Assembly: GCA_964512765.1 (NCBI GenBank)
Contig: CAZEKF010000009.1
Coordinates: forward strand, 30 to 64,029
Direction of reading: 5' to 3'
Origin: an uncultured Methanosarcinales archaeon
Lineage (GTDB): Archaea; Nanobdellota; Nanobdellia; Woesearchaeales; GW2011-AR15
DNA: 64,000 bases
Shown here: positions 1 to 64,000 of the stretch, one piece after another
Layout of the letters: every line of letters starts with the position of its first letter
Numbering within the stretch: the first letter of the stretch is position 1
The notes under the pieces: model-generated
The model's input: the letters and a program-made list of their open reading frames with translations, nothing else
What the model was told of the DNA's origin: nothing
The model's database searches: none
Translations under genes and position numbers: made by a program

Positions 1-683
1 CCGTTCTAGTTAGACGCCTTCGCCACAGGTGGTCCACAAGGGATTATCGCATTTTACCACTACCCCATGCATACCTCTAACTCCTCCCGGTCTCAAGATC
101 AGCAGTCTCCTCTGCATGCTGTTTGGTTAAGCCAAACAATTTCACAAAGGATTTACTAACCCGGCTACAGATGCTTTAGGCCCAATAATACTGGTCCCCA
201 CTTGTGGCGCTGGTGTTACCGCGGCTGCTGGCACCAGTCTTGCCCACCACTTATTCTCCGAGCTATTTACACTCGGCAAAAGCTCATGCATTGCATGAGC
301 ACTCAGAGTCCCCTTATCACACTTGCGTGTATTGTAAAGTTTTCGCGCTTGCTATACTCCGTGGAGTCAGAACCCTTATCTCAGTGTTCTCCTCGAGGCT
401 ACCTCTTTCAAGGCCCCTACCGATCGTTGGCTTGGTGGGCCATTACCCCACCAACAACCTAATCGGCCGCCGTCTCATCCTTAGGCGTAATCTTTCAGGG
501 AAAGAACATTCCAGTATAATTCCCATATCAAGTATTAGACTCAGTTTCCCAAGCTTATCCTTGACCTAAGGGCAGATTAACGACGTGTTACGGAACTTTC
601 CGCCGGTGACCGAAGTCCCCTTGACTAGCTTAGCTAAATCGAACTCTGATAGCAGCGACCTCCCGCAGGATCAACGGGTATTA
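1..683 (-). rRNA. rrs: 16S rRNA, 5' ~680 nt (gene continues beyond the left edge)
   Basis: The rc of 663-683 reads TACCCGTTGATCCTGCGGGAGG, an archaeal SSU 5' end. The rc of 216-234 is GTGCCAGCAGCCGCGGTAA, the universal 515 region. The rc of 14-23 is GGCGAAGGCG (about E. coli position 725). ORFs 202-462 and 204-569 lie inside the rRNA. Confidence 0.95.
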
Positions 684-895
684 TTTTAGAATAGCGTTTG
701 TTATGCCGCACTACTCTCTTGTTTTACATCCTTCTGTATTATGTACGGTCTTTGGTATCAATTGTACTTTTGAATTGTACGAGTTTACATCGTATCAAAT
801 GCCTTTTTCATACAAGATTTTCACGTCTTGTACACATGATTAACGTAATAGAATATTTGGAGATGATTAAGACTTGATAATGAAATTTCAAGTGG

Positions 896-903
896 TATAT
901 AAA
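896..903 (-). promoter_or_regulatory. Candidate TATA box for the rRNA operon
   Basis: The minus strand reads TTTATATA (archaeal TTTAWATA-like) about 215 nt upstream of the 16S 5' end. Other AT-rich candidates exist in this leader. Confidence 0.3.
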
Positions 904-1124
904 CTTTATTGTTTCAGGACTATTTCTGTGCTCTTTTCCGCATTTCTTTCTTCATTCGCTTACGCTGCCATTTCCAGCGCATCTGTCGCTTCTTTTTCCA
1001 TCGTCTTGAACTTCGTTTCATTTATGTACCATCTCAGAGGAAAAACTTGGTGTTTTTAAAGGTATCGAATATGTCCAATTTATTTTAAATAGATTTTTAT
1101 GTAAAAAATATTTTCAGCTGGAAG

Positions 1125-1784
1125 ATGAGTAATCCAGTTTATGATGAAGTCCATGAGCTTCTTATGGCAAAATATTTTGAGAAAGGATATTTACAGAATG
1201 GCTACTCAGGACAAAGAGATTTTGCTGAAACAATGTCAAAGTCAGTTATAAGACGAATTTCTAATGAATCTGGAATTGTTCAGATTTTTGTTTTGATGAA
1301 TTCAGCTGATATTTCAAATATTGTTGTACATTCTTCAAGTGCAATTAAAGGAACAGAATATAGGAGACAAGCTAATGTAGATTTAAATGTATTACATGAT
1401 AACAAACGATTGATTGGTAAACCTGGGTGTAATTGGTATATGAATAGAAGGTTTGGTAGAAGAATATATGCTTCCGTAGAAATTGATCCAAACAATTTAA
1501 TTGATCATTTATTAGATTTCTCCATAGGTCATTTTGAAAATAAATTTGGTTGGAGTCAAGAAGTTAAGGCTAAATTATATTTTGACAATGAAGTGGTTGT
1601 TCAAGAGTCAGGTTTTGGTCAAACTCAAATGTCGTTTGCAATATCAAAGCGCCTTGAAAGAGGAGAAAGAAACCACAATGCAAAAAGAAATCCAGGTACA
1701 ACCTATGCTGATAAACTATATGTGTTTACAGCTTGTTATTCATCAGAATCAATAGATGCAGTCAAGCAAAGTTTAGATTTCTGA
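1125..1784 (+). CDS. hypothetical protein (219 aa)
   Basis: Long ORF with ATG start and TGA stop. No motif recognised. Confidence 0.6.
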   Translation: MSNPVYDEVHELLMAKYFEKGYLQNGYSGQRDFAETMSKSVIRRISNESGIVQIFVLMNSADISNIVVHSSSAIKGTEYRRQANVDLNVLHDNKRLIGKPGCNWYMNRRFGRRIYASVEIDPNNLIDHLLDFSIGHFENKFGWSQEVKAKLYFDNEVVVQESGFGQTQMSFAISKRLERGERNHNAKRNPGTTYADKLYVFTACYSSESIDAVKQSLDF

Positions 1785-1908
1785 GTATGAGTAATCTATT
1801 TACAAAAAAGTTAATAAATGAAAACATGCCCCAGCTGAGACCTAGAAGAAAAGTTCGTTTCCTTACTTTTTAAGACTCTTTATTACTATATATATATTAA
1901 TGGATAAC

Positions 1909-3069
1909 TTACTTATTGATCATGTCATATATTTTTTTAGTATTTTCACACATTAATTCAACAGAGAAGTTACTAATTATATGTTCACGTGATTTTGTTG
2001 CATGTTCTTTTAGCCACTTATCATTTTTTACTGTAGAAACTACAGCTTTCGCAATCTCTTGATGTTTACCTGGATTAAATAATAAGCCATGTTCTGAAAT
2101 TATTTCAGGTATTGCACCTGATCTCGCACCAATCACTGGTGTTTCACACGCCATTGCTTCAATAGCTACCATTCCAAACGGTTCACTCCATCTGCTTGGA
2201 AATACATATATGTCAGCAGCCCCGTACAATTCAAGAAGTTCCTCTTTAGTTACCCAACCTAATAAATATGTGTGCCTTAAATTCAGTTTTTTAATAAGAT
2301 TTTTTAGATAATTAAAATAAGGCCCATCGCCAGAAATTAATGTTGTAACACCCTCTTTTTCATATTGCTTAGCAGCATTAATAAGATCTTCATGCCCTTT
2401 CTCTTTTGTTAAAAATCCAGTTGATAAAACTAATTTTTTTCCTAGACAATTATACTTTTGCTTTACTTTATTTTTCTTTTCTCCTGGAACAGGTTTAAAC
2501 TCATCAGTATCAACACCTAAATATACAACTATAATTTTTGAGCTATTAATATTAAATTCTTTTTTTATCTGATTTGCAGTAAATTTACTATTTGCAAGAA
2601 TATATTCTGAATTTTCCAGTCCTTCTTTGGCAATCTTATAATTTCTCTTTGATTCCAGTGAAGAATTTACGCCAGTACCATGAGCTGAAACAACATATTT
2701 TACACCAGTTTTTTCTTTTATTTTGCTGCAACAGTATGGTAAAATTGAACAGTGATTAGCGTGCATTAATGTGTTTCCTTTAACACTTTCTAATCCGGCT
2801 TTTGTAAAAATATCAATTAATTTGAAAAATTCTTTATCAGATATTTCAGAAAGTTTAATGTTTATTTTGACATCGTTCCTTCCTTGATAAACCGGAATTT
2901 GAAAAGGTATCTCTGGTGTTGTTATTTTTATTCCATCTAATGGTTTGATCTTCATTCCACAAACTAAATGAACTTGGTTTTTTGTTTTGAAATAATTCAT
3001 TATATACCTTAAATAAATACCACTTCCGCGTTCATAAGGTCTATGGAGAAAAAGATACGAAATATTCAT
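1909..3069 (-). CDS. glycosyltransferase, GT4 (GT-B) family
   Basis: C-terminal motif EPFGMVAIEAMACETPVIGARSGAIPEII is typical of GT4/RfaB-like enzymes. Confidence 0.85.
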   Translation of the reverse strand: MNISYLFLHRPYERGSGIYLRYIMNYFKTKNQVHLVCGMKIKPLDGIKITTPEIPFQIPVYQGRNDVKINIKLSEISDKEFFKLIDIFTKAGLESVKGNTLMHANHCSILPYCCSKIKEKTGVKYVVSAHGTGVNSSLESKRNYKIAKEGLENSEYILANSKFTANQIKKEFNINSSKIIVVYLGVDTDEFKPVPGEKKNKVKQKYNCLGKKLVLSTGFLTKEKGHEDLINAAKQYEKEGVTTLISGDGPYFNYLKNLIKKLNLRHTYLLGWVTKEELLELYGAADIYVFPSRWSEPFGMVAIEAMACETPVIGARSGAIPEIISEHGLLFNPGKHQEIAKAVVSTVKNDKWLKEHATKSREHIISNFSVELMCENTKKIYDMINK

Positions 3070-3071
3070 AA

Positions 3072-3869
3072 TTATGTATCCTCATTAAGATTAACAATCT
3101 TTTTAATATTGTTTCGAACTAATTTTTTTCTTTTTTCTAGGAAATACTTATTAGCATCATTATACGATTCAAATGAACCTATATCAAACCAAGGACCTTC
3201 AAAGTTATATGCATAAACATCTTCTTTTTCAATTAACCATTTTATAAAATTTCCCTGCGCATCAGGATTATTGCCTTTATCCAGGTATTCTTTGAATAAT
3301 CCAAGATCTTTCTTTGGAAGTATGAAACACGCAGTATTGATAAGACTTGTCTTCGGATTCAATGGTTTTTCTTCAAAATCAATAATTTTTCCATTATTGT
3401 CTACATCCACAACACCATATCTCCCTTTGATTTTATCCTTGTCTTTGTAGTCATAAACAGCTACTAAGGGTGCTTTTTTCTCTTTATATTCTAAAAACAT
3501 TTTTCGTAAAGGAAAATCAAACAAATTATCTCCACCTATTACGAATATATCTGATTTAATATTTAACTTTTCAATTAAAAGATGCAATGATGCAATAGAT
3601 CCTAACTTATCATCTTCCCTGATAGGTTTTTCTATTAGCAAAGTAGTATTTTTTCTAATTTGATACTTTGAAAACCATTCTTTAAAATGAAATTCAAAAA
3701 AAGAATTGGTTGAAATAATACATTCATTGATTCTCCTAACCATCTCTAAATTCTCAAGAGTATATTCAATAATTGTTTTACCTGCTACAGGAAGCAAAGG
3801 CTTTGGCTGGTTTTTTGTTATTGGATATAGCCTAGTCGCAAACCCACCCGCAAGAATAATTGCTTTCAT
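3072..3869 (-). CDS. sugar-phosphate nucleotidyltransferase
   Basis: N-terminus MKAIILAGGFATRLYPITKNQPKPLLPV matches the G-x-G-T-R-L signature of NDP-sugar pyrophosphorylases. Only 2 nt separate it from the GT4 gene. Confidence 0.85.
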   Translation of the reverse strand: MKAIILAGGFATRLYPITKNQPKPLLPVAGKTIIEYTLENLEMVRRINECIISTNSFFEFHFKEWFSKYQIRKNTTLLIEKPIREDDKLGSIASLHLLIEKLNIKSDIFVIGGDNLFDFPLRKMFLEYKEKKAPLVAVYDYKDKDKIKGRYGVVDVDNNGKIIDFEEKPLNPKTSLINTACFILPKKDLGLFKEYLDKGNNPDAQGNFIKWLIEKEDVYAYNFEGPWFDIGSFESYNDANKYFLEKRKKLVRNNIKKIVNLNEDT

Positions 3870-3910
3870 ATATTAAACAAAATTAGAGGGGTTTTAATAA
3901 TTTTTCTATA

Positions 3911-5458
3911 ATGAAATACGAAAATATTTATACTCTAGTTAGTTTTAATATGTGTGTTCACATGAAGCATAATTTTGTTGTGTCTGGTCTTTTAGAAAAA
4001 AATGATAAAACGTATTTTGTTGTTGATTTTGATAAATTTGAATTCAGAAAATTTTCTGATATAATTAGTATACAAAATAAATATTTAGATAAAGATTCAC
4101 AAAGAATAATAGCTCTTCTTCCTGTTGAGATTCATAATTCTCAACTATTTAAAAACAAAATTTCTGCTCATTTGAAATCAATAAAACAAAATAGGTTGGT
4201 AAATTTAATAAGATCCACATATGTTCGAGAAAATAAAGAAGTATCTCTGAATGTTAAACCTGATTTTGACAGATATTTTTTGAAAAATAATAATTTTTTG
4301 AGAGAAATATCGAGATTAACTAGCCCGAACAAAAATGTAATTAATTACGTTACTGAAAAAGAAATAAGAGAATTTGTAAACTGTAACAAAAAAGAACTTT
4401 TTGATAAATTATCATACATAAAAAATAATCTTTACACTAATGATACAGTTTGGAAAGAAAATCTAAAAAAAATTTCAGTAGGATTGATTCTTCCAACATA
4501 TAATGAAGTTAATTTTGAGTCAAACATCCAGAGAGTTCATAAATTATTCAAAACAGGATTAGTTAATGAAATTATAATCACTGATGGATATTCCACTGAA
4601 TATAAACCTTCTTCTGTTAAATCAAAATTATTAGACAAAGGTATTGATATTGACTACACTATAATCAAACAAAATGGTAGTGGTAAAGGAGAAGCAATTG
4701 AAGCAGCATTAAAATATGCTCATGCAGTTGGACATGATTTTGTTATATGTGTAGATTCTGATAATTTACCTTCAATTAGAGAGGTTTATCCAGACTCACC
4801 TTTAGACATGGATATAGAATATTTTGTTAGGAAGTTTATTAGTTCTATTATTAAAACCATAAATGGAAAAGGAATAGAGATAGCAAAGAACACGTTCTTT
4901 AAAGCATCGTACTTAAGAATGCCACAAATTAAAAAAACTCTTGACATTAGGTTTGGTCTTGCAACAACAAGTGTGAAAGATTTCTTTTCAAGATATATTC
5001 ATTCAGAAAAAAATCTTTACCCTCTAAGCGGTGAGATTGCATGTAATCCTAAATTCTTTTTGGAGAAATTAAACTTAACAAAAAACTTAGTCAAATTAAT
5101 TAATGTTGAAAAGGAACAATATTGTGGTGTTAATGTGCCATCTGGATTCTGTCTTGAAAACTTTTGGAATGCAGTTATTGATGTTAACCATTACAATGTA
5201 TATTATGTAAATATGCTTTTACACCATCATGGTCCTGTCAAGAAATCCTCCAAAAAATCAATTGAAGATCAAAGAGGAGAAGTCATGACCGGCGTTTGTG
5301 CGGGTATTAGCGCATCTTTGTCAAAAAATGAAAATATGAAAAAACTTTTTAAAAAAATTCCAAAAGATGTAATTAGATCAAACAGAGTAATTCTAGAAAT
5401 TGAAGGAAATATTAAAAATAAAAAACTGGTTATTAAAGATTATAAGATCTATGATTAA
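3911..5458 (+). CDS. GT-A fold glycosyltransferase (GT2/GT81-like) with ~190 aa N-terminal extension of unknown function
   Basis: The central segment is GLILPTYNEVNFE...EIIITDGYSTE...GSGKGEAIEAAL...VICVDSDN, carrying a DxD-type motif. The true start may be an internal Met. Confidence 0.65.
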   Translation: MKYENIYTLVSFNMCVHMKHNFVVSGLLEKNDKTYFVVDFDKFEFRKFSDIISIQNKYLDKDSQRIIALLPVEIHNSQLFKNKISAHLKSIKQNRLVNLIRSTYVRENKEVSLNVKPDFDRYFLKNNNFLREISRLTSPNKNVINYVTEKEIREFVNCNKKELFDKLSYIKNNLYTNDTVWKENLKKISVGLILPTYNEVNFESNIQRVHKLFKTGLVNEIIITDGYSTEYKPSSVKSKLLDKGIDIDYTIIKQNGSGKGEAIEAALKYAHAVGHDFVICVDSDNLPSIREVYPDSPLDMDIEYFVRKFISSIIKTINGKGIEIAKNTFFKASYLRMPQIKKTLDIRFGLATTSVKDFFSRYIHSEKNLYPLSGEIACNPKFFLEKLNLTKNLVKLINVEKEQYCGVNVPSGFCLENFWNAVIDVNHYNVYYVNMLLHHHGPVKKSSKKSIEDQRGEVMTGVCAGISASLSKNENMKKLFKKIPKDVIRSNRVILEIEGNIKNKKLVIKDYKIYD

Positions 5459-5563
5459 AATCAACTTAATCTTTATTCCATTGAAGGGAAATGTATATTT
5501 AGCTCACTGTCCAACCAAGGAAGTATTTCTATTAAATTTTATCGTCGAGAAAATGTAAAAACA

Positions 5564-5688
5564 TGCCCCGGCCGGGACTTTCGAAAGCTTAGAATCAACT
5601 AATGCTTGTTCGAACCCGGGTCACGGCCTTTCTTTTTCAAGAATGAATCGAAAGGGCCGTATGATTGGCCGGACTACACCACCAGGGC
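5564..5688 (-). tRNA. tRNA-Glu(UUC) with two introns (anticodon loop 37/38 and T-loop)
   Basis: The minus strand reads GCCCTGG TG GTGT AGTCCGGCCAA TCAT A CGGCC CTTTCGA [19 nt] GGCCG TGAC CCGGG TTCGAAC [31 nt] CCCGG CCGGGGC A. Removing 5629-5647 and 5577-5607 gives a 75-nt cloverleaf. Confidence 0.85.
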
Positions 5689-5788
5689 ATAATTGTTTTT
5701 TTTGTTCGTGCTATTTCTTTTTGAAATAGCACTGGGTTTTGCGTATTAAGTGAGCGTAACCAGTTACCGTTGGCTACACCACCAGGGC
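5689..5788 (-). other. orphan tRNA-Glu 5' fragment plus 10-bp hairpin, immediately upstream of tRNA-Glu
   Basis: The 18 nt TATGCCCTGGTGGTGTAG are identical to the start of tRNA-Glu (including 3 leader nt). They are followed by unrelated sequence with the hairpin GTGCTATTTC-AAAAA-GAAATAGCAC and an A9 run. No T-arm and no matching 3' acceptor are present. Confidence 0.6.
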
Positions 5789-5824
5789 ATACTTTGGTAA
5801 TATGTTTGAAGAATTTTTGGATGA

Positions 5825-5833
5825 TTTATAAAA
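5825..5833 (-). promoter_or_regulatory. Candidate TATA box driving the 5'-fragment + tRNA-Glu unit
   Basis: The minus strand reads TTTTATAAA about 37-45 nt upstream of position 5788. No comparable TATA lies between the fragment and tRNA-Glu. Confidence 0.4.
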
Positions 5834-5846
5834 GTTGCTGAAATGA

Positions 5847-7097
5847 TCAAATTTTGTTTAAGTATTCTTTGAATGTCAATAAAGCATTTTTTGTACAAAT
5901 ATCTTTCATTTTACAATCTTTCACTTTTTTAAAGAACTTTTTATTAGTACGGTCTTTTTTATAACATGCACTACAAAACGATGGAAGGTATCCTAGTTCA
6001 ACAATCATTTTGACAACTTCGCTGACTGGACGTGTGTCACCTAAAAAGAATTGTTCAGTAGATTCATCATACTTCATTTTTCTATAACCACCAACAGTGG
6101 TTCTGGATCCAGCGCTCATCTCAGAAACAATTCCAGCTAATTCAGCTCTTACTTCAGGCGTTTCTCTAGTTGTTAAAATAATCTCTGTCCATGGAATTGC
6201 TAATCTTAAAACAGCAACAACTTTCTTGAATTCTCGCGTAGATAAAGGAGCAGGAGGGTCAAGTGAAAAAGGAGCTTCATTCGCAGGTTCAAGCCGCGGA
6301 ACAGAAATGGATCTTGGTCCATGACCATATTTTTTGATCAAATAAGTTGAATGTTGTAATAAACATAAAACTTCAAATTTATAATCATACAAACCAAATA
6401 AAACACCTAGACCAATATCATGAATACCTGATTCCAATGCTCTGTTAAATGTATTAACTCTAAAATCATAGTTCCCTTTAGGAGTATTTTTTGGGTGCAC
6501 TTCTTCATATGTTTGTTTATGATATGTTTCCTGGAAAATTCTATATGTAGCGAAACAATTATTATCTTTAGTTTTTTTTGAGAGTTCAGTATAATACTTT
6601 TTTGATACTGGCGCAAAATTAACATTAATCTCACAATCATCGTCAAACACGTCTGTGACCATCTTAATATGATTTACAATTTGTTTGACAGTAACTGATT
6701 CACCATAAACTAAACAAATCCTTTTGTGAAATAATTCTTTTAGAATTTCTGTTTCTTCCCTGATCTCATCATCTTTTAAGGTTTTTCGCTCTAACAACTT
6801 ATTATCTTTTCTAAATCCACAATATACACAATTATTGATACATACGTTTGATATGTACAATGGAGCAAATATTTTTATCCTTTTTCCAAAAATGTTATTC
6901 TTAACATGTTTTGCAGTTTCTATTATTCTATTTTCTAAAACCTGGTTATCAACATGAAGCAATGCTGCAGTATCACTTAAAGATAATCCTTTCAAATTCT
7001 TACTTTTTTCTAAAACTGCAATTATTTTCTTTTCAGTGGCTTTCTTAGATTTTGTAAGTTCCTTATTAATTTGCTGTTCGTTTATTATGTCTTGCAT
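5847..7097 (-). CDS. hydG: radical SAM enzyme, HydG/ThiH family (HydG-like: tyrosine lyase / [FeFe]-hydrogenase maturase homologue)
   Basis: Carries FAPLYISNVCINNCVYCGF (CX3CX2C) and FQETYH. Also carries GIHDIGLGVLFGLYDYKFEVL, ISVPRLEPA and SAGSRTTVGGY. The C-terminal PSFCSACYKK...(22 residues)...C gives the CX2CX22C motif that separates HydG from ThiH. Confidence 0.7.
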   Translation of the reverse strand: MQDIINEQQINKELTKSKKATEKKIIAVLEKSKNLKGLSLSDTAALLHVDNQVLENRIIETAKHVKNNIFGKRIKIFAPLYISNVCINNCVYCGFRKDNKLLERKTLKDDEIREETEILKELFHKRICLVYGESVTVKQIVNHIKMVTDVFDDDCEINVNFAPVSKKYYTELSKKTKDNNCFATYRIFQETYHKQTYEEVHPKNTPKGNYDFRVNTFNRALESGIHDIGLGVLFGLYDYKFEVLCLLQHSTYLIKKYGHGPRSISVPRLEPANEAPFSLDPPAPLSTREFKKVVAVLRLAIPWTEIILTTRETPEVRAELAGIVSEMSAGSRTTVGGYRKMKYDESTEQFFLGDTRPVSEVVKMIVELGYLPSFCSACYKKDRTNKKFFKKVKDCKMKDICTKNALLTFKEYLNKI

Positions 7098-7100
7098 CTT

Positions 7101-8096
7101 TTACACGTACAATACTTTTGATGTTCTGTTTAATTTATCAATTCTTTTCAACATATCATTTTTTGATTCAACACTAAATAGTTCTAGTTCATCTAAAATA
7201 ATTTCTTCACCGTCTCTCTTTAACTCTTCAAGAGAAAACTCTGACAAAGCTCTTTCCTTAAATGATTTAATAATAAACTTGTCCTTATTTTCAATTACTT
7301 TTATGTCTTCTTTAATGTTCCATAAATCTTGAAATATGTCCCAAAAATTAATATCCCTAACATCTCTAATCTCTGAATATATTTTGTCAAGGAGACTGCT
7401 AAGAACAGGACCGTAAAATATTTGATACACTGCATGATTATAAATTCCAACTTCACAGGTACTGATAAACTTAGAGTTAACTTTGCATGAAACATTATGT
7501 GTGTAGAAAAATTTTTGTGTCCATTTATCCAATAAATGGTTTCCTTGGATTAAAACGTGAAATTGAACATTATTCTTCTTAAAATCTTTAATTCTGTTAA
7601 ATTCAGATTTTGGATCAATTAAAGGCCACCAAGAATGTTTAATAGCTCTGATAAAAATTTTTTGTTCCTTAAAATCTTTTTTAGCAAATAAATATTCCAT
7701 TTCTGACATATACTCAGAAAATTTTTCAAGTGTTGGAAACACTAAAGTACGAGTTGTTTGATCTTTATGAATGTCATTATTTTTTAAGTCTTGTTTCGTG
7801 GTATATTTTCCTTGGTTTTGTTCTGATAAATCAGTTTTTTCTATTTTTTCAACAAAAAGTCTTAAATTATTGATCCACTGCGGGTTTAACTCATATGCCT
7901 TGTTTTTATGTTCTAATATTTCCTGTTCAACCATCAGTTTCAATGTTTTATGAACTGCTTGGTAAGTAACATTCAAAGCATACTGTTTTTTAAGAGCTGA
8001 GTTAATCTTCTTAGTGTTTAAATTGGGTTGTGTTACTAATATTGATATTATTTTATCTTTAGTGGAAGTAGATTCATTATCAAACACAGGTAACAT
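7101..8096 (-). CDS. winged-helix DNA-binding protein with uncharacterised ~250 aa C-terminal domain
   Basis: The N-terminus KIISILVTQPNLNTKKINSALKKQYALNVTYQAVHKTLKLMVEQEILEH looks like a wHTH (TrmB/ArsR-like). The remainder is not recognised. Confidence 0.6.
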   Translation of the reverse strand: MLPVFDNESTSTKDKIISILVTQPNLNTKKINSALKKQYALNVTYQAVHKTLKLMVEQEILEHKNKAYELNPQWINNLRLFVEKIEKTDLSEQNQGKYTTKQDLKNNDIHKDQTTRTLVFPTLEKFSEYMSEMEYLFAKKDFKEQKIFIRAIKHSWWPLIDPKSEFNRIKDFKKNNVQFHVLIQGNHLLDKWTQKFFYTHNVSCKVNSKFISTCEVGIYNHAVYQIFYGPVLSSLLDKIYSEIRDVRDINFWDIFQDLWNIKEDIKVIENKDKFIIKSFKERALSEFSLEELKRDGEEIILDELELFSVESKNDMLKRIDKLNRTSKVLYV

Positions 8097-8099
8097 TCT

Positions 8100-8144
8100 A
8101 AACTTTTTGGTTTAATAAATAATATTTAAACTTTTTGGTTTAAT
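8100..8144. repeat. 17-bp direct repeat AAACTTTTTGGTTTAAT x2 (8100-8116, 8128-8144)
   Basis: Two exact copies 28 bp apart. The first lies 4 bp from the start codon of the wHTH gene. Confidence 0.8.
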
Positions 8145-8187
8145 TTTATATTTAGGCTAACTTTATTATTCTCTGTAAACGAAACAA

Positions 8188-8361
8188 CGAAAATGCAAGA
8201 CAGCATTTTCGGGCTTTGTTTTTCTAGAAAAACAAAACATTTATAAATAGTAAGTTCCATATATGTAACTCATTCGGGGGTGTAACAGTGGTTACACCAT
8301 CATCATGAAAATGCTAAATATGCATTTTCAGGACGCCAAAAAAGCAAAAAATGCTTTTTTT
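8188..8361 (+). promoter_or_regulatory. Series of related palindromes/hairpins upstream of tfe
   Basis: Four elements are present: CGAAAATGC-N6-GCATTTTCG (8188-8211), GGTGTAAC-AGTG-GTTACACC (8279-8298), TGAAAATGC-N7-GCATTTTCA (8306-8330) and AAAAAAGCA-N5-TGCTTTTTT (8338-8361). The last is followed by the SD AGAGGT and the tfe ATG. Confidence 0.6.
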
Positions 8362-8384
8362 AGCGTAAAAAGAGGTAGATCACT

Positions 8385-8888
8385 ATGAGAATGAGTAAAC
8401 AATTATTAACAAAAACCACAGAGGAAGCAGTTGGAGAAGACGCTGTTGAACTAGTTTATTATCTTAAAGGTAAAGAAAACATTTCTGAGTTTAAAATTGC
8501 TGAAGATCTTAAAATTGATATACACCAAGTTAGAAATATTCTGTACCGGTTAAATAGTAAACATCTTGCTACCTATATCCGTAAGAAGGATAGGCAAAAA
8601 GGTTGGTACATTAGTTACTGGACATTGAACGAGAAACGGTTCAAAGAAGTGTACGAACAGCAACAAGTAGACAGGCTTGCGAATCTTAAAACTAAACTTG
8701 AAAAAGAGCAAGAGTACAGAGAAGGATTATACATATGTCCAAATCTGTGCACAAGAATGAATTTTGAGAGTGCAATGGAACTGAATTATAAATGTCCTGA
8801 ATGCGGTAAAATACTTAACCCGCAAGATAATTCAAGAACTATTGAGCATTTGAAAACCATGATTGCTGAAATGGAAGCAACTGCTTAA
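8385..8888 (+). CDS. tfe: transcription factor E (TFE alpha, TFIIE-alpha homologue)
   Basis: Winged helix (AVELVYYLKGKENISEFKIAEDLKIDIHQVRNILYRL) plus Zn-ribbon CPNLC...CPEC. Its 167 aa is typical for the family. Confidence 0.85.
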   Translation: MRMSKQLLTKTTEEAVGEDAVELVYYLKGKENISEFKIAEDLKIDIHQVRNILYRLNSKHLATYIRKKDRQKGWYISYWTLNEKRFKEVYEQQQVDRLANLKTKLEKEQEYREGLYICPNLCTRMNFESAMELNYKCPECGKILNPQDNSRTIEHLKTMIAEMEATA

Positions 8889-10225
8889 TTTCTTATTATT
8901 TTTAATACTGTTTCCTTTTTTTCTTCCATTAATTCGTTAGTGTTAGCTTCTAGATTTAATCTTAAATACGGTTCAGTGTTACTAGGACGTACATTAAACC
9001 ACCAATTATCATAGTTTACAGTCACGCCGTCTAACCAGTGAACATCACCATCACTAAATTTTTCAGCAAGTTCTTTCATTTTACCTTCTTTATCTTCAAC
9101 TTTAGAATTAATTTCACCTGACTGTGAATATTTGCGTAATGGTTTAATTAGTTCAGACAATGGTTTGTTTTCACTTGTCATTAACTCTAACACTTTTAAT
9201 ATTACAAAGAACGGTGCTTCTGCATAATGTTCATCTTCAAGATAAAAATGGCTGCTTAACTCACCCGCAAAATAAACACCTTCTTGTTTCATTTGTGCTT
9301 TTACTAATGAATGACCAACTTTACACCTGCCAGATACACCACCATATTTATCTACAATTTCTTCAACAATCCTTGAACATCTAACATCAGCTAATATTTT
9401 TTTACCAGGATTATCTTTAAGAATAGCTTCAGCTACCAAAGTGATTATTAAATCACTTGCAACACTATTTCCTTGTTCATCAATAAAACTGCACCTGTCA
9501 CCGTCACCGTCAAACGCAATGCCAATATCTGCATTGTTCTTAACAACAACTTCTTGCAGATCTTTAACATTTTCTTCTTTCAACGGGTTAGCTTCATGGT
9601 TTGGAAAAGTACCGTCAAGTTCAGAAAATAAATGTTTAAAGTCACAATCAAGTTTATTAAAAAATTCAGAACAAACAGGACCGCCAACAGCGTTTGCTGT
9701 GTCAATCACAATCTTAAACTTTTTCAATGGTATTTTCAAATAATCTAATGAGTGCTTAATATAATCATTCATTATTTCCAATGATTCAACTTTACCTTTA
9801 TGTTCAGGCAGTTCATCAGGTAGATTATCAATCATTTTACCGATTTCATAAATACCTGTCTCGCCACCAATAGGAACAGCACCTTTTCTAACCATTTTAA
9901 CACCGTTATACTTTGGCGGGTTATGACTAGCACTTACCATTAAACCACCGTCATACGGATAATTCCATGCAGAAAAATACATCATAGGAGTTGTAACAAT
10001 ACCTATATCAACAACGTCACATCCTTGGTCAGTTATACCTTTAACAAGTGCTTTGAATAAGCTAGGAGATGATACTCTAGCATCTCTACCAACTGTTACT
10101 TTATTAGATTTGAACTTTATCACATAAGCTCTGCCAATTCTATAAATAATATCTTCGTTAAGTGTTTCAGGATACAATCCTCTTATATCATATGCTTTGA
10201 ATATACTCATAATAATCCCCTCCAA
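8885..10225 (-). CDS. phosphomannomutase/phosphoglucomutase (alpha-D-phosphohexomutase)
   Basis: Carries the active-site loop SASHNPPKYNG, the Mg site FDGDGDR and the N-terminal FKAYDIRG. The start is probably Met6 at 10210. Confidence 0.9.
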   Translation of the reverse strand: MEGIIMSIFKAYDIRGLYPETLNEDIIYRIGRAYVIKFKSNKVTVGRDARVSSPSLFKALVKGITDQGCDVVDIGIVTTPMMYFSAWNYPYDGGLMVSASHNPPKYNGVKMVRKGAVPIGGETGIYEIGKMIDNLPDELPEHKGKVESLEIMNDYIKHSLDYLKIPLKKFKIVIDTANAVGGPVCSEFFNKLDCDFKHLFSELDGTFPNHEANPLKEENVKDLQEVVVKNNADIGIAFDGDGDRCSFIDEQGNSVASDLIITLVAEAILKDNPGKKILADVRCSRIVEEIVDKYGGVSGRCKVGHSLVKAQMKQEGVYFAGELSSHFYLEDEHYAEAPFFVILKVLELMTSENKPLSELIKPLRKYSQSGEINSKVEDKEGKMKELAEKFSDGDVHWLDGVTVNYDNWWFNVRPSNTEPYLRLNLEANTNELMEEKKETVLKIIRN

Positions 10226-10899
10226 TTTTTAATTGCATTTTCATATCGTTCAGGCGTACCAGTGTCAAACCATTGGCCTGTAAAAATGTATCCGTATAAT
10301 TTGTTTTGTTCAGCTAGCTTAGGAAAAACGTCTTGTTCATACATTGAAAAACCACCAGGAATAACCTCAATCACATCCGGTTCCCAAATTGATAAACCTG
10401 AATTAATATAATTACTTGGTGGCATAGAAGGCTTTTCAACAAATTCTAAGATTTTACTATCTTGCATCTTTGCAACACCGTAAGCTGAAGGGTTATTAAC
10501 AGACGTCAGTGCAACTGTTACCAATGCTTTTGTTTTTTTGTGAAATTGTAACATTTCATTGAGGTCAATATCCTTTAATTCATCGCCGTTTGTAACAATA
10601 AATGTTTCTTTCAAATGTTCAGATGCAAGTTTAATAGCGCCTGCACTTCCCAACGCAGTATCTTCAATAACGTACGTAATCTTAACACCGAATTTAGAAC
10701 CGTCTCCAAAATATTTTTTGATCTGATCTGCCTTGTACCCAATTGAAAAAATTAAATCTGTTATATTATATTTTTTAAACAACTCAAATAAATGTTCAGG
10801 AACAGTTTTTCCTTGCACAGGTAACAAAGCTTTTGGAATTTCATAAGTAACAGGCCTGAACCGTGTACCTTTTCCGCCTAATAATAAAACAGCTTTCAT
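10207..10899 (-). CDS. sugar-1-phosphate nucleotidyltransferase
   Basis: MKAVLLLGGKGTRFRPVTYEIPKALLPV is an NTP-transferase signature. The gene is coupled to the phosphomannomutase gene. Confidence 0.85.
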   Translation of the reverse strand: MKAVLLLGGKGTRFRPVTYEIPKALLPVQGKTVPEHLFELFKKYNITDLIFSIGYKADQIKKYFGDGSKFGVKITYVIEDTALGSAGAIKLASEHLKETFIVTNGDELKDIDLNEMLQFHKKTKALVTVALTSVNNPSAYGVAKMQDSKILEFVEKPSMPPSNYINSGLSIWEPDVIEVIPGGFSMYEQDVFPKLAEQNKLYGYIFTGQWFDTGTPERYENAIKNWRGLL

Positions 10900-10921
10900 T
10901 TAAAGAATATAACATCAGTCT

Positions 10922-12403
10922 ATGATATTTAAATATTATGAAAGTGTGATTATATATGATAGTTTTGTAAGACTATTAATGATAAATCTTAAATATAGTT
11001 TATTTTTACCCGCAGTTATGACTTCAAATCTTGATAAAAAAGTTAGTGCAATAATTGCATCTACAGAACCAACTACTGCTAGAAGTTCATTACTATATTA
11101 TATTGAAGATATGATTAGAAAATTAAATGCTGATGAAGTTAATATCCATACCTTAGTTCCAGTGAATCTTTTTCAGTATTTTATTGAAGAAACTTCTCCT
11201 GATAGAGTGTATCTTGACCAAGGTTTGAACGCAGTGCTAAAATATTTCTCATCAAGAAGCTGTGGATTACTTACTCCTACAGTAGATGGAACACCTGCAT
11301 ATCAAATACCTGACCCAGTTCAAGTTAGATTGCATAGGAATAATCTAGACATGGCTTTGATTATGGAAGCTATTAATAAGAGTACTATAGAAGTAGATCC
11401 TAACCTCACACCAAATCATGCAGCTCTTGAATACATGTTTCTAGTATGGAACTTTGGTGTAAAACAAGGTACAATGATTCCAGAGAAACACATAGCAAGA
11501 TATATTGTAGCGAAAAAAGAAGTTTCTTATCAAGAAGCATTAGAATTATGTAAAGAAATAGAGCTTGAGAAAAGAAATATTAGTGAAGAGAACTTAGGAT
11601 ATCCATTACAAAGTTATAATCAAATGTTAAATATGCTAATTAGATTAGAAGAAACAGGCGCTGTAAGGGAGACAGATTGTATAATTCAAGATTCAGCTGA
11701 TTCAGATCATGCAGAACAAGATCCTGTTCCTGAACCAGATACAATATTAAAAAGAATAACATATCAAGACGATGAGCAAACTATAGTAGATGATCAGTTA
11801 AAGGGATTAATAGAAGAATACCTAAAGACTCACAATTATTTCACAATCCAAGACATAGGTAACTGGATATTGTCTCAGGATAGAGAAAAAGGTAAATTGG
11901 AGATTCCTGAACCTAAACATGTGCTTGATCGTCTTCCTCAAGCAATCAGTTCATGTGAGAGTATCAAAAAATCGTATCAAGTGGGAGTGTCAAGTTGTGA
12001 AATAGATAGAAGAAGTTATGCTTATTTTAGAAAAGATTCAAAACAAGATCATCTAGAACTTGAGTATGCTCTTACGTTATCTGTACTTGTTAGAATGGCA
12101 GTTTCTGATCAAGGAACTTTTTCAGATGAAGAGGTAGATTCATTAATTTTGTCAACAGAACTATTTCAGCCAACAAACGGTTACAATCAGAAACCAGAAC
12201 AACCAGAACTTGGTGCAATTATAATTAAAGGAGAACATTCTTTAACAGGATATACAGAGACAATTTTGTCCAGTTTAAAAGCTAATAAATTAGTTAAAGT
12301 AAGAAAACAGATGTTTTCATTAACAGAACTTGGGAAAAATTTGTGTGTGGCTTATAAACCAGGAAACTCTTGGAGCACACCTCTTCATTCATTTCTTGAA
12401 TAA
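10922..12403 (+). CDS. hypothetical protein (start more likely Met33 at 11018)
   Basis: Long ORF with no recognised motif. Its residue composition is less K/I/N-rich than neighbouring genes. Confidence 0.6.
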   Translation: MIFKYYESVIIYDSFVRLLMINLKYSLFLPAVMTSNLDKKVSAIIASTEPTTARSSLLYYIEDMIRKLNADEVNIHTLVPVNLFQYFIEETSPDRVYLDQGLNAVLKYFSSRSCGLLTPTVDGTPAYQIPDPVQVRLHRNNLDMALIMEAINKSTIEVDPNLTPNHAALEYMFLVWNFGVKQGTMIPEKHIARYIVAKKEVSYQEALELCKEIELEKRNISEENLGYPLQSYNQMLNMLIRLEETGAVRETDCIIQDSADSDHAEQDPVPEPDTILKRITYQDDEQTIVDDQLKGLIEEYLKTHNYFTIQDIGNWILSQDREKGKLEIPEPKHVLDRLPQAISSCESIKKSYQVGVSSCEIDRRSYAYFRKDSKQDHLELEYALTLSVLVRMAVSDQGTFSDEEVDSLILSTELFQPTNGYNQKPEQPELGAIIIKGEHSLTGYTETILSSLKANKLVKVRKQMFSLTELGKNLCVAYKPGNSWSTPLHSFLE

Positions 12404-12472
12404 ATATTAAGATACTACTTTTTCCCACTTTAACAACTTTTAAATATGAATATTGTAATTAAAAAATAATGG

Positions 12473-13459
12473 GTGGTTTTTTTGGATAGAAATTTAGCAC
12501 TTGATTTTGTTAGGGTTACTGAAGCAGCTGCACTTGCGTCTGCGCGTTGGGTTGGCAAAGGTGACAAACATAAAGCAGATCAGGCAGCGACTGAACTAAT
12601 GCGGCACACGTTTAACAAGCTAGATATTAACGGCAAGATCGTCATAGGTGAAGGTGAACGTGATAAAGCACCTATGCTATTCATTGGCGAAAAAATTGGT
12701 TCTGGAAAAGGACTTGAAATGGACGTTGCAGTTGACCCATTGGAATGCACAAATAGTGTTGCGTACGGAAGACCAAATGCAATGGCAGTATTAGCAACAT
12801 CTCCGAAAGGAACAATGTTACACGCTCCAGACACGTACATGGACAAGATAGCTGTTTCCAGTGAACCAAAAGATCAAGTTTCTATTGACGCAGAGGTTGA
12901 ATATAATTTAACTAATTTAGCAAAAGCACTTGATAAAAAAGTTAAAGATTTAACAGTCATGGTTCTTGATAGGGATAGGCATAACAAGTTAATTAATGAC
13001 ATAAGAAAATGCGACGCGCGTATAATCTTAATTAGTGACGGTGACGTTGCAGGTGCAATCGCTCCCTCAATACCAGAATCAGGCGTTGACATTTTAATGG
13101 GCATAGGCGCAGCACCTGAAGGAGTTTTAGCAGCGTCAGCGTTAGCATGTTTGGACGGTTACATGGAAGCAAAGTTTAAGTTTAGAAGTGATGAAGATGA
13201 AAATAGAGCAAAGGAGATGGGAGTAATTTCAGACAAGGTATATAAAATAAAAGACATGGTAGACCCAGGCAAAGCAACGTTTGCAGCAACAGGCGTGACA
13301 GATGGTCCAATTTTAAAAGGTGTACAGTTCACAAAAGAAGGTGCTATTACACATTCAATTGTTATGCGATCAAAATCACGAACTAAAAGGTTTTTAGAAA
13401 CGCATCATGCGTTTGATGATGAACCTACGTATTATGAAAAACATAGTTTTAAGAAATAA
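12473..13459 (+). CDS. glpX: fructose-1,6-bisphosphatase class II (GlpX type)
   Basis: Carries LALDFVRVTEAAALASARWVGKGDKHKADQAA and the GlpX-like core GEGERDKAPMLFIGEKIG...DPLECTN. The start is GTG or TTG. Confidence 0.9.
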   Translation: MVFLDRNLALDFVRVTEAAALASARWVGKGDKHKADQAATELMRHTFNKLDINGKIVIGEGERDKAPMLFIGEKIGSGKGLEMDVAVDPLECTNSVAYGRPNAMAVLATSPKGTMLHAPDTYMDKIAVSSEPKDQVSIDAEVEYNLTNLAKALDKKVKDLTVMVLDRDRHNKLINDIRKCDARIILISDGDVAGAIAPSIPESGVDILMGIGAAPEGVLAASALACLDGYMEAKFKFRSDEDENRAKEMGVISDKVYKIKDMVDPGKATFAATGVTDGPILKGVQFTKEGAITHSIVMRSKSRTKRFLETHHAFDDEPTYYEKHSFKK

Positions 13460-14599
13460 ATGTTTGAGGTGAACAAAAAAATGTCAGACCCAATTCCAGG
13501 AAATAAAATATTTAATGCATTGCACGACCATCCAACAATTGTCATGGCGTGCAACACAAGAGTTACAAAAGGTATTGCTAAAGGTATCTTTAAAGCAGCT
13601 AAAGAACTTGACGCACCAGTGTTAATTGAACTTGCAAAATCTGAATGTAACATGAACATTGGTTATACAGGGTATACGCCTGTCACGTTTGCTAAAGCTA
13701 TCAAACAAATTGCAGGTGATGTTGGCCATGATGTCTGGGCATTGCACGCTGATCATATAGGTATTAAAAAAGGTACAGATGACGAACTTGAAGAAATAAA
13801 AGCTTTGGTTAAAGCACAGATTGAATCAGGATTTACAAGCTTTGCAATTGACGCTTCGCATTTATTTGACATGAACGGTGAAACTGAAAAAGAACAGTTA
13901 AAAGATAACATAAGATGTACAACTATTATCGCGAAGTATATTGAAGAAAATAGTAAAACAGAGTTTGGTCTTGAAGTTGAAGTTGGCGAAATTGGTAAAA
14001 AAGACTCAGAAGGAAATGTTGTAACAAGTCCTGAGGAAGCAGTTGCTTTTATTACAGAACTTAATATGAATAATGTGCATCCGCAAGTATTAGCGATTGC
14101 TAATGGTTCTAGTCATGGTAATATTTACGATGATGAAGGTAACCCAATTGAACAAGTATCAATTGACATTCCAAGAACAAAACAAGTTGTCCAGGCATTA
14201 AAAGATAATGGGTTTAATGTTAGAGTTGCACAGCATGGAATAACAGGTACGCCGATTGATTTAATCTATGAAAAGTTTCCGCACGGTGACATTATTAAAG
14301 GTAACGTAGGAACCTATTGGCAGAACATATTTTTTGACGTGTTACAAAAACATAACTCTGACTTGTACAATGAAATTTATGACTGGGTCATGGAAAATCA
14401 TAGAAAGCCAGAGATGAAAGAGGTTCAAGTGTTTGGTAAATATGCTAAGTTTGCATTGAAAGAATTTTTTGATGAAATCTATGCAATGTCTCCAGAAATG
14501 GAACAAGCATTAGAAAATGAAGCTTACACACACGCTAAGAAATTCTTTAAAGCGTTTAAGTCAGAAGGATACGCTTCTAAAGTAAGAGAATTATTGTAA
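13460..14599 (+). CDS. fba: class II (metal-dependent) fructose/ketose-bisphosphate aldolase
   Basis: Carries ALHADHIG, FAIDASH, ANGSSHGN and AQHGITGTP, a Zn-ligand His pattern. A GAGGTGA SD precedes Met8 (13481), so the true start is probably there. Confidence 0.75.
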   Translation: MFEVNKKMSDPIPGNKIFNALHDHPTIVMACNTRVTKGIAKGIFKAAKELDAPVLIELAKSECNMNIGYTGYTPVTFAKAIKQIAGDVGHDVWALHADHIGIKKGTDDELEEIKALVKAQIESGFTSFAIDASHLFDMNGETEKEQLKDNIRCTTIIAKYIEENSKTEFGLEVEVGEIGKKDSEGNVVTSPEEAVAFITELNMNNVHPQVLAIANGSSHGNIYDDEGNPIEQVSIDIPRTKQVVQALKDNGFNVRVAQHGITGTPIDLIYEKFPHGDIIKGNVGTYWQNIFFDVLQKHNSDLYNEIYDWVMENHRKPEMKEVQVFGKYAKFALKEFFDEIYAMSPEMEQALENEAYTHAKKFFKAFKSEGYASKVRELL

Positions 14600-14613
14600 A
14601 AAGGTGATGAAAA

Positions 14614-15624
14614 ATAGAAAAAATTAAAGTTGCAATAAATGGTTATGGTACAATAGGCAAACGGATTGCAGACGCTGTTTTACTACAAGAAGACATGGAA
14701 TTAGTAGGTGTAACAGGACGGTCGTATAATTACAGATTAGAACTTTGCCAAGTACAGGGAATAGACGTGTATTCTTTAGACGACGGTGTTCAATTAGAAA
14801 AAAACGGTATTAAACTTAAAGGTAATGTCCGTGATTTGTTAAAAAAAGTTGATATTGTAGTTGACTGTGCACCTAAACCTTTTGGTAAAGAAAACATAGA
14901 TAAATTGTACAAACCATTAGGCGTAAAGGCTATTTTGCAAGGCGGTGAAAAAGGTAGTGCTGTTGAAAAATCGTTTGTTTCACAGTGTAACTATGAAGAT
15001 GTTTTAGATATAGATTATGTAAGAGTTGTAAGTTGTAACACAACAGGTCTTTGCAGGTCAATACACGCACTGGATCAAGCGTTTGGTATTATGAAAGCAC
15101 GAGCAACTTTAATAAGGAGGGGCGGTGACCCGCCTAATGTGAAAAGAGGACCTATTAATGCAATCATACCAAGTTTTGAACTGCCGAGTCATCATGGACC
15201 AGATGTTAGAACTGTTTTACCAGAAATGGAAGTTTTTACAACTGCTGTTATTGTACCGACAACATTAATGCACATGCACAATTTGAGCGTTGTTTTGAAA
15301 CAAAATGCAGATGTGAAGGAAATTATTGACGTGTTTAAAAAAACTACACGAATCAGAGTAATTAAAAAAGATCAACAATTAAATTCAACTGCTGAGTTAA
15401 TGGAACTGGCACGTGATCTTGGATACAAAAGATCCGACATGAATGAGTTATGTGTCTGGGAAGAAGGTATAGGTAAACATGACGGTGAACTATTTTTTCC
15501 GCAAGCTGTTCACCAGGAATCTATTGTTGTTCCTGAAACTGTTGATTGTATCAGGGCAATGCTGGGAACTATGAGTAGAGAAAATTCTATTAAAAAAACT
15601 AACAGGAGTTTGAACATACAATGA
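14614..15624 (+). CDS. gap: glyceraldehyde-3-phosphate dehydrogenase, archaeal type II; start must lie upstream of the first ATG (14695)
   Basis: Catalytic VSCNTTGL is present. The Rossmann motif KIKVAINGYGTIGKRIADAV is encoded at 14620-14679, between an in-frame TGA (14608-14610) and the first ATG. SD AGGTGA (14602-14607) lies 6 nt before ATA 14614. Confidence 0.85.
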   Translation: MEKIKVAINGYGTIGKRIADAVLLQEDMELVGVTGRSYNYRLELCQVQGIDVYSLDDGVQLEKNGIKLKGNVRDLLKKVDIVVDCAPKPFGKENIDKLYKPLGVKAILQGGEKGSAVEKSFVSQCNYEDVLDIDYVRVVSCNTTGLCRSIHALDQAFGIMKARATLIRRGGDPPNVKRGPINAIIPSFELPSHHGPDVRTVLPEMEVFTTAVIVPTTLMHMHNLSVVLKQNADVKEIIDVFKKTTRIRVIKKDQQLNSTAELMELARDLGYKRSDMNELCVWEEGIGKHDGELFFPQAVHQESIVVPETVDCIRAMLGTMSRENSIKKTNRSLNIQ

Positions 15625-15797
15625 AAAAGTATTACGTGTGCGTGTGTTTAGAATGTAACAAACCAATTATTTACACAGTTGACTTTTTAGTTAAAGAAAA
15701 CAAGTGTTGTCTGGAATTTAAAAACCATAAAATACTGAAAACATTTAATGATGAAAACGAAGCAAAAAAGTTTCTTGAACTACACGAGACAGACTAG
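15621..15797 (+). CDS. small Cys-rich protein (58 aa), possibly Zn-binding
   Basis: Its ATG overlaps the gap stop as ATGA. The sequence is MKKYYVCVCLECNKPII...NKCCLEF. It is below the ORF-track cutoff and overlaps the annotated lspA start by 50 nt. Confidence 0.35.
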   Translation: MKKYYVCVCLECNKPIIYTVDFLVKENKCCLEFKNHKILKTFNDENEAKKFLELHETD

Positions 15798-16206
15798 CAT
15801 TATAGTGTTTGTTTTGATTGTAATTCTTGATCAAATTAGCAAGTACTGGATACGTACAAATATTTTTCTTAATAATTCAATGGTTATTATAAAACCAATT
15901 CTATCATTCACTTATGTAAGAAACACAGGCGTGTCATTTGGACTGTTCAAAGGATACAACTGGATTTTTACATTGATTTTGATACTTGCATTAATATACT
16001 TTGTTTTTCTGTTTTTTAAAGAAAAACAATACAGGTTAATTTATTCTATTATTTGTGCTGGTATTGTTGGAAATTTAATTGATAGATTATTTTTAGGCTA
16101 TGTGGTAGATTTTGTTAACTTTCACCTATGGCCAATATTTAACATTGCAGATAGTGCTATTTTTATTGGAATATTATGGTTGATTGTTTTGGAATATAAG
16201 AAATAA
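15748..16206 (+). CDS. lspA: lipoprotein signal peptidase (signal peptidase II)
   Basis: Carries DQISKYW, RNTGVSFG, GNLIDR and FNIADSAI. These are the conserved LspA boxes, including both catalytic Asp regions. Confidence 0.85.
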   Translation: MMKTKQKSFLNYTRQTSIIVFVLIVILDQISKYWIRTNIFLNNSMVIIKPILSFTYVRNTGVSFGLFKGYNWIFTLILILALIYFVFLFFKEKQYRLIYSIICAGIVGNLIDRLFLGYVVDFVNFHLWPIFNIADSAIFIGILWLIVLEYKK

Positions 16207-16209
16207 TGA

Positions 16210-16557
16210 TTAGAAAGCGCTGAACTCATCTAAACTGTCTAACATACCTTTTCTTCGTAGCATGTTAACCTGTGCTTTTGTGTATTTGAAAACAATATCG
16301 CCTTTATCATCAGGGTTTAATTCCCATGGTTCTACAAGAATAATGTCACCTGGTCTGACCCATAACCGTCTTTTTAACCTGCCAGGAATTCTACAGTTAC
16401 GTGTTTTACCGTCTAAGCAACGTACAAAAGATCTTGAACCGCCGACCCTTCTATCTAGCAAGCCAATCACTTGGTTACCTCTTGGTAATCTTGTCCTTCT
16501 AATCTCTTCCTGTAGTGCTTCTTGTCTTGCTTTTTCTTCTTTTTCCTTTTTACCCAT
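16210..16557 (-). CDS. eif1a: translation initiation factor aIF-1A
   Basis: S1-like OB core VIGLLDRRVGGSRSFVRCLDGKTRNCRIPGRLKRRLWVRPGDIILVEPWE. Length is 115 aa. Confidence 0.92.
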   Translation of the reverse strand: MGKKEKEEKARQEALQEEIRRTRLPRGNQVIGLLDRRVGGSRSFVRCLDGKTRNCRIPGRLKRRLWVRPGDIILVEPWELNPDDKGDIVFKYTKAQVNMLRRKGMLDSLDEFSAF

Positions 16558-16610
16558 TAGAACAACTGAAATTCAGTGCTATATATAAAACTTAGTATGT
16601 AAAGATAAAT

Positions 16611-16618
16611 TTTATAAG
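16611..16618 (+). promoter_or_regulatory. Candidate TATA box for tRNA-iMet
   Basis: TTTTATAA lies about 26 nt upstream of tRNA position 1 (16644). Confidence 0.45.
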
Positions 16619-16643
16619 TCAAGGGTTTTTCTCAGGAAGATAT

Positions 16644-16785
16644 AGCGAGGTAGAGCAGTCAGGAGTGCTCGTTGATCTCTTAAACGAGAGCGAAAGGCTC
16701 ATATGGCTGCAATAAAGCCGAAGACACCCAATTGAGAACATAATTCTCAGGGTATAGGTCGGAGGTTCAAATCCTTTCCTCGCTA
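16644..16785 (+). tRNA. initiator tRNA-Met(CAU) interrupted by three introns
   Basis: The gene reads AGCGAGG TA GAGC AGTCAGGAGT GCTC G TTG[21 nt]GG CTCATA[22 nt]A CCCAA[24 nt] AGGTC GGAGG TTCAAAT CCTTT CCTCGCT A. It has A1:U72 and three G:C pairs at 29-31/39-41. The mature length is 75 nt. Confidence 0.8.
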
Positions 16786-16864
16786 TAAAAAACGTTGGAG
16801 AGGAATTTCCTTTCCAACATTATTTTTCTAAAAGTTTATAATGAAAATCTTATTTTAATTTTAT

Positions 16865-17521
16865 ATGCTAATCTGTGGTATTGACGAAGCAGGTAAAGGA
16901 CCTGTGATAGGTCCATTAGTAATGGCAGGAGTAGTTATAGACTCTGAAGATGAGTTTAAACTAAAGATGTTAGGTGTAAAAGATTCTAAATTATTAACTA
17001 AAGAAAAACGTGATGAACTGTACAAAAAAATTCTAGGTTTGGTTAAAAGTTATAAAATAATTAGTGTAACACCGGACATTATTGACGAACATTTGAAATC
17101 AGAAAAAAGTAATTTGAATATATTAGAAGCAAAGACAACAACAGAAATCCTTAATGAGTTAGGTCCTCAAAAAGCAATCATTGATTTGCCAGATAAAAAC
17201 CCTGAAAGATATCAGGAATATATTCTAGAAGATTTAAAGAATAAAGACATGGAATTAGTGACAGAACATAAAGCAGATTATAATTATCCAGTTGTTGCAG
17301 CAGCCTCAATTCTTGCTAAAGTAACCCGAGATAAATACATTGATTTTCTAAAAGAAAAGTTTGGTGAAGATTTTGGCTCAGGATACATGTCTGATGAAAA
17401 AACACAAAAATTTCTTGAAAAACATTGGAACAATCATTCAATTAACTTTTTCAGAAAAGAATGGGTATCATGGAAGAATTTAAAAAAAGAAAAAGAGCAG
17501 AAAAGATTGTTTGAGTTTTAA
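16865..17521 (+). CDS. rnhB: ribonuclease HII
   Basis: ICGIDEAGKGPVIGPLVMAGV and HKADYNYPVVAAASILAKVTRD are RNase HII catalytic motifs. Confidence 0.92.
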   Translation: MLICGIDEAGKGPVIGPLVMAGVVIDSEDEFKLKMLGVKDSKLLTKEKRDELYKKILGLVKSYKIISVTPDIIDEHLKSEKSNLNILEAKTTTEILNELGPQKAIIDLPDKNPERYQEYILEDLKNKDMELVTEHKADYNYPVVAAASILAKVTRDKYIDFLKEKFGEDFGSGYMSDEKTQKFLEKHWNNHSINFFRKEWVSWKNLKKEKEQKRLFEF

Positions 17522-20500
17522 ACAACCACAAACCCAGCTACAACCTTCAGTCCCTTAATACTTTCTTTATTATTGAACTTATATTTTTTTGTTGGACTTA
17601 TTGTGCTCATGTCAATTGAAGTGGCACCGACTCTGTCCTTAATCTTTGGCTCAAACTCTACTAAAATGTCAAAGAGTTTCTTGTCCAGCTTCAAATATAA
17701 TTCAATATTATCAGTTTTCTTTAACCCTGCATCTTTTCTAAAGGATTGTATTCTTCTGACTAATTCTCTATAATAACCTTCAGAAACTAATTCATTGCTA
17801 ACATCAGTGTTCAGGTAAACATTACCGTTATTGGAATTACCCATGTGATAACCTTTAGCTAAGGTTTTTTCAAACACTAAATGCTTATTTTCAAGAACAT
17901 GTTTACCTAATTTTAGTTTACCATTTTTGTAATTTTTTAACAATTTTGTATTATCAGTATTACTAAGTTCTTTAACTATAGTTTGTGACTCTTTGCCAAA
18001 GTCAGGTCCTAATGTTTTATAATTAGGTTTGATTACTGTATCTGCTTTGTCAAATTTCTTAACAATTTTTATAGATTTAACATTAACTTGTGATTTGATT
18101 AAATCACTTAGTTTGTTTACAGCTTCTGTTGCTTCTTTATCAGAAACTTCAATAATAACTTCTTGCAATGGCCATCTAATGCCTGTTTGTGCTTTTTCCC
18201 TTGCACCAAGCGCACCATTGATTATATCTTTAACCATATCCATGTTTTTTTCTAACTTATGATTAACCATTTTCTTATCATGTTTTGGCCAGTCATACAA
18301 CTGTACAGATTCTTGTTTTAACCCAAATTCTTTTTTAAAGTTCAGGAATATTGTCTCTGCTGTGAACGGAGTAACTGTAGCTAATAACGTTAGTATTGAT
18401 TTTAACACATGATAAGTTACATACAACACTAACTGTTTTTCTTTATCAGTTCCATTATTAACTTTTTCCCGCACCATCTGAATGTAAGTTCTGGACAATT
18501 CTAAATACAATTCTTCAATAGTCCAAGGAATTTTGTTTAACAAATATTCGTCAAATTCTTTTGTTACTTTTTTAATAGTCGAATTTAACTTTGATAAAAT
18601 GTAATTTTCTTCTTCTTTAGCATTGTCAAGAATTTTATTAGATATTTTTTCTGGATTCTTAGATATAGTTTTTGCCAGATCAATTACAAAACTATGCAAG
18701 TTCCATAATATGTTCAAGTTACGCATCTTTATCTCAATATCTTCATAATTATAATTCATGTCAACTCCTGGTTGTGAAGAACCCATCATATAATAACGCA
18801 CAGCATCTACACCATACTTCTGTGTAACTTCATAAGGATCAATGACATTACCTAAACTTTTACTCATCTTCCTACCTGTTACGTCGTTTACCCAACCTGT
18901 CATATAACAGGCTAAAAATGGTTTACCAATATCAGAAACTACAGCAGTGTCAAATAATAGGTTAAACCAACCTCTGATTTGGTCTTTTGCTTCAAGTATA
19001 AAATCTGCTGGCCAATATTTTTTAAAATATTTGTCAGTTTTAGGATAATACAATGAAATCCACGAAGCACAACCTGCATCAACCCAAACATCACAAATAT
19101 CAGGTATTCTTTTCATTACTGAACCACAATCTGCACATTTGAAAGTAACGTCATCAATCCAAGGCTTATGCATTTTTTTTATTTTTTTGCCTGATAATCT
19201 TTCTAGTTCATTTAATGAACCCATGACGTCATAATTACTACATTTAGTGCATTTCCAAATAGGCACTGGCGTTCCCCAATACCTTTGCCTAGTTAATCCA
19301 ATATCTCTTAAGTTAGCTAACCATGAATCAAACGTGTTAGAACCTGCCCATTTAGGTACCCAATTAATATTACGGTTCCACTCACGCATTTTTTCTCTTA
19401 ATTTTTCTACGCCAAGGAACCATTGCCTAGTTGTCTTAAAAATAACAGCAGCTTTTGACCTTTCGTGGTGAGGATATTCATGTACATAAGGTACTCTAGC
19501 TACTATGGCACCTTTTTTTTCAAAATAATCAGTAAATTTTACATCTTCATATCTTGCTCTCCATCCAGAAAAAACTCCCATATCTTTTGAAAAGTAACCT
19601 CTTGAATCAACTTCATTGAAAGCAGGCAGACCATAAGATTTACCAACTTCTTGGTCTTCTGGACCACAACCCGGCGCCATATGGACCAATCCTGTACCTT
19701 CTTCAGTATTCACATATTCTTTAGATAACATAACTTTAAATGCCCAGTCTTGTGTCATATTTTTTAATGCAGGAACATCTTTTTTTAGAAATGGAACATA
19801 TTCAACTGATTCCAGGCTTTTACCTTTAAATTTTTTAATAATTTTAAGTTTCTTGTCTACAACTTTAGAAAGATATTCTACTCTGTCTTTTGCAAGAATC
19901 CAGGTTTCTTTATCTGCTTTTACTTTTACATAATCCAGGTCAGGATTTACCATGACACCTAAATTATGTGGAATTGTCCAGGGCGTGGTTGTCCATACTA
20001 TCAAGGACTCATTCTTATCTTTTAGAGCAAACTTTAATATTATAGATTCGTCCTTTACTTCTTTATATTCAAGTTCATGCTTAGCAGCAACAGTCTCTGT
20101 TTCCGGGCACCATGCCATTACTCGATCTCCTTCATACAAATGACCTTTTTTATGTGCTCTTTTCAAGGCCCACCATACACCTTCCATGAAATCATTAGTA
20201 ATTGGCTGGTAAGCATCTTCATGGTCAAACCAAACACCCCATTTGTGATAATCTTTAGTCATCTGGTTCATAGTATTGACTGCATACTTTTCACATTCGT
20301 TAACAAACTTACCAACACCAATTTTTTCAATTTCTTCTTTGCTTTCAATACCAAATTTAGCCATGACTTTTTTACTTGTTGGTAACCCGTGCATGTCCCA
20401 GCCACCACGTGCCCAAACATCATAACCTTGCATTCGTTTATATCTGAACAACGGATCTTTTAAAGAAGCATAATTCCAAAAATGGCCAACGTGGAATTTT

Positions 20501-20652
20501 CCAGATGTATAAGGCGGACCGCATGTCCAGTAAAACTTTTTGCCGTTTTTACCCTTTAATCTTTGTTTGTCAAAAATCTTATTATCTTTCCAGAATTTCA
20601 AAACTTTTTTTTCTTGTTTAACAGGATCGTACTTTTGCATTTTATTTACCAC
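17518..20652 (-). CDS. ileS: isoleucyl-tRNA synthetase
   Basis: Class I HIGH-type motif PYTSGKFHVGH, KMSKS motif (GRKMSKSLGN), a CP1 editing region and Zn-finger cysteines. Length is 1044 aa. Confidence 0.93.
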   Translation of the reverse strand: MVNKMQKYDPVKQEKKVLKFWKDNKIFDKQRLKGKNGKKFYWTCGPPYTSGKFHVGHFWNYASLKDPLFRYKRMQGYDVWARGGWDMHGLPTSKKVMAKFGIESKEEIEKIGVGKFVNECEKYAVNTMNQMTKDYHKWGVWFDHEDAYQPITNDFMEGVWWALKRAHKKGHLYEGDRVMAWCPETETVAAKHELEYKEVKDESIILKFALKDKNESLIVWTTTPWTIPHNLGVMVNPDLDYVKVKADKETWILAKDRVEYLSKVVDKKLKIIKKFKGKSLESVEYVPFLKKDVPALKNMTQDWAFKVMLSKEYVNTEEGTGLVHMAPGCGPEDQEVGKSYGLPAFNEVDSRGYFSKDMGVFSGWRARYEDVKFTDYFEKKGAIVARVPYVHEYPHHERSKAAVIFKTTRQWFLGVEKLREKMREWNRNINWVPKWAGSNTFDSWLANLRDIGLTRQRYWGTPVPIWKCTKCSNYDVMGSLNELERLSGKKIKKMHKPWIDDVTFKCADCGSVMKRIPDICDVWVDAGCASWISLYYPKTDKYFKKYWPADFILEAKDQIRGWFNLLFDTAVVSDIGKPFLACYMTGWVNDVTGRKMSKSLGNVIDPYEVTQKYGVDAVRYYMMGSSQPGVDMNYNYEDIEIKMRNLNILWNLHSFVIDLAKTISKNPEKISNKILDNAKEEENYILSKLNSTIKKVTKEFDEYLLNKIPWTIEELYLELSRTYIQMVREKVNNGTDKEKQLVLYVTYHVLKSILTLLATVTPFTAETIFLNFKKEFGLKQESVQLYDWPKHDKKMVNHKLEKNMDMVKDIINGALGAREKAQTGIRWPLQEVIIEVSDKEATEAVNKLSDLIKSQVNVKSIKIVKKFDKADTVIKPNYKTLGPDFGKESQTIVKELSNTDNTKLLKNYKNGKLKLGKHVLENKHLVFEKTLAKGYHMGNSNNGNVYLNTDVSNELVSEGYYRELVRRIQSFRKDAGLKKTDNIELYLKLDKKLFDILVEFEPKIKDRVGATSIDMSTISPTKKYKFNNKESIKGLKVVAGFVVV

Positions 20653-20881
20653 CTTTATGTTTGTGTTTTGTTTGATCTTTATATTTATTTCTCTACCAGT
20701 TATTGTTCACAGGCTAAGAATGAACATAGCCATAACTAGATAATAATGATAGAAATGATTTGAATGACAGTTGAAGTCATAAAAAATAGTATTCTTGGTT
20801 AATATTTAAAGGTTTTTGTGTTAAATATAGTGCAAAGGTTTTTCAAAAATCATTTAAATAAGATATTATTAACCAGCCAAA

Positions 20882-21790
20882 ATGAGTAGAAATAACATTG
20901 TTACAGTAATTTTGACAGGTAAAGATGAAGAAAAATATTGTATTGAAGCATTAGACAGTATACTTGGTCAAACCTGGTTAAAACAAGAAAGTAATCAAGT
21001 TGAATTCTATATTATTAATGATGGCAGTACTGATGAAATGGCTAGTAAAATTAGTGAATGGTTACTTACTCATGAACAAGATTCTAGAATTTATAAGACT
21101 CATTTTAAAAGTGACAGAGCAAAAAATATCGGAATAATTGCTTCACAGAACGAAGCAGTGGAATTGTTTAAACAATATCGGGAAGAAGATGGAATACCAA
21201 GAGTAGGAATATGTTTTTTTGATCTTGATGATATTATGGATGAGAAATTTATGTCAATTTTAGTGCCTGAAATTGAAGGGAATATAAGTGTAGCTTATGT
21301 ACATGGTTATTTAAAGAATAAAGAAGGTTTACCGTTTGTTAATAAACATGGAGTAGAGATCCATGATTTACCAACGCTTGAATGGGACCCAGAAACATAT
21401 CTTATAGTAGGTAATAACTATGTTCCTACACCATCTATGATAAGAGAAGATTTAGTATTTGAAGCTTTTCCTTTAAAATATGAAAATTTTCCTGACGGAA
21501 TATCCAAGTGGTATAGACATTCGTCTTTATTTCAAGTTATGATAAGAAAAGGACTTACTGCCAAATATGTTAATATGCCTTTATTTAGCTATAGGATAGG
21601 AGATTTAGGGGAGAATACATCTGAAATTGTTCAAAAAATTCATGATATCAGGCCACAACCAGGTCAAGAAGTTGTGGAAGGTGTTGTATTTGATTTCGTG
21701 ACTGATAGAGTTGATTTAGCTGATATTGAACTTCACTTTCCAAATATACTTACAGGGAACCAAGCAGCATATAATTCATTAAAAAATTAA
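20882..21790 (+). CDS. glycosyltransferase family 2
   Basis: Carries VTVILTGKDEEKYCIEALDSILGQT, YIINDGSTDE and FFDLDDIM (DxD). Confidence 0.75.
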   Translation: MSRNNIVTVILTGKDEEKYCIEALDSILGQTWLKQESNQVEFYIINDGSTDEMASKISEWLLTHEQDSRIYKTHFKSDRAKNIGIIASQNEAVELFKQYREEDGIPRVGICFFDLDDIMDEKFMSILVPEIEGNISVAYVHGYLKNKEGLPFVNKHGVEIHDLPTLEWDPETYLIVGNNYVPTPSMIREDLVFEAFPLKYENFPDGISKWYRHSSLFQVMIRKGLTAKYVNMPLFSYRIGDLGENTSEIVQKIHDIRPQPGQEVVEGVVFDFVTDRVDLADIELHFPNILTGNQAAYNSLKN

Positions 21791-21877
21791 ATAAACTAAT
21801 TCTTACAAAATCACAACCTTTATATATCAGTATACAATTAAGTATACCAATATAAAATTTAAAGGGTGAATGTGTAA

Positions 21878-22792
21878 ATGATCAAAGATTCAAATGTAAA
21901 TAGTTTAGCTGAAACATTAGCTAAATCAGGGTTAGTATCAAGCACTAGCCAGGCAGTTGCAATGGCAAAAGACATTATGGGCACAGAGAAACGCGTTTCA
22001 AGTCATTTTGACAAGGAAAATGAAAAAATTGAAGATGGTCTGACCAGGGAAAAAGATAAAAAAACCTATAAAGAAGAAATTGACGAACTAATTGAAAAAA
22101 CCAGTCCTGAAAAAAAAGATTTTCACGTGATGGTTAGTGGGTATAAAAAAGATAGAAAACCTGAACTAGTTAAAGAAGTTGAAGAAGTTCTTGCTCCTGT
22201 TAAGACAGAAGTTGAAAAAATGCTTGAAGAACCAGTGGAAGAAGAGGATGAACCTGAAGAAGAACCAGAACCAGAAAAACCTGAACCAGTGGAAGAAAAA
22301 CCTGTTGTTGAACAACCACAACCAGAAGTAAAACCAGAACCTGTTCAAGAGGTCAAATCTGAACCAGTAGAACCAGTTATGAAGAACCAGGCAGTGTCAG
22401 AAGCTATTGAAAAAGCAGTCCCTGTTCATACAGATGTTCTTAACGATGACAGAATGTTAAAAGAAGTTATGGACGAGCAAGCTGAAGAAGTTTACACTAA
22501 CAAATCTGTTGAAAATACTGAAGAAGCATCTCAGGAAATGTCAGAACCTGAACAAGCACCAGAGTATAATGTTGTTAATATGGAAGCTCCTGTTCAGGAG
22601 GAAGAACCTCAACCTGAAGTTAAAGAAGAATTTATTCTTCCAGTTAGTGAACCTGAGCCAGAACCAGTTAAGGAACAACCTGAGCAAATGTTCAAAGAAG
22701 TTACTGAACCACCAAAACAAGAAGAAAGTGAAAAAGAATTTAAGAATCCTATTCAAGAGGTAGATTTGTTGGATCACTTTAAATTTGGTTAA
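21878..22792 (+). CDS. highly acidic Pro/Glu-rich low-complexity protein
   Basis: 304 aa with long E-P-E-P / EEKPV tracts. SD GGGTGA lies upstream. Alternative-frame ORFs 22166-22348, 22509-22763 and 22541-22777 are artefacts of the repeat. Confidence 0.65.
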   Translation: MIKDSNVNSLAETLAKSGLVSSTSQAVAMAKDIMGTEKRVSSHFDKENEKIEDGLTREKDKKTYKEEIDELIEKTSPEKKDFHVMVSGYKKDRKPELVKEVEEVLAPVKTEVEKMLEEPVEEEDEPEEEPEPEKPEPVEEKPVVEQPQPEVKPEPVQEVKSEPVEPVMKNQAVSEAIEKAVPVHTDVLNDDRMLKEVMDEQAEEVYTNKSVENTEEASQEMSEPEQAPEYNVVNMEAPVQEEEPQPEVKEEFILPVSEPEPEPVKEQPEQMFKEVTEPPKQEESEKEFKNPIQEVDLLDHFKFG

Positions 22793-22891
22793 TATTTACT
22801 CTATAATAGTAACAATACCGTAACATTTATATATTACTTTTTCTTCTTTTCCTTCTATTAGGATACTTTAAAGTATATAAGGTGAAAATAC

Positions 22892-24259
22892 ATGAAAAAA
22901 CTGATCAGTATATTAGCATTGGTTTTCATCCTAACTTTAGCTAGTGCATTTGCAACTTATGAAGTTACATCACCTAGCTTTGGTGGAGAGGACCAAGAGA
23001 GAGGACAAACAGTCCAGATTAGTGTTCCTGTTAAAAATACAGGTACAAAAAATATTAGTGGAATTGCAGCATCATTTTCTGGAGTAGATGGAGATTATTC
23101 TGCAGAAGTTGTCTCAGTACCTGCAAGTATTGCAGTTAATGGTACAGAAAATGTTGTTATTAAAGCATATGTTCCATTAGACTTTGACGCAGTTGATTCT
23201 AAAGGTAAAAAAGTTTCAGCAGGAATAGGAAATCTTGTTCTTGAAGGAAACTATTCAGATAATTCTGCAGTTGCTCAAAAATCTGTTAGCATGACAATGG
23301 AAGCTGAGAACTTGTTAGAGTTCAAAGATAACAGAATCACTATTGGTGACAGAAGTGATAAAAGTCTTGATAATAGAGACGAATTTGACGATGTCAAAAG
23401 AAATGATAAAGTTCTTATTGAAATCGAACTTGAAAACGATTTTTCTGACGATGGAGATTGTGACGATCCAGATGATTATGGTGATTGTGCAATTGAAGAT
23501 GTAGAAGTTGAGTTTGAACCAGACGATTCTGACTTTGACGATGAATCAATTGACTTTAATGATGTAAATGCAGACGATACAGACACAGAAACATTTTCAT
23601 TCAGTGTGCCTGATGATGTTGACGATAGTACCTATGAGTTTGAAATGTGGGTAACAGGAACTGATGAAAACGGTGCTAGGCACGGGGAATACATGACTTT
23701 CAGGTTAGAAGTTGACGTTCCTAGAGACGAAGTTACTATAACAGACGCATATCTAAGTCCAAGTTCAATTGATTGTGATGATAGACACACAACATTAAGA
23801 GTTACAATTGAAAATACAGGAAGAGATGACCAAAGTAAAGCGTCAATCTTTGTAACTTCAACAAAACTTGATATCAAACAATCAGTTTATAACATTGACG
23901 TTGACGAAGGAGATACTGCTTCTAAAACATTTGATCTGAGATTAGAAGACGATGTTACACCTGGTCAATATACAATTACTGTTACATCAAACTATGATAA
24001 TAGTGATGAATCAGACATTGATTCTGTAACATTAACAGTAAAAGAATGTAAAACTGTTGTTCCAGATGATGATGATGACGACGATTCAAACACAGATGTG
24101 AATGTTATTGAAGTACCACCTTCAACAGGCGTTATCTACGGTGATGAAAAAGAACCTAGTTTCTTTGAATCAAACCAGTATTTGTTAATGTTAGGCGGAT
24201 TATTTTTAGTAGCACTATTTATGTTCTTTATATTAATAGTTGCTATCTTAAGAAAATAA
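22892..24259 (+). CDS. secreted/surface protein, Asp-rich, with N-terminal signal peptide and C-terminal TM anchor
   Basis: Carries the signal peptide MKKLISILALVFILTLASAFA and repeated beta-sandwich-like modules. It also has a D7 tract and the C-terminal anchor YLLMLGGLFLVALFMFFILIVAILRK. SD AAGGTGA lies 7 nt before the ATG. Confidence 0.8.
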   Translation: MKKLISILALVFILTLASAFATYEVTSPSFGGEDQERGQTVQISVPVKNTGTKNISGIAASFSGVDGDYSAEVVSVPASIAVNGTENVVIKAYVPLDFDAVDSKGKKVSAGIGNLVLEGNYSDNSAVAQKSVSMTMEAENLLEFKDNRITIGDRSDKSLDNRDEFDDVKRNDKVLIEIELENDFSDDGDCDDPDDYGDCAIEDVEVEFEPDDSDFDDESIDFNDVNADDTDTETFSFSVPDDVDDSTYEFEMWVTGTDENGARHGEYMTFRLEVDVPRDEVTITDAYLSPSSIDCDDRHTTLRVTIENTGRDDQSKASIFVTSTKLDIKQSVYNIDVDEGDTASKTFDLRLEDDVTPGQYTITVTSNYDNSDESDIDSVTLTVKECKTVVPDDDDDDDSNTDVNVIEVPPSTGVIYGDEKEPSFFESNQYLLMLGGLFLVALFMFFILIVAILRK

Positions 24260-24318
24260 ACGTTCTAATTTATTTATTTTTTTTCTTGATTGTTTTAATA
24301 ATATAAAAGAGGAATAAA

Positions 24319-24528
24319 ATGCGTCCGTTAAGAGATCGAATTGCTGAAACAATTTATAATTTGCAACCCTGTACTCATCGTATGTTTCCGCATGCGACAA
24401 ATGATCAATTGATGGAAATGCACAGATCTCATGTACAAAGGTTCGGATATGCATTAAATTTTAGTAGTATACCAATTCAACAGTACAATAGAATTAGTAG
24501 AGATTTTAGGACCTGTCATTGGCCTTAA
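24319..24528 (+). CDS. small hypothetical protein (69 aa)
   Basis: ATG preceded by AGAGGA. It overlaps the 3' end of taw3 convergently by 23 nt. No motif recognised. Confidence 0.35.
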   Translation: MRPLRDRIAETIYNLQPCTHRMFPHATNDQLMEMHRSHVQRFGYALNFSSIPIQQYNRISRDFRTCHWP

Positions 24529-25066
24529 TAAATTCCTTATTCAATCTTTTAATTTTATCTCTTGATCCAAGTAGCTTATTATTTGCTTCTTTAATTAATA
24601 ATTGAAGATACTCATCAGATAGCTCAATATCTTTAGAAAAAGGAACATCCATTTTTTCTAAGAATAAGATTTCTACAATAATACGTTTCTTAAAACTAAG
24701 TAATGCAGATCTTCTGAAACCTAATTCATTAGCTTTTTTTAGTAAATAATATGCAGAATCTAAATCTTTAGCACAAATGTGTAATATTGGCGGTTCTACT
24801 CTGAACCATATAGTTTCTTCAGGTAGTTTGTTTAAAGGCAAATCATTTAGTTTTATTGGCTCATGCGAACTAAACAACCATTCAGCTTCATGCTTAATTT
24901 TACTTGGTTTAATAAACATTATCCTGCCTGAGCACGAGCTTGTTGTATAATAATCAGGATGGTTGTTGATTAATTTGACTAAATTCAGAATATGCTCATC
25001 TAAATCCCCTTTTCTGGACTTGTCCAGTTTTGACAAAGCTTGTTTTTTTTCGTTGAGAAAGTTCAT
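24506..25066 (-). CDS. taw3: tRNA wyosine-derivative methyltransferase Taw3/TYW3
   Basis: TYW3 signature YYTTSSCSGRIMF. Length is 186 aa. Confidence 0.8.
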   Translation of the reverse strand: MNFLNEKKQALSKLDKSRKGDLDEHILNLVKLINNHPDYYTTSSCSGRIMFIKPSKIKHEAEWLFSSHEPIKLNDLPLNKLPEETIWFRVEPPILHICAKDLDSAYYLLKKANELGFRRSALLSFKKRIIVEILFLEKMDVPFSKDIELSDEYLQLLIKEANNKLLGSRDKIKRLNKEFIKANDRS

Positions 25067-25204
25067 AGGAATAAAAGTATTAATAGTAGTTTTAAATTAG
25101 TTTTGGAATAAATGTTATCATTATAAAATGACTAAATTTAAATATAAATTATTTTTTTGTATTAATATGAATAATAATTATATCTATGTTAGGAGGAGAT
25201 ATTA

Positions 25205-25765
25205 ATGGTTAAAAATGTTGTAGGTAGATTGATTGAAACTGTAGATAGAATGGGAGTATATGCAAACCCGCATGGTTCATTAGATGAATTAACAATAAGA
25301 CGTGACCTTGCAGTTAATGAAGAATCAGATTTTGCACTTGCAGCAGATATACACTTTATTTGGGCTTTTTTATACAAAGATGAAGATTTCCATTTTGTTC
25401 CTCTAAGTGAAAATGAAGGCGAACAACCAAAGGATATAGCGGCAGCAGATCAAGCAACAACTGTTTTAAGAAATATTCTTCAGGATTACCTTGATTCAGG
25501 AAACAATAGTGATATTAGAAGTCTAGTTGCAGCTGCTAGCTGGAATTATGAAGCTCCAGGTGCAATGGATTTAGCACTAGAGATTGGAGATTATATGCAT
25601 GAAAGAAACGCTGAATATAATATGCGAAATTCTGAAAGAAGGACAGAAGTAGATAGAACAATTGTTCAAGGTGGCGAACTCACAAGTAATTCTGATTTTA
25701 ATCCAGTTAGATTAGCTAAACATGAAACAAATTTAAGTGGATTGCTAGAAATTGGGAGAGGATGA
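25205..25765 (+). CDS. hypothetical protein (186 aa) ending at an in-frame TGA
   Basis: Strong SD AGGAGGAG lies 6 nt before the ATG. No motif recognised. Confidence 0.7.
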   Translation: MVKNVVGRLIETVDRMGVYANPHGSLDELTIRRDLAVNEESDFALAADIHFIWAFLYKDEDFHFVPLSENEGEQPKDIAAADQATTVLRNILQDYLDSGNNSDIRSLVAAASWNYEAPGAMDLALEIGDYMHERNAEYNMRNSERRTEVDRTIVQGGELTSNSDFNPVRLAKHETNLSGLLEIGRG

Positions 25766-25990
25766 TATGATAATGGTAGTTTGCAATATGTAGAAGGTGG
25801 AGAGCATAACCTAGAAGCAGGAACATCAATTATACCTCTTAAATATGTTAAAGGGAACATAACGAATAATTTAAAAGCAATTGGATTTATGCTTAATAGA
25901 ATTCTAAGAGCAACATTTATTGCATCAGAGCTGAAAGAGTTAAGTTATAATCCAACTCAACAATTAAGAGAGATAGAGATACCTTACTAG
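25766..25990 (+). other. 74-codon open continuation in the same frame after the TGA at 25763-25765
   Basis: 25781 minus 25205 is a multiple of 3, and the 5 codons between them carry no stop. No SD precedes the TTG at 25781. Confidence 0.5.
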
Positions 25991-26000
25991 TATAACTTTT

Positions 26001-27215
26001 TTATTCTTTTTCTTTTATATTATTAACTAAATACACTTTATCATTCTCTCTAACTAATTGATCTATCTTAATACCAACAACATCTCCTTTTGTTGCTTTA
26101 TCCAGTTCATTTTTATTTTTTTGTATAGATTCAACAGTTGTTTCAACACAACCAGTTTTGTTGCCTATTATGATTAGTTTGACCCCTTTTTTTAATTCAT
26201 TACTAAGAATCTTTACTTCAGCCACATTAACTTTTTTATAATAATTTAAAACAGGTCCTATGAACACTTTTTTACTTGTAGCAACACTTCCATATTCAGT
26301 TGCAAAATCTTTTTCAGTTGGTTTGTTAAAATAAAACCCTGTTGAAAAGCCTCTATTATACACAGATTCTAACTTTTTCTTTAACTCAGTTTTTAATTCA
26401 TCAGTTAGATCTTTATTATAGTAAGCATCAATGGCTTGTTTATAGCTTTCTATGACTGTTTTTACATATTCAGGTTGCTTGGCCCTGCCTTCAATTTTGA
26501 GAGCAGCTGCGCCTGTTTCTATGATTTTGTCAATGAATTCTATTGAACAAAGATCTTTAGCGCTCATGACATAGTTATTCTCTAGTTCTAATTTATATCC
26601 TTCTTCTTTATCTTTGATAATGTATTCTCTTCTACAAGGTTGTATACATTCGCCTCGATTAGCACTTTTATTATACAAAAATTGAGAAGTAAAACACCTT
26701 CCAGATACAGAAACGCACATTGCACCATGTACAAAGATCTCTATTTCAGCTTTTGTACTAGCAGTTATTTTTTTAATTTGTTCTAGACTAGATTCTCTTG
26801 CTAAGACTATACGTTCTGCGCCTAGTTCATGATAAAAATTAGCTGCTTCTGAATTACTTACACTTGCTTGTGTTGAAATATGGAATGGAATACCATGTTT
26901 TTTACATAATTGTATAACTGAAAAATCCCAGCATATGATTGCATCTACTTTATATTTCTTGGCATGTTTAATGAGTTTTTCAATATCTTTGATTTCGTTT
27001 TCATATACAATAATGTTCACTGTTAAGAATGTTTTAACCTTGTTTTTATGGCATAACTCTACAACTTTAGCTAACTCATCTAGTTCAAAATTCTTAGCAG
27101 AAGCTCGCATGTTAAACCCTTTAATACCAAAATAAACAGAATCTACGCCTGCGTTAATAGCAGTGTTTAACATTGCCCATGAACCTACTGGTGCTAATAT
27201 TTCAGGTTTTTTCAT
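26001..27215 (-). CDS. peptidase U32 family protein
   Basis: N-terminus KPEILAPVGSWAMLNTAINAGVDSVYFG and the Cys-rich core FVHGAMCVSVSGRCFTSQF...ECIQPCRR are typical of U32. Confidence 0.85.
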   Translation of the reverse strand: MKKPEILAPVGSWAMLNTAINAGVDSVYFGIKGFNMRASAKNFELDELAKVVELCHKNKVKTFLTVNIIVYENEIKDIEKLIKHAKKYKVDAIICWDFSVIQLCKKHGIPFHISTQASVSNSEAANFYHELGAERIVLARESSLEQIKKITASTKAEIEIFVHGAMCVSVSGRCFTSQFLYNKSANRGECIQPCRREYIIKDKEEGYKLELENNYVMSAKDLCSIEFIDKIIETGAAALKIEGRAKQPEYVKTVIESYKQAIDAYYNKDLTDELKTELKKKLESVYNRGFSTGFYFNKPTEKDFATEYGSVATSKKVFIGPVLNYYKKVNVAEVKILSNELKKGVKLIIIGNKTGCVETTVESIQKNKNELDKATKGDVVGIKIDQLVRENDKVYLVNNIKEKE

Positions 27216-27239
27216 ATTAAAAAAGAAATCACTGTTGTT

Positions 27240-27812
27240 TTAAAAAGATAATGACTGTTTAAACAACTCAATGTCTTTATACAAATGTGTTCTAAACCCA
27301 AACAATTTAGCCTTTTCAATAAATTCTTGTTTATCATCACAAAACAATATCTCATTAGGTTCTAATTGTAAATAATCAAGAACATAATCAATCATTTCCT
27401 TACTTGGTTTTTTGAATCCAATATCAAATGAAGCAATAACTTTATCAAAAACTTGTAATATTTCCTTATAATATTCTATCCTATATTTTTCATTGTTTGT
27501 TACTAGTATGCATTTAACACTGTTATTTTTTAGTTCTTTAACCAATTCCAACATCTCATTGTCAAACATGCCAAATTCAAACCATAGTTTAAGAAATTCG
27601 TCAATATCAGCAGGAAAGTTCCATTTTTCTAGGTAAGGTTTTAGCTCTGTTTTAAGATCAGCTTTACCAATCAAACATTTTTCAAACTCTTTTTTAAAAA
27701 ACTCAGAAATAACGTCTTCTCCAATACCATATTTTTTAGCAATATGAATACTAAAATAACCGTCAGAATGATGCACCATGCCATCCAAGTCAAAGATGAT
27801 TGCTTTTATCAT
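27240..27812 (-). CDS. HAD-superfamily hydrolase (true start at Met45 of the tracked ORF)
   Basis: MIKAIIFDLDGM is HAD motif I (DxDG). The 44 upstream codons would collide with the divergent FKBP gene. Confidence 0.8.
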   Translation of the reverse strand: MIKAIIFDLDGMVHHSDGYFSIHIAKKYGIGEDVISEFFKKEFEKCLIGKADLKTELKPYLEKWNFPADIDEFLKLWFEFGMFDNEMLELVKELKNNSVKCILVTNNEKYRIEYYKEILQVFDKVIASFDIGFKKPSKEMIDYVLDYLQLEPNEILFCDDKQEFIEKAKLFGFRTHLYKDIELFKQSLSF

Positions 27813-27868
27813 TACTTCATAACATTTCCCAAAACTATTTAAACATTTTCTTACTCTGATTAAGTTAA

Positions 27869-28528
27869 ATGACATATAAACTAAAAGATTTTGTTGAACT
27901 TGAATATACTGGTAAGTTAGAAGATGGTACTGTTTTTGACACAACTGACGAAAAAGTTGGTAAAGAATCTGGGTTAGGAAACGAAAGTACAGTGTTTGGT
28001 CCAGCAGTTATTTGTTTAGGTGAAGCGCATATTATTCCTGGCATAGAAAATAAAATCATTGGTAAAGATCCTAAAAGTTTCACTATTGAACTACAACCTG
28101 AAGACGCGTTTGGCAAAAAAGAAACTAAACTGTTGAAGTTAATGCCAATGAAAGTTTTCAAAAAACAAGAGATACAACCGTTTCCAGGGTTAGAAGTTAA
28201 CATTGACAACAATTACGGTACTGTAAGAACTGTTTCAGGAGGAAGAGTTATTGTTGATTTTAACCATCCGTTATCAGGCCGTGTTGTGATTTATGAAGTT
28301 AAAAACATTAAAAAAGTAACTGAATTACTTGATAAAGTAAAAGCTGTTTTTAAGAACGAACTTAATATTACTGATGAGATCATAGAAGTCAAAGAAAAAA
28401 AGGTAATTATCAATGAAGAAAAGTTTCCAAAAGAGGTTCTTGATAATGTTAAAAAACGTGTCAAAGAACTGATTCCTGAAGTTAAAGATGTTCTTCTAAA
28501 AAAAGACTATAAACCACCTAAAAAGTAA
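27869..28528 (+). CDS. FKBP-type peptidyl-prolyl cis-trans isomerase (archaeal long type with IF/chaperone insert)
   Basis: Carries VELEYTGKLEDGTVFDTT, IIPGIENKIIG and DFNHPLSG. Confidence 0.88.
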   Translation: MTYKLKDFVELEYTGKLEDGTVFDTTDEKVGKESGLGNESTVFGPAVICLGEAHIIPGIENKIIGKDPKSFTIELQPEDAFGKKETKLLKLMPMKVFKKQEIQPFPGLEVNIDNNYGTVRTVSGGRVIVDFNHPLSGRVVIYEVKNIKKVTELLDKVKAVFKNELNITDEIIEVKEKKVIINEEKFPKEVLDNVKKRVKELIPEVKDVLLKKDYKPPKK

Positions 28529-28603
28529 CTTTTTTTCTATCGTTAACTTTAAATAGTAGTACTACATTGGAGTTAATATAAAAATTTATAAAAAGATAAT
28601 TGG

Positions 28604-29728
28604 GTGGAGGTGTTAATTTTGGACATTAAAGTTAATGAAGATTTCAAGTCATCGCCTAAAGGAATTTCTATTACAAAACCGCACGAGATTGATCGTGAGC
28701 TAGAAGAAATTCTTGCCAGGCAAAAAGCCGCAATAAAAGTAATTGGGACAGGTGGTGCAGGTAATAACACAATAAACAGAATAACTGAAGTTGGTATTGC
28801 AGGTGCTGAGTCTGTTGCAGTTAACACAGACGCGCAAGATTTGTTATACACAAGCGCTGATAAAAAGATTCTCATTGGTAAAGACCTTACTAAAGGTCTA
28901 GGTGCAGGTTCTATACCTAAAATTGGTGAAGAAGCTGCTAGAGAAACCGAAGCTGAGCTAAGGAATACAATGCAAGGCGCAGACATGGTGTTTATCACAT
29001 GTGGTCTAGGTGGTGGTACTGGTACTGGAAGTGCTCCTGTAATAGCTGAAGTTGCTAAAAAATCCGGTGCATTAATTGTAGGTATTGTTACAATGCCTTT
29101 TTCCATGGAAGGTCAGAGAAGGTATGAGAATGCTTTATTAGGTCTAGAAAAACTTGAACGGGTAGTTGATACTTTAATTGTTATTCCTAACGATAAATTA
29201 TTAGAATTAGCGCCAGATTTACCCTTACACACAGCATTTAAAGTTGCAGACGAAATTCTAACAAACGCAGTTAAAGGTATTGCTGAATTAGTTACAAAAG
29301 CTGGTTTAGTAAACTTAGACTTTGCAGATATTAAAGCTATCATGGGCTCAGGAGGGGTTGCTCTTATTGGAGTAGGTGAATCAGACACAGAAAACAGGGC
29401 AACTGAAGCTGTTGAAAAAGCTATAGAGAATCCTTTACTAGACGTTGACATTGCAGGCGCATCTGGTGCATTAATCAATGTATCTGGTGGTCCTGACATG
29501 ACATTAGACGAAGCTAGGAAAGTTGTTGAAACTGTTTCTAACAGACTAGACGAAGACGCTCGTGTTATATGGGGAGCTAGCATTGCTGAAGATTTGCAAG
29601 GTAGTATTCGTACTATTCTCATCATAACAGGAGTTAAAAGTACTCAAATCTTTGGCAGAGAAAAACGGTTAGTAGAAAAAGAAAAGCAAGATATTGAAGA
29701 AGAGCTAGGGATAGAGTTTGTTGATTAA
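28604..29728 (+). CDS. ftsZ: cell division GTPase FtsZ (probable start TTG 28619)
   Basis: GTGGAGNN and the tubulin signature [13 protein letters not shown] are present. SD GGAGGTG at 28606-12 overlaps the tracked GTG start. Confidence 0.95.
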
Positions 29729-29747
29729 GAAGTATAGAATTACAAAG

Positions 29748-30041
29748 CTAATCCAAAACATAGTCGAGTAAAGTATCTATAGAAGCATTATTTTGTATTA
29801 ATATATCCTCAGTAGCGTCCCTAGTAATTTTTGTTGGTGTTCCATTCTTCCAAATATTTGTATGGTCATAAGTATAATTACATGCTCGGTTTGGATGATC
29901 ACCCTTAAATCTCCAACCAATGCACAACGACTGATCAGGACTCAATCCTATTACATTATGACATTGAATATTAAAAATATCTTTTCCAGGTTCAAGGTAG
30001 GCATAATCATCAGATACGCATCTAGCATAAATAAGTTCCAT
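29748..30041 (-). CDS. hypothetical protein (97 aa)
   Basis: ORF with ATG start and TAG stop. No motif recognised. Confidence 0.45.
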   Translation of the reverse strand: MELIYARCVSDDYAYLEPGKDIFNIQCHNVIGLSPDQSLCIGWRFKGDHPNRACNYTYDHTNIWKNGTPTKITRDATEDILIQNNASIDTLLDYVLD

Positions 30042-30249
30042 TTTTAATGATTACTATATTTTTTATAAAAAGCTATCTTGATTCTGAATTTAACATAAGT
30101 ATTGATAGATGCTAACAATAAAGGTGAACAATACCTCTTCCCATACGATTTAGAAACACTAACTTTTTTATTAATTTTTTATTTTTCACCACTAATAAAT
30201 TACTATAAAATAAAAAGTTTTAAATAATAAGACCTAATCACGTCTAATT

Positions 30250-30603
30250 ATGGGACAGTATCCAATTATAGCAACCACTAATGAAATCTGGGCAATTAAT
30301 CCTGCAAATAAACAAAGGTTAAAACTAGCGCATGTGAACGCAGGTATTTTAGGGCTCTACGCATGTGACAGAGGAATTTATCATGCTGCTGTAACTCTCT
30401 CAGAGAATAGTAAGCTTGTGCAAGAAGGAAGTAAAAGAGTACAAAGAGAGTTTGATTATAACTATGTAACAATATATGATACTATTTCAGGAAATAGCGC
30501 TTGTACTGCTTTTCCACCTGGTCAAGATAGAATGCCTCTCGAAGACAGAATGATGGAAATAGAATTCGCATTTTCAAGAAAAGGCGAAGCATTAAACTTT
30601 TAG
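30250..30603 (+). CDS. hypothetical protein (117 aa) ending at an in-frame TAG
   Basis: ORF starting at ATG. No motif recognised. Confidence 0.55.
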   Translation: MGQYPIIATTNEIWAINPANKQRLKLAHVNAGILGLYACDRGIYHAAVTLSENSKLVQEGSKRVQREFDYNYVTIYDTISGNSACTAFPPGQDRMPLEDRMMEIEFAFSRKGEALNF

Positions 30604-30852
30604 ATAAATGGTGTAGAATGCACTCTTTTTGAAAGATTTAAAGGTGACGTTGTACCTGATCAAGCATTTAGCTATAAGAATGATAGAGTCTATTTTGACG
30701 GTAGAAGAATTGGAAAATTCGGTAGTGATATATTGTATTTTGGAGTTGTAAGTACTAATCAGTTTCCAAGATTATGCAGGAGAAAAAACACTAATTTACT
30801 TGAAAAGTATAACTTATTCTTTAAAACAAAATCTAAAAAAGAAAAGGGTTAA
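30604..30852 (+). other. 82-codon open continuation in the same frame after the TAG at 30601-30603
   Basis: The frame stays open from 30604 to the TAA at 30850-52. There is no ATG/GTG/TTG for the first ~45 codons and no SD. Confidence 0.55.
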
Positions 30853-30885
30853 AGTTTAAAATAATTAATAAATTCATTCTTATAT

Positions 30886-31569
30886 ATGAGACTTGACAAT
30901 ATTGGGAAATTACTTAGAACTAATCATAGGGAAATTACTCCAGAATATGTGAGAAAAACTTTTAGAGATTTTTCACCTACAATGCTATGGTCGTATTTGG
31001 AAAGAAAACTATATATGAATGCAAGGGAAAGATACACTAGAGAGAAAAAGTCTATCATAGATTTTTATGCAGCAGGGTTAAACACACCAGAGCTTTTAAA
31101 ATATAATGATCAAGCATTAGAATTAACTGTCCGAACCTTAGAATTAACAGATCTTGTTGATGTTTTCCAAGATCTTAGAATTCACAAAGATGACAAATTA
31201 GATTGTTTTAGACAAGGATTAATACAGTTACAAAAAATTCATAATTTGAACAGAACACACGGTGATCCATACTTTAAGAATTTTTACAGGTTAGATAAGC
31301 TCTATCCAAATCGTGGAATTGTATATACATCAGGTTTTGAATACCAACGAGACTCACCTGATCCTAAAATTACAGATGTATTAATATTTGTTGCAGATGC
31401 TATATACCTAATCAATGGTCAACACCCAAAAGAAACTCCTGCACCAATGTCCATATTAGAGGAAACTTATGGAACAAATATTTCATTTCCTTTTGATGCA
31501 AGAGACAGATTTTTCTTTAGAGCACGTTTTGGCATGAGACATGATTTTTTTGAATATTTCGAATGTTGA
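30886..31569 (+). CDS. hypothetical protein; possible kinase-like fold
   Basis: NRTHGDPYFKNF fits the HxDxxxxN catalytic-loop pattern of protein-kinase-like enzymes. No clear DFG/DxD follows. Confidence 0.55.
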   Translation: MRLDNIGKLLRTNHREITPEYVRKTFRDFSPTMLWSYLERKLYMNARERYTREKKSIIDFYAAGLNTPELLKYNDQALELTVRTLELTDLVDVFQDLRIHKDDKLDCFRQGLIQLQKIHNLNRTHGDPYFKNFYRLDKLYPNRGIVYTSGFEYQRDSPDPKITDVLIFVADAIYLINGQHPKETPAPMSILEETYGTNISFPFDARDRFFFRARFGMRHDFFEYFEC

Positions 31570-31571
31570 AC

Positions 31572-32087
31572 CTAAGCTTCCATCATAACTTTCTGGATCA
31601 ATGGTTTTTCACTAATAGAATGAAGAACAAGATCATTGTATGTATCTTTGTGTATTTTTTCAGGATGTATTAATTGGATGGACGAAAAACTAATTGTACC
31701 GTTATAATTGTTTTTAAGAGAGAAAATTAGACTATCAATATCTTTTAATTCTTTAAACCCGCACATCATAATAACTCTAGTATCAGGTAATGCAGATTCC
31801 ATTAATTTAATAACTTCTTTTTTCTTTTTAACAGATTCAATAAAATCTGATAAGTGTGTGCTATCCATTATATTAAGTTCAATCATAGCATAAATTGTGA
31901 TACTAATTTTGTTAACGTCAATGTTAACAGAATAGTTTTTCAGAATTTGTTTTTGCTCAAGTCTTTTTTTAATTTTACTGACTGCTTGTTTAGTAATTTT
32001 TAATTTCTGTGCAAGAACTGAAAAATTAATGTCTTTCAATTCTAATAATATTTTAATAAATCTTTTTTCAGTCTTTGTTAAAGCCAT
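31572..32087 (-). CDS. Lrp/AsnC-family transcriptional regulator
   Basis: HTH FSVLAQKLKITKQAVSKIKKRLEQKQILKNY is followed by a RAM-like alpha/beta domain. Length is 171 aa. Confidence 0.75.
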   Translation of the reverse strand: MALTKTEKRFIKILLELKDINFSVLAQKLKITKQAVSKIKKRLEQKQILKNYSVNIDVNKISITIYAMIELNIMDSTHLSDFIESVKKKKEVIKLMESALPDTRVIMMCGFKELKDIDSLIFSLKNNYNGTISFSSIQLIHPEKIHKDTYNDLVLHSISEKPLIQKVMMEA

Positions 32088-32446
32088 TTTTGTATTCTTT
32101 AATCTATATTATACACTCTTTTTTTAGCGTGAAATGAGTTTTAATTCATTTAAGGATAAACAGAAGATTCCACTCTCTTAGACTCCCACCCATCCACCCT
32201 CTTTTTAATTTAATTAATCATTTAAAAAACTTTGGTTGATCAAAACTAAACTTAATAGTTTAAGTGGACTACTGAACTATAATATAAACTAAAATGTTTA
32301 ATTTCATTAAACTTAAAAGTTAAACTTTTTTAAATAGTTAACGGAATTGATTAAGTCAACTTCTAAACTAGTATATGGTTTACTATGTCAACCGCACATT
32401 TATTAATAGTAATATACGGTTTTGTATATTAAGATTGTAATGTCAG

Positions 32447-32590
32447 AGAACACTAAAATAAACATAAAAATAGTGTTCTTTCAACACAATTCACCAATCG
32501 CCTGTGTTTAAAAAGACACTACCCAATCCACCAACCTAAACGATTGGTGAAGTGTAAAACAAGGGAATGTTTTGCATTCTCTTGTTTTTG
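32447..32590 (+). ncRNA. Candidate structured RNA / leader (three hairpins ending in a U-run)
   Basis: Three stems: AGAACACTA/TAGTGTTCT (32447-79), TTCACCAATCG/CGATTGGTGAA (32490-551), and a 12-bp stem at 32558-86 followed by TTT. Confidence 0.35.
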
Positions 32591-32638
32591 TATTGACATT
32601 ATAATTTATATTATTAATATACAATGAGGTGATAGAGA

Positions 32639-34180
32639 ATTAGAAAGAAAAAACTAATTTTGCTGGCAACAATTGTTCTGCTAGCAATACTAAGCGCAGT
32701 AATTATAACTGCCTATGTGAACGGACAAAAGGTTGTGGACGATCCTAAAGTATTATGGGTATCGCACACAGAATATTGGAGTTCCACTGGACCAGGATCA
32801 GATGAAGTTGCATCTACGATTGTTAGGATAATGGATTACAAAGGCCAAGCTTATGCTATGGATTCTTGTACAGCCAATATATATTATCCAGACAAAAGTG
32901 CATACGTAAGCGATGGTGCAATGAGCCAGTCTCCTGTATCAGGTAACTGGTATAGAACAGACCCTGTACCTGCTCAAGAAGGTACATATGAACAGGAAGT
33001 TACTTGTTTGTATGGTGCTGGTAAATCCATTAAGACCTCACAGTCTTTTCACGTGAACCCTGCACTAAACTTCATTAAGAACGTAAGTACACAAGTTCTT
33101 GCTGCAGACACATACTTGCACGCTGTTAATGTATCCATTACAGGAAGTGTTGCAACAGCACAAGCTGAGCTATCTTCGCAAATGTCATCAGCTGATTCTA
33201 ATTTAACTGCTTTGTTAACTCAAATGGAAACTGATTTAACAACAGAAATTGAAGAATCAGAAGCTAACTTGAACACATCATTAAGTAATGTTAATGTTGA
33301 AATTCAAGCTACAATCGCTGATACTGAAGATGTACTTGTTGCAAGAGTTGATGTTGCTGAGACTAACTTAACAACTTTGATTAACCAAGTTAACACAGAG
33401 TTGCAAGCACAGTTAGCTGATCACAACGCGTCTGCTGGATCACAATTTAGTGATCTTGAAGTAAGTGTCCAAGGTATGATTGATGATGCTAAAACTGAGA
33501 TATTAGCAGCTATAGATGCTTCAGAAACAGATTTGACTGTTGTTATGGATTCAATTGAATCAAACTTGTCAACACAAATGACAAACATGAACGTTGATCT
33601 AGATACTAAATTAACTAATGTTAATATTAGTATAACAACACAATTAACTGAAGCTCAAACAGCTATACAAACTCAGTTAACAAGCGCTGAAACAAACTTG
33701 GATAGTGCAATATCATCCACTGAGAATACAATAATGTCGTATCTACAAGATTTCTTACCAGATATCAATGATACAGTTACAGACATTTATGCTGACTCAC
33801 AGTGGTTGGTTAGTAATGCAATGGACGTGACTGATTACGCAGCTATCTTAGCGCGGTTTGACACGATTGATGGTGACATTGATCAATTACAGGAAATGTG
33901 TGGAAGTGTATTGACTCAAGATTCAGATCTCTGTACAGAGATTGAAGCCTTGCAAACAACACTTGACGCAACTAGGGCAGAACAAACTGCTTACTTTAAT
34001 ACATTAAACTCAACAACTACCAGTACATGGGATTTGCTGAGCGGTGATATTACAACTAATATTAACACTGCTTTAACTGAGTTAGGTATTATAAGAGGTC
34101 AGACTGAAGATATTAATGCAACAGTCCACGCAATTAGAGATGACCAGACTGAGCGAGTCTACATACAAATGATTGCATAG
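32639..34180 (+). CDS. membrane-anchored surface protein: N-terminal TM, ~110 aa 2-Cys domain, long Thr/Ser/Asn/Leu-rich coiled-coil; probable ATT start
   Basis: The N-terminus (R)IRKKKLILLATIVLLAILSAVIITAY is only complete if translation starts upstream of the tracked TTG (32660). SD GAGGTGA (32626-32) lies 6 nt before ATT 32639. Confidence 0.8.
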   Translation: MRKKKLILLATIVLLAILSAVIITAYVNGQKVVDDPKVLWVSHTEYWSSTGPGSDEVASTIVRIMDYKGQAYAMDSCTANIYYPDKSAYVSDGAMSQSPVSGNWYRTDPVPAQEGTYEQEVTCLYGAGKSIKTSQSFHVNPALNFIKNVSTQVLAADTYLHAVNVSITGSVATAQAELSSQMSSADSNLTALLTQMETDLTTEIEESEANLNTSLSNVNVEIQATIADTEDVLVARVDVAETNLTTLINQVNTELQAQLADHNASAGSQFSDLEVSVQGMIDDAKTEILAAIDASETDLTVVMDSIESNLSTQMTNMNVDLDTKLTNVNISITTQLTEAQTAIQTQLTSAETNLDSAISSTENTIMSYLQDFLPDINDTVTDIYADSQWLVSNAMDVTDYAAILARFDTIDGDIDQLQEMCGSVLTQDSDLCTEIEALQTTLDATRAEQTAYFNTLNSTTTSTWDLLSGDITTNINTALTELGIIRGQTEDINATVHAIRDDQTERVYIQMIA

Positions 34181-34224
34181 ATAAATATTTTTTTTATTTT
34201 TTATTTTTCTTTAAAAAATGGGTA

Positions 34225-34938
34225 GTGATAATGCAGAAGTCAAGACGAATATGGGGAAAAAAGAGACCAAGACTTATTCTTATTACAAGTGTTATCATTG
34301 TTCTTAGTATTGTTTCATTCTTTATTGTTAGAGGTGGTAAAAAAGATTTAGTTCTAGAAATGGTATCAGGTACTGAATATATTAGTGGTGAGTATGGTCA
34401 AGTTATAGTTAGAATTGCAGATAGACAAGGTAGTCCGTATCAAAATGCAACTTGTACAGCTGACATTTTATACCCTGATAAGTCATATTTTGTTAATGAT
34501 TATGTACTTGGCGAATCATCAACACCTGGTAACTATTATGCCGAGTTCATGACACCAACCATCAATGGTATTTATGAAGAATATATATCATGTACATATA
34601 TTGATAGAGGCAGTCAACAAACATTGGAAATAGCGTCTTCTTTTCACGTTTCGCCTGCATTAAACTTTATTGTTGATATGTCTGCATTGCAAGCTGAACG
34701 TTACTGGGACTTAGTTGAGAGAATTAATCAAACCAGGCAGGAGTTGTTAGACGAGATTGAAACTACTTTTAACCAAGATTTTGCTGAACTGTTAATCAAT
34801 AGAACAGATGCGTTGTTGTTAGAGATCAACGCTGCTCATAACAGGTCTGATGAAAACCTTAATAATAAATTTAGTGATTTTAACACAGATATGGCTCAGT
34901 TAGGTCAAAGTATGAATGATATTTTTAGTGATAACTAA
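34225..34938 (+). CDS. paralogue of the preceding surface protein (shorter coiled-coil tail)
   Basis: Shares C-T-A-[ND]-I-[LY]-YPDKS, G-[NI]-[WY]Y and SFHV[NS]PALNFI with the 32639 gene. It also has an N-terminal TM. Confidence 0.8.
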   Translation: MIMQKSRRIWGKKRPRLILITSVIIVLSIVSFFIVRGGKKDLVLEMVSGTEYISGEYGQVIVRIADRQGSPYQNATCTADILYPDKSYFVNDYVLGESSTPGNYYAEFMTPTINGIYEEYISCTYIDRGSQQTLEIASSFHVSPALNFIVDMSALQAERYWDLVERINQTRQELLDEIETTFNQDFAELLINRTDALLLEINAAHNRSDENLNNKFSDFNTDMAQLGQSMNDIFSDN

Positions 34939-35045
34939 ATTACATTGAATCTAAAATAATAAGAGACAAAGTTTTTAAAATAATTGCTTAATCTATTCAG
35001 GAATATGAGACTTTACAACCTTGGGAAATAGAGGGAACATTGGTT

Positions 35046-35813
35046 TCAATGAACGGGAGAGTTACTATAAACAGACACTTCACGATTTAATCTATACCCA
35101 TCTAAATTAAATCTCATAACCAAAGGAAATTCACTCAACTCTAAATTTGTGCCTTGATTCGAAAAAATAATAATCGGTGCATCTCTTTTTAGATATTTTG
35201 AAATATTTTTTATAGTGGGTTCCAGTGGATATGATTTAATAGTTTTACCATCAGGAGTATGCCACGGACATGATCTTGAATATGGAGGATCACAAATGGC
35301 AACATCTACACAATCAACATTTAAATTCCCATCAGCAAAATTTGGATTCATAACATTTGCATGGAATATATGGTAAGGTGTGATGCTGAATGAGATTTCA
35401 TCGTATATTCTTTTAAGTGATAGCAAATTAGATAATCTCCTTTTCCATTTTTTTGAAACTTTTGGATTATCGGATATACTTTGTTGTAATTCATTTATTC
35501 TTATTTCTAATTTGTCAGGTTCAGTTAGTGTCAAATTTTCTCTTGCTGTGTTTACTGCCCCTTGCCGTGCATCAGAACCATATAACATTTGAAATGTACC
35601 AGGAAAATAAGAAGCTAGTGCATACAGTATTGTACCATTACCACAAAATGGATCATAAATTATGGTATTCTTAGACAAGATTTTCTGTTTCATTAGCTCT
35701 GATGCTGCTTGAAAAAGAGAAATTGGACTAAATCTGATATGGTCAGCCATTGAAAATGCTCTACCAGGTCCTAACAACATGTTTAAAGTGCTCAAATCTT
35801 CTGCAATATGCAT
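35046..35813 (-). CDS. SAM-dependent methyltransferase with DPPY motif (UPF0020/N6-N4-N2 amino-methyltransferase class)
   Basis: Carries motif I YDPFCGNGTILYAL and motif IV AICDPPYSRS. No THUMP domain is present. Confidence 0.7.
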   Translation of the reverse strand: MHIAEDLSTLNMLLGPGRAFSMADHIRFSPISLFQAASELMKQKILSKNTIIYDPFCGNGTILYALASYFPGTFQMLYGSDARQGAVNTARENLTLTEPDKLEIRINELQQSISDNPKVSKKWKRRLSNLLSLKRIYDEISFSITPYHIFHANVMNPNFADGNLNVDCVDVAICDPPYSRSCPWHTPDGKTIKSYPLEPTIKNISKYLKRDAPIIIFSNQGTNLELSEFPLVMRFNLDGYRLNREVSVYSNSPVH

Positions 35814-35933
35814 GGCAATCAGCAGTTAATTATAGGGTATTTATAAATATGCATTTAAATTCACATAATCCAAGTGTATATTGACACTTTTCACAACATT
35901 TATATAACAGAATTGTTCTTAATTACAATTAAT

Positions 35934-36230
35934 ATGGCAAAGAAAAAAGAATCTTTTAGCTGGGTGAGTGATGTGTTAGGTTTTTTTAACGGTGTTATTG
36001 ACAAAGTAGTTGAACATTCTGATGCAAAGATTGAAGAAATTAAAAGAAAAGCCGTGCATTACACAATAGTGTATGGTATGTTTACAGTTGCATTGTTTTT
36101 CATACTGGTTGGATTAGTGAAATATCTTGCAGAAACCGCAGTGTTTGCGTCTGAAGGAGTAGCGTTCATGATAGTTGGTAGCGCCATGATAGTTGTTTTA
36201 GCAGCTTACTCAATGGTTAAAAGAGTATAA
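35934..36230 (+). CDS. small membrane protein (98 aa; start at internal ATG of tracked ORF)
   Basis: Starts MAKKKESFSW and has two hydrophobic helices. Confidence 0.5.
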   Translation: MAKKKESFSWVSDVLGFFNGVIDKVVEHSDAKIEEIKRKAVHYTIVYGMFTVALFFILVGLVKYLAETAVFASEGVAFMIVGSAMIVVLAAYSMVKRV

Positions 36231-36249
36231 ATCATTATTTTTTTATTTA

Positions 36250-37140
36250 ATGGGGTGTGTACAAATTAAGAAACTTATTAGTATCAATGATATATCTAAA
36301 CAAGATATTATTTCTATATTAGACAATGCTTCTAATTCAAACAATGATCCAGTTTTAAAAGGTAAAATAATGGCTACGTTATTCTTTGAACCTAGCACTA
36401 GAACCAGAATGAGTTTTGAAAGTGCAATGCATAGGTTAGGCGGAGATGTTATTGGATTCACAAACCCAAAAGCAACATCGTTTGTAAAAGGAGAATCATT
36501 ATCTGATGCTGCAAAAATGATTGAAAATTATTGTGACATTATGGTTATTAGAAACCCTGAAGAAGGTTCAGTTAAATCAATGGCAGATGCAGTAAAAATT
36601 CCAGTTATAAACGCAGGAGACGGTAGTAACGAACATCCTAGCCAGGCATTGTTAGATTTATATTCTATTCAACAGTGCCAGGGAAAACTTGATGGTTTAA
36701 AAGTTGCATTGCTTGGTGATATTAAATATAGTAGATGTATACATTCATTAGCAAAAGCATTTAAACATTTTAACAGTGAATTGTTTTTTATTAGTCCAAA
36801 AGAACTTTCAATGCAAAAAGAAATTTTAACTGAATTGGATAAGTACCAAGAGCTTGAAAATGTAAGTGATATTATAAGTGAAATAGATATACTATATGTG
36901 ACAAGAGTTCAAAAAGAAAGGTTTTCTAATCCAGCAGATTATAAACGGTTAAAGGATTATTATGTCATAACACCTGAAATAATAAAAAATGCAAAAGATA
37001 ATATGAGAATCATAAGTCCATTACCGAGAACAGTTGAACTAACCCCTGAAGTAGATGATACTAAACATGCATATTATTTTCAGCAAGCATCGTTCGCGGT
37101 TAGTGTTAGAAAAGCATTGTTAAAGTTAATGCTAGGTTAA
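36250..37140 (+). CDS. pyrB: aspartate carbamoyltransferase catalytic subunit
   Basis: Carries FFEPSTRTRMSFE, HPSQALLD and SPLPR. Confidence 0.92.
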   Translation: MGCVQIKKLISINDISKQDIISILDNASNSNNDPVLKGKIMATLFFEPSTRTRMSFESAMHRLGGDVIGFTNPKATSFVKGESLSDAAKMIENYCDIMVIRNPEEGSVKSMADAVKIPVINAGDGSNEHPSQALLDLYSIQQCQGKLDGLKVALLGDIKYSRCIHSLAKAFKHFNSELFFISPKELSMQKEILTELDKYQELENVSDIISEIDILYVTRVQKERFSNPADYKRLKDYYVITPEIIKNAKDNMRIISPLPRTVELTPEVDDTKHAYYFQQASFAVSVRKALLKLMLG

Positions 37141-40100
37141 TACTCGTCCCAACTTTTTATTTTCAATTCAGGTTTCAAATACAATCCTTGGACAAATGTT
37201 CTAGCAAGTTGCATATTTTGTATAATAGGTATGGAGAAGTCAATAGCAGTTCTTCTTAGAACATATACATCGTCATGTTTGTATACTCTTCCAGGAGTTT
37301 CAATGGTTATCACTAAATCAATTTTTTTGTTTCTTAAATAATCAATCACATTCGGCTGTTTCTTTGTATGGATTTTATACAATGAGTTCATTCTGATTCC
37401 ATAATTAGAATAAAACCGTTTAGTGTTTGAAGTTGCGTACAAAACATATCCCATTTTTTTTAATAATTTAACAGATTCAAGCAATCTAAATCTGTTTTTA
37501 TCACCGCTAACACTAATCAAAACATTTTTTTTAGGTAGTTTGAACCCTGTTGAGATTAAACTTTTTAGCAAAGCTTCGTAGACATCATCCCCTAGACACG
37601 CAACCTCACCAGTTGAACCCATTTCAACGCCTAACTGAGGAAACGCACCACGTAATCTTGTAAATGAAAACTGCGGACTTTTAACACCAACATATTCAAG
37701 GTCTAATGCGCTTTTTTCAATCTTTTCAACCATTATACCAAGGATAGCTTTTGTTGCATGTTCAATAAAATTAGTGTTCATAACTTTTGACACAAACGGG
37801 AAACTACGCGACGCTCTTAGATTACATTCAATTACTTTTAACTTATTTTCATGCGCAATGAATTGGATGTTAAACGGTCCTGTTATTTCTAAAGCTTTAG
37901 CAAGTTTTTTTGCTTTTAATTTAACTTGTCTAATAGTTTCAATGTAAGTTTTTTGTGGAGGTAATACCATTGTTGCGTCTCCACTATGAACACCTGCATT
38001 TTCAACATGTTCAGATATTGCATGAAGAACTATGTTTCCTTTTTCAGCAACTGCATCAAACTCAATCTCTTTAGAATTTAATAAAAACTTTGATATGACA
38101 ACTGGGTGTTCTTTAGAGACGTTTGAAGCACGTTTTAAATAAAATTCTAACATACTAGGATCGTAAACAACTGTCATAGCAGCGCCGCTTAACACATATG
38201 AAGGTCTGATCAAAACTGGAAAACCGACATTGTCAGCAAATGTTTTACTTTCAGACATTGACGTTAACTCTTTCCATTCAGGTTGGTCAATGTTAAGATC
38301 ATCGCACAGTTTAGAAAATTTGTTTCTATCTTCAGCCTTGTCAATATTTTTTGGATGTGTTCCTAATACTTTGCACTTTGATTTGTATAGTTTTAATGCT
38401 AAACTGTTAGGAATCTGTCCGCCCATTGAAACAATGACACCTTTAGGTTTTTCAAGGTCATAAATGTCCATGACACGTTCATACGATAATTCGTCAAAGT
38501 ACAGTTTGTCAGCTTCATCATAATCAGTAGAAACAGTTTCAGGGTTATAATTAATAATTATTGTTTCATACCCACACTTTTTAGTTTGCATAACTGCATT
38601 AACAGAACACCAGTCAAATTCAACACTACTACCTATTCTGTACGTGCCAGAACCAAGTACAATAACAGATTCTTTTTTATTAAAATCAATGTCATGCTCA
38701 GATCCGTTATAGGTTAAGTACAAATAATTAGTTTTTGCAGGAAACTCAGCTGCCAAAGTATCAATTTGTTTAACTACGGGTAATATTTTATGCTTATTTC
38801 TTAATTTTCTTATTTCAAGTTCAGATTTATTGGTAACATCACCTATTCTTTTATCAGAAAAACCATATTTTTTAGCTTGTCTAAGCAAGTCTTTACTTAG
38901 TTCATTATCTTTCATTAATTTTTCAGTATCAACAATATTCTTGATTTTATACAAGAACCATTTGTCTATTCTTGTTAAGTCATAGATTTTGTCAATAGAA
39001 TAACCTTTGGTAAAAGCATTTGCAACTGCAAAAACACGTTTATCAGTAGGTTCTTTTAATTCATTAGGTAGGTTATTAAAATTATATCCATTACCAGTTA
39101 CACCTTGCTGGCCAATGTCTAACATTCTAACTGCTTTTTGTAACGCTTCTTCAAAGTTACGCGCAATTGACATTACTTCACCAACTGATTTCATTTCACT
39201 GCCTATCTTTGTACTGACACGCTTAAATTTCTGCAAGTCCCATCTTGGTATTTTAACAACAATATAATCAAGCGCAGGTTCAAAACATGCCTGAGTAACT
39301 TTAGTTATTCTATTTTTAATCTCTGGTAATGACTGGCCTAAAGACAATTTAGCAGCAACAAATGCTAACGGATACCCTGTAGCTTTTGACGCTAACGCAG
39401 AACTACGTGACAATCGAGCATTAACTTCAATAACTCTATAATCTTCAGAGTACGGGTCCAAAGCATACTGAATGTTACATTCTCCAATAATGCCTAAATG
39501 TCTTATAACGTCAATTGCAATCGTTCTTAATTTATGATACTCAGAATTTGTTAATGTTTGACTGGGAGCAACAACAATACTTTCACCAGTATGTATCCCC
39601 ATTGGATCAAAGTTTTCCATGTTACAGACAGTGATACAATTATCTTTAGAGTCACGAACAACTTCATACTCAACTTCTTTCCAGCCAAAAAGGTATTCCT
39701 CAACAAGGATTTGGTTCAATGATGAAAATGCTTTACTAGCCAAAACTCTTAGTTCATGTTTGTTTTTAACAACACCTGATCCTTTACCGCCTAATGAAAA
39801 TGCAGACCGTACCATGACAGGATAGCCTATTTCGTCAGCAGCTTTTAACGCGTCTTTTATAGAAGTTACAGCTTTACTTTTTGGAGTTTTCACATTTATT
39901 TTATTCAATTCTTTAATAAACAAATCACGGTCTTCAGTGTTAATTATTGTCTGGACAGGAGTTCCCAAAACTTGTACATTATATTTTTTCAAGATACCTT
40001 TATTGTGAAGTTCAACACCGCAGTTCAACGCAGTCTGACCACCAAAACTTAACAAAATACCGTCAGGTTTTTCTTTTTTAATAACCTGTTCAACAAAGTA

Positions 40101-40331
40101 TGGTGTCACAGGTAAAAAATATACTTTATCAGCTAAATGTTCACTAGTCTGGATAGTTGCAATGTTAGGGTTCATCAAGATAGTTTTTACATTTTCTTGT
40201 TTTAATGCTTTAATACATTGGCTACCTGAGTAATCAAACTCACCGGCCTGGCCAATTCTAAGAGCACCGCTTCCTAATATTATAACTTTCTTAACTTTTT
40301 TCATTTTTCTTAATTTCATTCCAAACATCAA
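37137..40331 (-). CDS. carB: carbamoyl-phosphate synthase large subunit (start probably Met10, 40304)
   Basis: Two ATP-grasp halves and an MGS-like C-terminus. Carries IILGSGALRIGQAGEFDYSG and VLGSGTYRIGSSVEFDWC. Confidence 0.95.
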   Translation of the reverse strand: MMFGMKLRKMKKVKKVIILGSGALRIGQAGEFDYSGSQCIKALKQENVKTILMNPNIATIQTSEHLADKVYFLPVTPYFVEQVIKKEKPDGILLSFGGQTALNCGVELHNKGILKKYNVQVLGTPVQTIINTEDRDLFIKELNKINVKTPKSKAVTSIKDALKAADEIGYPVMVRSAFSLGGKGSGVVKNKHELRVLASKAFSSLNQILVEEYLFGWKEVEYEVVRDSKDNCITVCNMENFDPMGIHTGESIVVAPSQTLTNSEYHKLRTIAIDVIRHLGIIGECNIQYALDPYSEDYRVIEVNARLSRSSALASKATGYPLAFVAAKLSLGQSLPEIKNRITKVTQACFEPALDYIVVKIPRWDLQKFKRVSTKIGSEMKSVGEVMSIARNFEEALQKAVRMLDIGQQGVTGNGYNFNNLPNELKEPTDKRVFAVANAFTKGYSIDKIYDLTRIDKWFLYKIKNIVDTEKLMKDNELSKDLLRQAKKYGFSDKRIGDVTNKSELEIRKLRNKHKILPVVKQIDTLAAEFPAKTNYLYLTYNGSEHDIDFNKKESVIVLGSGTYRIGSSVEFDWCSVNAVMQTKKCGYETIIINYNPETVSTDYDEADKLYFDELSYERVMDIYDLEKPKGVIVSMGGQIPNSLALKLYKSKCKVLGTHPKNIDKAEDRNKFSKLCDDLNIDQPEWKELTSMSESKTFADNVGFPVLIRPSYVLSGAAMTVVYDPSMLEFYLKRASNVSKEHPVVISKFLLNSKEIEFDAVAEKGNIVLHAISEHVENAGVHSGDATMVLPPQKTYIETIRQVKLKAKKLAKALEITGPFNIQFIAHENKLKVIECNLRASRSFPFVSKVMNTNFIEHATKAILGIMVEKIEKSALDLEYVGVKSPQFSFTRLRGAFPQLGVEMGSTGEVACLGDDVYEALLKSLISTGFKLPKKNVLISVSGDKNRFRLLESVKLLKKMGYVLYATSNTKRFYSNYGIRMNSLYKIHTKKQPNVIDYLRNKKIDLVITIETPGRVYKHDDVYVLRRTAIDFSIPIIQNMQLARTFVQGLYLKPELKIKSWDEY

Positions 40332-40656
40332 CAGCTTCTTGTTTTGAACTTACTTTCATATCACTAAACACCCATGGTTTCCTGTTTGTGAACTTTTTGT
40401 TTGTATTATCAATTAGTTCTTTTACATTAACACCTTTTTCTTCAATTAATATGAGCAGGAACAATGAATCCATGAAAATATCAGCAATTTCTTTGTGTAG
40501 GTCATTATATTTTTCATTTTTAAGGTCATGCCTTGCTTCATCAACTTCGCTTTGAACCTGGTCAAGACCGTCTTCAATGGATTGATCACTTGACCATGGA
40601 CAGTCATTACGCGATTTTTTTAAGTCGTTGTAAAAGTTAAGTATGCTTTTTTCCAT
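40291..40656 (-). CDS. MazG-like nucleoside triphosphate pyrophosphohydrolase
   Basis: CPWSSDQSIEDGLDQVQSEVDEARHDL...EIADIFMD shows an EExxE/D-type helix pattern. Length is 121 aa. Confidence 0.7.
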   Translation of the reverse strand: MEKSILNFYNDLKKSRNDCPWSSDQSIEDGLDQVQSEVDEARHDLKNEKYNDLHKEIADIFMDSLFLLILIEEKGVNVKELIDNTNKKFTNRKPWVFSDMKVSSKQEAVDVWNEIKKNEKS

Positions 40657-41792
40657 TATTTATTCACTTTTTTAACTAAATCAATAAACTCGTCAAACAA
40701 AAACGTCGTATCAACTGGACCAGGCGTTGCTTCTGGATGAAACTGTACAGTTCTGAACAATCCTGATTTATGTATTATTCCTTCGTTAGTGTTATCATTA
40801 GCATTTACAAACCATTCTTTCCAATCTTTTGGCAATGATTTAGTGTCAACTGCAAAACCGTGATTTTGGCTGGTAATGTAACATCTACCTGTAGTTTTAT
40901 CAATACACGGTTGATTTTGAGACCTGTGACCAAATTTAAGCTTGTACGTGTCACCGCCAGCTGCCAGTGCTACAAGCTGGTTACCGTAACATATGCCAAA
41001 TATTGGTTTTTTCATGCCAATAACTTTCTTGATGTTAGCAATTGTTATTTTACATTGTTTAGGGTCACCAGGACCGTTTGAAACCATTAGCCCATCAAAA
41101 TCTTCTTTTAGAAAATCATAGTCCCATGGTACTTTGATAACAGTTGTGTCTCTTTTAATTAATTCATTTACAATATTATTTTTTGCACCTGTGTCAATTA
41201 AAACTATTTTATGTTTACCATTACCATACACAATTTTTTCTTTAACAGAAACTTCGCCTGCTAAATTTCTCAAATTAGGATCAATTAATTCAAGATCTTT
41301 ATCAATTACTATTTTACCGAGCATGACACCTTTTTCTCGTAATTTTTTAGTTAATGCTCTTGTGTCTATCCCATATATTGCAGGAACATGATGTTCCTTT
41401 AACCATTCAGAAAGTGATTTAACAGCTGACCAATGGCTATGATTAAAAGAATATTCCTGAACAATTAAACCCATAATTTGAATTTTATCAGATTCAAAGT
41501 TAGTTGATACTCCATGTTTATTTTTAACATCTTTAGGAACACCGTAGTTGCCTATTAATGGATAAGTTAATGATAATATCTGGCCATGATAAGAAGGATC
41601 TGTCAATGATTCAGGATATCCAGTCATACCAGTGTTAAAAACTACTTCACCAGCTACTGATTTGTCATAACCAAATGAATGTCCATAAAATACAGAACCG
41701 TCTTCTAGAACAAGTTTAGCATTTTCCCCCATACTAAAATAATATGAAGTTTTTTTGTGTTTATAAAGTTTACTGGATGACATTTTTAACAC
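40656..41792 (-). CDS. carA: carbamoyl-phosphate synthase small (glutaminase) subunit (start probably Met21)
   Basis: Carries GYPESLTDPSY, the Cys nucleophile in GICYGNQ, and HPE. Confidence 0.93.
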   Translation of the reverse strand: MLKMSSSKLYKHKKTSYYFSMGENAKLVLEDGSVFYGHSFGYDKSVAGEVVFNTGMTGYPESLTDPSYHGQILSLTYPLIGNYGVPKDVKNKHGVSTNFESDKIQIMGLIVQEYSFNHSHWSAVKSLSEWLKEHHVPAIYGIDTRALTKKLREKGVMLGKIVIDKDLELIDPNLRNLAGEVSVKEKIVYGNGKHKIVLIDTGAKNNIVNELIKRDTTVIKVPWDYDFLKEDFDGLMVSNGPGDPKQCKITIANIKKVIGMKKPIFGICYGNQLVALAAGGDTYKLKFGHRSQNQPCIDKTTGRCYITSQNHGFAVDTKSLPKDWKEWFVNANDNTNEGIIHKSGLFRTVQFHPEATPGPVDTTFLFDEFIDLVKKVNK

Positions 41793-41802
41793 TTTCCAAG
41801 AA

Positions 41803-43143
41803 TTATCTTAATAACCTGTTGATTTTATTTTTATTAGATTGTTTATTGTTAGCAATATAATTATTAATTTCTTTTAATTCAAGTTCAATATTTTCCAATC
41901 CAAGACTGTTTAATCCGCCAACATGGTTTCTTTTTTTGATTGCTTTGCCCAAATCAGGTATTTTTATTTTATTAAGTTCTTTAGCGGTTTTTTTGTAAGC
42001 ATCTCTGAAAGAGAGTCCATTTTCTACTAAGTCACATGCATGGTCTACAGCAAATATTTCTTTTGAACAAGCTGATTTACAGTTATCAGTATTAACTGTT
42101 AATGTGGTTAGATATTCGTTTAGTGCTGTCAAAGATTTTTTAGTTAATTCAAAACTTTGAAGCGTGTATCTTTTAACTATCTTAGTTTCTTTGTTATATC
42201 CTGATGGTAAGTCTTTAATTGCGTTCTTAATTATTGATTCAAATCCTATTACTGCACTTGCATATCCTTTAACAGTTTCAGGAATATCAGGATTAATTTT
42301 TTGCGGCATTATTGAAGAACCTGTTGATGATTTACTATTAGGAATTAAATATCCAAACTCTTTTGTTGAAAATAAAATTATATCAGCTGATAGTTTACTT
42401 AATGTTAACATTATTTGGCTAAGTCCAGATACAATAACAGATTCAATTTTACCGCGAGAGTTCTGACAATATAGTACATTATTTTGTACTTTACTAAATC
42501 CAAGTAACTCAGCAACATATTCTCTGTCAATTTTCTTAGGCACGCCATAACTTGCAGCGCTTCCTAACGGACATTGATCATTTAATTGATAAGCCAGTTT
42601 CAATGATTTTAAATCATCAATTAATGATTCAGCAAATGCACCCATCCATAGTCCAACAGAAGATAACATTGCTTTTTGTCTATGAGTATAACCCGGCATT
42701 GAAACAAATTCATATTTTTTTGCAAACTTAATCATTGTTTTTGTTAGTTTTATAACTGCTTCAATTATTTCAACAAGTAGTTCTTTGTGCATTAATCTTG
42801 CATTAACAAGTAACTGGTCATTTCTTGATCTATAGGTATGAATCTTCTTTCCAGAGTTTTCATCTTTGTTTACTAAATAATTTTCAACTTTTGTATGTAC
42901 ATCTTCATCTTTTGCTGTTAATACAAATTTATTGTTTTCATTAAGCACAATAATTTCTTTTAATCCTTTAATTAGATTATTTAATTCGTGCTCTGACAAA
43001 ATTCCAATTTTATGAAGCATCTTAGCATGTACAGCACTAGCTATACATTCATATTTAACCTGTGCTTGATCTGCCATTAAATCAAATCCTAGAAAATTCT
43101 CTACTTTTTTATCAACATCACTACCTTTATCCCACAACTTCAT
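41803..43143 (-). CDS. argH: argininosuccinate lyase
   Basis: Fumarate-lyase signature GSSIMPQKINPD, with ArgH-like length and N-terminus. Confidence 0.9.
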   Translation of the reverse strand: MKLWDKGSDVDKKVENFLGFDLMADQAQVKYECIASAVHAKMLHKIGILSEHELNNLIKGLKEIIVLNENNKFVLTAKDEDVHTKVENYLVNKDENSGKKIHTYRSRNDQLLVNARLMHKELLVEIIEAVIKLTKTMIKFAKKYEFVSMPGYTHRQKAMLSSVGLWMGAFAESLIDDLKSLKLAYQLNDQCPLGSAASYGVPKKIDREYVAELLGFSKVQNNVLYCQNSRGKIESVIVSGLSQIMLTLSKLSADIILFSTKEFGYLIPNSKSSTGSSIMPQKINPDIPETVKGYASAVIGFESIIKNAIKDLPSGYNKETKIVKRYTLQSFELTKKSLTALNEYLTTLTVNTDNCKSACSKEIFAVDHACDLVENGLSFRDAYKKTAKELNKIKIPDLGKAIKKRNHVGGLNSLGLENIELELKEINNYIANNKQSNKNKINRLLR

Positions 43144-44228
43144 TTATGATCACCGATTATATTTTCATAGATGTTTGAAAACTTCACAATTTCTTTTATT
43201 TCAATAAATTCATCATCAATGTGAGAATTTTTTGAAAAGCCAGGACCAAAGATAATTACTTTTCCAATCTCTTTGTATAAACTAGCTTCTGTCCATGATT
43301 TTTTAATTGATATTTTTATTTTATCTCCTATTACTTTGCAGTATGAGTCTTTTGCTAAATTTACAAGACCATGATTCTTATCAATAATATATGGTCCTTC
43401 ACTTTCAATCACTTTTACATCTGCACCATCACACATGGTATTAATCTTTTTAATTTCATTATCCATGTTAACGTGTGCAGCTAAACGTAATGATATACTA
43501 AATGTACATTTATCAGGAAGAATGTTTGTTTTTGTCCCACCACTAATCATTCCAACAGAAAAAAACCCTTTATTATCTAACTCATTTTTCAGATACTCAT
43601 ATAGTTTTAATATGATTTTATTTGCTTTGTAAATTGCATTATGTTTATTATTTGTACTGTAATCTGCATACTGTGTGTGAAGCGATTTACCTAGGCAAGT
43701 TACTTGAATTTCAGTAAATGATAGTTGTTCATTAACAACAAAGTTATCTGAAGGTTCACATATGATTACATTACAATTCTTTAATTTGGTATTTTCAATA
43801 AAATATTTGCTTCCAATTGAACTAGATTCTTCATCTGCTGAAAAAATAAAATATATATCTTGATTTGGAACTTCTGTTATATTGTTTATTGTTATGATCA
43901 TGCTTGTTAGTGCACCTTTCATATCATTACTTCCTAATCCATATATTTTATTTTGAATTTGTTTAGGATCAAAAGGAGATGTAATGTTCCAGTTAGATGA
44001 TACAGGTACAGTATCTGTATGTCCAACAAATAACAAAGGATTTTCTGAAGATTTTCCTTTTATTTTTACAATTAAATTAAGTTGGTCGGTGCCTGGAATT
44101 TTTTGAACAATTATTTCTGCTAATGAATTCTTAATTACATTTTTAATATACTCAATAATTTCCTTATTTGACTTACCAGTACTTGTATCCATTTTTACTA
44201 AGTTTGTTAATATTTCAACAGCTTTCAT
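43140..44228 (-). CDS. argE: M20-family deacylase (acetylornithine deacetylase ArgE/LysK-like)
   Basis: Carries FVGHTDTVP and GLGSNDMKG (M20 metal ligands). Sits in an arg operon context. Confidence 0.8.
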   Translation of the reverse strand: MKAVEILTNLVKMDTSTGKSNKEIIEYIKNVIKNSLAEIIVQKIPGTDQLNLIVKIKGKSSENPLLFVGHTDTVPVSSNWNITSPFDPKQIQNKIYGLGSNDMKGALTSMIITINNITEVPNQDIYFIFSADEESSSIGSKYFIENTKLKNCNVIICEPSDNFVVNEQLSFTEIQVTCLGKSLHTQYADYSTNNKHNAIYKANKIILKLYEYLKNELDNKGFFSVGMISGGTKTNILPDKCTFSISLRLAAHVNMDNEIKKINTMCDGADVKVIESEGPYIIDKNHGLVNLAKDSYCKVIGDKIKISIKKSWTEASLYKEIGKVIIFGPGFSKNSHIDDEFIEIKEIVKFSNIYENIIGDHK

Positions 44229-45082
44229 TTTACAACCATCGTTCCAATACCATTTTCAGTGAATATCTCAGCTAGTATTGTATCATTTTTTAGGCCATTT
44301 AACATATGAACATTAATTTTGTTCAATGCAACTTCTTTACAAGTTTTTAGTTTAGGTATCATTCCTTTTTTAGCAACATTTTTTTTAATCAGATCATCAA
44401 TTTCTGACACATTTAAACTGGAAATCAATTCATCATTATTATATACACCGTCAACACTTGTCATTAAAACCAGTTTCTCAGTATCTAAAGAGATTGCTAA
44501 ATCTTTAGCAACAAAATCAGCATTAATATTGTATATGTTTCCTTTTTCATCAGCACCCAAACATGCAATAACAGGAATGAAATTATATTTAACCAACTGG
44601 TTAATAAGATCAATGTTAATCTCTTTAACATCACCGACATGACCCAGTTCAATTTTTTCTAAATTCCCGTTTTCATAATTAATTGTGTTTTTAGTAGGTC
44701 TTTTTTGAGCTTTTAACAATAACCCGTCTGCGCCGTTCAATCCGATTGATTTAACCTTGTGTTTGTTTAATTTAGCCACTATTTCCATGTTAATCTGCGA
44801 ATAGATTTTTTTAACAAGATCAAGAGTTGTATCATCAGTTATTCTACTACCGTTTACTTTTTTCTGTTTAACACCAATTTTGTTAGCAAATTCTTCTAAC
44901 TGAGTACTACCTCCATGGACTATTATAATCTTAATCCCAATTTTTTTAAAATAACTTATTTGCTCACAAAAATTGTCAAGATTATCTTTAACTACTTTAC
45001 CACCTAGTTTAACTACAAAACATTTGTCATTAAACTGGATTGCATAGTCTAGTACATCTTTTATTTTTTTAATTCTGATCAC
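44225..45082 (-). CDS. argB: acetylglutamate kinase (amino-acid kinase family)
   Basis: Carries VVKLGGKV, IVHGGSTQ and NINAD. Confidence 0.85.
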   Translation of the reverse strand: MIRIKKIKDVLDYAIQFNDKCFVVKLGGKVVKDNLDNFCEQISYFKKIGIKIIIVHGGSTQLEEFANKIGVKQKKVNGSRITDDTTLDLVKKIYSQINMEIVAKLNKHKVKSIGLNGADGLLLKAQKRPTKNTINYENGNLEKIELGHVGDVKEINIDLINQLVKYNFIPVIACLGADEKGNIYNINADFVAKDLAISLDTEKLVLMTSVDGVYNNDELISSLNVSEIDDLIKKNVAKKGMIPKLKTCKEVALNKINVHMLNGLKNDTILAEIFTENGIGTMVVK

Positions 45083-46073
45083 CTAACAGTTTTATTAGCA
45101 ATGCATTTTGAGCATGTAATCTGTTTTCTGCTTGACCATACACAATTGAATTACTTGAATCAATAACATCATCTGTTACAACAACATTTCTTCTGACAGG
45201 TAAACAATGCATGAACTTTGCATTATTCGTTAAAGACATTTTTTTAGAATCAACTGTCCAATTTTTCAATGAAATTCTTAACTCATTTTCTTTATCCCCT
45301 TCACCATAATAATCTTTAGAACCCCAGCTTTTTGCATAGATTACATCAGCGTCTTTGTATCCATGTTCAAGATTGTCTGTTATTAAAAATTCAGAATCAT
45401 TTTCTTTACAGTTCTGAATTGATTTATCAATTATTTCTGAGTCTAAGATATATTTCTTAGGACTTAATAATGTAACATCCATACCAATTTTACTTGCAGC
45501 TAATAATGCAGAATTAGGAACAGCCATTGGCAATGCTTTAGGATGCGGTGCCCATGTTAGCACAAACTTTTTACCTTTAACAGACTCAAACTTTTCTTTT
45601 ATTGTCATAATATCTGCTAATGCCTGACAAGGATGATACAAGCATGACTCCATACTAATTATTGGTTTATCTGAATATTTGACAAACGCGTTTATTATCT
45701 TGTCTTGTTTATCTTCTTGCAAGTTTTCTAATTTAGAAAAAGATCTAATAGCAATTGCATCTACATATTTGCATAGTACTTTTACAGCATCTTTAATATG
45801 TTCGGGTTTGTCAGCATCCATAACAACATTTTCATCAAATTCAAGATTCCACATACCTTTACCAGGATCTAATACTAGAACATGACCACCAAGTTCTTGA
45901 ATACCAAGTTCAAATGAAGCGCGTGTTCTTAGAGATGGGTTTAAAAAAATCAATGCAATTTTTTTTCCAATTAATTTCTTTGGAAATCCTTGATTCTTTC
46001 CTTTTATAGCTGAATCTATTAAATTCACAATTTCTTCTTTGCTATGGTCTTGTATTGTTATGAAATGTTTCAA
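45069..46073 (-). CDS. argF': transcarbamylase of the N-acyl-ornithine (ArgF') type
   Basis: Carries FLNPSLRTRASFE, HPCQALAD and HCLPVRRN. The canonical OTCase DxxxSMG loop is replaced by YAKSWGSKDYYG. Confidence 0.75.
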   Translation of the reverse strand: MKHFITIQDHSKEEIVNLIDSAIKGKNQGFPKKLIGKKIALIFLNPSLRTRASFELGIQELGGHVLVLDPGKGMWNLEFDENVVMDADKPEHIKDAVKVLCKYVDAIAIRSFSKLENLQEDKQDKIINAFVKYSDKPIISMESCLYHPCQALADIMTIKEKFESVKGKKFVLTWAPHPKALPMAVPNSALLAASKIGMDVTLLSPKKYILDSEIIDKSIQNCKENDSEFLITDNLEHGYKDADVIYAKSWGSKDYYGEGDKENELRISLKNWTVDSKKMSLTNNAKFMHCLPVRRNVVVTDDVIDSSNSIVYGQAENRLHAQNALLIKLLGDQN

Positions 46074-47210
46074 TTATAACACCTGGTTAAGTTTTTCTAT
46101 GAATTCATCAATGTGTTCTTTTTTTATGATTAAAGGTGGAAGTAATCTTATTATACAAGGATCCATAGATGTTCCTACAATGACTCCTTTTTTCAATAGC
46201 TTTTCCTGAATTGGTTTTACTTTTTGATCAAATTTCAATCCAATTAAACAACCCATGCCAATTAATTTGATTGATTCTGGTAATTTTGATTTTAAATAGT
46301 CAAAAATTAAGTTTGAGTTTTCACACAATTTTTCATTGAGTATTGTGTTAAGAGTTGCTAACGAAGCTGCACATCCAAGTGGTGATCCGCCAAACGTTGA
46401 CCCATATTCTTCTTTTTTGACTGTGTATGTTATTTCTTGATATATTAAAACAGCACCCATTGGAAAACCAGAGGCTATTCCTTTTGCAGTTGTAATAATA
46501 TCTGGTTTAATACCATAATTCTGCCCAAAAAACATTTTACCAGTACGCGCAAATGTTTGAACTTCGTCAAAGATCAAAACAATGTTATTTTGTTTGCATA
46601 ATTTCTTTAATTTCAAAAAATATTTTTTATTAGCGGTTTTTACACCTGCTATGCTTTGAATTGGTTCTAGTATAATTGCTGCTGTGTTATCATTGATTAA
46701 CTGTTTAACAGATTCAATACTACCAAATTCAACAAATTTTACATTTCCAGGCAAAGTTTTGAATTGAGAGTTATATTTTTCAATCCCAGTTATGCTTAAA
46801 GATCCAAGAGTTCTTCCGTGAAATGATTCTTTCATTGAAATTATTTCTTCTTTGTTAGTAACTTTTCTAGCAAGTTTTATTGCGTTTTCATTAGCTTCAC
46901 TGCCTGAATTGCAAAAAAATACTTTGTCCATACCAGATACTTCAATTAGTAATTTTGAAAGTTTTGCTCTTGTTTCATTATAAACAGCATTTGAGTAAAA
47001 TATTAATTTCTCTGACTGTGTTTTAATAGCATCAACAATTTTAGGATGGCAATGACCTGTTAATGCAACTGCATGACCACCGTACAAGTCAAGATATTTA
47101 TTACCCTCTGAATCATAAACATACATACCTTTTCCTTTAGTTATCACTATAGGAAATTTGCTATATGTCTGAAGTTGATACTTGTCTTCTATTTTGATAA
47201 TGTGGTTCAT
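46074..47210 (-). CDS. argD: acetylornithine aminotransferase (class III PLP)
   Basis: Carries LYGGHAVALTGHCHP, DEVQTFARTGKMF and the TTAKG Lys region. Confidence 0.88.
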   Translation of the reverse strand: MNHIIKIEDKYQLQTYSKFPIVITKGKGMYVYDSEGNKYLDLYGGHAVALTGHCHPKIVDAIKTQSEKLIFYSNAVYNETRAKLSKLLIEVSGMDKVFFCNSGSEANENAIKLARKVTNKEEIISMKESFHGRTLGSLSITGIEKYNSQFKTLPGNVKFVEFGSIESVKQLINDNTAAIILEPIQSIAGVKTANKKYFLKLKKLCKQNNIVLIFDEVQTFARTGKMFFGQNYGIKPDIITTAKGIASGFPMGAVLIYQEITYTVKKEEYGSTFGGSPLGCAASLATLNTILNEKLCENSNLIFDYLKSKLPESIKLIGMGCLIGLKFDQKVKPIQEKLLKKGVIVGTSMDPCIIRLLPPLIIKKEHIDEFIEKLNQVL

Positions 47211-48184
47211 TTTAATCCTGTGGTTTCATCCAATCCAAACATTAAGTTCATGTTCTGGATCGCTTGGCCAGCGCCTCCTTTTATTAAATTATCAATTGCA
47301 CTAGTTACAATAACATGTTTTCCAGAAACATTAACAGCAATGTCACAAAAATTTGTGTTAATAACATTATTAACTTCAACAGAATCAATTATTCTTATGA
47401 AATAACTGTTTTTGTAATATTCTTTGTATAATTTTGTTATTTCTTCTTTTGACAATTCTTCCTTTAAATTAAGATAACACGTTGTGAAAATACCTTTTAC
47501 CAAAGAAATTGAATGTGGTGTAATGATTACTTCATGTTGAAGTTCCTGGCAAATTTCAGGTGTGTGTTGATGTTTGAATATCTTGTAAGCTTTTGCATTT
47601 TGAGCTCTTACTGGATGGTGTGTGTTAACAGAAGGCGTTTTGCCTGAACCAGAAGATCCTGTTAATGAATTAATAATTACATTTCCTTCAATTATGTTAA
47701 CTAATGGTTTGATACCTAGTATGGCTGATGTGGAAAAACATCCTGAATTAGCAATATACTGTGCATTTTTTATCTTTTTATTGTTAATTTCAGATATTCC
47801 ATACACAAATTTACTTTGTAACTCATGTGATGAATGCTTTGTTTTGTAATATTTTTCAAAATCCTGTTTTGACTTTATTCTATAATCACCTGATAAATCG
47901 ATTATTTTAACTTCAGGATATTTTTTTATTATATTAGGGATAAAATTCATTGAATATCCATGTGGCAATGATAAGAACACAATATCTATATTATCTAAAT
48001 CCTTGTCATATTTTGTAAATTCTAATTCTGTTTTTTTAAGTAAGCTTGGATAAATCTGTGATATTTTTTTACCAGCATTTGATTCAGATGTTACCTTAAC
48101 TAACTTTGCTTTAGGATGATTAAGTAATAGTTTTACTAAATTAATTCCAATGTACCCAGACCCGCCAATTATTGCACACTTCAT
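47207..48184 (-). CDS. argC: N-acetyl-gamma-glutamyl-phosphate reductase
   Basis: Carries IIGGSGYIG and the catalytic Cys in NSGCFSTS. Confidence 0.88.
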   Translation of the reverse strand: MKCAIIGGSGYIGINLVKLLLNHPKAKLVKVTSESNAGKKISQIYPSLLKKTELEFTKYDKDLDNIDIVFLSLPHGYSMNFIPNIIKKYPEVKIIDLSGDYRIKSKQDFEKYYKTKHSSHELQSKFVYGISEINNKKIKNAQYIANSGCFSTSAILGIKPLVNIIEGNVIINSLTGSSGSGKTPSVNTHHPVRAQNAKAYKIFKHQHTPEICQELQHEVIITPHSISLVKGIFTTCYLNLKEELSKEEITKLYKEYYKNSYFIRIIDSVEVNNVINTNFCDIAVNVSGKHVIVTSAIDNLIKGGAGQAIQNMNLMFGLDETTGLK

Positions 48185-49194
48185 TTTAACATCTCCTCAA
48201 TTAAATTAGCAAGTTTTTTACCATTAACTTGAGCATTTGCTGCTTTGGTGTTTAACATGTTATTAATATATTCAATTCCAACAGAAGTATCAGTTACTGG
48301 ACCAGTTAATATATCAATTTTCATGTCACGATCATTGAATAATTCACAAGAACCTTTTGCACCAACTAAATCATTTGCACACACAACATGGTTTTTTACA
48401 AATTTCATTAAGCTTTTATCAGATAAAATGTGTTTAACACCATATTCACCAAGTAACCCATCACCTAATTCAATAACAATATAATCTGATTTAACCTTGT
48501 TTAACTCTTTAATAATTGAATTGCAGGATTTTACAAGTTGATCTTTTGAAACATTAACTGTAGATGGTAAACCAGCGTCTAAAAACGACATTGTCTTAGC
48601 AGCACCGTTATCATGCATATCTAACGTATCTCTTAATAAACCAACACCAGTTAACTTTGCAGCTGCAATTTTATAACCTTTATAATGCAAATATTTGATA
48701 ATTTTACAAGCAGCTGTTGTTTTACCTGAATTCATACCTGTTGCAGAAATCATGATAATAGGAGCACTTGCCTTTAATGAATTGGAATTTAATGAATAAT
48801 CTTTGATATTGACTGGTTTACCATTCAATAGCACAGTTCCTAAAACTTTAACTTTTAAGGCTGTACCAACATCAATATTACCAGAAATTGATTTGCCAAT
48901 AACACCTCCAAGATTTAGTATGTTTAATGTGTCACCATTAGTGATTTTTTTAGGAACTACACCAACAAACCCGCCTTGGGCTTTTCTCTCACCTAATACA
49001 CCAATTATAATGTTACCTTTGATAATTTTAGACATTCTACCTGAAACAAGTTCCAATTTATTATACACAGATTTTTCTTCAAGTGCTTCAACAACAATTA
49101 GTGAACCTATTTCAGATTTTATTTTATCACCTATTTGAATTTCATTTGTAAGAGGTACATTCTTTGTTACAGATGCTATTTTATCTACTTTCAT
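48181..49194 (-). CDS. uncharacterised P-loop protein embedded in the arginine operon
   Basis: Has a beta-rich N-terminal ~140 aa. This is followed by the Walker A-like ISATGMNSGKTTAAC, then AAKLTGVGLL and DYIVIELGDGLLGEYG. Its start and stop overlap argG and argC. Confidence 0.75.
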   Translation of the reverse strand: MKVDKIASVTKNVPLTNEIQIGDKIKSEIGSLIVVEALEEKSVYNKLELVSGRMSKIIKGNIIIGVLGERKAQGGFVGVVPKKITNGDTLNILNLGGVIGKSISGNIDVGTALKVKVLGTVLLNGKPVNIKDYSLNSNSLKASAPIIMISATGMNSGKTTAACKIIKYLHYKGYKIAAAKLTGVGLLRDTLDMHDNGAAKTMSFLDAGLPSTVNVSKDQLVKSCNSIIKELNKVKSDYIVIELGDGLLGEYGVKHILSDKSLMKFVKNHVVCANDLVGAKGSCELFNDRDMKIDILTGPVTDTSVGIEYINNMLNTKAANAQVNGKKLANLIEEMLK

Positions 49195-50384
49195 TTTACA
49201 TCAACAGATTTTGCTAACTTGCTTTGTAATCCATATAACTTGCAGAATCCACGAGCATCACTTCCTGACCAAGCTGGGTTTTCTTCAGCGTACGTAGCAA
49301 TTTTTTGATTCATTAAAGAAAATTTACTTGAACAACCTTCAACAATAATATTTCCTTTGAACAGTTTTAGTTTAACTATGCCAGATACTTTATTTTGTAT
49401 ACTATCAATGAATGATTCAAGATCTTTTACTAAAGGATCATAATATTTAGCTTCATGCACTAAATCTCCATATAAGTTAGACAACTGGTTCTTCCAGAAC
49501 AATTGCATTTTAGTTAAAACTAATTTTTCTAATTCTTTGTGTGCTTTTATCAAAATTTGCATTGCTGGCGCTTCAACAACAATTCTTCCTTTAACACCTA
49601 TTATTGTATCTCCTAAATGTACTGTTTTACCTATTGCATGTTCTTTACCTATCTTGTTTAGATATTCAATTAGTTTTGGACCTGTTATTGATTTATCATT
49701 AACTTTAACAGGGATACCTTTGTTAAACTCAATAGTTAACTCTTCTGCTTGATCACTAGCTTCATTAAGAGGTTTAACTAGTTTATTAACTGAATCAGGA
49801 GGTAAACCCATTGAAACATTAGTTTCTTTGCCACCAATTGTTACTCCGATTAAACTTTCATTTATTGAATAGTCCTTTTTATTATTTTCATACTCAAATC
49901 CTTTTGATTTAAGGTATTCATACTCGTATTCTCTAGTAAGTTCTTCATCCCTGTACGGAGTAATAATTTTTAGTTCTGGAGCTAGCACAGAGAATGCTGT
50001 ATCATACCTTACTTGGTCACTTCCTGCACCAGTTGACCCATGTGCAATTGCATCTACATTTTCTTTTTTAGCTATTTCTACTATTTTTTCAGCTTGTATA
50101 TACCTTGATGCAGAAGCACATAGAGGATACACACCACCCCTTAGAGCGTTTGCTTTAATCAAGTAAGTAATAAATTTATCATAAAATTCTTTTTTGGCGT
50201 CAATTGTATAATGTTTTACAGCTCCTAGTTTATTTGACTTTGATTCATTCTCTATTAACTCTTTATTTGTGAATCCTCCTGTATCAACAGTCACGGTAAT
50301 AATATCTGCATTATATTTTTCTTTAAGATATGGAATACTAAAACAAGTGTCCAAACCTCCTGAAAAAGCTAATGTGATTTTCAT
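49191..50384 (-). CDS. argG: argininosuccinate synthase
   Basis: Carries AFSGGLDTC (PP-loop) and GSTGAGSDQVR. Confidence 0.93.
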   Translation of the reverse strand: MKITLAFSGGLDTCFSIPYLKEKYNADIITVTVDTGGFTNKELIENESKSNKLGAVKHYTIDAKKEFYDKFITYLIKANALRGGVYPLCASASRYIQAEKIVEIAKKENVDAIAHGSTGAGSDQVRYDTAFSVLAPELKIITPYRDEELTREYEYEYLKSKGFEYENNKKDYSINESLIGVTIGGKETNVSMGLPPDSVNKLVKPLNEASDQAEELTIEFNKGIPVKVNDKSITGPKLIEYLNKIGKEHAIGKTVHLGDTIIGVKGRIVVEAPAMQILIKAHKELEKLVLTKMQLFWKNQLSNLYGDLVHEAKYYDPLVKDLESFIDSIQNKVSGIVKLKLFKGNIIVEGCSSKFSLMNQKIATYAEENPAWSGSDARGFCKLYGLQSKLAKSVDVK

Positions 50385-50503
50385 TTTTTAACCTCCATAC
50401 ATTTTTTTAAGTGATAAATAGCTTTATTGAAATGGTTCTTACTCTGAACCTGGTTCTCAGCTACTGTACTTACAAGTATTTTTAATAGTTCTTTATCAAT
50501 CAT
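50381..50503 (-). CDS. possible 40-aa leader ORF coupled to argG
   Basis: The ORF is MIDKELLKILVSTVAENQVQSKNHFNKAIYHLKKCMEVKK. Its stop overlaps the argG ATG as ATGA. It has no SD of its own. Confidence 0.2.
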   Translation of the reverse strand: MIDKELLKILVSTVAENQVQSKNHFNKAIYHLKKCMEVKK

Positions 50504-50804
50504 TTTTAATCAAAAAACATTTAATAGGGTCAATGAACTAACTATAACCTTCTAGAATTCCTTAATGTGTATGTGTTCATTGTAAATCTAAGTTACTCCA
50601 ATGTTATATATAAATATGATGCCTGATTTGTAACAATATAGGACAATTATGTCTTAAATTAGACAAATTTATATATAAGTTATGCTTACAATATGTTATG
50701 GCAACTGAAAAACAAACAGAGTTATCATATTATATGGACATTAGCAGCTTTGTATTTAGCAATTTAATACTGCAACAATTACAAGGTTTTACTGTACAAC
50801 GAAC

Positions 50805-51425
50805 ATGAACATCACAAAACTAACTGAGAAATACATCTCAGACCATCCCAGTATAAAAGATTGTGTAATTAAAGGTATAATTAATTACTCTGCTTTAACT
50901 AGAGAAATTTGTGATTATCATATTATAGACAAGTTTGACGCTGTTTTAATAGCTTGCAGAAGATATTATTGGAAAATTAAGAAACAGGATAAGCATGAAA
51001 AAAAGATTATGGATCTTGTTAAGAATGTCAAACTAAGAATAAGGAACAAGATTATTGTAGCAATTATTGAAAAACCACGTGACATGGAAAAAATCTATTT
51101 ATTCCAGAAAAAAGTCAAGAAAAAAAAAGGTGACTTTAATTTAATTGAAGGTGAAGATACAATTACAATAATCACTAACAAAAATTATCTTGATGAAATA
51201 AAAGAATTGTTTAAATTAAAACTAATTAAAATAAATGAAAATCTCGTACAGATCACTATGATTTTTGATGAAAAAATTGAAACAACAGCAGGTGTTGTTG
51301 CGTATGTATATACTTTATTAGCAGAGAAAGGTATTAACATATACGAAGAAATAAGTTGCTGGACAGATTTAATGGTTATTATTGATGAAAAGGATTTAGT
51401 TAAAGCAATGGATGTTTTGAGTTGA
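50805..51425 (+). CDS. ACT-domain protein (predicted amino-acid-responsive regulator)
   Basis: C-terminal ACT-like segment ETTAGVVAYVYTLLAEKGINIYEEISCWTDLMVIIDEKDLVKAMDVL. It is divergent from the arg operon. Confidence 0.6.
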   Translation: MNITKLTEKYISDHPSIKDCVIKGIINYSALTREICDYHIIDKFDAVLIACRRYYWKIKKQDKHEKKIMDLVKNVKLRIRNKIIVAIIEKPRDMEKIYLFQKKVKKKKGDFNLIEGEDTITIITNKNYLDEIKELFKLKLIKINENLVQITMIFDEKIETTAGVVAYVYTLLAEKGINIYEEISCWTDLMVIIDEKDLVKAMDVLS

Positions 51426-51647
51426 ATAATATATAGCTAAAATGTATTTAGTACCTATTCATTACTTTATAATAGAAATAAAAAACATACAAATGAGTTT
51501 TTAATTTCAAAAACTACAAACCCTGAAACCTCTGAAATCAAAGGATTACATATAACAGTCGTTATGAGCAATTTTTCGGGCAACTTAACCACTGTATGAA
51601 GATAACAAAAAAACAAATTTATAAATTCGCTAATTTAACACAAAAAT

Positions 51648-52010
51648 ATGGATGCACAAGAACTATTGGTAGATCTAGCTATTGTTGGAGGATGTATTCT
51701 GGCTCATTTTGGTATATTGGCCAATAGAAATATAATCAGACCAGCTTTAAAGTTCAAATCTCCAAAATATGATAAAGTATCTTTGCAATTTGAACATGTT
51801 GTTCATCATGCGTCCAGTGCATTAGCGATTAGTGTTGCATTAAAATATTTAAAAATGGATCCAGAAAGCATACGTCTTTATTCTGTTGCAGCATCACTTG
51901 CAAAAGGAATTTACCATGATGGATTTCAAGAAGAAAAACCACAGCTAGATCAGCTTGTTTCTGATACAGTTGGTTGTGGAATTGGATATTATTTGATCTC
52001 TTCATTTTAG
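51648..52010 (+). CDS. small hypothetical (membrane?) protein, 120 aa
   Basis: ORF with hydrophobic N- and C-terminal segments. It is flanked by a ~20-bp inverted repeat. Confidence 0.5.
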   Translation: MDAQELLVDLAIVGGCILAHFGILANRNIIRPALKFKSPKYDKVSLQFEHVVHHASSALAISVALKYLKMDPESIRLYSVAASLAKGIYHDGFQEEKPQLDQLVSDTVGCGIGYYLISSF

Positions 52011-52146
52011 TTGCCCGAAAAACTCATCGCAATTTTTTTCCTTTCAGTCAGAAAACCGCTCCGAGCCCTCACTATTGAAATTAAAAATTTCCAAAACTTT
52101 TATAAAAACCATTCTAATTTTCATTGTTTAAGAGGGGGATTATAAT

Positions 52147-52959
52147 ATGGATGAACTTAAACAAAAAGCTAAATTAATTAGAAAAACAGTTGTTAAGATG
52201 CTTAACAAAGCTGGTAGTGGTCACACAGGTGGGTCGTTAGGTATGGCAGATATATTTACAGCGTTGTATTTTAAAGTCATGAAACATCATGATCCGAATG
52301 ATCCTTATAATAAAGATAGGGACAGGTTTATTTTGTCTAATGGACATGTTGCACCTACTTGGTATGCAGCATTGGCATATTCAGGATATTTTCCAGAAAA
52401 AGAATTAATGAGTTTAAGAGAGATTAATTCAAGATTACAAGGCCATCCACATTATCGTTCAGCACCAGGTGTTGAAAACTCAGCTGGTCCTTTAGGCCAA
52501 GGAATTAGTGTTGCAATTGGACATGCATTAGCAGCTAAACTTGATAAACTGGATTATACAGTATATTGTTCATTAGGAGACGGAGAATTGAATGAAGGCC
52601 AGGTCTGGGAAGCATTGATGAGCATTAACAAATTTAAGCTTAACAACCTAATATGTTTTGTTGATAGAAACGATGTGCAATTATCAGGTGATACTAAAGA
52701 TATTATGCCAATTGAACCTTTGAAAGATAAATTTGAAAGTTTTGGCACGAATGTTATCGAAGCAAACGGCCATGATTTTGATAAAATCATAAATGCGTTT
52801 GATTCTGCAAAAAACTCAGGCAAACCTTCTGTTATTATATTTAAAACAGTTATGGGTAAAGGTGTGTCGTTTATGGAAGGATCATATAAATGGCATGGAA
52901 TAGCGCCTGATGATGATCAATTAGCTAAAGCATTGGAGGAACTTGAAAATGGACAATAA
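52147..52959 (+). CDS. tktA-N: transketolase, N-terminal subunit
   Basis: Carries GSGHTGGSLGMADI and GDGELNEGQVWEA (ThDP-binding motif). SD AGAGGGGGAT lies upstream. Confidence 0.92.
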   Translation: MDELKQKAKLIRKTVVKMLNKAGSGHTGGSLGMADIFTALYFKVMKHHDPNDPYNKDRDRFILSNGHVAPTWYAALAYSGYFPEKELMSLREINSRLQGHPHYRSAPGVENSAGPLGQGISVAIGHALAAKLDKLDYTVYCSLGDGELNEGQVWEALMSINKFKLNNLICFVDRNDVQLSGDTKDIMPIEPLKDKFESFGTNVIEANGHDFDKIINAFDSAKNSGKPSVIIFKTVMGKGVSFMEGSYKWHGIAPDDDQLAKALEELENGQ

Positions 52960-53875
52960 ATCAGTAAGAGACGGATTTGGCAAAGCATTAGTAGAGTTAG
53001 GCAAAAAAAACAAAGACATTGTAGCGTTTAGTGCTGATTTAGCAGGTTCTGTTAGAACAAACTGGTTTGCTAAAGAATTTCCAGATAGGCATTTTGAAGT
53101 AGGTGTTGCTGAACAAAACATGATGGGAATTGCATCAGGGTTAGCTGCTAATGGTAAAATTCCGTTTGTGGGAAGTTTTGCTGTGTTTAACCCAGGTAGA
53201 AATTTAGACCAAATTAGAGCTAGTGTGTGTTATTCTAACATGAATGTTAAGATTATTGGAGCTCATGCAGGCATCACAGTTGGCCAGGACGGTGCAACTC
53301 ATCAAGCAATGGAAGATATTGCAATTACAAGATCTTTGCCTAACATGACAGTTATTGTACCTAGTGATTATAATGAAATGTATATTGCAACTATTGCAGT
53401 TGCTGAACATAAAGGTCCAGTATATATAAGATCTGGTAGGCCTAAGGTACCTGTTTTAACAGATGAAAATGCTAAGTTTGAGATTGGAAAAGTAGTTACT
53501 ATGAAGCAAGGTAATGATGTTACAATAATTGCATGCGGAATAATGGTTAGCAAAGCAATGGAAGCTGCTGAATTACTTGAAAAAGAAAATGTATCTGTTA
53601 GAGTTATTAACATGCATACAATAAAACCTATTGATAAAGATGCAATTGTTAAAGCTGCAAAAGAAACAAAAGCAATAGTAACAGCTGAAGAACATAATGT
53701 TATTGGAGGGTTAGGAAGTGCTGTTAGTGAAGTTGTAGTTAACACAAATCCAGTACCTATGAGATTTGTTGGGATTAAAGATACTTTTGGCGAGTCTGGC
53801 ACTGGTGACGAATTACTTGAAAAGTATGGATTAACAAGCAAAGATATTGTTAAAGCTGTGAAAGAGCTGATTTAA
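52943..53875 (+). CDS. tktA-C: transketolase, C-terminal subunit
   Basis: Carries FEVGVAEQNMMGIASGLA and the Pyr/C-terminal domains. Confidence 0.92.
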   Translation: MKMDNKSVRDGFGKALVELGKKNKDIVAFSADLAGSVRTNWFAKEFPDRHFEVGVAEQNMMGIASGLAANGKIPFVGSFAVFNPGRNLDQIRASVCYSNMNVKIIGAHAGITVGQDGATHQAMEDIAITRSLPNMTVIVPSDYNEMYIATIAVAEHKGPVYIRSGRPKVPVLTDENAKFEIGKVVTMKQGNDVTIIACGIMVSKAMEAAELLEKENVSVRVINMHTIKPIDKDAIVKAAKETKAIVTAEEHNVIGGLGSAVSEVVVNTNPVPMRFVGIKDTFGESGTGDELLEKYGLTSKDIVKAVKELI

Positions 53876-53877
53876 TA

Positions 53878-54162
53878 ATGCCAACAAGAGTAAATGCACA
53901 ACATATTCTAGTTAAAACAGAACAAGAAGCAAAAGATGTAATTGGACAATTAAACCAAGGAATTTCTTTTGAAGAACTTGCTAAAACTAAATCACAGTGT
54001 CCTTCTGGTAAAAAAGGTGGTAACTTAGGTTGGTTCAGCCACGGCCAAATGGTTAAAGAGTTTCAAAAAGTAGCTTTTAGTTTAAAAAAAGGCCAGATAT
54101 CACAGCCAGTTAAAACACAGTTCGGGTGGCACGTGATTAAAGTTAAGGATAGTAAAGGATAA
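53878..54162 (+). CDS. parvulin-type peptidyl-prolyl isomerase
   Basis: Carries HILV, GGNLGWF and FGWHVIKV. Length is 94 aa. Confidence 0.88.
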   Translation: MPTRVNAQHILVKTEQEAKDVIGQLNQGISFEELAKTKSQCPSGKKGGNLGWFSHGQMVKEFQKVAFSLKKGQISQPVKTQFGWHVIKVKDSKG

Positions 54163-54167
54163 AAAAA

Positions 54168-54788
54168 TCATTTCTTTTTTACTTCTTTTGCTGCTTCGTT
54201 TAACTCACTTTCAACTTTTTGTAACAAATTCTCAACTTTGTCATGCTCAGGAGGTTGCATGAAATGTACAAACATCATAACTGTTCTGTATAAAATAAAT
54301 AGTATGAAAATTGAAGCAAATGTTGTTGCAATTGATAAATTGTTTAGATCTACTAAAATGTCTGAATAAACAACAATAATGGCCATGTATGCTGTGAATC
54401 CAATTATTGACTTTGACGATGTTTTAAATGCAATGTTCCTAGGTAGTTTATGGTAAAAGTCAAAGATGCTCATAACAAATGCGTATATGACTATAAAAAC
54501 TATGAAATAGACCTTAATAGAATTCATAATCTGGTTGTTAACAATTAAATACCTTATCAGATCTACAGACACAAATAACAAGTACATTGTATTTTCTAAT
54601 GCAGCGTGATATCCCATATCTTCTCTAGGATACCTGCCAAAATAAAGTTCCATTAAAATAACAGTCCCAAACAGTGGAATAAGAATCCAGATCATGTCTG
54701 GATAATTAAGAGGCGCAAATAATATTTCGTCAAACTTTTGTTTTAAAGCAGGTAAAAATACAGTTATGCAATATGTTATAAAGTCCAT
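54168..54788 (-). CDS. integral membrane protein, unknown function
   Basis: Five to six hydrophobic helices. No motif recognised. Confidence 0.6.
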   Translation of the reverse strand: MDFITYCITVFLPALKQKFDEILFAPLNYPDMIWILIPLFGTVILMELYFGRYPREDMGYHAALENTMYLLFVSVDLIRYLIVNNQIMNSIKVYFIVFIVIYAFVMSIFDFYHKLPRNIAFKTSSKSIIGFTAYMAIIVVYSDILVDLNNLSIATTFASIFILFILYRTVMMFVHFMQPPEHDKVENLLQKVESELNEAAKEVKKK

Positions 54789-54910
54789 CTTTTTTAATTT
54801 TGATAGAAGTAATAGGTTAATTAATTTTTCTAATTTATTTAATAATATATTTAATGAGAATATCTTATTCTAATTAGATTTTTAAATAAGATATAATTTG
54901 GTAATAAAAA

Positions 54911-55960
54911 ATGACAGGTATTGGACTTATAGGACAACATCCTAATGCGTCGAATGAAGACTTTTCAAATAGATTAGATAACGTATTACATAGAATTGAT
55001 GATGCTAGTAATACTAAACCAATAACTTTAGACGAATGGTTACAACATATTTTGTATTTTAAAAGAATAGAAATTGATCTTAGAAATAAAGCTCCTGAGG
55101 TCGGAAAAATTGTTATTTATATTGATCAAATTAAAAAAAGACCCAATTTTTATTTAGCCCCACAATTAAATCAGAACTTTACAGGACAATTTCCAAGTTT
55201 AGATTATGAACTTATTTATTTAATACATCATTTAAGTGGAAATGAGGTTGAGTTTGACAGTACGAAAATGTATAAGCCAAGATTAAAAGGGCCCGAATTT
55301 TGGAGAGAAAGTAGAGGAGATAGTGATTGGGGCAAATATAGAATTAATGTGCATCCGATTCTTAGAGAGGTTGTGTCACAAGTAATCTCACTATTTTCTG
55401 AAGAAGAAAGAGTGTCAATATTGGATTTGTTTTGTGCTGAAGGTGTCTTTGTTCTTGGACATGGAGATAATTACGGATTATTAGGAGAAATGCATGACCA
55501 ACATCCTGAGAGAGATATTACATATGATCTTATGGATATTGAAGAAAGTTTGGTTAAATCTGCCCAAAACAGACTTCGCAAATTATCAAAATATGGAATT
55601 GGTAATACTGTAAATATACACGAAATTGATTTAACAAATACAAATTCGTTTATTCGTCTTGACAATAAACCTAAGATTGTAATAGCATCTGGCGCTATGA
55701 ATCATTCAGTAATTAGTCAAGAAGATGCATTTAATCAATATTACTTCATATTTGATGAATTGCCTCCAGCTGGATATTTAATTGCTACAGGAATCACTCC
55801 TTGCTACTGTAATGCGACTATTCTTAGACAAATTGGATTTAGCGAGATTCTTAATATGACACACCCAAGTAATGCATCAACAGTCATTTATACAGAGAGA
55901 AAAAGTGTTATGGTTCCAACCCAAGTCTATGTTGCTAGAAAACCTGATAAAGATAATTAG
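54911..55960 (+). CDS. hypothetical protein with class I methyltransferase-like core
   Basis: VSILDLFCAEGVFVLG (motif I-like) and KIVIASGAMNH are present. The N-terminal ~170 aa are unknown. Confidence 0.55.
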   Translation: MTGIGLIGQHPNASNEDFSNRLDNVLHRIDDASNTKPITLDEWLQHILYFKRIEIDLRNKAPEVGKIVIYIDQIKKRPNFYLAPQLNQNFTGQFPSLDYELIYLIHHLSGNEVEFDSTKMYKPRLKGPEFWRESRGDSDWGKYRINVHPILREVVSQVISLFSEEERVSILDLFCAEGVFVLGHGDNYGLLGEMHDQHPERDITYDLMDIEESLVKSAQNRLRKLSKYGIGNTVNIHEIDLTNTNSFIRLDNKPKIVIASGAMNHSVISQEDAFNQYYFIFDELPPAGYLIATGITPCYCNATILRQIGFSEILNMTHPSNASTVIYTERKSVMVPTQVYVARKPDKDN

Positions 55961-57084
55961 TTATTTTTACTAATTACATACTTCCCTTGATCACTCACTG
56001 TCAATTTTTTCCCATTAGCTTCAATCCAACCACCATTATCTCTTAAATCTCCGATAAAATCTTCATGCCTGCTTGATACATTTTTTCCATCGTATGACTT
56101 CCCAACTGCTAAGTGAAATGTTCCACCGATTTTTTCATCAAATAACATAAAACCTGTTAAGCAGTCTATTCCCCAGTTTGTTCCAATAGCAAACTCTCCT
56201 AGATATTTTGAACCTTCATCTGTTTCGATAAGATTCTTTAATATAGCTCTACCACGATCATCTGCAGCATCATAATCTACTATTTCACCATTGACAAATC
56301 TCAGATAAATGTCCTTAACAAAATAACCGTCTATCCAAGCACCGCTGGTTGGCCTGAAATGTCCGTTCACACTTTCTTTTACAGGCGACCATTCAACTTC
56401 ACCGTCAGGCATATTATTATGCCCGTCCCAATAATCATGTTCTTTACCTTCCAAACTGAAACTTAAATCAGTGCCTCCATATCTATCTGATTCAGGGATG
56501 TATATTCTGACATCTGAGGCATTTTGAAACAAATTAGCTATCTCTTCCATTTCAGTTGACATTTGTTGATAATCAAATGTCAGTGCACTAACGTACAACT
56601 TTTCTAATTGCTTCAATGAAATACCCATGTCATTTGCTAGTTCTTGTGTTGGGTATGCAGTTACTAACCATTTTAAACCAGCATCTCTAGCAGGAGCTAA
56701 TACTTTATTTATAGCAGTTTTCCATTGAGAAAACAAAACATTGAATTCCTCCTCTAATGATTCTCTTAATGAAATTGTCGGTGTGTACCATGTTGCGTCT
56801 GCTCGCATCCTCACATAAGCAGTAGCTTTTTCTATCAATGCTTTCCACTGTCTAAATTCAGAATTTCCAGTATCAGGGTCAAACGATATAAGCATGTCCT
56901 GAAATGATTGAGGTGATAATTCAAATATAACACCTTCTGCACCTTTTGCATGTGCTTTATTTATTAGTAAATCAGTTAGTGAACATGCACTAATATCAGA
57001 TTCAACAACTAAAAAATCACCAGGACCAATTCTTAAAGAATAATTAATTAATGTATCTGCTATTACATCTAGTTTCTCAACCAT
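55957..57084 (-). CDS. aminopeptidase, M29 (AmpS/PepS/aminopeptidase T) family
   Basis: Carries NMPDGEVEWSP and GGTFHLAVG. Length is 375 aa. Confidence 0.8.
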   Translation of the reverse strand: MVEKLDVIADTLINYSLRIGPGDFLVVESDISACSLTDLLINKAHAKGAEGVIFELSPQSFQDMLISFDPDTGNSEFRQWKALIEKATAYVRMRADATWYTPTISLRESLEEEFNVLFSQWKTAINKVLAPARDAGLKWLVTAYPTQELANDMGISLKQLEKLYVSALTFDYQQMSTEMEEIANLFQNASDVRIYIPESDRYGGTDLSFSLEGKEHDYWDGHNNMPDGEVEWSPVKESVNGHFRPTSGAWIDGYFVKDIYLRFVNGEIVDYDAADDRGRAILKNLIETDEGSKYLGEFAIGTNWGIDCLTGFMLFDEKIGGTFHLAVGKSYDGKNVSSRHEDFIGDLRDNGGWIEANGKKLTVSDQGKYVISKNN

Positions 57085-57118
57085 GTTTACATCATTATTA
57101 TAATATAAATAAAGTGAA

Positions 57119-57652
57119 TTACATTGGAAGTTTTGTTACAGGTTTGTCATGCAATACAGTATAAGTTAACATGAATTCTAATATATCAAAAACCCCAGAA
57201 CCTTGTAATTGCATTAATCCAGGAGCTTTTTGTACAGGGAAATTACCTATTTCACGCACATAATGTTGAGGCCTATTATAATTATCACGCGAAAAACCAA
57301 GCAAAAATTCAAAGTCGTGTTTACCTACAACATTATGTTTGAGATGTCTATGTCCGTATCCAAAAAATATACCTTCTCTAACATTTATTTCTCCGTCTTT
57401 AGCAGGAGCGAAATATAGTGCATAAAACATATCAACAGGAGCGTCGTGAGGTGCTGTGTGATATCCAAAATCACCTAACATTTTTTGCAATTTTGGTGAA
57501 TGAATATATGCTCGAACAAATTGTGGTTCAGGTTCACCAAAAACTTGAGGTTCGATGCTAATATCTGGATCTAAATCTTTTAAACAATCTGTCAAATCAA
57601 CAATGTATTGGGCTAACATTTCATTTTGTTGAGCACTTAATCTGTGAGTCAT
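57119..57652 (-). CDS. hypothetical protein (177 aa)
   Basis: Long ORF with no recognised motif and a His/Pro/Gly-rich composition. Confidence 0.55.
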   Translation of the reverse strand: MTHRLSAQQNEMLAQYIVDLTDCLKDLDPDISIEPQVFGEPEPQFVRAYIHSPKLQKMLGDFGYHTAPHDAPVDMFYALYFAPAKDGEINVREGIFFGYGHRHLKHNVVGKHDFEFLLGFSRDNYNRPQHYVREIGNFPVQKAPGLMQLQGSGVFDILEFMLTYTVLHDKPVTKLPM

Positions 57653-57722
57653 AACTATTTTGTAATAATAACTAATATTTAAAGCAACCTGAAAAGTTTA
57701 AATATGACTTTGTGTATTGTTT

Positions 57723-58580
57723 TTAATTCCTTGTTTTTCTAAACCCAATTAATATCATAACACCTAGGATTATTATTGTACCGCCAATTAACTGGTGCGG
57801 TAAAGGAATTTTTTTGTATAATATCCAGGCATATAACAACACTACAAACGGATAACTAGAACGGACTAATTGTGCTTTACCTACGTCTATTGTCTTGTAA
57901 GAATTCATTACTAATATTGTACCTATTATTTCGTTGAACAATGGAATAATGGCACAAACAAGGAGAGTGTTAATGTGAGGTGTTTCAAATTTTCCAGTTA
58001 ATACTGTATAAAAAGATAAAATAATCATAGTTCCGCCAATTGCAACAGTGTTCATTGACAGAGCAGATAGTTCCTTAATGTTCTTTTTAATAATAACTTG
58101 GTTAATACTATAAGATGTAACTGCAATAAGAATATATATTATTTTAATGCCTAGATATTCAATAGGTGAAAACGCAATTATATACACACCAGATAACAAA
58201 ATTATTGCACCTATAATTTCTCTTAGCTTGAACCGTTCACCTAAAAATATTACACCGAGCATAACTACTAGTAAGGGGCCCACCCTGCCAATAAACGAGG
58301 TCATTTCTGCGCCAATAGCTTGAATAGAATAAAACCACAACAGTGCAGCTAACCCGCTAAACATGGCTAAAGCAATTCCTGTTTTTAATTTAATTTTCTT
58401 TATGTCCTTGTATTCTTTTTTATAAATAATAAAGATCAATGAATAAACAAAGGCAGATATGCCCCATAACAAAGCGCAGGTTTCTGGATTATTAAACTTT
58501 ATAATGTAATCAATAGCAACAGGGCCTGTTGATATAAGAAACAAAGCTACTATTATTTGTGAATATCCTTTCCATGACAT
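57723..58580 (-). CDS. EamA/DMT-superfamily transporter
   Basis: Ten predicted helices in two EamA-like repeats. Confidence 0.75.
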   Translation of the reverse strand: MSWKGYSQIIVALFLISTGPVAIDYIIKFNNPETCALLWGISAFVYSLIFIIYKKEYKDIKKIKLKTGIALAMFSGLAALLWFYSIQAIGAEMTSFIGRVGPLLVVMLGVIFLGERFKLREIIGAIILLSGVYIIAFSPIEYLGIKIIYILIAVTSYSINQVIIKKNIKELSALSMNTVAIGGTMIILSFYTVLTGKFETPHINTLLVCAIIPLFNEIIGTILVMNSYKTIDVGKAQLVRSSYPFVVLLYAWILYKKIPLPHQLIGGTIIILGVMILIGFRKTRN

Positions 58581-58677
58581 GACGTGGTTATAAATTATAT
58601 TGAGTTATTAAATATTACTCTAATTCAAGATAAATTATATAAACAATACCTAATTAAATCTAAATGGGTGATCAATC

Positions 58678-59220
58678 ATGGCATTAATAGGTTCTGAATA
58701 TGATACATTAAATCATGGAGACACTGCTCCTGACTTTGAGTTAAAAGGTACTGATGGGAATATGCATAAGTTGCAAGATATTAAAGGAAAACTTACATTA
58801 ATAGTTTTTATGTGCAATCATTGTCCGTATGTTATTCCTAAACTAAAAGAATTGAACAGAATAGCTGAAGAGTTAGATGTAACAGTTATAGGTATTAATC
58901 CAAACGAGTCAGAGAATTATCCAGAAGATAGTTTTGAAAATATGCAGGAAATGGTGGATACAGGAAAAATTAAGTTCTTATATTTACATGATGAAACTCA
59001 GGAAATTGCTAAAGCATACGGTGCTGTATGCACACCTGATCCGTTCCTATTTGACAAAAATTTAAAACTAATTTTCCATAGCAGAATTGATAACAGCCAC
59101 GGACCAATACCTGCATTAAAACATGAGATGTATAATGTAATCAAAGAGTTCATTGAAAATGGTTCTATAAGTGTTGAAGAAAAACCTTCCATGGGATGTA
59201 GTATCAAGTGGAAGTACTAA
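58678..59220 (+). CDS. thioredoxin-fold redoxin (AhpC/TSA-like)
   Basis: Carries APDFELKGTDGN and LIVFMCNHCPYV. Confidence 0.8.
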   Translation: MALIGSEYDTLNHGDTAPDFELKGTDGNMHKLQDIKGKLTLIVFMCNHCPYVIPKLKELNRIAEELDVTVIGINPNESENYPEDSFENMQEMVDTGKIKFLYLHDETQEIAKAYGAVCTPDPFLFDKNLKLIFHSRIDNSHGPIPALKHEMYNVIKEFIENGSISVEEKPSMGCSIKWKY

Positions 59221-59263
59221 TTCAAAAAATATTTATATCCAGATTATATTAAATTATATTTAA

Positions 59264-60418
59264 ATGAAGAAGGTTGGGGTTATTAGATCACTTCTAGGTA
59301 AGGTTAGTTATTATTATACATGGAAATTTCTAGATTTGTTAACAATCTTAATCTTAGCACGATTTTTGTTTATTGGAGACTTCGCTTTTGCGTTTCTAAT
59401 TATCACTATTGTTAATTTTATAATGTCGTTTTTTGAGTTAACACACGTAAGAAAAGTCTACAAAATGCACTGTATATCACAGATTGTTATGACAATTACT
59501 GCTATAACATTAATGTTTTTTGGTTACGGATATTACGCAGTACTTATTGGATATTCTGCATATTTATTCCTAAGTGTAATCTTGTTATGGAAGAATTTCC
59601 AGTTTAAACTAAGACGATTATTTTCTAAAGAAAAGTTATCTGAACTATTACTAGAAAATATATTTAAGTATGGTGTTTTAATTGTAACAGCGTTTGTGTT
59701 TGGATTAAATACCTTTGCTTATTTGTTTCTAGCATATGAAATAAGTTATTTTATGTATCTAAACATTACATTGTTTGTTACAGATTTTTTAATGAACAAA
59801 TTCAAAACAACTGAAGAGCTGTTTAGGTTTAATTTAATTAAACTAATTGAATATGCTTCATTTGTTATTGTACCTTTTACAGTTATTATGGTTACTTTGT
59901 CAAAACAGTTTTCTGAGTATGGGATTAAATGGCTTGGATTTTCGGATGTGCTAATAATTTTATTATTTTCCAGCATGTTTAAAGGAATATTTGAAATAAC
60001 ACGTATAGTGTTTTTAACCCAGAAAAAAGAAATAATAAGTTTCAGGATTAAATTGTTTGAACTAGGTTTGTTAGCTGTTTTGTATATTGTTTTTATGTTC
60101 TTAGATATATTCGGAATTGCACTTGCTATTTTAATTTCCTCAGTTCTCTCATCTGTTGTACATCTATTGTTGTCTGAGAGAATAATTACACTAGATTTAA
60201 TAACAGTTTCAAGAGATTATTTTTACATATTTTTTTCTGGGGTATTAACTGCTTTAGCTCTTGGATTGTTAAAAGAATGGTTCGCTGTTAATAATTTTAT
60301 TTCATTTGTTTCAATGTTTACTTTAGGTATTTTTATTTATTTGATCTTAACGTTTGTGTTTAACAATGAACTGTATAAACGGTTTATTAGATTTGTATAT
60401 AACTTATTAGAGGAATAA
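59264..60418 (+). CDS. polytopic membrane protein, possibly truncated Wzx/MOP-type flippase
   Basis: About 10 hydrophobic helices. The functional assignment is weak. Confidence 0.5.
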   Translation: MKKVGVIRSLLGKVSYYYTWKFLDLLTILILARFLFIGDFAFAFLIITIVNFIMSFFELTHVRKVYKMHCISQIVMTITAITLMFFGYGYYAVLIGYSAYLFLSVILLWKNFQFKLRRLFSKEKLSELLLENIFKYGVLIVTAFVFGLNTFAYLFLAYEISYFMYLNITLFVTDFLMNKFKTTEELFRFNLIKLIEYASFVIVPFTVIMVTLSKQFSEYGIKWLGFSDVLIILLFSSMFKGIFEITRIVFLTQKKEIISFRIKLFELGLLAVLYIVFMFLDIFGIALAILISSVLSSVVHLLLSERIITLDLITVSRDYFYIFFSGVLTALALGLLKEWFAVNNFISFVSMFTLGIFIYLILTFVFNNELYKRFIRFVYNLLEE

Positions 60419-60697
60419 ATGATACAAGCTATAATAGGAATATTATTTGTGTTTGTAATTCCTGGGTTTTTATTAACACAGATCTTTTTTAAGAAAGAAA
60501 AAATATTAGAGAAATTGTTTTTAACAGTTTTATTAAGCATTACTTTCACAGTTGTTCTTGGATTATTATTAGGGTTTAATGAACTTACTTTTAGATTGAC
60601 AGGTGGGTTGCATAAATTATGGGTTTATGTAATTATTTTGAACGTGATTCTATTAGGAATTTATGTTTTAAAGCAAAAAAAGTTAATCTTTAAATAA
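60419..60697 (+). CDS. small membrane protein (92 aa)
   Basis: Three hydrophobic helices. Its start abuts the previous stop. Confidence 0.5.
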   Translation: MIQAIIGILFVFVIPGFLLTQIFFKKEKILEKLFLTVLLSITFTVVLGLLLGFNELTFRLTGGLHKLWVYVIILNVILLGIYVLKQKKLIFK

Positions 60698-60702
60698 AAA
60701 CC

Positions 60703-63219
60703 ATGACTTCTTTTGATAATATGGACAATTTATTACCTTTTGAAACAACTAAAAGATCAGTTTATGTTAGAAAACAGTTTAAAACTTCTGACAAGTTTGG
60801 TAAATTACCTGGAAAAAGAACAGTTGATGAACTGATTAATTTAGGTGTTGTTAATGTTGACAAACCAGCTGGCCCTACAAGTCATCAAGTTTCTGCTTAT
60901 GTTCAAAAGATCTTGGGCATCAAAAAATCAGGCCATTCAGGCACATTAGACCCGAATGTTACAGGAGTGTTACCTGTGGCTTTGAAAAAATCAACAAAAG
61001 TTATTCAAACATTGCTTAAAGCTGGTAAGGAATATGTTTGTTTAATGCATTTACATAAACCTGTTAAAGAATATGACTTGTATAAAGCACTTGAGAAATT
61101 TACTGGTAAAATTAATCAATTACCACCTATCAAAAGTTCTGTTAAACGACAATTAAGAGAACGTACAGTGTATTATATTGATGTTTTAAGTATTCAAGAT
61201 CAGGACGTGTTGTTTAAAGTTGGGTGTGAAGCGGGAACTTATGTGAGAAAATTATGTCTACATCCAAATACACAAATTTTAACAAATGAAGGTCTTATGA
61301 GTGCTTCTGATTATTATTTCAATCCTAAGAGAATATATTCATTTAATAAAGGTAAAATGATTGAAAAAAATCCTTCAGCAACTCAAAAGATCCAATCTCC
61401 TGAAAAATTAGTTAAGATTACAATGTCTTCTGGAGTTCATATAATTATAACACCTGACCATGAATTATTAACCTCAACAATTGATGGTTATAAGATGAAA
61501 AAAGCTTCAGAAATTAAAAAAACAGATTATTTAGTCAAAAGCCTTAATTTTCCTCATAAATCAAAACAAATATCAATATCCGACTTGTTAGATGATGACT
61601 ATTTAATACAACAAAAGAATATTAAGAAAGAATGTAAAAATGCTTTCATTAGCAAATATGGAAGTATAAGAGCAATGAATAGAGCATTGAAACTAGATAG
61701 AAAAGCATTTCTGTCAAAATCAGACCATGCAATAACTATAAAACATCTTAAACTTGCAGGAATTTACAATAAAATTAAGAAAGAAATCCATACTTTTAAA
61801 ACACAGAAAGGATCATTAATCACATTGAAAAAATTAAATGAAGATTTATTTTATCTTTTTGGATTAATTGCATCTGACGGTAATAACACAAAAGAAAAAG
61901 GAACAGTCAGACATACTAGAATAAAGTTTCATAATAAGAATGAAGTATTAATTGACCAATTTTTAAAAATATACAAAAAACTCTTTCCGAATATTCCAAT
62001 TTCTAAAACTAAAATGACACCTACTTTATTTCAACTTGATACAACAAACAGTTTTTTAGCTACAATTGCAGCATCATTTGGAATAAAAAGTCCACAAAAA
62101 TATTCTGATTTATTACCAATAGTTAATGCAAACTCTAATTTAATAAAATCATTTTTAAGAGGTTACTTTGATGGTGATGGTTCAGCATATTTCAAAAAAA
62201 CACGAACGAATCATAAAACCAAAATCTGTTTACATACAATTAGTTCACAAGAAAGTGTACGATTACATATGATGCTCCTCAAAGTAGGTATACCAAACAA
62301 AATATTTACCAGAAGAGTCAATAGTAAACTCGTATCTAAAGGAAAAGAAGAAAAAATGTATGAAGTTGCAATTGGTAATATTTCGAGTGAAAAGAAATTT
62401 ATTAAAGAAATTGGGACAAATCATCCTGAAAAAGCGAAAAAATTTGAAAAAATATTGAGTTTAAAAAATGCTAGGAGATCATGTGACCATTATTATATTG
62501 GATTTCATTATAAAAAATATATTAAAGAAAAAAAATCTTTATTACATGCCATGGGAGGTAATTTATCACGGATTTCAAAAGAAAAAATCCCAATTACTAG
62601 AGGTTTCTACAAAAAGGCTTCAACAATGTGTAAATTACCAGAACTTGACGATTTTATTATTGAAAAAATTAAATCAATTGAATCTGTTGTTGGAACAGAT
62701 TATGTATATGACATGACTGTTCCGAAGACACATAATTTTTTAATAGAGACTGGTTTTGTTTCATCAAATTGTCACGACATTGGCCAGGAACTTAAAATCG
62801 GAGCGCACATGGCAGAGCTAAGAAGAACAAAAGCCGGTCCTTTTAATGAAACAACATTGTTTACGTTACAAGATTTGACAGACGCTCTTTATTACTATAA
62901 AAAACATCATAATGAAAAGTTTATTAGAAAAGTTATACAACCTGTTGAAGCAGCAGTTGATCATTTACCTAAGATATGGGTTTTTGACACTACTGTTGAT
63001 AGTCTGTGCCATGGTGCTTCATTAGCAGTGCCAGGAATTAGTAAATTAGAGACAGGCATTAAAAAAAATGAGTTAGTTGCTATTTTCACATTAAAAAATG
63101 AACTAATATGTTACGGTGAATCATTACTTACTTCTAAACAAATGATGGCTGATAAAGGATTAGCTGTTAAAACTGATAAAGTTGTAATGGATAGAGAAGT
63201 TTATCCGAGGATAAAATAA
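60703..63219 (+). CDS. cbf5: H/ACA RNP pseudouridine synthase Cbf5 (TruB family) containing an intein
   Basis: The exteins carry VNVDKPAGPTSHQV, GHSGTLDPNVTGVLPV and EAGTYVRKL|CHDIG. A PUA domain sits at the C-terminus. The exteins sum to 333 aa. Confidence 0.92.
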   Translation: MTSFDNMDNLLPFETTKRSVYVRKQFKTSDKFGKLPGKRTVDELINLGVVNVDKPAGPTSHQVSAYVQKILGIKKSGHSGTLDPNVTGVLPVALKKSTKVIQTLLKAGKEYVCLMHLHKPVKEYDLYKALEKFTGKINQLPPIKSSVKRQLRERTVYYIDVLSIQDQDVLFKVGCEAGTYVRKLCLHPNTQILTNEGLMSASDYYFNPKRIYSFNKGKMIEKNPSATQKIQSPEKLVKITMSSGVHIIITPDHELLTSTIDGYKMKKASEIKKTDYLVKSLNFPHKSKQISISDLLDDDYLIQQKNIKKECKNAFISKYGSIRAMNRALKLDRKAFLSKSDHAITIKHLKLAGIYNKIKKEIHTFKTQKGSLITLKKLNEDLFYLFGLIASDGNNTKEKGTVRHTRIKFHNKNEVLIDQFLKIYKKLFPNIPISKTKMTPTLFQLDTTNSFLATIAASFGIKSPQKYSDLLPIVNANSNLIKSFLRGYFDGDGSAYFKKTRTNHKTKICLHTISSQESVRLHMMLLKVGIPNKIFTRRVNSKLVSKGKEEKMYEVAIGNISSEKKFIKEIGTNHPEKAKKFEKILSLKNARRSCDHYYIGFHYKKYIKEKKSLLHAMGGNLSRISKEKIPITRGFYKKASTMCKLPELDDFIIEKIKSIESVVGTDYVYDMTVPKTHNFLIETGFVSSNCHDIGQELKIGAHMAELRRTKAGPFNETTLFTLQDLTDALYYYKKHHNEKFIRKVIQPVEAAVDHLPKIWVFDTTVDSLCHGASLAVPGISKLETGIKKNELVAIFTLKNELICYGESLLTSKQMMADKGLAVKTDKVVMDREVYPRIK
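61255..62769 (+). mobile_element. Intein (505 aa) with LAGLIDADG homing-endonuclease domain inside cbf5
   Basis: It starts CLHPNTQILT and has block B ITPDHELLT. The LAGLIDADG motifs are LFGLIASDGNN and FLRGYFDGDGSAY. It ends VYDMTVPKTHNFLIETGFVSSN followed by +1 Cys. Confidence 0.88.
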
Positions 63220-63223
63220 TAGA

Positions 63224-63946
63224 TCATTGTTTTTCTGCAATCATGTACATGTTTGTATCAGGATAATAGAACAGATTTTTATAACCCATTTCTTTTGTAA
63301 AAAAATCAAACACCACCCGATTAGAAGGGGGTTTAGTATCTTCTCTGCTTCTACCACCTAATAAATTACTTTCAATTATAATTATTCCTCCTGACTGAAG
63401 ATAAGAATCTAAAAAAGGAAAAACATCATCTCTTCTATTCCAAAAATAGTTAAGAGCAGCAGAAAATATCATGCTTGAAATACCCGTAGTGCCAGATCTG
63501 TCTTGAGCTTCCGATAGTGCATCACTAAATTGTATTTTATCAAAATATTCCAAGTCACTATGAACAGGTATGGGAGAATCAGCATAAAATTTTCTTAATT
63601 CACTTACTCTTGGATGAACATCTACCAAAATTCTTACAGGATTTATAGTAGTAGTTGATATCTGTGAAATTGCTTTGCCTATCTGTTCACCATAGTGTAA
63701 ATCATAACCTTCAAAACAAGGTAGCGTTTCTTCAAAAATAACATTAGATATTGGAGAAGGGCCACAAGCAAAGTCAGCAATTATGTTCCCAAGAATTTTT
63801 TCATAAAATAACTGCTGTACTATTCTGAAAATTGTTGGAGGGCTATATGTAGGTCTAATTCCTCTATCTAGAAAATCATCCCAGTCTTTTCCAAAAGGGT
63901 CATCTTCGTCAAAGTCCATATCCCAAGGCATAAAACTAAGAAACAA
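63224..63946 (-). CDS. hypothetical protein with class I methyltransferase-like core
   Basis: Carries NIIADFACGPSP (motif I-like), MIFSAALNYF and GGIIIIE. Confidence 0.55.
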   Translation of the reverse strand: MFLSFMPWDMDFDEDDPFGKDWDDFLDRGIRPTYSPPTIFRIVQQLFYEKILGNIIADFACGPSPISNVIFEETLPCFEGYDLHYGEQIGKAISQISTTTINPVRILVDVHPRVSELRKFYADSPIPVHSDLEYFDKIQFSDALSEAQDRSGTTGISSMIFSAALNYFWNRRDDVFPFLDSYLQSGGIIIIESNLLGGRSREDTKPPSNRVVFDFFTKEMGYKNLFYYPDTNMYMIAEKQ

Positions 63947-64000
63947 CTTTCTGTTTATTAATTTTACTACTAATGAGGTGCAAATGCCTTTTTGAAGATA

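Follow-up and report, generated by a model that had tools for sequence, protein, structure and literature searches.

A 142-nt tRNA gene at positions 16644 to 16785 (forward strand) of the window, i.e., the whole 64,000-nt stretch of DNA that was analysed, is very probably an initiator tRNA-Met(CAU) gene interrupted by three protein-spliced introns of the bulge-helix-bulge (BHB) type, at positions 29/30, 37/38, and 43/44, in an AT-rich DPANN archaeon. An earlier note on this DNA had proposed such a gene from the letters alone and had called the host AT-rich and DPANN-like. The latter description agrees with a GC content of 31.7%, an archaeal SSU rRNA, and nearest genomes labelled Nanoarchaeota or Woesearchaeota MAGs, and the host fits the Woesearchaeota (Nanoarchaeota of GTDB).

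The unspliced gene scores 32.1 bits against the Rfam tRNA model (RF00005; gathering score, 29). Joining the four exons listed in Table 1 gives a 75-nt product with a 7-nt anticodon loop and 21/21 stem pairs, which ARAGORN calls as tRNA-Met(CAT) with a clean cloverleaf (stems of 7, 4, 5, and 5 bp). ARAGORN in default mode misses the gene and reports zero tRNAs across the 64-kb window. A scan of the 64 kb with Rfam gave no tRNA match other than 16644-16785, also when the threshold was permissive, and a T-arm pattern search of the window returned only this gene and one chance match within a coding gene. The acceptor, D arm, and T arm lie where the earlier note had placed them, and its three deletions of 21, 22, and 24 nt do leave exactly 75 nt, with the anticodon arm TTGGG-CTCATAA-CCCAA in the ARAGORN fold and one hairpin in each excised piece. 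The distance of 85 nt that it gave between the D and T arms is correct only without the variable loop AGGTC; 90 nt separate the D stem from the T stem.

Initiator identity is indicated by the CAU anticodon together with A1:U72, A11:U24, and G29-31:C39-41 in the spliced sequence. These three pairing features are marks of archaeal and eukaryotic initiator tRNAs, and in the tRNomics work of Marck and Grosjean such features reportedly define the initiators of both domains. No CCA is encoded at the 3′ end of the gene (16644-16785).

Table 1. Features of the initiator tRNA locus, in window coordinates
Feature	Position	Strand	Remark
aIF1A gene	16210..16557	-	Pfam eIF-1a on identical product; divergent from the tRNA; synteny anchor
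TATA-box-like element TTTTATAAG (TTTATAAG box)	16610..16618	+	ends 25 nt upstream of position 1
Acceptor AGCGAGG / CCTCGCT	16644-16650 / 16778-16784	+	discriminator A at 16785
Exon 1, tRNA positions 1-29	16644..16674	+	acceptor 5′ strand, D arm, G26, U27 U28 G29
D arm GAGC-AGTCAGGAGT-GCTC	16653-16670	+	sequence
Intron 1, 21 nt, 29/30	16675..16695	+	strict BHB
Exon 2, tRNA positions 30-37	16696..16703	+	G30 G31, C32 U33, anticodon C34 A35 U36, A37
Intron 2, 22 nt, canonical 37/38	16704..16725	+	relaxed BHB
Exon 3, tRNA positions 38-43	16726..16731	+	A38, C39 C40 C41 A42 A43
Intron 3, 24 nt, 43/44	16732..16755	+	exact BHB core
Exon 4, tRNA positions 44-73	16756..16785	+	variable loop AGGUC, T arm, acceptor 3′ strand, discriminator A
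T arm GGAGG-TTCAAAT-CCTTT	16761-16777	+	sequence
Downstream hairpin GTTGGAGAGGAATTTCCTTTCCAAC, then T-rich run TTATTTTTCT	16794..16829	+	sequence only
RNase HII gene	16865..17521	+	Pfam RNase_HII on identical product

The gene sits between those for aIF1A and RNase HII. The element TTTTATAAG is a putative promoter, and a TTTATAA(A/G)-type box is found at a similar distance in many orthologous loci, e.g., L006 and L007. Judged from its sequence, the downstream hairpin with its T-rich run is a likely transcription stop. Elsewhere, the window contains an archaeal SSU rRNA gene that runs off the window start and is represented by its 5′ part (1-681, minus strand), a gene for the TYW3 methyltransferase of the wybutosine pathway (24506-25066, minus strand), a complete FtsZ gene (28604-29728), and a Cbf5/TruB-type pseudouridine synthase gene (60703-63219, plus strand; DKCLD, TruB_N, TruB_C_2, and PUA) split by a LAGLIDADG intein.

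The decisive evidence is comparative and consists of the match between the predicted spliced product and an intron-free tRNA in a relative. Relatives were sought with aIF1A, taking one genome per species, and five were found. In one of them, the MAG “archaeon SI047_bin43” (L006), whose aIF1A is 82% identical, an intron-free 75-nt tRNA gene (2849-2923; Rfam, 62.5 bits) occupies the same site upstream of aIF1A. This tRNA and the intron-free tRNAs beside aIF1A in L013 and L014 are identical to the predicted product at 75/75 positions; exon 1 corresponds to positions 1 to 31 of the 75-nt L006 gene, and exon 4 is 100% identical. This identity also supports, indirectly, the removal of the introns from the mature RNA. 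Because the flanking genes of these three loci share only 71 to 75% nucleotide identity with those of the window, L006 represents an ortholog in another species rather than a second copy in the same genome. L006 fixes all three boundary pairs uniquely; a shift of any boundary by one base alters the product. A second relative, L007 (aIF1A 78% identical), carries an ortholog with a single 21-nt intron at 37/38, and a tRNA beside aIF1A is absent in L008, L009, and L010. At the level of sequence, the comparison thus demonstrates the identity of the gene and the boundaries of its introns, and the proposal of a three-intron initiator gene is borne out by the intron-free and one-intron orthologs as well as by exact splicing motifs at introns 1 and 3.

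Splicing motifs were scored by the published geometry, in which a 4-bp helix lies between two 3-nt bulges bearing the splice sites, and positions 32 to 35 were placed in the central helix for the 37/38 intron (PMC4090602). The background of motifs of such quality in the window is 1,647 over 64,000 × 49 combinations, or ~5e-4 per site and length. At introns 1 and 3, cleavage is predicted at precisely those boundaries that the ortholog defines. The central helix of intron 1 pairs 16669-16672 (UCGU) with 16690-16693 (GCGA) at 4/4 positions, flanked by the bulges 16673-16675 (UGA) and 16694-16696 (AAG), a 4-bp inner hairpin (16676-16679/16686-16689), and a 2-bp outer exon helix (16667-16668/16697-16698). 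That of intron 3 pairs 16726-16729 (ACCC) with 16750-16753 (GGGU), again at 4/4 positions, with bulges at 16730-16732 (AAU) and 16754-16756 (AUA), a 6-bp inner hairpin (16733-16738/16744-16749), and an outer exon helix of 0 to 1 bp. Among the three junctions, intron 2 alone lacks an exact motif: its central segment, CUCA (16698-16701) against GAAG (16720-16723), forms 2/4 pairs (C32-G and U33-A) and leaves C34.A and A35.G unpaired. Its bulges are UAU and ACA, its hairpin (16705-16708/16716-16719; GGCU/AGCC) was scored at 4 bp, and its outer helix is the anticodon stem, of 2 bp while intron 1 is present and 5 bp once it is removed. In the predicted fold, a 6×6 internal loop separates the anticodon stem from a 5-bp hairpin, and the intron fits the published “relaxed” BHB class rather than the strict one. 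The strict hBHBh′ form also has outer helices h and h′ beside the bulges; the inner hairpins of all three introns are good, but the short outer exon helices of introns 1 and 3 and the poor motif of intron 2 count against the three-intron reading.

Relatives support these helices by covariation. Introns also occur at 29/30 in L012, L015, and L030, where the central helix shows the compensatory changes U24-A to C24-G and U27.G to G27-C, and in the 37/38 intron of L007, GAAG is unchanged while the hairpin covaries (CUCA/UGAG instead of GGCU/AGCC). A perfect central helix with an outer helix of 0 to 2 bp characterizes eight of the nine noncanonical introns scored (29/30, 43/44, and 53/54); the exception is the intron of L038 at ~58/59, which has no BHB in the register tested and whose boundary is ambiguous. 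All 37/38 introns of the lineage have 2 to 3 of 4 central pairs, with a complete anticodon stem outside.

The strongest of the alternatives, an improbable one, is that the gene is a decaying or silent pseudogene, i.e., an initiator gene broken by three insertions while an intact second gene elsewhere supplies the function. This would account for the failure of ARAGORN to detect it, for an Rfam score barely over the threshold, and for the weak motif of intron 2. The weak 37/38 design is, however, common to every 37/38 intron in relatives with an otherwise intact gene, and exact BHB motifs in two of the insertions line up with the required junctions. Moreover, all 75 exon positions are identical to those of a functional-looking ortholog although the neighbouring genes have diverged to 71 to 75%, and the promoter box is kept. 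A single initiator gene is usual in small DPANN genomes, which also counts against a second copy.

A tRNA-Lys(CUU) with a single intron and a long variable arm is very improbable. With introns allowed (-i), ARAGORN does return tRNA-Lys(ctt) on 16643-16786, with a product of 97 nt once a 47-nt intron is taken out. This solution demands an unpaired variable region of roughly 25 nt in a class I tRNA, two G.U pairs in the anticodon stem (U-A, U.G, G.U, A-U, U-A), and an intron one base away from the canonical site, and it has no support from orthologs. The three-intron product instead matches the intron-free tRNA at the syntenic site throughout, and the lysine call is effectively refuted by the L006 ortholog.

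The three-intron reading might also be an artefact of search freedom, as nearly any stretch flanked by a D arm and a T arm could be made to fold by three free deletions. Enumeration of deletion triples (three pieces of at least 10 nt each, 75 nt left, and at least 3/4 D-stem pairs kept) gave 15.1 million, and 15,245 of these produce a full cloverleaf with 21/21 stem pairs, including a second CAU solution with the anticodon stem TTGAT/ATTGA. That the gene folds after three deletions is therefore weak evidence alone, and a brute-force search found no full cloverleaf with 0, 1, or 2 introns (best score, 25/27). A chance cloverleaf is nevertheless refuted by the comparative data and has a negligible probability, since the gene has genuine, uninterrupted acceptor, D, and T arms and exceeds the Rfam gathering score without any deletion, and since only the solution of the earlier note matches an independent orthologous sequence exactly and it alone has BHB motifs at its junctions. 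The identity of the product to the intron-free ortholog and the strict BHB cores at introns 1 and 3 make the three-intron solution nonrandom.

For the three-intron gene, a stepwise splicing pathway can be proposed. A 142-nt transcript would start from the TATA box located about 25 nt upstream. In this primary transcript, the anticodon stem would be unable to form, because intron 1 splits its 5′ strand and the 3′ end of intron 3 occupies A38 to C41 of its 3′ strand by base pairing; two exact motifs (3-nt bulge, 4-bp helix, 3-nt bulge) would arise in its place. EndA would cut each bulge two nucleotides in, and an RtcB-type ligase would join the exons. Only then would the 5-bp anticodon stem form and present the 37/38 intron as a relaxed BHB consisting of the stem, a partly mismatched central segment of four positions, and a hairpin. 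A second round of cleavage and ligation would release the 75-nt tRNA, with CCA added later.

Folding predictions suggest this order, in which introns 1 and 3 are removed before intron 2, because both of their BHBs are present in the unconstrained minimum free energy (MFE) structure of the 142-nt precursor and because of the architecture that intron 2 adopts after their removal. When introns 1 and 3 are deleted and the arms enforced, the cloverleaf has −33.0 kcal/mol, against an MFE of −34.8, and contains the anticodon stem, the 6×6 internal loop, and the 5-bp hairpin; the MFE structure of the L007 gene has the same architecture. Counting against the proposed pathway, a competing 7-bp helix between the 5′ end of intron 2 (UGGCUGC, 16704-16710) and the D arm/loop (GCAGUCA, 16655-16661) is seen in the MFE structures of precursor and intermediate alike. 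As L007 does not conserve this helix, it is probably due to chance. Sequential BHB formation and an order of removal have been described for closely spaced introns in multi-intron tRNAs (PMC8450103).

The enzymes of this pathway, EndA and an RtcB-type ligase, are presumed to be encoded in the host. No Pfam match to EndA (PF01974/PF02778) or RtcB was found among the ORFs of the 64-kb window, including at a relaxed E value for unannotated ones; 58 of the 61 called ORFs and one 58-aa ORF were scanned directly, and for aIF1A, RNase HII, and IleRS, precomputed Pfam assignments for identical or nearly identical products were used. A phmmer search of the window and all fetched loci with an M. jannaschii EndA query also found no EndA, but this is a weak test. 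The broad-specificity splicing endonuclease that the earlier note had deduced is a reasonable proposal for the host, and the idea is not new for DPANN (Kaneta et al. 2018, PMC5829648).

Metagenome contigs extend the comparison. At least 24 of them encode an identical aIF1A protein, and 5/5 loci fetched from such contigs (L001 to L005) match the window at 100% over the tRNA locus, so this strain-level comparison is uninformative. Scanning of metagenome contigs with a degenerate 5′-exon pattern added 36 more loci. Many loci have no intron. Others have an intron at 37/38 only, of 14 to 29 nt and in one case 288 nt (L007/L043, L016/L020/L023, L025, L028, L034, L035, L036, and L046), at 29/30 only (L030), or at 53/54 only (L044). 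Two introns are found at 29/30 and 37/38 (L012, L015, and probably L019, in which the gene is cut by the contig end), at 37/38 and 53/54 (L024 and L040), and at 37/38 and about 58/59 (L038). Three introns, and any intron at 43/44, occur among the retrieved loci in the window allele alone. Searches with blastn-short for copies of the three introns in the window and all loci returned only short chance matches and therefore provide no evidence for intron transposition.

Several further features of these loci were observed. The 288-nt intron of the initiator ortholog in L036 (252-614, plus strand; inserted at 37/38) contains a reading frame of roughly 90 codons with one in-frame TAG, and its read-through product has a weak, subthreshold match to VRR-NUC nucleases (E = 0.027); the frame may represent a nuclease gene carried by the intron, or what is left of one. 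An initiator-like gene in L011 (about 803-877, minus strand) has the same 5′ 28 nt, the anticodon stem TCGCC/GGCGG, the loop CTCATGA, and an acceptor mismatch; it could be either a pseudogene or a diverged paralog. In L006 (about 2759-2775, minus strand), and also in L013 and L014, the intron-free initiator gene is followed about 73 nt downstream by a second copy of the tRNA 3′ end, AATCCTTTCCTCGCTA, which looks like an att-site duplicate or the scar of an integrated element; the window hairpin at 16794-16818 (...GGAATTTCCTTTCC...) may be its decayed homolog. Other tRNA genes of 97 to 187 nt are located in L016 (6112-6222), L018 (2247-2347), L030 (1287-1473), L040 (2131-2256), and L024 (5437-5533). 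In at least those of L016 and L018, introns appear to interrupt the anticodon stem on its 5′ side (about 28/29 to 30/31), the 187-nt gene of L030 may contain several introns, and the ARAGORN isotype calls for these genes look wrong.

A broader interpretation, which we consider rather doubtful, combines a recent burst of BHB-intron gain in the single initiator tRNA of the lineage with an endonuclease that has two recognition modes. Such a burst may be reflected in the range from 0 to 3 introns across genomes with still-identical exons and in the five insertion sites among relatives. In the first mode, noncanonical introns may be recognized through an exact bulge-helix-bulge with almost no exon-exon helix. 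In the second, recognition of the canonical intron may depend on the anticodon stem, the central helix being mismatched and C34 and A35 unpaired; if true, this would be nearer to the eukaryotic “mature-domain” mode than to that of classical archaeal EndA.

The finding has practical consequences for annotation. Rfam at the gathering threshold with default filters left the initiator alleles of L024, L030, L036, L040, L043, and L044 unreported in a 140-kb batch, although an identical allele, that of L007, was detected when the batch was smaller. As ARAGORN misses an essential gene and Rfam misses several intron-bearing alleles, the tRNA complements of DPANN MAGs will look incomplete, as Kaneta et al. 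had suspected, and standard pipelines will undercall disrupted tRNA genes in such MAGs. With this gene, the range of three-intron tRNA genes comes to include the initiator tRNA and a Woesearchaeota-like archaeon, and the presence of 0, 1, 2, or 3 introns in one orthologous gene provides a natural series for the study of BHB-intron gain and loss and of what a DPANN splicing endonuclease accepts. Both multi-intron tRNAs and disrupted tRNA genes of DPANN archaea have been described before; what is new is an initiator tRNA with three introns in a Woesearchaeota-like member of DPANN, and the gene does not reveal a new mechanism.

Three introns per tRNA are the maximum reported in archaea, mostly in Thermoproteales (PMC4090602, PMC4033280, PMC8450103), in agreement with the statement of the earlier note that such genes are described mainly in that order. 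For example, reviews (PMC4090602 and PMC4033280) of the work of Sugahara et al. 2007/2008 give 25/26, 37/38, and 56/57 as the intron sites in tRNA-Pro(UGG) of Pyrobaculum islandicum. The initiator gene resembles those of Thermoproteales in having three short BHB-type introns, one canonical and two noncanonical, located so close together that one must be removed before the motif of another forms (PMC8450103). Of its sites, 29/30 is a noncanonical site listed in review (PMC4090602), whereas 43/44 is not among the sites in that review; the 53/54 site of relatives is also a known one. Unlike in Thermoproteales, the host is a mesophile-like, AT-rich DPANN archaeon rather than a crenarchaeote, the affected tRNA is the initiator, and all three introns fall in the anticodon arm or at its margin. 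The endonuclease of Thermoproteales is of the (αβ)2 type.

TRNAs with multiple introns are also reported for N. equitans, ARMAN, and others (PMC4033280), and DPANN EndA variants include the ε2 EndA of ARMAN-2 (PMC3488258). The available text of Kaneta et al. 2018 (PMC5829648) associates DPANN lineages possessing α4 EndA with an L3 loop with increased tRNA gene disruption, including multiple-intron genes, covers genomes of one Woesearchaeota and one Pacearchaeota member, and takes incomplete tRNA sets as a hint of undetected disrupted genes. The host belongs to the same superphylum and may possess the L3-loop EndA of those lineages; the gene at 16644-16785 and its allelic series are not described in that text. 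Heterogeneity of tRNA introns within populations and lineages is known from “Ca. Caldiarchaeum subterraneum” (PMC3293823), and intron transposition in Thermoproteales is attributed to Fujishima et al. 2010 as cited in PMC4090602; no intron copies were found elsewhere in the window and fetched loci here. As in those archaea, orthologous tRNA genes vary in intron presence and position among close relatives, and gain or loss must therefore be fast. In contrast to them, alleles with no intron and with three introns are found here with identical exons.
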